A DNA stretch of 46,804 nt from Chiloscyllium plagiosum. Taxonomy: Eukaryota. The stretch is from contig NC_057718.1 of assembly GCF_004010195.1 (NCBI RefSeq), positions 55,977,244 to 56,024,047 of the forward strand, in the 5' to 3' direction. The notes below the pieces were generated by a model that searched no databases, was not told the origin of the DNA, and was given only the letters and a program-made list of their open reading frames with translations. Every line of letters starts with the position of its first letter. Position 1 is the stretch's first letter. A program made the position numbers and the translations under genes. Shown piece after piece: positions 1-46,804 of this stretch.

Positions 1-285
1 CTACTCCCCTTCTTGAACAGGGGAACCACATTTGCTATCCTCTCGTCTTCTGGCACTATTCCTGTAGACAACGAGGACATAAAAATCAAGGCCAATGGCT
101 CTGCAATCTCCTCCCTTGCTTCCCAGAGAATCCTAGGATAAATGCCATCAGGCCCAGGGGAATTATCTATTTTCACCCTTTCCAGAATTTCCAACACCTC
201 TTCCCTACATACCTCAAAGCCGTACATTCTAATTAATTGTGACTCAGTATTCACATCGGCAACAATGTCCTGTTCCTGAGTGAAT
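1..285 (-). mobile_element. CR1 LINE ORF2 fragment (start of RT region), cut by the window edge
   Basis: Minus strand encodes RIANVVPLFKKGS and a preceding SPGPDGIYPRILWEA motif. Confidence 0.8.
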
Positions 286-286
286 A

Positions 287-630
287 TGGGGAATGGATAG
301 GGTAAATAAACAAAGTCTTTTCCCTGGGGTGGGGGAGTCCAGAACTAGAGAGCATAGGTTTAGGGTGAGAGGGGAAAAATTTAAAAGAGACCTGAGGGGC
401 AACTTTTTCATGCAGAGGGTGATACGTGTATGGAATGACCTGCCAGAGTAGTGAAGGCTAGTACAATAGCAACATTTAAAAGGCATTTGGATGGGTATAT
501 GAATAGGAAGGTTTGAAGAGATATGGGCCGGGTGCTGGCAGGTGGGACTAGATTGGGTTGGTATATCTGGTTGGCATGGACGGGTTGGACCGAAGGGTCT
601 GTTTCCGTGCTGTACATCTCTATGACTCTG
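287..630 (+). mobile_element. CR1/HER1-type LINE 3' end, 5'-truncated
   Basis: Highly similar to copies at about 1930-2277, 28100-28467 and 32330-32658. Ends in the family tail gtgctgtacatctctatgactct. Confidence 0.9.
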
Positions 631-1314
631 TATGCGAAAATATTATGTTGTTTCATTTTCTTTGTTTAATAGTGATATAAAATTAGTACTTTGCCACTTT
701 GGTGTATAGCTATTGGCTGCCAAGTCGGAACTTACTTTTCTGTTGCTGTTGACGAATGGGAAGATATGAACTCATGGCGAGCCAGAAGGAAAAACTAGTA
801 AAACTTGTGAATGACACATACGGGTCAGACTCATCTTATGTACATCAGTCCTGTAAGACCAGTATATTAATTTCCAGGTTTTCATTTCCCTTTGGGTAAT
901 AATGCAGTTATTATATGAAATGTAATGATGTTGACACAGCCAGTGATCTTATCTAGCCTTAACACGTCAGAATGCAGGAAGCTACTGCATATGCCCCAGT
1001 GACATCATTGTGTTCTGTGCACAGCATGCGCCATCTTGCAAGGGGTGGGATACCTGAGGTGGAGGCTGAGATGCCAGCTAGAACCGAATAAAGGCTCGTG
1101 CGAAGAGCAACGAGCTGGCAGGAATCCAGGATGTGAAGGAGTCCGGGAGTAGGCAATGAGATCTCTTCAGTCACCATCACTTGCCCTGGAGTGGGGTGGG
1201 AGGTTTCCCAGAGCCTGTACAGCAATCCCCTACCCCATCAATTATATTCATACATTTGGTCATGACAAAGTACACTCTTTATGCCACTTATTGATGATGT
1301 TCAGAGTAAATTTG

Positions 1315-2277
1315 TCATTTACATAAATGATTTGGGTGCGAGCATAAGAGGTACAGTTAGTACGTTTGCAGTTGACACCAAAATTGGAGGTGTAGTGGAC
1401 AGCGAAGAGGATTACCTCAGATTACAACAGGATCTTGATCAGATGGGCTAATGGGCTGAGAAGTGACAGATGGAGTTTAATTCAGATAAATGCGAGGTGC
1501 TGCATTTTGGGAAAACAAATCTTAGCAGGACGTATACACTTAATGGCAAGGTCCTAGGGGAGTGTTGCTGAACAAAGAGACCTTGGGGTGCAAGTTAAGA
1601 GCTCCTTGAAAGTAGAATCACAGGTAGATTGGATAGTGAAGAAGTCATTTGGTATGCTTTCTTTTATTCATCAGAGTATTGAGTACAGGAGTTGGGAGGT
1701 CATGTTGTGGCTGTACAGGACATTGGTTAGGCCACTGTTGGAATATTGCGTGCAGTTCTGGTCTCCTTCCTGTGGGAAAGTTTTTGTGGAACTTGAAAGG
1801 GTTCAGAAAAGATTTACAAGGATGTTGCCAGGGTTGGAGGATTTGAGCTATAGGGAGAGGCTGAACAGGCTGGAGCGTTGGAGACGAAGGGGTGACCTTA
1901 TAGAGGTTTACAAAGTTATGAGGGGCATGGATAGGGTATATAGGCAAAGTCTTTTCCCTGGGGTCGGGGGGGTCCTGAACTAGAGGGCATAGGTTTAGGG
2001 TGAGGGGTGAAAGATATAAAAGAGACCTGAGGGGCAACCATTTCACACAGAGGGTGGTATGGGTATGGAATGAACTGCCATAGGAAGTGGTGGAGGCTGG
2101 TACAATTGCAACATTTAAGGGGCATTTGGGTGAGTATATGAATAGGAAGGGTTTTGAAAGATATGGGCCAGGTGCTGGCAGGTGGGACTAGATTGGGTTG
2201 GGATATCTGGTTCTCGTGGACGGGTTGGACCAAAGGGTCTGTTTCCATGCTGTACATCTCTATGACTCTATGACTGT
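1315..2277 (+). mobile_element. CR1/HER1-type LINE 3' portion (RT C-terminus and 3'UTR)
   Basis: ORF 1588-1983 has LYRTLVRPLLEYCVQFWSP...LERVQKRFTRMLPGL. Ends in a (ctatgact)n tail. Confidence 0.93.
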
Positions 2278-2509
2278 AAATGCAGCCAGAGATAAATGGG
2301 GCATGTACAGTGGGTGATGGTTGGTTATAGGACTCCTTTCATGTCAGTGAGGTCTGAGTAGGTGTCAAATTAGATGTGACTGCTACATTAGTCTAGTGGT
2401 AGTGTTTAACTGAACCTTCCAGCTATGAGAATCCTGACATGCTAAGTACTCATGCAAATGCCCAGTACATATGGCTGGGTGAAAAATGGTTATACTGTCA
2501 AATTTTTGT

Positions 2510-2765
2510 TTTCTTTATTGTTTCATGGGGTATGATTTGTGAGCCAGCATTTATACCCATCTCTATTTGTATTTGAAGTGAATGGTTTGTTCAGTCATTT
2601 CAAAGGATAGTTAAAATCCAATCATACTGCTGTGGGTCAGAGTTGCATGTAAACCACACTGGGTAAGGAAGGCACATTTCCTTCCTTGAAGGGCATTCGT
2701 GAACCAGATGGATTTTTACATCAGCAATGGTTTCACAGTCATGTTAGACTACCTTTTAACTTGGG
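2510..2765 (-). mobile_element. Old SINE or LINE-tail remnant
   Basis: Degenerate match to a common shark repeat 3' end (ccagcatttat...cccatc...). Related short remnant at about 40340-40400. Confidence 0.5.
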
Positions 2766-3404
2766 TTTATTGATTTAGTTGTTTCTATTGTTTCTTATAA
2801 TCACATGGAAAGTATCACCACTTTTCTATATTTGTCATTGCTTGCTGAATGAGAATTCACCCTTTCAGCTGATGATGTGTTAGACTGGGAATTGTCCTCC
2901 TCTTCATTGGATTAGCCGTTAAACAAATTGTGCTTAGATTCTTTATGCAACTCCAGGCCCAGCCACTGCACAATGGAAGCAGAATGTCTTCTAGACCATA
3001 ATGGAGACCCTCATGGCAAATATAAATGACTTTTCAAGATTTTTCCAGGTATTTGAAGCACGTTATTACAACCAGAACTTAGATGAGGTTCTCCAGACTG
3101 TAAATCCAAATACCTGAGGCTGTGGGGAGGAAGGATAAACTGTTTCCCCTTCTTTATTCATCTGCTCCCTCAGTTAGTTGTAAGAACATTAATTTTAAAA
3201 AGGATTCCTCCCAAATGAATGCGTTTCTCTCATACTAAATTATTTTATGTTTTTTAAAAACTAATTTAACCAGGCTTGCTTCAGCTTATGGCTTCTGAAG
3301 AAGAAGACTAGTGAAGTTCCTCCAAATATATTTTGCAACTCACTTCATACTACATAGTTTATGTCCCAATGGTATTTAGAATTAATGCTGTGTCTTCTTT
3401 TTTA

Positions 3405-3537
3405 GTAGCGTCATACTGAATTTAGAATGTTAATTCTGTTTCTATCTCCCCTGATGTGACAAGACCTGTTGAGTTTCTGCAGCAATTTCAGGTTTTTATT
3501 TCAGATTTCTAGTATCTTCAGTATTTGTTTTTATTTG
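3405..3537 (+). mobile_element. Penelope-like element terminal remnant
   Basis: gacctgttgagtttctgcagcaattt...cagatttctagtatcttcagta resembles the reverse complement of the PLE ends at 25850-25949 and 6250-6350. Confidence 0.55.
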
Positions 3538-3544
3538 ACTTTTT

Positions 3545-4148
3545 GCAGCCTTGGTGCCATTTTTAATCCAGAGGTTAACTTCCACCCATACCTTCATGCC
3601 ATACCTTATCTGCTCCTGCAACTTTCATTCAAATTTTTGTTACTTCGAGACTCCACATTTCTAATAAAGTCTTTTGTAAAACTAATCAACAACTATGCTG
3701 CCTTGCCCTAAATTGTGCCAAATCCATTCATCTATCACTCCTCTGCTTACTGATCTTTTTTTATTTCTGATCAAGTAACAGCTTGATTTTGGAATCCTTT
3801 TTAATCAAATTCCTCTCTGGTTTCCTCCTCCCCATCGCTGTAATCTCCAGCCCACAACCCTCCGAAATATCTACATATAAATTCAGAGCTCTTGAGCATC
3901 CTGATTTCAATCTCTTCACTGCTGGCAGCCATTGATTCAATTGACAATTTCCTAAACTCTGGTACTCCTTCCCTGCACTTCTTCACCTTGCTTTCCTCTT
4001 TTATGACACTCCTTAAAGCATATATCTTTGGTTGTATATTTAATCATCTGACCGAATTTCCCTTATGTGACTTGGTATCGTATTTTGCTATATATTGCAT
4101 TGCAAGATGCTTTATTATGTTAAATGTGATACATAATTTGAAGTTGTT
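3545..4148 (+). mobile_element. Degenerate L2-type LINE 3' fragment
   Basis: Decayed L2-like 3' ORF2 sequence (atcactcctctgcttactgatc; acactccttaaagcatatatctttg) and a short tail. Confidence 0.55.
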
Positions 4149-4509
4149 TTGAGATACAGGAAGCTGAACATCTGTCCATATACCTCTGACATAGGTATTG
4201 TCTCCTACAACTTTGACTTCTCTGTTATTCCCCCTCTCTGCTGCTGTCCTTTGTACTGATTCCTGCAGATCTCTGCATGGCAGGCTCTTCTTTCAAGGTC
4301 TATTCTAAAGCAGCCATACACCAACCACCCATTCTGACCATAAGTCTCAATACCTCCAAAATGCAAAAATCTCAAGATTGATACTACAGTATGTTTGGTA
4401 ATCAATTTTAGATTCCTAAATTGTAATTTGAAAAAAAATTATTTCATATTTTTAAAATTCAGGTTGTAGTTTGTCAGTCAGTTACAAAATGCAGTAAATA
4501 ATGTGGCAA

Positions 4510-5692
4510 GTTGTTTGAACAAGTTATCAAGAAGATTGATGAGGGCAGAACAGTAGATGTTGTTTACTTGGAATTAAGTAAAGCTTTTAACAAGATTCCA
4601 CTTGGTAGACTAATTAATAAAGTTAGGTCACATGGGATTCAGAGTGAGCTTGCCAATTGGATACATAATTGGCTTAACGACAAGAGACAATTTAGTGAGT
4701 TGCTTTTCGGACTGAAGGTCTGTCACCAGTGGTGTTCCACAGGGATCAGTTCTGAGTCCTCTTTGTTTGTCAATAAGTTGGATGAGAATATAGAAGGCAT
4801 GATTAAAACTTTTGCAGACACCAAAATTGGTGCCATAGTAGACAGTAAAGAAGGTTTTATAAGATTACAAAGAGATCGTAATCAAATGGGTCATGGGCTG
4901 AAAATGGCAGATGGAGTTCAATCTGGATAAATGTGAGGTATTACATTTTGGTACAACAAACAGGGGTAGGACTTATACAACTAATAGTAGGGCCTTGGGT
5001 AGTGTAGAACAAAGAGATCCAGGGGTTCAGATACATAATTCTTTGAAGTTTGCATAACATAGATAAGGTGGTTAAAAAAGCATTTAGCATGCTTGACTTC
5101 ATTGTTCAATCATTTGAATATAGGAGTTAGGAAGTCATGCTGAGGTTGTACAGAACATTGGTGAGGCATCTTCTGGAGTATTGTGTCCAGTTCGGGTCAC
5201 TCAGTTATAGGAAGGATATTATGAAGCTAGAGAGGATTTAGAAAAGATCTTCCAGGACATTGTCAGGTGTGAAAAGTTTGAATTATAAACAAAAATCTGG
5301 ATAGGCTGAAACTTTTTTCACTGAAGCGTAGGACATTGAGAGGTGACCTTATAGAGATTTATAAAATCATGAGGAGAATGGATAGTTAATTGTAAGTGGG
5401 TTTTCCCTAGGGTGGGGATTTCAAGACTAGGGGGCATATTTTTAAGACGAGAGGAGAAAGATTTAAAAAAGACATGACAGCAGATTTTTTACAGAGGGTG
5501 GTTTGTTTGTGGAATGAACTTCGAGAAAGTGACGGAAGTGGGCACAGTTACAACATTTAGATAAGTACATTAATGGGAAAGGTTTGGAGGGATATGGGCC
5601 AGGAGCAGGCAGATGGAATTAGTTTAGTTTGGGATTATGTTCAGCATGAACTAGTTGCATTTAAGGATCTGTTTCCATGCTGTATATGACTC
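4510..5692 (+). mobile_element. Degenerate CR1 LINE 3' half
   Basis: ORF 4511-4930 has DEGRTVDVVYLELSKAFNKIP...HGIQ...WIHNWL (CR1 RT). Ends in a CR1-type tail gtttccatgctgtatatgactc. Confidence 0.88.
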
Positions 5693-6019
5693 CTTAACCG
5701 TATAGGCTGCACAAAAGGGGCTATCGTATTGATGTTTCAAAATTCTCAGTAATAATCTAATTTCTGCACACAATTTACCTTTGCTCTAAACAGAGCAGCG
5801 CTGCTTAGACTGGAGTTAAGGACACCTTAAAATGTAATGCATCTTCCACTTATTTATTGCTTAACTAAGTTCAAAAAGAAAACTCACTTTTAATAAAAAC
5901 CAAAACTTCACCACATGCAATAATATTTGATTTGTTTTCTTTTTCAGATCTCCAGGGGTTTTGTAACTTTTTACTTTGCATCTTAACATTGCTTTCTATC
6001 TAATACACATTATTGTTGA

Positions 6020-6229
<210 letters not shown>

Positions 6230-6249
6230 TGAAAAAGGGACATTCCTAA

Positions 6250-7435
6250 CATTTTCTGCCTTCAAGAAAGCAATACTGAGCAGGTCAGGAGACATCTGTG
6301 GAGAGAGAAACAAAGTTGCTATATCAGGATCAATGGCATTTCATTAGAACTGGAAACAAAAAATTTACAGGATGTAAACAAGTACAGAAGCAGGAAAATG
6401 TGTTCGGGAACAACAAAAGGGAAGAGATGTAATAGGGTGGAAGGCAGGATAGATTAAATCATAAAAAAGATGATGGTGCAAGGCAAAAGAGGATAGTAAT
6501 ACAACTTAAGAAACAAAAGTGCAAGTCCAAAGTAAATAGAAATGTGAGTTACAGAATCATTACCAAACACTGACATCTGGAAAAATTATAGCAATGATTC
6601 TGTAATTGTTCAACCTAGTGTTAAGTTCAGAACACTGCGAGGTATCTGAACAAAAGTTGAAATCTTACATGCTGTTTCATACGAACAGTGTAGGTAGGAG
6701 CTGCGAACAAAAAGGTCAAAATGGGAGTGGGTTGGAGAATTAAAATGACAGGTGACTGGAAGCTTGTGTCATATTTGTGAACTAAATGAAGTCAGTCACT
6801 CATTGTGAGCATTGAATGCAGTTTACTAAATTGAATGTTTATGAAATGTTTGGGGCCCTGGGCGGTATGGAGAAAGAGGGTAAAAGGATTGGAGTTGCCT
6901 CCCTGCACTTTTATGAGAAAGCATCATGAGAAAGGGAATGGGCGGTGATTGAAGAAGGAACCGTGATGTTGTTGAAGGAATGATCCATTAAATATGGATG
7001 TAAGATGTGGATGTTGGTGGATGTAAGTTGAGGATGTGTAAGTCCTATTGTGATTCTGGAAGGAGGATGAAGGGGTAATAGCAGAAGTACAGAAATTGAA
7101 ATGCTCAAGGTCAAGAATTCTATTACTGTCTCAGGAGGGAAATCCCAGTTTGGGAGAAAGAGAGGAAGACATACCAGAAACACTGCATTGGAAATTGGCA
7201 CCATAAAAACAGATGCAATAGAAGCTAAGAAACTGGCAGAATGAAGTGGAGTTCGTGGAGGGATAGGAGGAAATGTAATCGAGGTAGCTGTGGAACACAT
7301 TTGGGTTAAAGTTAATTTTGGTCATTAATCTTCCCACACAATGCTAATAAAGAGTTTGAGAACTGGGAAGGACAAGCCAGAGATGGACTATATGATAGTG
7401 AGGGAAGAGTGGAAATTGATTAAATTTTCTAATTC
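6250..7435 (-). mobile_element. Old Penelope-like element
   Basis: Minus-strand HSYLDYISSYP...FCQFL matches SYLDYTSSHP...IPYSQF in the PLE at 27048-27437. Terminal motif gagcaggtcaggagacatctgtggagagagaaac. Confidence 0.7.
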
Positions 7436-8209
7436 AGGGTCAGAACAGACTTTGTAATCTTTGTCCAAATCAGGATGTATATAAATTGAAAGATTACTTG
7501 AAGATACCAGTGTTCTCAAAAACTTACTGGTCCTTCTTTCTGAATATTAAAGATAATGGGTGTGGGGGTGCTTCTGAGAAAGCCTTTGACAATTATTGCA
7601 GAGCAAGACCCAACACAGCTAAATATGCCAGTGGAGAGAGTCAATATATCAGCTAGTGAATCAGATGCTAATGAAGCATCTGGATGATGTCAAGCTTCCA
7701 TCCGAGCAGCTTCATACAGTTGATTGCTAGGCCACCTCAGAGGGTTGGAGAAAAAAAACAACCTAAGTTAACCATGTGGCTTTTTATGATAGTTTCATGT
7801 TAATTCATACTGATTAAAAAAAACTTGTATGTTCAGACTTTTGAAGAAATTAAAAATCTGAAACTGCTTTGGTAGAATTTAAATTCATGTTTCTGAGTTT
7901 TTTTGGGACTTGTCAAGATATTTGCTCAGTATTAAGACATACCCCTTGAATGGGATCATACTCACTCTAAAATGTGAGTGAGTTTAATATGTATATGTCT
8001 GATGATGGAATATTGCCAGAACAGCACAGATTACTTCCCAGAATTTGGCACAATTCTTTTTAAGTTCTTTTAACTTCCACACTCCACAAAGAATCAACTC
8101 TTTATCAGACTGTTTCACATACAAAACAACTTTCACAAGAAGGCTTATTAGAAGTAAAGATTGGCCAGTAACAGTGATTCAGTAGGTCAGATCCCACTTA
8201 TTACTTTCA

Positions 8210-8467
8210 TGACGCCAGGTTATAGTCCAACAAGTTTATTTGGAAGTACAAGCTTTTGGAGCGCTACTCCTTCGTCAGATAGCTAGTGGAGTAGCCACTG
8301 GCACTTTCAAGTAATCTTTCAATTTATACTCCTACTCAACTAGCGACCTAACGAAGGAACAGCACTCCAAAAGCTTATACTTCCAAATAAACCTGTTGGA
8401 CTATAACCTGGTGTCGAGTAATTTTTATCTTTGTCCACCCCAGTCCAACACCAGCATCTCCACATCA
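8210..8467. mobile_element. Fold-back non-autonomous PLE derivative (84-nt inverted arms)
   Basis: Arms 8211-8294 and 8332-8415 are reverse complements (about 10 mismatches). Same family as 46490-46610. Flanked by ttattactttca (8198-8209) and ttgttacttcca (8468-8479). Confidence 0.8.
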
Positions 8468-8969
8468 TTGTTACTTCCAATTTGCAGTTTCCTATGTACA
8501 AATGTAACAATATCACAACACTTTACTCGTGGCCCAAACTAGACAAGTGACTAATACACACGTACACCAAATTTATCTAAACACTGCAACCCTTACATTC
8601 CCATGTGAACTTCATTGAATCTGTCAGAACAGAACAGAAATTAAACTACCTCTGAGCGTAGAGCTGCTGGTCAACCACCCCCATCCCGAACAGAAATAAC
8701 CAGTTGACTATTCCCTGCTGAGAAATAACATTCCATTTTACTTTCCATTAAGATCTGATTAATACTTCACAGTTTATAATTAAAATGGCATCTGTCTCAT
8801 GTTGAACACAAATTCTATTGTCTTAAGTTGTTTTCTGGACAAATAAGTAGTTTCAAAATGTAAACAGAAAATGCTTGAAAATGTACAATGTCATGAGCTA
8901 AGGAGTCAACCCTCATTACAACAAGCCCAATAAAAGGGCTTGTGTGGGAGGTTGGGGTAAGGACATATT

Positions 8970-9087
8970 CCTCACATCCCTGAAGCATTAACTCTCCTGG
9001 TCCTCGGATGCTGCTTTACCTGCTGTGCTTTTCCATTTCCACACTTTTCAACTCTGATCTCAAGCATCTGCAGTCCTCACTTTCTCC
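8970..9087 (+). mobile_element. PLE terminal fragment, same family as 12690-12892
   Basis: ctcggatgctgc...ctgctgtgcttttcc...ctctgatctcaagcatctgcagtcctcactttctcc. The hammerhead stem II region is deleted. Confidence 0.75.
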
Positions 9088-9830
9088 AAGTGGGGTAAGG
9101 GCATAGGAGAGCTCAAGCCATAAAGTTATTGAACTCAATATAGACTCCAAAAGATGGCAAAGGCTCCAGGCAGAAAATGAGGTGCTGCTCTTCCAGCTTG
9201 CACTGAGTTTCGCTGGAGCACTACAGCAAGCCAGAGACAGATGTTTTCCAGTGAACAGGTGATGTGTTGAAGTGGCAGGCAACGGGAAGTTCAGGAATTT
9301 TTTACAAACAGAATGCAAGTGTTCTGCGAAGCGGTCATCCAGAATGCACTTTGTTTCCCCAGTGTAGAGGAGACCATATTGTGAGCAGCAAATGCAGTAG
9401 ACAAGGTTGTGTGAAGTACAGATAAAGCACTGATTCACCTGGAAGGTGAAGAGGGAGGAAGTAAATGGACAGGTGTTATACCTTCTACGATTTCAGCAGA
9501 AGGTGCCATGAACTTGTGGGGGAATGTTGGGAGTGAAAGAAGAGTGACAAGGCTGGAGAGGGGAATATGTGTCTGATGGTGGCATCCCTCTGGAGATAGT
9601 GGAAATGATGGCTAATGATCCTCTGGATGTGAATGCTGGTGGGATTGTAGGTAAAGAAAAGGGGAACCCTATCATTGTTGCAAGAGGGAAAAGAGGGGTT
9701 GAGGGTTGAACGGTAGGAAATGGGTTAGACCCAGCTGAGAACCATGTCAATAACAGTGCTGGGGAATCCTCAGTTCAAGAAGAATGTGGATATTTCAGAA
9801 GCTCCTTTGTCGCAGTTGGCATCATCAGAA
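9088..9830 (-). mobile_element. Penelope-like element, GIY-YIG endonuclease region
   Basis: ORF 9016-9438 has NLVYCICCSQYGLLYTGETKCILDDRFAEH, a degenerate PLE GIY-YIG motif. Confidence 0.85.
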
Positions 9831-9831
9831 C

Positions 9832-10232
9832 AAACTACTTCAACACACCACTCTGTACCCTGGCCAACATCTTGGCTTGCTTGCAGTGCCCCAGCGAAGC
9901 TCAGTGCAAGCTGGAAGAACAACACCTCATTTTCTACTTTGAGTTCCTGCAGTCTTCTAACTCGATGTCAAGTTCAATAAATTTAGGGCTTGAGCTCTCC
10001 CATGTCCCTACCCAAACCCCCCACACACCAGGGCTTGTTATCACATAGTCTGTTATTATACACAACCCATTGTTAGCCACTAACAGTCCCTATTAATAGC
10101 TATTCACCCTCCTAGCCAGATCATTATCCACTCCTTTGACTGTCCAACTGCTCTTCTCTTTCTTTGGCCTCTACCCCCACCTAGCGTTTACTTCTTACCC
10201 CTCCCTTACCCTACCTTCTGCATATGAACTGA
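9832..10232 (+). mobile_element. Inverted partial copy of the adjacent PLE 3' region
   Basis: About 9832-10020 is the reverse complement of about 9090-9275. Both yield the peptide CSAPAKLSASWK. Confidence 0.8.
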
Positions 10233-10236
10233 CACC

Positions 10237-11128
10237 TCCCGTCTGTAGTCTGTTTCGTCACCATCTGAGATTCGACCGACGGTGGTGGCATCATTAACGA
10301 ACTTGTAAATGGCATTAGTCTAGTCTGGTAAGACGGTGAGTACAGTAGGGGGCTGAGTATGCACCCCTGGGAGGCTCCAGCGTTGAGTGTTAGTGAGGAT
10401 GAAATATTGTCCCCAGTCTTCACTGATTGTGGCCTGTGGGTCAGAAAACTGAGGATCCAGTTGCAAAAAGTGGCGTTTAGTCCAAGATTTAATAATCCGT
10501 CTCGTGAGGATAATAGTGTTGAAGGCTGAACTGAAGGCTGAACTGTAGTCAATGAGTAGGATTCTTACATAGCTGTTCTTGGTGAGGAGTGAAGGGCAAG
10601 TGATATGGCATCTGACGTGGATCTGGTGGCCTGATAGGCAAATTGGAGTGGGTCCAGAGTAGTGGGGAGGCCAGAATTGATTAATGCCATGACCAGCCTT
10701 TCACAGCACTTAATGACAACTGAGGTTAGGGCCACTGGGCAGTAGTCATTGAAACATGCTACATGAGCCTTCTTAGGCACAAGGATGAAGTTGGCCCTCT
10801 TGAAACAGGCAGGGATAGTGGCCTGCTGCAGGGAGAGGTTGAAGATGTCTGAGAAAACCTCTGCCAGTTGATCTGCATATACTCTGAGTGCACGGCCTGG
10901 TACTCAGTCTGGTCCCATCACTTTCCTTGGATTCACACGAAGGAAAACTGATCTGACCTCTTGTGATAGGTTCGTCAGGACTTGTCAGAATAAATGTTGC
11001 CTCTCTGCTGAAATTCTGCTCAAAGCGAGCATAGAAGATGTTGAGACAATCTGGGAGGGATGTGTCATCGTCTGTTATCTTGCACTGTCTCTTTTTAGAA
11101 CCTGTGATGTCATTCTGTCCTTGCCATA
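10237..11128 (-). mobile_element. Rex1/Babar-type LINE RT fragment
   Basis: PKKAHVACFNDYCPVALTSVVIKCCERLV...LDPLQFAY...RSTSDAI and [16 protein letters not shown]...[14 protein letters not shown]. Confidence 0.8.
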
Positions 11129-11129
11129 T

Positions 11130-11509
11130 AAAAAAGGTTTCATATGAGAAAAGGTACCTTTGACAGGGACTGTGATGAATAACAGTCTTTCATTGGTAGT
11201 TGGTGTTCTTTCTTGCTAACTGTCCAAAATGCCTTTTTTTAATATCCCAAACATCAGATTGTCTCATTGGTTTGATATTGTCAAAAGAGTAAAATTCAAA
11301 TTCAGTTGTGTTTTAGTATCTTGGGGCACAATTTTAAGCTGGTTAAATTTGAACTGCTCTGTAAACAGTTGAGGTATCTAGGTTACAGCCAAACCTTTCA
11401 ATTTTCCAGCATACTGCGTGACTGCTAGTCAGTCACATGACAGCTGCTTGCCAACTTTCAGCATTCACTCTATCTTAAAGATACAGTACGCACCTTCAAC
11501 TTCATAATA
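11130..11509 (-). repeat. Partial 3' LTR of the Gmr1-type element
   Basis: Follows a purine-rich tract (gaagggcaag on the minus strand) downstream of RNase H. Resembles about 36080-36350 of the solo LTR. Truncated at the Rex1 fragment. Confidence 0.6.
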
Positions 11510-12220
11510 CTTGCCCTTCAGAAAAAATGAGCCATCATAATGAAAAATGGCTTAATTTTTTTTCTAATTCTTAATGCCATTACAATGAAATATATTGGAC
11601 GTTAATCTAAGTTCATGGTAGGGCAACTTAGAGCACTTTTCAATGAAATAGTCTTATATTCTTGTTTTTAAATCATTCCAGGAATGCAAGAGGTTTGTGA
11701 TCCATGTACACAACGATCTCCAACACGTTGTTCATCACATAAACATTAAAATGTTGTAAGGCCAGTACCAAACCCAATAATTCAGTTTTAATCGTAGAGT
11801 ATTTTATCTGGTGGGTTTTGAGTTTCTTTGAAAAGTAACCAACTGGCAGTTCAATTCCATCATCATCTTCCTGTAGCAGTACAGCTCCAAACCTTATGTC
11901 GCTAGCATCGATTGCAACTTTGAAGGGTTTCAAAAAGTTTGGTGTAGCTAACACTGGTGCAGTGGTAAATACTGCTTTTAAATTGTCAAATGCCTTTTGG
12001 CATGGTCTATCCAGTGAAATTTTGTGTTCTTCTTCAGCAAATTTGTTAACAGTGCCACTACATTGCTAAAGTTTGGAACAAATATCTGTAGAATCCGCTT
12101 GGTCCCAAAAATCGAAGCACCTCTTTCTTTGAGGTTGGTCGTAGAAATCCCTTAATGGCCTTCGTCTTTGCATTCCTTGGAGTCAACTTTCCATGACCGA
12201 TGTTATGTCCCAAGAATTGT

Positions 12221-12533
12221 GGGCGGCACGGTGGCACAGTGGATAGCACTGCTGCCTCACAGCGCCAGAGACCTGGGTTCAATTCCCGACTCAGGCGACT
12301 GACTGTGTGGAGTTTGCACATTCTCCCCGTGTCTGTGTGGGTTTCCTCCGGGTGCTCCGGTTTCCTCCCACAGTCCAAAGATGTGCAGGTCAGGTGAATT
12401 GGCCATGCTAAATTGCCCGTAGTGTTAGGTAAAGGGGTAAATGTAGGGGAATGGGTGGGTTGCGCTTCGGCGGGTCGGTGTGGACTTGAAGGGCCGAAGG
12501 GCAAGTTTCCACACTGTAAGTAATCTAATCTAA
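12221..12533 (+). mobile_element. HE1-type V-SINE, full length, nested in the Gypsy pol
   Basis: tRNA-derived head with A box (tggcacagtgg) and B box (ggttcaattcc), V-domain core gtgtgggtttcctccgggtgctccggtttcctcccacagtccaaag, and (aatct)n tail. Confidence 0.92.
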
Positions 12534-12689
12534 TGTCACCTCTGCCTTCGCGAACTCTGTTTTCTTTAAGTTAATTACCAGTTTTGCTTCTCTTAGTCAT
12601 TCAAAGAGCTCTGCCAGCTGTACCATGTAATCTTTCCAGGAGTCACTAAAGATCATTACATCATCCAGATAGACTGCATAGTTTGTTAA

Positions 12690-12892
12690 AAATGTGTTGC
12701 TGGAAAAGTGCAGCAGGTCAGGCAGCATCAAAGGAGAAGGAGAATCGACGTTTCGGGCATAAGTTTCCTGAAGAAGGGCTTATGCCCGAAACATCGATTC
12801 TCCTTCTCCTTTGATGCTGCCTGACCTGCTGCGCTTTTCCAGCAACACATTTTTAAGCTCTGATCCCCAGCATCTGTAGCCCTCACTTTTTC
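12690..12892. mobile_element. Young fold-back PLE derivative with 16-bp target-site duplication
   Basis: Arms 12686-12763 and 12779-12856 match at 76/78 positions as reverse complements. Flanks ctgcatagtttgttaa (12674-12689) and ctgcagagtttgttaa (12893-12908). Confidence 0.9.
12768..12795 (+). ncRNA. Minimal hammerhead ribozyme motif, mutated stem III
   Basis: CUGAAGA-A-GGGC(UUAU)GCCC-GAAA-CAUC. The opposite arm retains GAAACGUC. Confidence 0.6.
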
Positions 12893-15800
12893 CTGCAGAG
12901 TTTGTTAACCCAGCCACAACTCTGTTCATGACTTTTTAGAATGTGGTTGGTGCATTCTTCATTCCAAAGGGGATCACTTTGAATTGATATAGCTCATTTG
13001 GGGTTACAAACGCAGAAATTTCTTTCACTTTCTCTGATAAAGGTACCTGCCAATAACCACGCAGTAAGTCAAACTTTGTGATGTAACTGGCTTGTCCAAC
13101 TTTCTCTATACAGTACTCCAATCTTGGTATGGGGTATGAGTCCGATTTTGTTATGGCGTTGACCTTCCAACAGTCCACACAAAATCATTAAGTCTCCTCA
13201 GGTTTTGGAACAAAGACGATCGGCGAGCTCCACTCGCTCTGACTCAGTTCAATGATATCTTCGTTGAGCATCACATCCACTTCTGTCTGGACCTGTGTGG
13301 CTTTGAAAGGATTAAGCCTGTAGGGGTGTTGTATTCCCTACTCCTGCCTCATGCAAATTGTCCTCCCCGTCTTATTCCTGCATTTGTCCTCATATTGTTG
13401 CAGCAAACCTTTCAACTGCGTTCTTTGCTCCTGAGACAGATAGTTTCCTAACCCATCCCACTCCTTAAGGACTTCCTCATTGTTTAACATATTTTGAGGC
13501 ACATGAAACTCCACAACATCTGGCTTTGATTCCTCACTCTACAGGGCAGTGACTGACACCTGTTTCTCCAGTTTCTTCTCTATTATAATAACATTTTACC
13601 ATATTCATATGACATACGTGATACAGTTTTTTTCCTATCCACCATCTTTACCAGATCGTTTACCTGACTCAACTTTTTATCAGTTTGATAGGGATTACTA
13701 TACCTGGCTTTGAAGGGATCTCTTACCACTGGTGACCATACTAATATGTCATCCCCACAGTAAAATGTCTGAATTTCTGAGTTTTTATCTGCCACCTGCT
13801 TCATTCAATGCTGTGTCCTTTTCAGGTGCTGTTTAGCTAACTCACCTACCTGATTTAATCTCTCCTTCACCTCCAATACATAATTCAATTGTGAGATCTC
13901 AAACTTTGGTTCTGTCAATTTTTCTTTAATTAATTTCAAAGGGCCTCTCACTTCATTTCCGAATATTAACTCGAAGGGAGTAAACTGAGTAGATTTGTTT
14001 GGGGCATCTCTAATGACAAATAATACAAATGGGATACCTTTGGGTAATCCTGACAGTATGCTGTCAACATTATCTTCAGGGTCTGATGCCACCTTTCCAG
14101 AGCTCCCTGGATTTCAGGATGATACACATTTGATTCAAAGTGCTGTATACCTAAGCTATCCATGACTTCCTTAAACAGCTGAGCAGTAAAATTAGACCCT
14201 TGGTCTGACTGAATCTCTCTGGGTAGCCCATACCACACAAAGAAAGTTACTAACTCCTCTACCACCCTTTTTGCCGTAATGCTTCATAATAGAATTGCCT
14301 CTGGAAATCTGGTAGACATATCCATTATAGTTAGCAAGTACTGGTTCCCACTTTTAGTTTTCGAGAGGGTATCTACCCCATCAATCATAACCTGCGTGAA
14401 AGGCTCTTTGAATGTGAGAATTGGCAACAGAAGTGCTGGTTTTATTACTGCCTGTGTCTTACCTACCATTTGACATGTACAGCAAAAGTTAACCACATCC
14501 TTGTACTTTCCAGGCCAATAGAAATGTTTTTGTACCTTAACCTGAGTCTTCCGTACACCTAGGTGACATCCTATTAGTAGTTAATTTGCCAGTATTGTTT
14601 CCTGTCTATATGCTACCGGCAACACAATCTGGTGCACTTCTGTCCATTTCTGCTCTGCACTAACCTGCCATGGTCTCCATTTTTGTCTTAGGATTCTGTC
14701 TTTAAAATAATAACCCTCAAGAATATTCTCGGTTTCCTTTTCTAAGTATGCATCAACATATATATCTTTTATTGTCTGATATTTCTGTTGTAAATTCATT
14801 AGCCTTTCAGGGCTAGACATTTCTGCCTGACCCTCTGTCTGTTCAGGTTTTTCCTACACCATTTCATCAAATAGGGTGTCCGCTAACTGAACCTCAACTC
14901 CTTCATCTTTCTCTTTAGTTTTTGCTTCGTGCTATGACTTATGGTAATGGGATCTTGTTACTACACAGCCGGGGTAAATTTCAGGGTATTTTCCTTTTAA
15001 CTCCTCAGTTCCCTAGTCTTCCTTGGGCTTTTCCAAAACCATAGGTGTCATTTCCACCTTGAAACCTGCTAAATTGATCCCAAGAACAAATTGTATTCCC
15101 GGAACTGACACTCTGTCAATCACTCCCACTGTTACTTCCTCAGTCTTGAGTTGGCACTCCAACCTGATCTTACGTAGAGGAGGTTTCTAAGTTTCTGTCC
15201 GTCTATCCCACAAATTACCATTCTCTCCAGTAACAGGGCAGTAAGAGTGCAAATACATGCATCTCTTATTATTAGAGACTGATTAGATCCTGTATCTCTC
15301 AAAATTATAACTTCTTTCCCTTCTCCCCCTGTTCTTTCTGAGTAAACTTTACCCACAGAGGTGAATTCTTTATAGAGATCAGGCACTAACTCCATACCCA
15401 GCCCCTGCCTAGACTGTGCACTCTCCTGCAGCTCCTCGACTTTTAGGAGTTCCTTTCCAACTTTCACTAATGCCACTGGCTTAGCTTCTTTTACCACATC
15501 TTTTCCTACAGTGCCTTTCTTTAATGACCAGCACTGTGACTTTATGTGTCCCACTTTACCACAGTGGAAACACCTGAGGCCTTTCATCTCCTTTCCACCC
15601 TCTTGGGTTTCTTTTTTAACCTGTGGTCAACAATTACCAGTGTTCTCTACTCTTTGTTTCGTAGTGTAGGATCTCCCCCTCTCCTAATTTCTATCCCTTA
15701 GAGGATGAAAGTCTTGCCAGAAGCAAAACTTTGCCTAATGCACTAATGTATATTCATCTGCCATCTCTGCTACTCATTTCACTTCTTGAACTTTCTGTTC

Positions 15801-16365
15801 ATCCACACAAATTCTTATCATGTCTGGAAGTGAGTTTTTAAACTCCTTTAGCAGATTAATCTTTCTTAAAGCCTCTTAGGTCTTATCTATTTTTAAGGCC
15901 CACACCCATCTATCAAAATTACTATGTTTAATTCTTTCGAATTCAACATAAGTCTGACCTGATTCCTTCTTTACGTTTCTGAACTGCTGTTTATGTGCTT
16001 CTGGTACCAATTGATAAGCACTCTAAATAGTTTCATTGACCTCTTCATAATCTCTTGACCCCTCATCTGACAGCCTTGCAAATACTTCACTAGCTCTGCC
16101 TACAAGTTTAGCCTGAATTATAAGTCCTCTGGACACTCCTTCTGCCTACCCAATTTTTCAAATGAAATAAAGAAGGCTTTGACATCTTTCTCATCAAAAT
16201 GTGGCAGTGTTTTAACATATTTGTATATATTACTTCCTTCTCTCTTCATCTCCATCCTGTTGACTTTGCTGACTGAGTCGCAACTTATGAAGTTCAAATT
16301 CTCTCCCAATTTCTCTCTTTTTTTCTCTCTCTCTTTTTCTCTCTCCCTTTCTTCTCTCTCTCCTC

Positions 16366-17955
16366 TATAAATTGGACATTTTTGAAGATGTCACTATTTA
16401 TTTAGCCATGTACTCTATCTTTCATATTCTTCTGCACAGTAATCACTGATGCAAAATACTGGTTTAGTATGACCACAATATGACCTCCCAGCCCCTATAT
16501 TCAGTACTCTGACCAGTAAAGGAAAGCATACCAAACCCCTTCTTCACTATCCTATCTACCTGCGACTCCATTTTCGAGGAGCTATGAACCTGCGCTCCAA
16601 GGTCTCTTTGTTCAGCAACACTCCCCAGGACCGTACCATTAAGTGTATAAGTCCTGCTAAGATTTGCTTTCCCAAAATGCAGCACCTCACCTTTATCCAA
16701 ATTAAGCTCCATCTACCACTTCTCAGCCCATTGGCCCATCTGATCAAGATCTCATTGTAATCCGAGGTAACTTTCTTCACTGTCCACTTCACCTCCAATT
16801 TTGGTGTCATCTGCAAACTTACTAAGTATACCTCAAATGATTTGGATGCAAACATAAATATAAATGTTGAAAGGTAGTGTACCCAGCACCGATCCTTGTG
16901 GCACTCCACCACTTTCTAGTCTGAAAAACAACCCTCCACCACCACTCTCTTCTACCTTTGAGCCAGTTCTGTATCCAAATGGCTAGTTCTCCCTATGATC
17001 TAACCTTGCTAACCAATCTCCCATGTGGAACCTTGTTGAATGCCTCACTGAAGTCCATATAGATCATGTCCACCACTCTGCCCTCATCAATCCTCTTTGT
17101 TACTTCTTCAAAAACCCTCAACCAAGTTAGTGAGACATGATTTCCCACGCACAAAGCCATGTTGACTATCCCTAATCAGTCCTTGCATTTCCAAATACAT
17201 GCACATCCTGTCCCTCAAGATTCTCTCCAACAACGTGCCCACCACCAATGTCAGGCTCACTGGTCTACAGTTCCCTAGCTTGTCCTTACCACCTTTCTTA
17301 AACACTGGTACCACATTAGCCAACCTCCAGTCTTCCGGCACTTAACCTGTGACTATCGATGATACAAATATCTCAGCAAGGGGCCCAACAATCACTTTCT
17401 AAGCTTCCCACAAAGTTCTCGGGTACACCTGATCAGGTCCTGGTGAGTTATCCACTTTTATGCGTTTGAAGACCTCCAGCACTTCCTCCTCTGTAAACGG
17501 ACATTTTTCAAGATGTCACCATCTATTTCTTCCATGTCCTTTTCCACAGTAAGCACTGTTTAGTATCTCCCCCATCTCATGTGGTTCCACACAAAAGCCA
17601 CCTTGCTGATCTTTGAGGGGCCCTATTCTCTCCATAGTTATCCTTTTGTCCTTAATGTATTTGTAAAAACCCTTTGAATTCTCTTTAACTCTATTTGCCA
17701 AAGCTACCTCATGTCCCCTTTTGCCCTCCTGATTTCTCTTTTAAGTATACTCCTACTGCCTAAGAATTCACTTGATCTATCCTGTCTATACCTGACATAT
17801 GCTTCTTTCTTTTTCTTAACCAAACCCCTCAATTTCTTTAGTCATCCAGCATTCCCTACACCTACCAGCCTTTCCTTTACCCTAACAGGAATATACTTTC
17901 TCTAGACTCTCGTTATCTCATTTCTGAAGGCTTCCCATTTTCCAGCCGTCCCTTT
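16366..17955 (-). mobile_element. CR1 LINE ORF2 fragments (RT region)
   Basis: PEDWRLANVVPVFKKG...RPVSLT...SQHGFVRGKSCLTNL; RVKENSKGFYKYIK; MELNLDKGEVLHFG. A short second-copy piece sits at 16366-16470. Confidence 0.9.
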
Positions 17956-18125
17956 GGACAGCTGGAACTGACAACCGGAAGCGGCAGAGACAAACCACTA
18001 TAAATACCGGAGGAAACATCACAGAAGCGCTTCACAGGAGGCTCCCAGGCACTGAGGATGTCACCTAGACAGGGGACGAAACGTCTGCAACACAAATTCC
18101 CAGCTCGGTGAACAGAACCACAACA
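17956..18125 (+). mobile_element. Penelope-type terminal repeat (pLTR) fragment, distinct family
   Basis: CpG-retaining 170-nt non-CR1 insert between two CR1 pieces. Contains TATAAA (17999-18004) and a hammerhead core. Confidence 0.7.
18049..18088 (+). ncRNA. Minimal type I hammerhead ribozyme with intact core
   Basis: GCA-CUGAGGA-U-GUCACCU(AGAC)AGGGGAC-GAAA-CGUC-UGC. Stem I GCA/UGC, stem II 6 of 7 pairs, palindromic ACGU stem III, GUC cleavage triplet ending at 18085. Confidence 0.8.
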
Positions 18126-18700
18126 GTTTAAATCCTCCCGAGTAGCTCTAGCAAATCTTCCTGTCAGTATATTAGTCCCCTTCCAATTCAGGTGCAATCT
18201 GTCTTCTTGTACAGGTCACTTGTACCTGAGGAGCGATTCCAATGATCCAGAAATGTGAATCCTTCTCCCAAACGCCAGCTCCTCAGCCATGCATTCATCT
18301 GTTCTATCCTCCTATTCCTATCCTCACTAGCTCACAGCATTGGGAGTAATCCAGATATTATTCCTCTCGAGGATCTCCTTTTTAAATTCCTGCCTAACTC
18401 TCTATATTCTCCCTTCAGAATCTCATTATTTTGCCTTCCTATGTCATTGGTTCCAATGTATACAATGACCTCCTACTGGTCCCCCTTCCCTCTTAAGAAC
18501 ATTCTGCACCCTCTCTAAGACATCCTTGATCCTGGCACCAGGGAGGCAACACACCATTCTGATTTTTCGCTGCTGGCCACAGAAACGTCGATCTGTGCCT
18601 CGGACTAGATTCCCTAACACAATTGATCTCTTGGAATCTGATGTATCCTTCATTGCATTAGAGCCAGTCTCGATACCAGAAACTTGGCTGTTCATGCGAC
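18126..18700 (-). mobile_element. CR1 LINE ORF1 esterase-domain fragment
   Basis: SIVLGNLVRGTDRRFCG...RMVCCLPGARIKDV...HWN and LHLNWKGTNIL motifs (SGNH/GDSL-like esterase). Confidence 0.85.
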
Positions 18701-19618
18701 ATCTCCTTACAAATTTATTATTCAATTTCCCACTAACTATTGAGGAGTCCATAGTACAATCCCAATGAGGTGACCATCCATTTCTTATTTCTCAGTTACA
18801 CCCAAATAACTTACCTGGGCGTATTCCCAGGAAAACCCTCCTGATGTACAGCCAAAATGTTATCTCTAATCAAAAACGCCAGTTCCCCTCTTCTCTTGCC
18901 CCTCTTTTGATCCTTTCTCCAGAATCTATACCCTGGAACATTAAGCTACCAGTCCTGTCCATCCCTGAGCCACATCTCTGTAATTGCTATGATATCCCAG
19001 TCCCATATTCTTAACCATGCCCTGGGTTCATCGTGTTTACCTGTTAGGCCTCTTGCATTGAAATAAATGCAGTTCAATTTAGCAGTCCTACCTCATTCTC
19101 TACTTACTTCCAACCTACTCTGTCAATTTGACTGACTCCTTTTCCCATCTGTACGAGTCTCAGACTGATCTCTTTGCTTATTATCTCCCCGAGTCCCAAT
19201 GCCTACCCCCTGCCCTTTAGTAGTTTAAATCATCTGAGCAGCTCTTGCAAATCTCCCTGCCAGTATATTAGTCCCCTTCCAGTTCAAGTGCAATCTGTCC
19301 TTCATATACAGGTCACTTCTACCCCAGAAGACGTTCCAATGACCCAAAATTGTGAACCTTTGTCCTCTACACCAGCTCCTCAGCCACGGATTCATCTGCT
19401 CTATTCTCCTATTCCTATCCTCACTACCTCGTGGCACTGGAAGTAACCCAGATATTACTAACATCGAGGACTTACTTTTTAAATTCCAGGCTGATTTTAT
19501 ATATTCTCTCCTCAGAATCTTGTCCCTTACTGTTCCTGTGACTTAGTTCCAATGTGTACAATGACTTCCTGCTGGTCTCACTCTCCTTTGAGAATATTTT
19601 TCACTATCTCCAAGATAT

Positions 19619-22590
19619 GTGGCAGGGGGCTGGGAACCAGAAGAGAAGACAAGTAGACAGCGAGGTGGAATCTGGACACTGTAAGAGTCATGAAGTTAGC
19701 ATTAATAAGGGGAGGAGGAGGCAGAACGCAAAAGAACTGGTAGCCTAAAGTGCATCTACTTTAATGCAAGGTGTATAGTATGTAGGCAAATGAACTTAGG
19801 GCTTGGATTGGTGCCTGGGAGTATGACGTTACTGCAATCACAGAGACCTTGGTTGAAGGAAGGGCATGATTGGCAACTAAATGTTCCAGGATATAGATGC
19901 TTCAGACGGGACAGGGAGGGAAGTAAAAGTGGGGGTGGAGTTGCATTGCTGGTCAGGGATGATATCACGGTTGTGCTAAAGGTGGACACTATGGAGGGCG
20001 TGGGTAGTGAGGCATTATGGATGGAGCTGAGAAATAAGAAGGGTGCAGTTACATTGTTGGGGCTGTATTACAGGCCTCCCAACAGTGAGCGTGAGGTTGA
20101 AGAATAAATAGGTAAACAGATTATGAAAGATGTAGAAGCAATAGGGGAGTGGTGATGGACAATTTTAATTTTCCCAACATTGACGTCAGAGGTCTGGATG
20201 AGGTAGAATTTGTAAGAAGAGTCCAAGAGAGTTTTCAAGAGCAGCATGTCAATAGTCAGACGAGGGAAGGGCCATATTGGACCTGGTACTGGGGAACAAG
20301 CCAGGACAAGTGGTAGAAGTTGCGGTGGGGAATTTCTTTGGGAACAGTGACCACAATTCTGTAAATTTTAGAATACTCATTGACAAAGATGAGAGTGGTC
20401 CTAAGGGAAGAGTACTAAACTGGGCCAAAACCAATTATATCAAAATTAGGCAGGAGCTGGGAAATATGGATTGGCACAGCTATTTGAAGGGAAGTCCACA
20501 TTTGATATGTGGGACGCTTTCAAAGATAGGTTAAAGATGTTGCAGGATAGGCATGTCCCATTGAAGGCAAAAGATAGGAAAGGCAAGATTCGTGAACTGT
20601 GGATAACAGGAGAAATTGTACGACTAGCCAAGAGGAAAAGGGAAGCGTACATAAGGTCCAGGCAGCTAAGAACAGAACGGGCCCTGGAGAAATATTGAAA
20701 GATTAGGACCAGTCTTAAATGAGGAATCAAGTGAGCTAAAAGGGGTCAGGAAATAGCTTTAGCGAGCAGAATTAAGGAGAATCCCAAAGCATTTTATTCT
20801 TATATAAGAAGCAAGCGGGTGACTAGAGAAAGGATTGGTCCACTAAAGGATAATAAAGGAAGGCTGGGTGCTGAACCTTAGAGAATGGGTAAATTCTAAA
20901 TGATTACTTTGCATCAGTGTTCACTGAGGAGAGGAACATGATGAATGTTGAGATTAGAGATAGAAGTTTGATTAGTCTGGATCATGTTGACATAAGTAGG
21001 CAAGATGTGTTGGGGTAGGCTAGAGGTTAGTAAGGTGTACAAATCCCCAGGACTGGATGGGATCTATCCCAGGTTGCTGAGGGAGGTGAGAGAGGAAATA
21101 GCTGGGGCCCTGACAGATATCTTTGTGGCATCCTTAAACACAGGTGAGGTGCCGGAGGACTGGAAGGTTGCTCATGTTGTCCTCCTGTACAAGAAGGGTA
21201 ACTACAGACCAGTGAGCCTGACGTCAGTGGTGGGAACGTTGCTGGAGAAAGTACTGAGGGATAGGATCTATTTATATTTAGAAATGAATGGGCTTATCAA
21301 TGATAGGCAACACAGTTTTGTGTGGGGGGAGATCGTGCCTTACCAACTTAATAGAGTTCTTTGAGGAAGTGACCAAGTTGATAGAGGAAGGAAGGGCTGT
21401 TGATGTCATATACATGGACTTTAGTAAGGCATTTGATAAGGTTCCCCATGGTAAACTAATAGAGAAAGTGAAGTCACATGGTGTGCAAAGTTTTCTAGCT
21501 AGGTGGATAAAGAACTGGTTGATGAACAGGAGACAGAGTAGTAGTTGAAGGGAGTTTCTTGAAATGGAGAAAGGTGACCAGTGGTGTTCCACAGGGATCG
21601 GTCCTGGGGCCACTGTTCTTTGTAATATACATAAATGATTTGGAAAAGGGCACTGTTGGTATCATCAGCAAGTTTGCAGATGACACAAAGATTGGTGGAG
21701 TAGCAGAAAGCATAAGGGAGTGTCAAAGAATACAGGAGGATATAGATAGACTGGAGAGTTGGGCAGAAAAGTGGCAGATGGAGTTAAATCCAGACAAATG
21801 TGAGAAGATGCATTTAGGCTCTAATTCTAGAGCGAATTATACTGTAAAAGGAAGCGCCTTGGGAAAAGTTGATGAGCAGAGAGATCTGGGAGTGCAGGTC
21901 CATTGTACCCAGAAGGTTGCTGCACAGGTGGATAGAGTGTTCAAGAAGGAATATGGTATGCTTGCCTTCACCAGACGCGTATTGAGTATAAGAGCTGGCA
22001 GATAATGTTAAAATTGTACAAGACATTGGTTCAGCCGCATTTAGAATACTGTGTATGGTTCTGGTCGCCACATTACCAAAAGGATGTGGACGCTTTGGAG
22101 AAGGTGCAGAGAAGGTTTACAAAGATGTTCCCTGGTATGGAATGTACTAGCTATGAAGAGAGATTGAAGAGATGTTGAGTAGGTTAGGTTTGTTTTCATT
22201 AGAAAAAAGGAGATTGAGGGGGAACCTGATCGAAGGTTACAAAATCATGAAGGGTATAGACAGGTAGATAGAGATAAGCTTTTTCCCAGGTTGAAGGATT
22301 CAGTAACAAGAGGTCATGCATTCAAGGTGAGAGGTGAAAAGTTTAAGGGGGATACACGCGGCAAGTACTTTACACAGAGAGTGGTGGGTGTCTGGAACGC
22401 GTTGCCAACAGAGGTGGTAGAGGCAGGCATTTAAGATGCGTCTGGACAGATGTATGCGTAGGTGGGGAACAGAGGGATACAGATGCTTAGGAATTGAGCA
22501 ATTGGTTTAAACAGTAGATTTGGATCGGCTCAGGCTTGCAGGGCCAAAGGGCCTGTTCCTGTGCTGTAAGTTTTCTTTATTCTTTTCTCT
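19619..22590 (+). mobile_element. Near-complete CR1 ORF2 (endonuclease plus RT) and 3'UTR, pseudogenised
   Basis: WQLNVPGYRCFRRDR...GGGVALLV...YYRPPN (AP endonuclease); KSPGLDGIYPRLL; YMDFSKAFDKVPH; SGVPQGSVLGP...KFADDTK. Broken by stops and frameshifts. Confidence 0.93.
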
Positions 22591-23351
22591 TTATATCTTT
22601 GACCCTGGCTCCAGGGAAGCAACACACCATTCTGATTTCTCACCATTGGCACAGAATTGTCTTCCTGTGTCTCTGACTAGAGAGTCCCCTATCACAATCA
22701 ATCACTTGGAACCTGGCATACCCCTCATTACTTTAGAACCAGTCTCGATACCAGAAACCCGGCTGTCAGTGCTACATTTTCCTGAGAATCCATCACCCCC
22801 AACATTTTCAAAATAGCATACTTGTTTGAGAAGGGAATAGCCACAGGAGACTCCTGCACTACCTCCCTTCTTCTCCTAACTTTCCTGGAGGTCACCCCGC
22901 TACATGACTGTATCTTCGGTTTATCTCCCTTCTGCAACTGCCATTTATCACACCCCCAGTTCCTGTAAATTCCTCATTGTCTCTGACTGCCGCTCCAACC
23001 GATCCATGCAATCCAATAGGATTCGCAACGAAACATACTTCCTGCAGACATAATCATCAGTAACATGGAAACTCTCCCTGACTACATCCGACAGAAAGAG
23101 CATAATACTCTACTGAAGGCCATCTTTGCACCTTAATAAACTACAGACCCAAAAAATAGCACAGTTTAATTGCTCCAGGCTAGCTTAGTACCTGTGTTTT
23201 TGTATTAAAATTTTAATCAAGAGACAGAACTCAATAACAACACATTTTTTGTTTAAAACCCACTGTACTCACTATTGTAGATTTACAAAATAAAAACATT
23301 AAAGTTAACTTTCAAAAGCAACTTGGCTGTTCCCCTGCTGAGAGTCCCCAC

Positions 23352-23690
23352 ACATGGTGACTTAATGGTTAGTTCTGCCTCACAGCACCAGAGACCCAGA
23401 TTCAATTCCAGCCTCAGGTGACTGTGTAGAGTTTGTACATTCTCCTTGTGTCTGCGTGGGTTTCCTCCAGGAGATCCAGTTTCTTCACACAGTCCAAAGA
23501 TGTGCAGTTTAGGTGAATTGGCCATACTAAACTGCCCATAGTGTTCAGAGATGTGTAAGTTAGGAGCATTAGTCATGGGAAATGTAGAGTAATAGGGCAG
23601 GGAAATAGATCTGGGTAGGATACTGATCGGAGGGACAGTGTGGACTTGTTGGGCCAAATAGCCTGTTTCCACACTGCAGGAATTCTATGA
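23352..23690 (+). mobile_element. HE1-type V-SINE, older copy
   Basis: Degenerate tRNA head, V-domain core and attctatga tail. Confidence 0.85.
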
Positions 23691-23772
23691 AAACACAGGT
23701 TTCTCCAAGATCAGCTGTGAATTTTGCTGTTTGTTAATTTTCAAAGAACAAAGTGATGTCCAAAGATTCAAA

Positions 23773-24093
23773 CGGGTGGCACAGTGGTTAGCATTGCTGC
23801 CTTACAGCTCCAGGGACCCGGATTCAATTCCTGCCTCGGGCGACTGTCTGTGTGAAGTTTGCACAGTCTCCCAGTGTCTGTGTGGGTTTCCTCCGGGTGC
23901 TCCAGTTTCCTCCCACAATCCAAAGATGTGCCGGTCAGGTGAATTAGCCATGCTAAATTGCCCATAGTGTTAGGTGCATTAGTCGGGGTAAATATAGGGG
24001 AGTGGGTCTGGGTGGGTTGCTCTTCGGAGGGTCAGTGTGGACTTGTTGGGCCAAAGGGCCTGTTTCCATACTGTAGGGAATCTAATCTAATCT
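23773..24093 (+). mobile_element. HE1-type V-SINE
   Basis: ggtggcacagtggttagca head, V core and (aatct)n tail. Confidence 0.9.
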
Positions 24094-24857
24094 TGAAACT
24101 AGGCAGCAGCTGTGCAGGTTACTACTGCTTTCTTTTTCTGTTTGAATCACTGCCCATGTGGTCACTGCCTTTCTTTGTCTTCCTTCTTTTGAAGTGCAGT
24201 TGTTTTGATTTTTTTTCCCCCAAAGTTCCAAAATAATGCAGCACTTTTTAAACAATAATTACTACTCCTGGATGCAAGGAAATCAGCTCCAATGCTGAAA
24301 ATACCTCAAAAAAAGAACAGCTCTTACAGTCACAATTTTTTCCTATCCTCTTTAAGGTCTCCTTGAGCCTTGCATTAAATTCATGTAGCTTCCTGTAGTC
24401 AACCAGCAAAAAACAGGTTCAACAAAAGAGCACCATATATGGCTAGCAGAGCTAACCATTGAGCCACCATTGTGGGAGCTCACAGCAGGGGAGCAGCCAA
24501 GCTGCTTTTGAAAGTTAACCTTAATGTTTTTCTTTTGTACATCTACAATAATGAATACAGTGGTTTTTTTTAGAAAAATGTATGTTGTTATTGAGTTCTG
24601 ATCTTTACTCTGATTTTCTCGTCTTCTTAACCAAACAGCTGAGATAGGGCAACTTAACATGTTAGATAACCGAGATAATCTATTTGGAATTCCAATGTCC
24701 TGCATCAGAATGTCTCGATATTATTATCCTTTAATCATCAGAATCTGATCCAGATTAGAAAATTCAAACAATAATTGTGTAAATCTAAGCATGATATATG
24801 AGCTTTGTTATGTTTTAAACTATTTTAAATTATGCTCCTGACTTTTCCCCAATATAG

Positions 24858-25076
<219 letters not shown>

Positions 25077-25949
25077 TAACATCCAGGCTGTGTAAATCAT
25101 CTACTGGTCAGGATGGATTAAACAGAAGCTGATTGCCCAAACAGTTACACTTCCACTTCTACCAAATGTGCAATCAGGAATCTCACATCATGGTTTGAGA
25201 ATCACTGGAGAGCAATGGCTGCAATCTTATCCTAGAGGGAGGTCAGTAGCAAGTTGGGATCCGTTTAATTCAGTAGCAGGTTTTTGCATTTTCCTTTGCC
25301 AGACATTCAAAGAAGGTAGGGAGATGATACATGCATTTGTCAAAGGCTCTTGTTTTCATGGTAGAAATGTCTAGCTAATGGCTAGCAGTCTCTAAGTGCG
25401 TACTCTGATAGTGATATCAGAATAAATTAATGAAAATCAGCATGAGTACAGACTTAAATTCCTGTAACACCTCATCACCAGAATAGTGGCACACCATGTA
25501 AAGTACCTCTTTACTAACCTGTTGCAAAAATCTAGACAATGTTAAACATTTCAACATCTTCTTAAGGTTGTCACTATCACAGATGACAATCATTAACCAG
25601 TTAGATTCACTCTGTATGATATCAAGAAACTGCACCTTATGCAGAAAAGATTATGTCAAAATCCAACTGTAATGCAGTGCTCCAGAATTAGTTGCATCTT
25701 TAGCTACATGGTACAGCTCCAAAATGTGAAAAATTATCCAGTTATTTGCTGACCAGAAAAGGCAGGACATATCCAATCTGGTCAATTATCATCCTATCAA
25801 TATGTTTCAGCCATCAAAATTGATTGAAGAGTTACTCAAAGGTACTGTAAATGAAAACAAAATCAAAGAACTGTAGATGCTGGAAGTCAGTCACAAAAGT
25901 GGAAAGGGCAGGAAAAATTCAGCAGGTCTGGCAGCACTTTCGAGAGAAA

Positions 25950-27618
25950 TGAGAAAGTGAGGAATGCAGATGCTGGAGATGAGAGTCAAAAAGTGTCACG
26001 CTGGAAAAGCATAACAGGTCAGGCAGCATCTGAGGAGCAGGAGAGTTGACGTTTCAGGCATAACCCCTTCATCAGGAATGTGGTGGGGGGAGGGCTGAGA
26101 GGTAATAGGAGGAGGATGGGGCTGGGGGAGAGTATAGTTAGGAAGGCGATACGTAGGTGGGAAGGTTAAGGTGATAGGCCAGAGCGGAGAGTGGAGCAGA
26201 TAGATGGGAAGGAAGGTGGACAGGTGAGACAAATTCAAGAGAGCAGTGCTAAGTTGGAGTGTTAGATTTGGGATAAGGTGGGGGAAAGGGAGATGAGGAA
26301 GCTGGTGAAATGGGTGTTGATGCCGTGTGGTTGGAGAGTTCCTAGGCGGAAGGTGAGGCGTTCTTCCTCCAGGTATCAGGTGGCTAGGACTTTGCAGTGG
26401 GGGAGGCCCAGGATTTACATATCCTTGGCAGAGTGGGAGGGGGGTTGAAGTGGTTGGTCACAGGGTGCTGGGGTTGTTTGGTGCATGTATCCCAGAGAGT
26501 TTCTTTGAAACGTTCCGCAAATTGGCGTCCTGTCACCCCAATGTAGAGGAGACCACATCGAGAGTAATGGACACAGCAGATGAGGTGTTGGATGTGCAGG
26601 AAAATCTCTGCCAAATGTGGAAGGATCCTTTGGAGCCTTGGATGGAGGTGAGCAGGAGGTGTGGGCATAGGTTTTACACCACTTAAGGTGGCAAGGGAAG
26701 GTGCCTGGAATGGAGGGTGGGTTAGTGGGGAGTGTGGACCTAACGAGGGAGTCGCAGAGGGAATGGTCTCTGCGGAATGCTGATAGGGGTGGGGAGGGAA
26801 ATATATCTCTGGTGAGTCTGACTGTAGTTGGTGGAAATGTCGAAGGATGATGTGTTGTATCTGGAGATTAGTGGGATGGAAGATGAGGACCAGGGGCTTC
26901 TATTCTTGTTGCAATTGGAGAGGTGGGGTTCAAGGATGGAGGTACATGAAGTGGAGATGTGCTGGAGGGCATTGTTGACCACATGGGAGGGGAAATTGCA
27001 TTCCTTGAAGTAGGAGGCCATCTGGGATGATCTGGAGTGGACTTGTGTCAGAAGCAGAATTGGGAGTAGGGGATAGCATTTTTACAGCAGGCTGGGGTGA
27101 GGGGGTGGGAGGAGGTGTAGTCCAGGTAGCTGTAGGAGTCGCTGGGTTTGAAGTAGATGTCCATGTTGAGTCGGTTGCCAGAAATGGAGATGGAGAGGTC
27201 CAGGAATGGGAGGGACGTGTCTGAGATGGTCCGGGTGAACTTGAAGTCAGGGTGGAAGGTGTTTGTGAAGTTGATGAACTGTTCAATCTCCTCGTGGGAG
27301 CACAAGGTAGTGCTGATACAGTCATCAATGTAGCGGAGGAAAAAGTAGGGAATAATGCCAGTGTAACTAAAGAAGATGGACTGTTCCATGTACCCACCAA
27401 AGAGACAGGCATAGCTGGGGCCCATGCAGGTTCCCATGGCTACCCCTTTGGTCTGAAGGAAGTGGGAAGATTCAGAGGAGAAGTTGTTGAGGGTGAGTAC
27501 AGTTCAGCTCATCAAATTAGTGTGTCAGTGGAGGGATGCTGGTTAGGTCAGTAGCATAGGAAGAAACGGAGATTGGAAATGGAGATGGAGAGGTCTAGGA
27601 AAGGGAGGGATGGTCTGG
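25950..27618 (-). mobile_element. Penelope-like element (RT C-half, GIY-YIG, terminal repeat), 5'-truncated
   Basis: MGTCMGPSYACLF...FLRYIDD...LPFLDL...SYLDYTSSHP (RT) and CGLLYIGVTGRQFAERFKE (GIY-YIG). 8-bp direct repeat gagagaaa at 25942-25949 and 27619-27626. Confidence 0.92.
26048..26075 (-). ncRNA. Minimal hammerhead motif in the PLE terminus
   Basis: Minus strand CUGAUGA-A-GGGG(UUAU)GCCU-GAAA-CGUC. Core intact, stems I and II partly decayed. Confidence 0.65.
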
Positions 27619-27961
27619 GAGAGAAAGCAGAGTTAACATTTTGAGCCCACTGACCCTACTTCAGTTACGTTCAAAACATTATCAGAGGAAAAAACTTACC
27701 CATGCCTGGAGTCTTAACTGGCTCAAAGGAAAATAATTGTGATTTTTGAAGACCAATCATCTTGAGCCCAGGATGGTTTACTTGGATACCCAACTCCCTT
27801 TAGTTGCTTTGTCAATGACTTTCACTATTCTGACTATTGTGGAAATATTTACTGATGATTGAACAATGTTGAAAGCTATTCATAGTTCCTCAGATAATGA
27901 AGCATGCCACGCCCGATGCAAAACTTAGGCTTAGATTGAGAAATAGCAAGTAACATTTGCA

Positions 27962-28467
27962 TGTTCTGGTCTCCTTCCTATCGGAAGGATGTTGTAAACC
28001 CTATATGTTGCCAGGGTTGGAAGATTTGAGCTATAGGGAGAGATTGAATAGGTTGGGGCTGTTTTCCCTTGAGCATCGGAGGCTGAGAGGTAATCTTAAA
28101 GGTTTATAAAATCATGAGGGGCATCGATAGTTAAGTAGACAAGGTCTTTTTCCCTGGGGTGGGGGAGTCCAGAACTAGAGGGTATTGGTTTAGGGTGAGC
28201 AGGGAAAGATATAAAAGAGACCTTAGGGGCAACTTTTTGATGCAGAGGGTGGTACATGTATGGAATGAGCTACCAGAGGAAGTGGGGAAAGCTAGTATAG
28301 TTGCAACATTTAAAAGGCATCTGGATGGGTATGTGAATAGGAAGGATTTAGAGGGATGTGGGCCAAGTGCTGGGAAGTGGGACTAGATTGGGTTGGGATA
28401 TCTGGTCAACATGGACGAGTTGGACCGAAGGGTCTGTTTCCGTGCTGTGCATCTCTATGACTCTATA
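27962..28467 (+). mobile_element. CR1/HER1-type LINE 3' end
   Basis: ESRTRG...RERYKRDLRGNF...WNELPEEV...FKRHLDGY and a ctctatgactcta tail. Confidence 0.9.
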
Positions 28468-29371
28468 ACACAAGTGCTATCTCCAACAAGAGGGAGCCTA
28501 ATCATCTCTGCTTGACAATCAGCAGCATTACCATTGCTGAACCCCTCACCAACAGCATCCTGGGATTTACTATTGACCAGGAACTTAATTGAATCTAGCA
28601 AATAAATAGTATAGCTACAAGGGAAAGTTTGAGGTTTAGTGATCTGCAGTGAGTGACTCTCCACAGCTTCTTTAGCACCTACGAAGCATAAATCAAGGGT
28701 GTAATGAAATATATTCTACTTGCATGTTTGCATTTAACTGCAGCTATTCTCGAAGCTCAACATCAGGTTGCTTGTTTGGCACCCTGGCCACCAGTTTTAG
28801 CATCATGGTCAACTGCCAGTTATGTGAAAAACTGTTTTGCTATGCTTTCAAAGTTTCATTTGGTTACAGATTGCCCATGTGAACCATTCTGTTCCCTATC
28901 ACAGCACTGCAGATAATCATGTGATATTTTATCACTTGGTACCTGTTCATGTTACACCTTTGTGCATGATGCTTCCCATCAGTTTACACATATTATTGTA
29001 GTTCATAACAATTAAATGCTCTGTAGTTGAGTATCTTTACTAGCTGTTACATGCCAGCAAATGTCAGAAGATTCTAGAACCAGGAAAGCGCCTGCTAACA
29101 GGCAAGGCAATTAAGCAAACATAAAAAATTGTGAACAATAGTTCAATCTATGCATTTCCACTGATTTGCTAGAATCTGTTCCTGGGGTTTACCTTTTTCC
29201 TGGATAAACACAAATTGCCTATGAGTGTTAGCAACATAAACCTAATTTTGATCACTGGGAACCTCGAACAGCAGCCAGGATTCCTCCTCCAGATAAATAA
29301 CCAGTGAACTCCCACTGGAAATTGAGTCCATGTTGAAAGGGAAGGGACTAGGGAGTCCTAGGCCATACTCT

Positions 29372-29992
29372 GTTAAGGTTAACACGTAGGTTCAGCTGAC
29401 AGGAAGGCAAATGCAATGTTAGCATTCATTTCAATAGGGCTGGAATACAAGAACAAAGATGTATTGCTGAGGCTGTATGAGGCTCGGGCCAGACTGCATT
29501 TGGAATATTGTGAGATTTGGGCCTGTATCTAAGAAAGGATGAGCTGGCCTTGGAGGGGTCTACAAGAGGTTGACAAGAATGATGCCAGGGATGAAGAGTT
29601 TGTCATATGAGAGCGGTTGAAGACTCTGAGTCGGTCTTCAATGGAATTTAGAAGCATGAGGGAGGATCACAGAATAGTGAGAGCGTGGATAGATTGGACA
29701 TGGCCCAGGGTATAGCCTCAGAGTGAAGGGACGACCTTTCAGAACTGAGCTAAGGAGGAATTTCTTCAACCAGAAGGTGGTGAATCTGTGAATTCATTGC
29801 CACAGAAGTATCTGGAAGCCAAGTCATTGAGTGCCTTTAAGACAGAGGGAGACAGATTCTTGATTAGGTAGAGGATCAAGGGTTACTGGGAGAAGACGGG
29901 AGAATGAGGTTGAGAAACATATCAGCCATGATTGAATGGTAGAACAGACTCAGTGGGCTTAATGGACTAATTCTACTCCTAAATCCTACCAT
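29372..29992 (+). mobile_element. CR1 LINE 3' fragment, different subfamily
   Basis: aaggcaaatgcaatgttagcattc...aggaggaatttcttcaaccagaaggtggtgaatctgtg...tcagccatgattgaatgg 3'UTR. Confidence 0.8.
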
Positions 29993-31376
29993 CATATGGA
30001 ATCCAGAAGGGTGAAGAAAAATAAAGGATGGACTAACAAGGAACCAAGATATGGAACAAGGCTCCCAAAATGGAGGCAGAACTTGCAAGGAACCACTACT
30101 ATGCTTCTCCTATTCTGTCCGAGCCCTAATACCAGCCTCAAGTCTTCAATCTCTCCCTTTCCCCAAATCTTGGACACAATGTTCAACTTTCCTATTGTCT
30201 AATTTCCCACATTCCACCTAGAACTCTATCCACTAATCTGCAGTATCTCCTCTCACCAAGTTTGTAATCGAGACCCTAAGCTTTTCTCTCTCTACCAGTG
30301 AATAAAACCCACCAACCCCCAATTCTCAATCCCCATTCCTGCTTTTCCAGCCCAACCATATTCCTCTCACCAGTCTGCATCACTCTTTCACTATCCAAGA
30401 TTCCCAAGTGCTCCTCAACCAGCCGATTCCATTCTGGAGATCCAACCTGTCAGAAAGGAACTCATTACCCACCAATGTTCTATAAGCTTACGTGAGATGG
30501 TCCTTAGCAGGGGCAATACAATCCAGCAGAAGGAAATTTGCAGCAAGCAGTGACAATGTGGGTCATGGGGTGGCAGGCCTGTGGCAACAATGGGAAAGAT
30601 GCAGGGTGCAGCCTATTCCCTTGACCTAGTAACCTTAATATGTTATTAAATAATACTATCATTGAAAATATTTGGATCTTGTAAGTTTAGTTATTCATAA
30701 ATAGTGGTGGTAGATCTTTTAGAATGACATGATTAGTTCATCAACTAAGAATGATGGCTAATTGTTTACATGGAAACACAGCTTGGAAGGAAATTCCAAC
30801 AACAGAAAAAAGATATTCCTGTCAATAGAAAATTGAAGTTTAAGGACAGAAAATGTGCATGCATAATATTGTATACTATAACAGAAGTTATTATACAATG
30901 ATCCAATAAATTATAATTCTAATATTATAAATTGGTATAGTAGATTAATGTAGATTCCAGTATTATAAATGCAAGTAATCCAGGTAACAGCTGAGCAGGC
31001 CTAATAAACTGATAAAAGACAGGCTTTGTCCAGCGAACATAATAAACTGTTGCACTCAAAGACATGAGCAGAGGTGGTTGTAAAGTGGAAAAATATGATT
31101 AGTAAAGTGTTCAGTCCTTGCACTGAGATCAAGATCTTTCTTCATTCATTCACAAGATTCAGGTGGCACTGGCTAGGCTACCCCGAATTGTCCTTGTGAT
31201 AATGGTGGTGACCTGGGTTTTTGAGCTGTGTTTATTCTGGAGTAGGTACGTGCATAGTGCTGTTAGGTAGGGAGTTCCAAGATTTTGATCCAGCTACAGG
31301 AACAGCGGTATATTTCCAAGTCAGAATGATGTGCAGCTGGGAGGCGAACCTGTAGGTCGTCATGTTTGTATAATAC

Positions 31377-32658
31377 ATATTTGTATCATCGATAGTCACA
31401 GGTGAGGTGCCGGAAGACTGGAGGTTGTCTAACATGGTGCCACTCTTTAAGAAGAGTAGTGAGGACAAGCCAGGGAACTATAGACCAGTGAGCCTGACAT
31501 TGCTGGTGGGCAAGTTGTTGGAGAGAATCCTGAGGGACAGGATATACATGTATTTGGAAAGGCAAGGACTGATTAGGGATAGTCAACATGGTTTTGTGTG
31601 TGGGAAATCATGTCTTACAAACTTGATTGAGTTTTTTGAAGAAGTAACAAAGAGGATTGATGAGGGAAGAGTGGTAGATGTGATCTATATGGACTTCAGT
31701 AAGACATTCAACAAGNNNNNNNNNNNNNNNNNNNNNNNNNNNNNNNNNNNNNNNNNNNNNNNNNNNNNNNNNNNNNNNNNNNNNNNNNNNNNNNNNNNNN
31801 NNNNNNNNNNNNNNNNNNNNNNNNNNNNNNNNNNNNNNNNNNNNNNNNNNNNNNNNNNNNNNNNNNNNNNNNNNNNNNNNNNNNNNNNNNNNNNNNNNNN
31901 NNNNNNNNNNNNNNNNNNNNNNNNNNNNNNNNNNNNNNNNNNNNNNNNNNNNNNNNNNNNNNNNNNNNNNNNNNNNNNNNNNNNAGGTTCATATCTCCTT
32001 GAAAGTGGAGTCGCAGGTAGATAGGATAGTGAAGAAGGCATTTGGTATGCTTTCTTTTATTCATCAGAGTATTGAGTACAGGAGTTGGGAGGTCATGTTG
32101 CGGCTGTACAGGACATTGGTTAGGCCACTGTTGGAATATTGCATGCAATTCTGGTCTCCTTCCTATCGGAAAGATGTTGTGAAACTTGAAAGGGTTCAGA
32201 AAAGATTTACAAGGATGTTGCCAGGGTTGGAGGATTTGAGCTATGGGGAGAGGCTGAACAAGTTGGGGCTGTTTTCCTTGGAGCGTCGGAGGCTGAGGGG
32301 TAACCTTATAGAAGTTTACAAAATTATGAGGGGCATGCATAGGATAAATAGACAAAGTCTTTTCCCTGGAGTGGGGGAGTCCAGAACTAGAGGGCATAGG
32401 TTTAGGGTTAGAGGGGAAAGATATAAAAGGGATCTAAGGGGCAACTTTTTCATGCAGAGGAAGCTGCCAGAGGAAGTGGTGGAGGTTAGTACAATTGTAA
32501 CATTTAAAAGGGACTTGGATGAGTATATGAGTAGGAAGGGTTTTGAGGGATATGGGCCAGGTGCTGGCAGGTGGGACTAGATTGGTTGGGATATCTAGTC
32601 AGCATTGTCGGGTTGGACCGAAGGGTCTGTTTCCATGCTGTACATCTCCATGACTCTA
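31377..32658 (+). mobile_element. Relatively young CR1/HER1-type LINE 3' half spanning an assembly gap
   Basis: Long open RT stretches 31407-31715 and 31999-32580, and a family tail. Confidence 0.93.
31716..31984. other. Assembly gap (269 N)
   Basis: Run of n characters. Confidence 1.
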
Positions 32659-32860
32659 TTGCCCTTGTCCTTCCACGTGATAGAGATTGCAGATTTAGAT
32701 GATCCTGTCTGAGGAGCCTTAGTGAACTGTTGCAGTACATCTTACAGTTGATACAGATTAATGTACCCACACTACACAACTGTGCATTGACTGTGGTAGG
32801 AGTGAATTTGAAGGTATTTGTTTAGGTACCTGAAATAACTGCACAAAAGCCAGTAACATG

Positions 32861-33079
32861 TCACCAAGTCATCCTTTATTTACTTGTGCATGGTACACTA
32901 TCTGTGGCCAGCCAGCTCAGAGTCAATCCCTTGCACTAAAGAAATTCTAAATCTCCAGGTTATTTTTTTCCCCATCACCAAGTTACCCTTTATTTACTTG
33001 TACACAGTACATTGGGTGCGGCCAGCCAGCTCAGAGTCAGTCCTCAACCGAAGAGAATCTTATCTCCTGTTTTTTTTAT
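32861..33079. repeat. Two diverged tandem copies of an approximately 114-bp unit
   Basis: tcaccaagt...ctttatttacttgt...ggccagccagctcagagtca starts at 32861 and again at 32975. Confidence 0.85.
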
Positions 33080-33199
33080 TTTATCAAATGGTACAAAATA
33101 CAAATAGTCAACAGTGAACAATAAACAGTGATTTACCAGCAAAAGGGGTGGCAAGGCTAAACTCCATAATTAACAACCATTCACACTTAGAAAACCAGA

Positions 33200-33307
33200 C
33201 ATTTTCTAATCAATCTGTTCAGACACATTATAACCTGTCTGGAGCAGGTGGGACTTGAATATCTGGTCCAGAGGTAGGGATATTACCAACATACCACAAG
33301 ATCCCCA
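33200..33307 (-). mobile_element. tRNA-derived SINE head, non-HE1
   Basis: Minus strand ggggatcttgtggtatgttggta...ttcaagtcccacctgctccag has degenerate A and B boxes. Confidence 0.5.
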
Positions 33308-34419
33308 TCTCCTGGTTATGTTGGTCAGCCAGGGATTTCTTGATTGGCCCAGGTTAACAACCCTAATCAAGGATCTCATAGTATACATGATCCAGTGGGT
33401 TCCAATCATCACAGTACCAGTAAAGCAGCTTGCTTGGTCTTGCATGAGTCAAGCTCCTTGAATGTTCTTGGAGTGGACTCATTACCATTCCATTCCTGAC
33501 TTGCCTGATAGCAGGATTTGTAACTGATGGCAAGTGATGGAAGGGTAATAGCTTAAGACTCCTGTCTGATATCGAGACCATCCTTCTTTTGGATTTATTT
33601 TTATCATTTTTGTTTTAGAGTTGTGAATTTGAGCTGAATGTGACTTTTGGATTGTGAACACTGATTTGTTTTAAAAAAAACTAAAAACAAATTGTATATG
33701 AGGCCAGAACTGGAAGTTCAGTATAGGTTGATTCAGTATAGGTAGACATTGCTGTTTTGGAGATCCATTATGCTCAAACAAACGGCAAATGTTCGGATAT
33801 TAACAGAGGCCTCACAGGGAACCTAACATCAACTAATCTTGTTTTGGGTGAACTAGTTTTGGGTGTTGCTATTTGTCAGATGTGGATGTTAAAGCTACAG
33901 GAGGGCGATTGGGTTGCTGTCTAGTTGACATCCCATTATCAACTTGGTGAAAGTTCAGAGAAAAGAATCTCAGTTGTCATAATTAAATGAATATTCCTGG
34001 TGCATGCTTCTTTTATTCTGGATAGTTGTTCAAAAGAGATCCATCTGGTAGAATAGTGGGGCTTGATTATCTGTAAATTTCCCCATAACAATAGTCTGAA
34101 AACTTTAATCCATCTGGGCTAGTAATCTACCAGGACCAAATGTGTCTTCCCTTTGAAGTTGAATAAATCTGTCTGTCCTATGGCCATTCTAGAAAATTTG
34201 AAAACATTAATGAATGCTTTGTTGGATCCTGATTATGGATGGCTCATATGTGACACAACAAAATAAAATGCTCAATTTCCTTGAAAATGCCTGGCTGCTA
34301 AATGTTCTGTTCAACTCTAATTCTGCATTTTGTGATCCCTCAATGTCCACCTTAAAAAAAAAGTCTTTCAACACTTTTTGCCTCATTGAATTCAGTGTAA
34401 CGAATCAGTAGTAGTAATG

Positions 34420-37400
34420 CTGCTTCCGTGCATACGTTTTCAGAACTTGATCTGCTTAAAGTATCTGAGCATCCTTATAGACAAAGTTGCAACATTGTTA
34501 GGCACTGCTTGTCTACTTTCTGAGTTGCACACATTTCTTTGAACTTCACCTCAGTATCTGATGGTGCATTGATAACTGTAGTAGAACCTCATCAGTGATT
34601 AAATTTTCTCTGTTCGTCTGGTCCACAACTACCCTGGATTGTGTAATAGCTATAATCTACGCCTTGCCTGGGTCATGGAGTACCATATTGTCATTTTTGA
34701 TTATTCCAAGTATGAAACTTGGTATTCAGAATATTTTGCAACCTCCTTTGAACTCCAGCAACGTGACTATTGATTTATGATCTGTTTCAACCTGAAATCT
34801 GAATTCCATTAGGTAATCTGCAAATTGTTCACATCACTATGTACTAGCCAATGCTTCCTTTCCATTTAAGCATATCTTTGTTCAGTCTTTGTAAATGCTG
34901 TTGATGCAAAATACATTGGTTTCCTGATTCCATCATTCTGCACTCTAATGAGAACTGCACCTAATCCTGTGGACAATACATCTGCAAATATTATGTTTAA
35001 TAAGCCTGAGTTATAGTAAATTGGTACATCTAAGGAGAGTAGCTTCTTCTTAATCTTTTGAAAATATGTGATCTGTTCGTTTGGTGGGAATTATCTGTTA
35101 TGAGTTCAGTGAGGCTGACTAAGTTAGAAGTGAAATGTTCTACTTAATTCACCATTCATTAGAAACCTTGTGTACTGTTTATGCACTTTGTTGCAGAAGG
35201 TCTTCTATGGGCCTCTTCTTTTCAGGAACCACTAAGATTCCCTGCTCTTCTCATTGAGTGTAAGAACTATACTTAATATTCCCTGTGGTCATATTCATCT
35301 TTGGTCTGGCCATGTATCAGGATGTCATCCATTTGACAAATAATATTTTGCTTGCTTTCAAGAATCCTTGACATTACTTACAAAATTCCAAAAGATTGAT
35401 GAATATAATCAACAATCTTGATCAGGGATATCTGCAAAAGTCCACTAATTGCATCTAATTTTGGTTAAAACCTGGTCCTGGTTAACCTGGCCCAACTATC
35501 ATTGACTGGTGAAATTGGATGATTTTTTTCTTTAAACACTCTTGTTCAGTTGTGTGAGATTTGTGCAAAAGTTTTGTCCTTCATTGAGTTTTGGAACTGT
35601 TACAAGTTCTGTGCAAGTGTTCTTTCATATTGCCAGTTTATGACATGGGGTAAACCCTCCTGTTTAATTTAAACCAGCAATACAGAAATGATTTATCCCA
35701 TGCAGTAATCTGTGAAAATTCGAGAGGCCAAGAATTATGTAAAGTACAAATTAACTACTTTATTTCTTAAAGTATAACAGAGAATAATTAACTAACAACT
35801 ATTTACAACTCCTTCTCTAACTTATCTTTTACTTTCCCTTCTATAATACTAGTCTGATAAAACCCCCTAATTAAGATTTACTGAAAAAATTCAAATTTCA
35901 AAACTAGCCAGCTGTCAAATCTTCTATTTGGATCATCTTCTGTCTTATTTTCTTCTTCTTAAGGATCATGCTTCATAGGTCATGGATCAATAAATGTACC
36001 TTTAAGAGAGCGGTTTTTCAGGCAGTCTGTACAGGCTTATGGTGTGGCAGTTCTCCTCCCAACTGTTAAATCTTCTCTGATCTTATACCCCAAAGCATCA
36101 TATTGTGTCATTGGCTTTTAAGATTGTCAATATACTAAATTCAAACTTGATTAGAGTTTGTTTTTTCAGGGTATAATTTAAATTGATTGGCCTCATTCAA
36201 ATTTGTTTTGTCATCTCCAGGCAACCAGCTAATCAAGTTGTTCGACTAACTGTTACTTTATATCTTTTTCAAAATACTTGGTGCTGTGTCAGGTAGTTCT
36301 ACTAGCTTTTAACTCTCTTAAAAGTACAGTACATCTATATCTTCAAAACACCAGCACTCAATCTACAAACCCCCAGCTTATAGTGGACACCAGATGTGCT
36401 TTTGCTCTTGTCTTGAACATCCTAATATGAGCAGTGATGTTCTGTCACTAATGATATGAACATACTTTTCAAATGTCCTCTAACTGCACCTTCACTGTTT
36501 CTAATAGTAGATGAAGTACCTTTTCAAGAGTATACCGGCAGGTGGAGTCAGCATCTTCTTGCAGCATAATGTGGTGCTCTGTTTTACCTTGCCAAATCCT
36601 CTGAATAATCTTGAAAAAATACTCTTCCATTTTCTCTTACATCACTACACCCACTTTCTCAAAGAGTCCTACTGTATGTGTGCATTTCTACTGAGCAAGT
36701 ATTTGTTGTGGTTCTTCAATATGTAAAGAGTTTCACTGATCTCTCAACCTTTATAACTACGTGTGATGATAAACTGGCTGTGCACCTGAAGACCTGTGCC
36801 CCAAGACGTTGTAGTTCGATGCTCACAGATTGAATCTCAACTGGTATTAACTACGTAGATTGTCAGCCAGTACTGAAACAGCCGCCCTTGTATCAAGTTT
36901 AAATTTTGCATTATATCCTTTCACTTGTAAGATGCTATCCCAAAATCTCTGTTGGCTCTTTGACTTCACTTAAGAATGTTGGCTTACTCTGTTGATCATT
37001 ATACTTGATTTTTTTAATTTTTTTTTCTTTTCCAAATCATTGTCCTTTGTCAGGAACTTTTCCCTTGGTGGGACTTCTCTGTATTTGTGGTGGGTAGGAA
37101 CTGCTAAACAACAATTTTTAAGAATTCTACTATTCCACCTTGATAACACACCACTCAGGTCCTCCTATCTAGCACATTGCAATTTTGCTATTGCTTTGAA
37201 CATTCTGATATAGGCAGTGATATTATTTCCTGCTGTGGGCGCTTGGGAACATGTTCACATCATGTTGAGGCTTATCTATCCGATCAAATTAGAAGAACCA
37301 CGGTGTTGCCTCTAATGATGCATTGTGATCTTGACTTGTGTACTATACTGAATTACTTGCTCCAGTGTGGTGTCATCTTTTGACTGAAGGAGGTCAGACA

Positions 37401-37900
37401 ATTTTTTAATCCCTGGTGCCTATAATGACATGATCTCTTATTACCTTATCTTTTAATGCTGCATATCCACAACATTCAGCTAATCTAGATAAATCTTCAA
37501 TCAATTCTCCTTGTCACTATGACCATTGACTAAATCTCATTCTATGACCAGGTTTATTTTTGGACTACAGTATTTGTCAAGCACTTTAATTAAAGATTTA
37601 AAGTCTTATAGCCCTGCCTCGTAATGACATTGTTTGCTACATTCCCAACAGTATTGAAATGTACTGATCTGTAACTCTGGAACTGCTGTTTCCAGTCCTC
37701 CCTCTTCTTGCCTTGTTGTAGGCCTTCAGCATTTTCATATCACTGTGGTAATTACAATGTCGAGGCTGAAGCTGGCATCTCAACACACCATACTGAGCTG
37801 GTTAAGTTATTTCTCTCTATTCCTTCGCCAGATTGTTGTACTGTTTTGTCTTCAAATCTTCCAAATTTCAGTTTTGTCCATCACAATCTTCCACCTTTTT
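34420..37900 (-). mobile_element. Highly decayed Gypsy LTR retrotransposon internal region
   Basis: Minus strand DVLSTGLGAVL..QNDGIRKPMYFASTAFTKTEQRYA (about 34870-34983, RNase H) and MDDILIHG (about 35310-35333, RT). Outer limits uncertain. Confidence 0.65.
35637..36350 (-). mobile_element. Solo LTR related to the Gmr1-type element, nested in the old Gypsy
   Basis: Flanked by the 4-bp direct repeat ccag (35633-35636 and 36351-36354), ends ...aaca, and its right third resembles 11240-11509. Confidence 0.7.
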
Positions 37901-38907
37901 CCTCTGTGCCTTGTGAACTATGATCTGACTTCAGATTTTTGATTTTGAACTCCCCCTTGCTCCTGCCTTGTTTTAAGTGAATACTGCTATCAATATATTT
38001 TATGAACACATGACTTGGTCACCATGACTTGGGTTGTGTATCCCTTCATGAATTCTACTCTGTCTCAGTTTTCTACGGAGTTGGGTGTCTGCATTTGCAC
38101 TCTTAGATTTTCTCTGTCTTATTAGGCTGCAATTGTTTTGCACCTCTGGAATTCTTAGTTTGACCTTATCCTAGAATGAAAGTACTCTCTTTAGTACTGT
38201 TAACACTTTATTTACACTTAAGTATATGTTTACTAAATACAGGTCTCTAGTATAGTGTTTCACTCCTCCTCCATTATAATGTTCTCTCTAGACTCTCCAT
38301 TGCTCTTCTGATATTAGAATAGCATCATCATTTACATTATCATTCGGTTAACTACATGCAATTATACCACACTTATACTTATATTATTCATAAAGATCTT
38401 GGAATTAGTACTAATGTAAACATATACCCCAAGATACAACCAGCGAACACCATGGGAGCTATAGTACGTCATTATCCCTCAAAACCAATTTAATTTATAT
38501 GTTGTAAATTTCCTTTGTTGATTTGATTTTTGTATCAGTGCTCCTTTAAAAGTCCACCATCTGGTTAATCTCATATAATTACTTAATTTAATCACCTTGT
38601 TGGTTAGATCAGAATATGAAATCCTGGAATATCACATTTGCTACAACACTGCAATCATATGCTGAGTAACAATTTCCCAGTCCACCAGCTGCATGGAAGA
38701 TAGTAAGAAATATGCTTGATGAAGTTGTATATTTTGAGTGTTCTAATTTACGGGAATCAGAAGAAATCACAGCCATTTACCTCATCAAGCCAAGAGTGTA
38801 CAGTGGATATAATTGGAAATCAAATGTTACATTAATTAACAATAAGAAAGACACAAAAATATTGATAAAATATTGATATATTCAAATTTATAATACTGTC
38901 TTTTTAA

Positions 38908-39135
<228 letters not shown>

Positions 39136-39949
39136 TGATAGTTATTTGGATAGTTTTCAATATGTTAATGCCTCAGATAAATACAAAATATTAATACCAT
39201 AGACAAACGATTGCTTATAAATTACTGAACTTCCTGCTTACACTACTTCTTTATATTCTCTTTAATTTTCGGCCAAAAGTGTGACATACAAAATATATCA
39301 AAGCGATTATCCATAATGCCAACGCATACACAGATGCAGCCTGTGACATCAACTGGCTGCGACAGGCTTCTGGATGTCACCAGACTGGAATAAGGGGGCC
39401 ATGGAGGCTGGAGCAAGAGGGAGGCAAAGATGGAGGTTTGGGGCTGATGAAGAGTACCTTCACCTTCTTTATGGTGTCTGTAGAGCTAGTCTCCTCAGCT
39501 GCTGTTCCTTCATCATGCTCACCCCCTCCCCACCCGGACCTCTCCAGATGCCATGCTGCCCAAAGATAAGGGCTGCTGTTGCTCTCCTTCACCATCAAAG
39601 AAGAAATGATCCACCTGCTCATCCTGCATCGTGTCATTATCCATTGACAGCCGCTGGGACAGTACTGCTACTTGAGCTTCATTGCTGCAGCTGCCCTTCA
39701 AAGGCCTCACAATCTGTCTGCTCATACTCATTGCTGGATATGATTCAGGCCACCCAGTTTTGGATTTCTCTTCTTTGATGATGTACACTTTTGGCACCAT
39801 TATTTGAGACTACCTGCTGCTTTCCATTACTTCAGAATAATATTGGGTTCATACATGCGCAGTCTTTATAGAACTTAATCATGCTGTTTTCCAGCATTTT
39901 CATTAAATATAAGCAACAATGTTGCTGTCTTTTTTTTAAAGAATAAAAC

Positions 39950-42250
39950 AAAAGGTTGTTAAGAATAGAAGTGAGGCTAAGCAAAGAGGAAAACACATTC
40001 TATTTGTTTTAACACAGATTCAAAGATTTTTAAACACACTGTGGAAATGATCCAAACACGGTACAGCTTAAAAATATTGTTGCAATTCCACGAACATCCA
40101 GTATTTCATTTCTAGCTCAATTCATGTCCAACTGAGAGAGATTTTTCTGTTTGTTTTTATACTTTGATGAGCTTGAACTGATTACAATTTCATCTCATCT
40201 GCTGAAACTGTAGATAACTCTTTCTTAATCATTATTATATTCCTGATTAACTTCCAGTATTTTACTATCTCTGATGCATTTCCTCTTTTAAACGATATTC
40301 AAAACCTTCATCACTTCTTTTCTACTGACTGTATTTTTAAAATTCATTCATGGAATGTGGGCATTGCTGACTTAGCCAGAATTTATTGCCCGTCTGTAGT
40401 TAACCAGTGTTGCCCAATACTTCGGTCTGGCAATATTAACTTCTTATCTTAAGATAATTTTATTACTTTAAACCCCTTTTCTTAATAATGCTGTTTAGTA
40501 GATGTTGCTTTATCAAAAAATGTCTCAATGCTTTAGGGCTTGATAGATGCTTCTCTCTGAAATGCCTTCCCACCCTATACTGAATCAATCTGGAAAGTTC
40601 TCTCCCTAAGCCATCTGAGCAATTCTCTAGGATATCTGGGTAACTTCAGATGTGCAGTTAGGTGGCTTGGCCATGCTAATTTGGCAATACTGTCTACGGA
40701 TGTGCAGGGTAGGTGGATTAGCCATGGGAAATACAGAGTTACAGGGATAGGATAGGGAGGTGGGTCTGGGTGTGATTCTGCTTGGATGGTTGTGCAGACT
40801 TATAGGGCCAAATAGCCTGCTTCCATACTGTAGGGATTCCATGATTTTATGATTCTATCCTCTCATATAGTCATAGAGTCATACAACACGGAAATAGATC
40901 CTTCGGTCATTGCTTGGAATCATCTATATTATAGCTTTTACCTCAAAAGCCAATTATCAACTCCAAACTTACAAATCCACATGCTTAACAAAGAGCTCCA
41001 AAAGTCCAAACTTACAGCAAGCAATGCTAAAATACATATAAATTACACTCAAAATTTTATCACACCTTCACCCAAAGAAAGACACATTTTCATCAAAATT
41101 ATTTTAGTATTAAATCTAAATCTTATTAGCTATATTAATATGTTAACATTAAATATACAATGAATGATACAGCAATTATTTCTACACAAGCACGTTCAAC
41201 AAAGCAATGACATTCTTTTTTCCAGGCAAGATACAGTTCTTGCTTCCTTCCAAAAAATAGTACCACAAACTGCTTCATTGCTCATGTCTGCCTTAGCTGT
41301 AGTTCAAGTCCAAAAGAATTTTGTGAGAACATAGCCTTGTCAAAGATCTAGTAATGGCATCAGTACACTTGGAAACACAATCAGAGCACAGTAGCATTGT
41401 ATTCTGTCCTCCATCATAAAAAAGAAACAACAAATTTTCAGATGATTTATTTTCCTTAGTTACTTCCATGAGTAATTCATGAAGTTTTACATGACCAAGG
41501 TTTTTAATATCTAGTTTCTCAGCACTTTTGAAGTACAAAGCAGAATTAACGGCATCCTTAAGCTGACAGAGATCCAATTTTGACTTCTTGCTGAAAATTC
41601 TATGTTTAATGCATTCTTTATCATGTTCAATATTAGACACATGCATCACCTGCTCAATGACAAATTTCATATAGTATTGGAAACAACAACTTGTTTCTTT
41701 GAGTCTTCTAATCCTAAAAAGTGTTCATATTTTCCTTGAAAGTTTTCTACCATGCATATGCTCACCACTCATTTGGAAATGGTAAAGTAACTGAGTAATC
41801 TGACTGCTGGGAATCAAATCCTCACTGAAAACACTCTTATTCCAAACTATATAAATCTCACAGTTCATCAAGCCCTGTATTTTAAGTATGGATGAGCAGC
41901 CATAAAAGATAGTCTATAATGTGCAGAGTACTTTGTGCTATTCTCTGTGGAATTTACTGGGAAGAGGAGGGAGTTCCATTTAGGAGTTTTCTTTCATCAG
42001 GTTAGTTTCCTTCATTAGATTAATTATTTGAGTACATTTCCTGATTCAACTAAAAGTATGCAGGATAGTACTTGTCAACTTTCTGATGGCAAGAAATCAT
42101 TTGATCAGTTTACCTAAATTTCATGTTAACAGTGTTATATTTGTCATATGCCATTATTTAAACAGAATTTGCTGTAAAAATATGAGAGAGGAGTTTTGGA
42201 CGCCTGCAAATCTGGGCAGTTAATATTGATCACCCTGGTACATATATTAC
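39950..42250 (-). mobile_element. Probable decayed DNA-transposon transposase (hAT-like), interrupted by SINE pieces
   Basis: Residual ORF 41293-41670 and frameshifted motifs at about 41740-41990 loosely resemble hAT-like transposases. No terminal inverted repeats found. Confidence 0.35.
40648..40857 (+). mobile_element. HE1-type SINE 3' half
   Basis: gatgtgcagttaggtggcttggccatgctaa...ccatactgtagggattccatgattttatgattcta. Confidence 0.75.
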
Positions 42251-43309
42251 CAGTTCTTGAGTTCTATTGTGCAAGGAAATGGCAGATGTAATGTTCATTC
42301 CTTAAAAATTACTCAAAGAGTAGAAATTGAAACCAGTGGCTGAAAATTGTTGTTATTTCATTATTACAATTATGAGGTTAACAAAAAAATTATTTCTGTG
42401 CATCTAGCTTCAAATTTAGAGTAAATCAATCTGTTCTGCAGTCTTCCTGAGGGTAGTTTGATTGTTAGAAATCATAGGAAGGCAAAGATTGTTTTACTGA
42501 GGCGCAAAGTTTTTATGTTTTGAGGCAATGGTGGCAAGAATTTACCTTGGGTACAGCCCAAGTTCTACAAATGTGCTGAATGTACCAGGTTGTAAACAGT
42601 TATTCTGCAAGCTGTGCATTTATTTCTAAAATCAAAGAGAGTCGTGGCTAAAGATAGCTAAGTAATATTTCTACCTGGATGCATGGTTTATGTGTTTCAC
42701 CCTGACCCGAGGAAGAGAGCTAAGGCAGCCATTTTTGAGATCAAGTTTCAGGTTTTCCTGAAAATCAATGGCTATCTCAGATAGACATCAGGTCTGAATG
42801 TTCAATGGGAAAAAGAGACTTCTTGGCCTTGCATGTAACCAAATGCAGAAGGATGATGCTCTCTAGTCAAATCAATACATCCTGCAGCCTTCTGAGGAAA
42901 CTGATCCCAGCATGGTCTGGGGACAGAATAATCATCAGAATGGGATTTACTGCTGGTGATGGATATAAGAAATTCTCTGAAAGCTGAAAAAGTGCTTAGA
43001 GAATATTGCTCGGTTTCTACTCAGTGTAGCAGACATATAATTAAGGACTGTAATTTATGGAGATTGCAATGTGCGATAAATATAAAAGGGAGATGTTTAG
43101 GCAATGGTGCTTTTAGTCATCTGTTAAGTTTTGAAATGTGCTTCTTTCAGCTATTAACTAGAATTTTGAATTTCTCCATAAAAGTTTTTAATCCCTATGA
43201 GATTATAACAGGATGATTATAGAAGTGATAAAGTGCATAGATTTGTGAGGGTTTGTGCATTAATAGGATTCTGCTTATTCAATACTATGACAAAATATTA
43301 ATACAATAT

Positions 43310-44094
43310 ATTATCATTTAGGATTTGGATTTTTAAAATAGAGGCAGATGGATTTTTGTCAGTTCTATAGAGTTTTTTTTTCAATCAAAATAATTTGGAC
43401 AGTGACCTAAACATATCATTTCCAAGAAGCATGTGATCCAGTCTGAAGCATTAAATAATGGAATTTTTATGCTGTTGGGTTTACAACAAAGAAAACAGAC
43501 CAAAGGTAATTAGTTAGCTTTTGACTTCAATTTTGAAGAATCAGGAAATCAGTTTAGAAGGGAGAACTGTTTCCTCCTAGCATGAGAATCAAGGTTTCAG
43601 TTTGGAGGAACCAGACATCCAGCAACATGATGTTAGTTTGTGAAACTGCCAAGCTATGAGACTTTGTATCGACATCTTCAAATTATTGGAACTGAAAAGA
43701 CTTATCAGCTATCTGAATGATAAAAACAGACTCTGAAAGAAATTATAAAATTGTTGCAGCAATCCAAGAAGAGTCAGTTAAGTAAGAAATTAAAGAGTTG
43801 TTATTTCTCTAAGATTGAGTATCTGCAAAGGAGAGTCTTGGCAAATAAGTTGATTCTTTGTTTTGCTGTTCATGTTAAAACCTTTCTGAACTATATATAA
43901 ATTAAAAAATTTGTTTTTATTCTTGTGTAAAACATTTGTGTCCTTTTGTTAAATAACCTTTCCAGCCTCATTTTTATATGTCTGGTGACGGCCCATCATG
44001 GTAACCAATGGCAAAAATTAAACATATGATCTATCAAGCCCGCTTTCATTCTGGAATCTGACTTGTCAGCATTCCCATCAGCTGGGATTATAAC
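43310..44094. repeat. Possible solo LTR
   Basis: Ends ...atcagctgggattataaca with LTR-like composition. Left boundary and TSD not established. Confidence 0.3.
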
Positions 44095-44174
44095 AAAACC
44101 TATTATTAAGTTGCTGGAGTACATTTGATAGTGAAACCTCAAATAAAGAAACATCTTATATTAATGTTTTTCAT

Positions 44175-45290
44175 TTACAATCATCGCACAGTTACAGCAT
44201 AAAAGGGTGCCATTTAGCCTGCTGTCAGTGCATAGTCCCTGAAAGAGCAGCTTACCTAGTTCCACTCCCTCACTCTTTCCCCATAGGTTTGTATTGTTTT
44301 TCTCTTTCTCTTCAGGTGGCATATCAAATGTTGTTTGAATGCCCAGTTGTATCTGTCTCCATCACACTCACAAGTAGGACACTCCAAAACTTAATCAGTC
44401 ACTATGTATCTTTTTCTTGTGGTGCTATTGTTTCCTTTGCTCGTTACTTTAAATAAATGTGTCCATATCCCCGATGACTTTGAACTCTTCTATCAAATCC
44501 CTCGATCAATTTCTCTTTTTCACTTAGATTCACTTAGATTACTTACAGTGTGGAAACAGGCCCTTCGGCCCAACAAGTCCACACCGACCCTTCGAAGAGC
44601 AACCCACCCAGACCCATTCCCCTACATTTACCCCTTCACCTAACACTACGGGCAATTTAGCATGGCCAATTCACCTAACCTGCACATTTTTGGACTGTGG
44701 GAGGAAACCGGAGCACCTGGGTTGCCTTTTATAGAAAGAATGGACTAAGCTTCTTAACAGCATTCAGGTAACCAACGTCCCTCATCCCTGAACTATATTT
44801 TGGAAATCTCCTCTGCACATTCTCTAAAGTCTTCCCATCGTAAAAGTGTGATATCCAAATTTGAATACAATAAACTGGAGTTAGTTGAGACTAAACCAGA
44901 ATTTCACAAATGGTCTTAATAATTGATTCACTTTTGTACTTCACGTCTCTATTGCCTACAATTCCATATGCCCTTCAACCACTTTGGCAACTTGCCTTGC
45001 TATTTCCAACCATTTGTGTATATATGTACATAGGATCTCTTCCAGCACCAGCTGCAGAATAATGTTTTCATTATGTTTTGACTTTCTTCCTTCATCCTAG
45101 TAAAATGTACCACTTCATAGTTTTCTGCATCCACCTGTTCCCTCTTGAAGTCTACCCTGACACCTCACAATACTTCCAGGTTTTGTGTCATTCGCAGATT
45201 TGGAAATTGTGTTCTGCAGACTCCAATCCAGGTCATTAATATAGATCAAGAAAATCAGTGATCCTATATCTACCACTCTTTCTATCCTCC
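44175..45290 (-). mobile_element. Old CR1-like LINE 3' remnant
   Basis: ttttgtgtcattcgcagatttgg (minus-strand FADDTK-like region) and a degenerate 3'UTR near 44180-44240. Confidence 0.55.
44521..44721 (-). mobile_element. 5'-truncated HE1-type SINE
   Basis: Reverse complement of about 12350-12533. Confidence 0.9.
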
Positions 45291-45310
45291 CTTAATATAA
45301 TTTTTCAGTA

Positions 45311-45565
45311 CAGGTACACAATCCTTTATCCAAAATCATTAGGGCCAGTTGTTTTTTGGTTTTCAGAATAAATGACATTTTCACAGTGAAGTAAAAAACA
45401 ATTACCGAATAGCAGACCCATGTGTGACTAGTTCGAGCGCTGAGACACAATTGATGCTTGCCAGTGTTGGGCCACACTGCCATGTCACTTATACAGAAAA
45501 GACTTCAAGAGAATAGCTTCTGATTTCAGAGCTTTTCAGATTTCAGATAAAGGATTGTGTAGTAC
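45311..45565. mobile_element. Tc1/mariner(pogo/Tigger)-type MITE
   Basis: Inverted repeats tacacaatcctttatccaaaatc (45315-45337) and gatttcagataaaggattgtgta (45539-45561) match at 21/23. Left end reads TA|CAGGT. Confidence 0.7.
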
Positions 45566-45999
45566 TACTCTGTTTCCTGTCACCCCACACTGCCACCTTT
45601 TTTATGCCTTCAGCTTCAACTTTGCTGACACGTGTATTATCAAACACCTTTTGGCAACCAATGACATCACATTATTCTCATTACTCTCATCAACCATTTG
45701 TTTCCTAATGAAAAAACTTAGTTAGATTATTTAGAGACTATTAGCCTTTAACAAACCCAAATCGGCTTTCCCTAATTAATCTACGTCTGATTTAGAATTA
45801 TAAATCTATTGTTTTACATGCAAACTGACAACCTGATTGCATGAAAAATGTTCCCCATTGGTTTACAAATGGGAGACCACTGCTGTAGACAGTTGGACAT
45901 CTGAGAATTACAGCTGCCAACACAGGATAAATGGTCCTTGTATGGACTGTTTACACATGTGCAGTATCCTGCTGATATGCTTGCAACTAAATTTCAATT

Positions 46000-46319
46000 G
46001 GGCGGCATGGTGGCATAGTGGTTAGCACTGCTGCCTCACAGTGCCAGAGACCCAGGTTCAATTCCCACCTCAGGCAACTGACTGTGTGGAGTTTGCACAT
46101 TCTCCCCGTATCTGCGTGGGTTTCCTCTGGGTGCTCCGGTTTCCTCCCACAGTCCAAAAATGTGCAGGTTAGGTGAATTGGCCATGCTAAATTGCCCATA
46201 GTGTTAGGTGCAGGGGTAAATGTAGGGGAATGGGTCTGGGTGGGTGCACTTCGGAGGGTCGATGTGGACTTTTTGGGCAGAAGGGCCTGTTTCCGTACTG
46301 TAAGTAATCTAATCTAATC
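46000..46319 (+). mobile_element. HE1-type V-SINE, full length
   Basis: A and B boxes, V core and (aatct)n tail. Very similar to 12221-12533. Confidence 0.92.
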
Positions 46320-46489
46320 AATGCCCAGGTCCTACTGGTCAGAAATCAATATAATGTCATTTCATTGTTGATTATGTGGATAACAGCATAGAAACCAGCT
46401 GGATGATCTTTGAATCCTGACAGAGAATCACAAACTGGAAGAGGAGTAGGAGAAGGAAGGAGTGAAAAACACAAGCTGAAAAAACGATT

Positions 46490-46804
46490 TGGAGATGCCA
46501 GTGTTGGACTGGGGTGTACAAAGTTAAAAATCACACAACACCAGGTTATAGTCCAACAGGTTTAATTGGAAGCACACTAGCTTTTGGAGTGACACTCCTT
46601 CATCAGGTGATAGTGGAGGGCTTGATCGTAACACAGAATTTATAGGAAAGCAAAAATTTAGTGTGATGTAACTGAAATTATACATTGAGAAATTGATTGT
46701 CTGTTAAGCCTTTCATCTGTTAGAATACAGTGATAGTTTCACTTCTTTCATGTGTAAATCACAAAACTTTTTTTTAAAGTTGCATTCTCGGGTTGGCTGT
46801 TAAC
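46490..46804 (-). mobile_element. PLE terminal region, cut by the window edge
   Basis: Same family as 8210-8467 and carries a hammerhead motif. Confidence 0.75.
46575..46609 (-). ncRNA. Minimal hammerhead motif with a core mutation
   Basis: Minus strand CAC-CUGAUGA-A-GGAGU(GUC)ACUCC-AAAA-GCUA-GUG. All stems intact, but GAAA has become AAAA. Confidence 0.65.

What the first reader, a model, noticed from the sequence alone, without database searches (positions are those of the whole stretch)
18049..18088. Core-intact minimal hammerhead ribozyme on the EML6 sense strand
Seen: GCA-CUGAGGA-U-[GUCACCU AGAC AGGGGAC]-GAAA-CGUC-UGC. All catalytic core residues are present, with a 3-bp stem I, a 6/7-bp stem II, one extra nucleotide after A9, and a loopless palindromic stem III (ACGU). 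A TATAAA lies about 50 nt upstream. Known: Penelope-like elements carry minimal hammerheads in their terminal repeats, and loopless palindromic stem III forms are thought to cleave as dimers. Inference: this copy would be transcribed in EML6 pre-mRNA and could cut after 18085 if it finds a partner, such as another PLE-derived RNA. The motif class is known; whether this shark family has been described I cannot tell.
Basis: partly seen in the sequence, partly recalled or inferred. Interest (0 to 1): 0.7.

Follow-up and report, generated by a model that had tools for sequence, protein, structure and literature searches.

The report
Penelope ribozyme stub in shark intron
This 40-letter hammerhead-ribozyme motif is real, but it is one of thousands of identical copies left by a known kind of jumping gene (a Penelope-like element), and this lone copy in an intron likely does nothing to its host gene, although the family's ribozyme likely does cut occasionally in living cells.

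Summary
The motif at 18049-18088 is as described. It lies on the sense strand of an 18.6-kb intron of an EML5/6-type gene. It is part of a 170-bp truncated end (17956-18125) of a Penelope/Poseidon-type retroelement; the exact 40-mer occurs 3,415 times in the genome. A near-full copy has repeat-RT-GIY-YIG-repeat architecture, with its ATG inside the ribozyme, as in the anole element PAc. Copies decay neutrally (core 25/1046 vs flank 69/2685, p=0.82), so an intact core is normal (64 of 94). Sister families keep the core with covarying stems. Nothing supports an effect on the host pre-mRNA: the copy is solo, has no same-strand partner in the window, and is predicted to misfold in context. One U6 snRNA copy is joined to this family at the predicted cut, as are three to another family (4 of 16 U6 loci). 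This likely records rare in vivo cleavage. The scan noted both the class and the U6 joins before, on other DNA of this genome. Verdict: new member of a known kind; low interest for this locus.

The parts
17956..18125 (+). 5'-truncated, tail-less end fragment of a Penelope/Poseidon-type element (last codons of the ORF plus pseudo-LTR)
   Evidence: 95-98% identical to the other 39 scored genomic copies. Ends match the family's tail-less end. Matches both repeats of the near-full copy L061.
18049..18088 (+). Minimal type I hammerhead motif with loopless palindromic stem III; predicted cut after 18085
   Evidence: Sequence, descriptor and shuffles, 3,415 exact copies, cross-family pairs
18058..18060 (+). 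ATG (A9-U-G10.1) that is the element's likely ORF start; the frame is stopped in this copy after 17 codons
   Evidence: Frame runs on from the 5' repeat of L061. Homolog P0017 aligns from residue 2 at this ATG, with the same M-S-x4-TKRL start. Same placement is reported for PAc (PMC11167929).
18066..18068 (+). TAG stop of the upstream RT-endonuclease ORF, in another frame, at the stem II/loop II edge
   Evidence: ORFs of L062 and L063 run through the motif and stop here; window frame translation
17999..18004 (+). TATAAA, a family feature of the pseudo-LTR; promoter role untested
   Evidence: Majority state in 79 aligned copies, with T>C variants in 5 and 13 of them
16473..17955 (-). Host LINE (CR1/L2-like by recalled family features; has an RT domain), left flank
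   Evidence: 4,282 candidates; RVT_1 match at E 0.0012; continuous match to other copies
18126..18700 (-). Host LINE, right flank; about 900 bp of host LINE is missing between the flanks, and there is no target-site duplication
   Evidence: 5,028 candidates; in L166 the left flank ends at 597 and the right flank starts at 1500
6215..24857 (+). Intron of an EML5/6-type gene that contains the insertion
   Evidence: Flanking exons match consecutive PF23414 positions; splice dinucleotides

Best explanation
The motif is the minimal hammerhead of a high-copy Penelope/Poseidon-type retroelement, carried here on a 170-bp truncated copy in an intron, where it is likely an inert passenger. Shown: the copy's boundaries, family size, element architecture, neutral decay of copies and stem covariation between sister families. 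Inferred: the copy arose by target-primed reverse transcription that began at the family's inner (tail-less) start site on an uncut RNA and stopped after 170 nt. Also inferred: selection on the motif acts only in active master elements, where the RNA is cut rarely and needs help (element protein and/or a second copy pairing through ACGU). Rare cuts leave a 5'-OH product that is occasionally ligated to U6 and re-inserted. In the host pre-mRNA the lone copy would be spliced out uncut almost always.
For: 3,415 exact copies; about 17,000 in all (95% CI 11,000-27,000). L061 has repeat 3755-4105, RT with YVDD, GIY-YIG, and repeat 6244-6592; 498 RT/endonuclease homologs. Two 3' ends about 40 nt apart: 63 tailed, 49 tail-less and 15 other among 127 motif-spanning pieces, matching the published tail and two RT start sites (PMC11167929). 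Core no better kept than flank among 97 copies chosen by an upstream anchor (25/1046 vs 69/2685 non-CpG, p=0.82; no two-sided pair change). Of 87 distinct loci, 30 hold an opposite-strand pair, 1 a same-strand pair and 24 are solo. Predicted stem II probability is at most 0.02 in context, and the active dimer of the 40-mer is -12.7 against -20.9 kcal/mol for the best cofold. Family RNA reads run across the cut (depth 162 to 155) with no pile-up of ends. U6 joins at the cut. In PAc the ribozyme cut only with protein and was dispensable for insertion (PMC11167929); single minimal motifs did not cut in vitro (PMC4209133).
Against: No assay was run, and folding energies ignore protein. The U6 joins show that the family probably can cut in cells, so a lone copy helped in trans is not excluded. 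Partners were sought only within the 46.8-kb window, not the whole gene. The RNA run is a poly(A) single-cell library of a coded species, read at about 2%, with only 4 of 523 reads at least 99% like this locus; it does not preserve RNA ends, so it is weak evidence. The missing 900 bp of host LINE may have removed a former partner arm.
Confidence: 0.85

Rival explanations
1. The copy is unselected but leaky: when element protein or another family transcript is present (likely in the germ line), it is cut after 18085 and trims a small fraction of host pre-mRNA.
For: Core, both stems and the palindrome are intact and on the sense strand. Family RNA is present in sense orientation at about 10:1 in one run. 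U6 is joined at this family's cut in L235. PAc cleavage is protein-assisted (PMC11167929).
Against: PAc needed the first 172 nt of the ORF as template, and this copy keeps only 68 nt from the ATG. Competing folds dominate. No same-strand partner in the window. A cut deep in an intron need not block splicing (general knowledge).
Confidence: 0.11
2. The copy was domesticated as an intronic regulator of EML6, like the conserved RECK-type amniote hammerheads.
For: Sense, intronic, core intact; precedent described in PMC6155905 (passages).
Against: Intactness is the neutral expectation. The insertion is young (about 97% identical to family copies) and sits inside another repeat. It lacks a closed stem III.
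Confidence: 0.02
3. The motif never cuts, even in the element: it is kept by overlapping coding (ORF start and stop) or as a protein-binding or promoter element.
For: It is read in two frames, and sister families keep both peptides. Ordinary junctions are not enriched at the cut (19 vs 14 and 14, p=0.19), and about 0.2% of copies begin there. PAc catalytic mutants still insert (PMC11167929).
Against: All 4 U6-Penelope joins among 16 U6 loci fall at the predicted cut. Stems covary across families (score reached by 3 of 500 shuffles). PAc cleavage was abolished by G8C and C3G and partly rescued by the double mutant (PMC11167929). This rival concerns the family and is compatible with the locus being inert.
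Confidence: 0.25

Closest known systems
Minimal hammerheads (min-HHR) of metazoan Penelope-like elements (Cervera and De la Pena 2014, PMC4209133; parts 1-2 of 4 read)
   Same: [quoted passage not shown]
   Different: Helix I is 3 bp (the paper gives 4-5 for Schistosoma), and helix II carries a fixed A.G mismatch. No shark is named in the parts read or in 2 searchable supplement files (file 1 could not be searched).
PAc, Poseidon element of Anolis carolinensis (Frangieh et al. 2024, PMC11167929; parts 1-2 of 4 read)
   Same: ORF start at the beginning of stem II, cut about 26 nt downstream (here C17 is base 28 from the A of ATG), two 3' ends 30-40 nt apart in AC-rich sequence, RT then GIY-YIG
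   Different: Different family and host. Here the upstream ORF also runs into the motif and stops inside it; no activity was measured.
U6/LINE-1 chimeras made by RtcB ligation (Moldovan et al. 2019, PMC6789731; abstract and outline seen)
   Same: U6 3' end joined to a retroelement RNA that needs a 5'-OH, then reverse transcribed
   Different: The 5'-OH would come from the element's own ribozyme. This applies to L235 and three other loci, not to the window's copy.
Non-LTR retrozymes (bioRxiv 10.64898/2026.07.22.740005; parts 1-2 of 5 and passages read)
   Same: Type I hammerhead of Penelope origin; reported in one chondrichthyan genome
   Different: Retrozymes are tandem non-coding arrays. This is a solo fragment of an ORF-bearing element.

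Membership tests
min-HHR of metazoan PLEs | Conserved core CUGANGA / GAAA / UH | tested here: met
min-HHR of metazoan PLEs | Extra base after A9, G10.1-C11.1 pair, long helix II, palindromic loopless stem III | tested here: met
min-HHR of metazoan PLEs | Located in the flanking repeats of a PLE | tested here: met
   Both repeats of L061 carry it
min-HHR of metazoan PLEs | Covariation of helices | tested here: inconclusive
   None within the family. Across 13 sequences from sister families: stem I outer pair C-G/G-C/U-A and stem II C-G/U-G/U-A; score 3/500, but pairs with two-sided change 326/500. Sequences are related and were picked by a core pattern.
min-HHR of metazoan PLEs | Weak self-cleavage as dimer or with protein | not testable with these tools
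   Only indirect evidence: U6 join at the cut
EN+ Penelope-like elements | [quoted passage not shown] | tested here: met
   L061-L063 translations; weak Pfam RVT_1 (E 5e-4) and GIY-YIG (E 0.014), both below cut-off; homologs with PF00078 and PF01541. All copies seen are broken.
EN+ Penelope-like elements | Pseudo-LTRs, inverted 5'-truncated partner, optional 30-40 bp tail | tested here: met
Penelope/Poseidon clade | CCHH in the endonuclease and no CX2-5CxxC linker finger | tested here: met
   Read by eye from the L061 and L062 translations against the definition in bioRxiv 10.1101/2021.04.23.441226 (passages)
Penelope/Poseidon clade | RT phylogeny with reference elements | not tested
   No named reference set on hand
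Non-LTR retrozyme | At least two tandem units with a hammerhead | tested here: not met
   Solo in the window; 1 of 87 loci had a same-strand pair
Domesticated intronic hammerheads (RECK type) | Orthologous conservation across species | tested here: inconclusive
   No listed piece bridged the left junction in 3 contig sets of 2 coded species, which the tool says proves nothing

The most novel reading that the evidence does not exclude
Shark Penelope minimal hammerheads are live, protein- or partner-licensed cutters in the germ line, as the U6 joins at the exact cut record. The roughly 11,500 core-intact copies of this family, this intronic one included, then form a dispersed set of conditional pre-mRNA cut sites that fire when the element is expressed. 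The narrower claim, that the family's own RNA is sometimes cut in vivo, I put at about 0.7; the probability given here is for the whole statement, including this locus.
Probability: 0.1. Interest if true: 0.65.

Novelty: new member of a known kind. Interest (0 to 1): 0.2.

Why it matters
The locus itself matters little: it is one of about 17,000 relics. The family is a convenient test case for an open question, namely whether animal minimal hammerheads cut in vivo and why Penelope elements keep them. The U6 chimera at this family's cut site is indirect evidence that they do. If sense intronic copies were cut in trans, element activity would impose a transcriptome-wide cost, measurable as a strand bias in introns.

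Tried and rejected
Rfam found no hammerhead model here. Preferential core conservation within the family was rejected. A pile-up of ordinary 5' junctions at the cut was not found: 19 at 18086 against 14 at 18084 and 14 at 18088, after setting aside 10, 7 and 8 matches that were small indels or internal deletions. Perfect fold-backs centred on the TGCA just after the cut number 8 places (7 if two small scaffolds are one), against at most 1 at AATT and at most 3 at CTAG. That gives p 0.02-0.04, or 0.11 against CTAG alone; it is weak and post hoc, the control loci were not fetched, and I do not count it as support. The pattern could not catch U6-type joins, and 0 of 20 of its loci had an Rfam match. 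No RNA holder was listed for the stretch; run X22 laid no reads (no test). No piece bridged the left junction in three contig sets or in one RNA run (not evidence). A look-up of earlier findings by sequence returned nothing. Paper searches for hammerhead ribozyme + shark, Penelope + Chiloscyllium, Penelope-like + shark + hammerhead and U6 snRNA + Penelope + hammerhead (0 papers) found no description of this family or of U6-Penelope joins. Repbase, Dfam and subscription journals were not searchable, so the family may well be catalogued. EML6 against EML5 and an RT tree were not tested.

Full report
Observation. A descriptor of my own found only this hit on both strands of the window; a loopless hit arose in 4 of 200 shuffles. 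Rfam does not see it, and it has no unusual folding energy. Three + strand exons match consecutive stretches of the EML second beta-propeller, and their splice signals define an intron at 6215-24857. The motif is therefore intronic and sense. The gene is of EML5/6 type (three HELP domains upstream on the same strand).

What it belongs to. The stretch 17956-18125 matches the other 39 scored copies at 95-98%. The exact 40-mer occurs 3,415 times, against 0 for the reversed control. Among copies picked by an upstream 30-mer (2,684 matches; 90 loci read of the first 100 matches), 19 of 94 had the exact 40-mer, which gives about 17,000 copies. [quoted passage not shown] CCHH without a linker finger points to Penelope/Poseidon (definition from passages of bioRxiv 10.1101/2021.04.23.441226); no tree was built. 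The motif is read in two frames: the upstream ORF stops at TAG 18066-68, and ATG 18058-60 opens the frame that a homolog, P0017, starts with. The anole element PAc has its start codon at the same place (PMC11167929). Copies end at two sites about 40 nt apart (63 tailed, 49 tail-less, 15 other), the published tail. The window's copy is tail-less and solo, has no target-site duplication, and stands where about 900 bp of a host LINE is missing.

Is the core under selection? Not in the copies. Non-CpG core positions differ in 25 of 1046 cells and flank positions in 69 of 2685 (p=0.82); CpG sites decay at 10-17%, G12 included; there is no two-sided pair change. Of 94 copies, 64 keep the whole core, against 68% expected from flank rates. 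Between families the picture differs. A geometry pattern gave 8,561 matches against 5 for the control, including sister families; 4 of the 10 sister loci read carry endonuclease-region homology at 42-89% identity. On 13 aligned sequences the outer stem I pair takes C-G, G-C and U-A, one stem II pair takes C-G, U-G and U-A, and this family's A.G mismatch is A-U in the 10 others. The covariation score was reached by 3 of 500 shuffles, but the count of pairs with two-sided change by 326 of 500. The sequences are related, selected on the core, and also constrained by coding, so this is modest support.

Would this copy cut? A loopless stem III needs a second molecule. A relaxed scan of the window found five motif-like hits, and none other on the + strand with both stems; the rest of the gene was not scanned. 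In context, predicted stem II probability is at most 0.02 and the hammerhead-like fold lies 7-10 kcal/mol above the minimum; the active dimer of the 40-mer is 8 kcal/mol above the best cofold. Family pairs are nearly always on opposite strands: 30 against 1 of 87 distinct loci (three overlapping duplicates removed from 90). Published single minimal motifs did not cut (PMC4209133). PAc cut only with protein, did not need to cut in order to insert, and showed no RNA-seq ends at the site (PMC11167929). In one raw RNA run of a coded species, family reads were about 10:1 sense and ran across the cut without a pile-up, but only 4 of 523 were at least 99% like this locus and the library does not keep RNA ends.

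Does the family ever cut? Earlier scan notes on this genome (e1-8159350, e1-8160647, e1-8159189) claimed U6 joins at Penelope cut sites, so I tested this. Of 39 matches with a T-run before this family's 3' product (30 read), one, L235, carries a whole U6 (96.5 bits). It is a two-armed inverted insertion with a 12-bp duplication at both ends; both arms carry U6 joined to the product, one at the cut to within one T and the other with four altered letters at the join. Both arms were thus likely copied from an already joined RNA. Of 16 loci with an exact U6 3' 27-mer, 4 are joined to Penelope-type products, all at the predicted cut: this one and three of another family. Six are joined to the start of a SINE-like repeat, and six to neither. 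RtcB joins U6 to 5'-OH RNA (PMC6789731, abstract), and a hammerhead leaves a 5'-OH (established knowledge), so these joins likely record rare in vivo cleavage. Against a large role: ordinary junctions are not enriched at the cut (19 vs 14 and 14, p=0.19), and only about 0.2% of copies begin there. The evidence for this family is a single locus.

Verdict. A real minimal hammerhead motif of a known class, on a dead fragment of a very abundant element; an effect on the host gene is unlikely (about 0.13 for the leaky and domesticated readings together). My searches found no paper on this shark family or on U6-Penelope joins. One supplement file of PMC4209133 could not be searched, preprint supplements are closed, and repeat databases were out of reach. 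The scan has noted this class many times. Papers seen: PMC4209133 parts 1-2 of 4; PMC11167929 parts 1-2 of 4; 10.64898/2026.07.22.740005 parts 1-2 of 5 and passages; 10.1101/2021.04.23.441226 and PMC6155905 passages; PMC6789731 abstract and outline. The label CR1/L2-like for the host LINE is recalled.

Noticed in passing
L235:1430-1670 (G000:C1, near 10705202): Two-armed inverted insertion of a U6-Penelope chimera joined at this family's predicted cut, with a 12-bp target-site duplication.
   Followed up: yes
L318, L319, L329: U6 joined at the predicted cut of a second hammerhead-bearing family.
   Followed up: partly
L320, L322, L324, L330, L331, L332: U6 3' end followed by the start of an abundant SINE-like repeat that also occurs in the window near 12220.
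   Followed up: no
L249:1490-1510: A family copy with a run of about 9 extra T exactly at the cut site; a single case, possibly cut, uridylated and re-ligated RNA.
   Followed up: no
L212, L221, L228, L233, L311, L313, L314, L315: Perfect fold-back insertions centred on the 4-nt palindrome right after the cut; weak excess over two control palindromes.
   Followed up: partly
window 18085: A subfamily carries U instead of C at the cleavage position 17: 5 of 94 copies here and 40 of 149 reads in run X21.
   Followed up: no
window 12768-12800 (+), 26075 (-), 8278 (-), 46606 (-): Decayed hammerhead motifs of at least two other repeat families.
   Followed up: partly
P0032: A database isoform of MAP3K7 from Chiloscyllium punctatum ends in 150 residues that are 88% identical to this element's endonuclease region; a possible exonization or annotation artefact.
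   Followed up: no
window 16473-19618: The host LINE is rearranged: 18126-18700 and 18698-19618 cover overlapping parts of the element at 88% and 77% identity to L166.
   Followed up: partly
L263:105-150: Histone 3' stem-loop match (RF00032).
   Followed up: no
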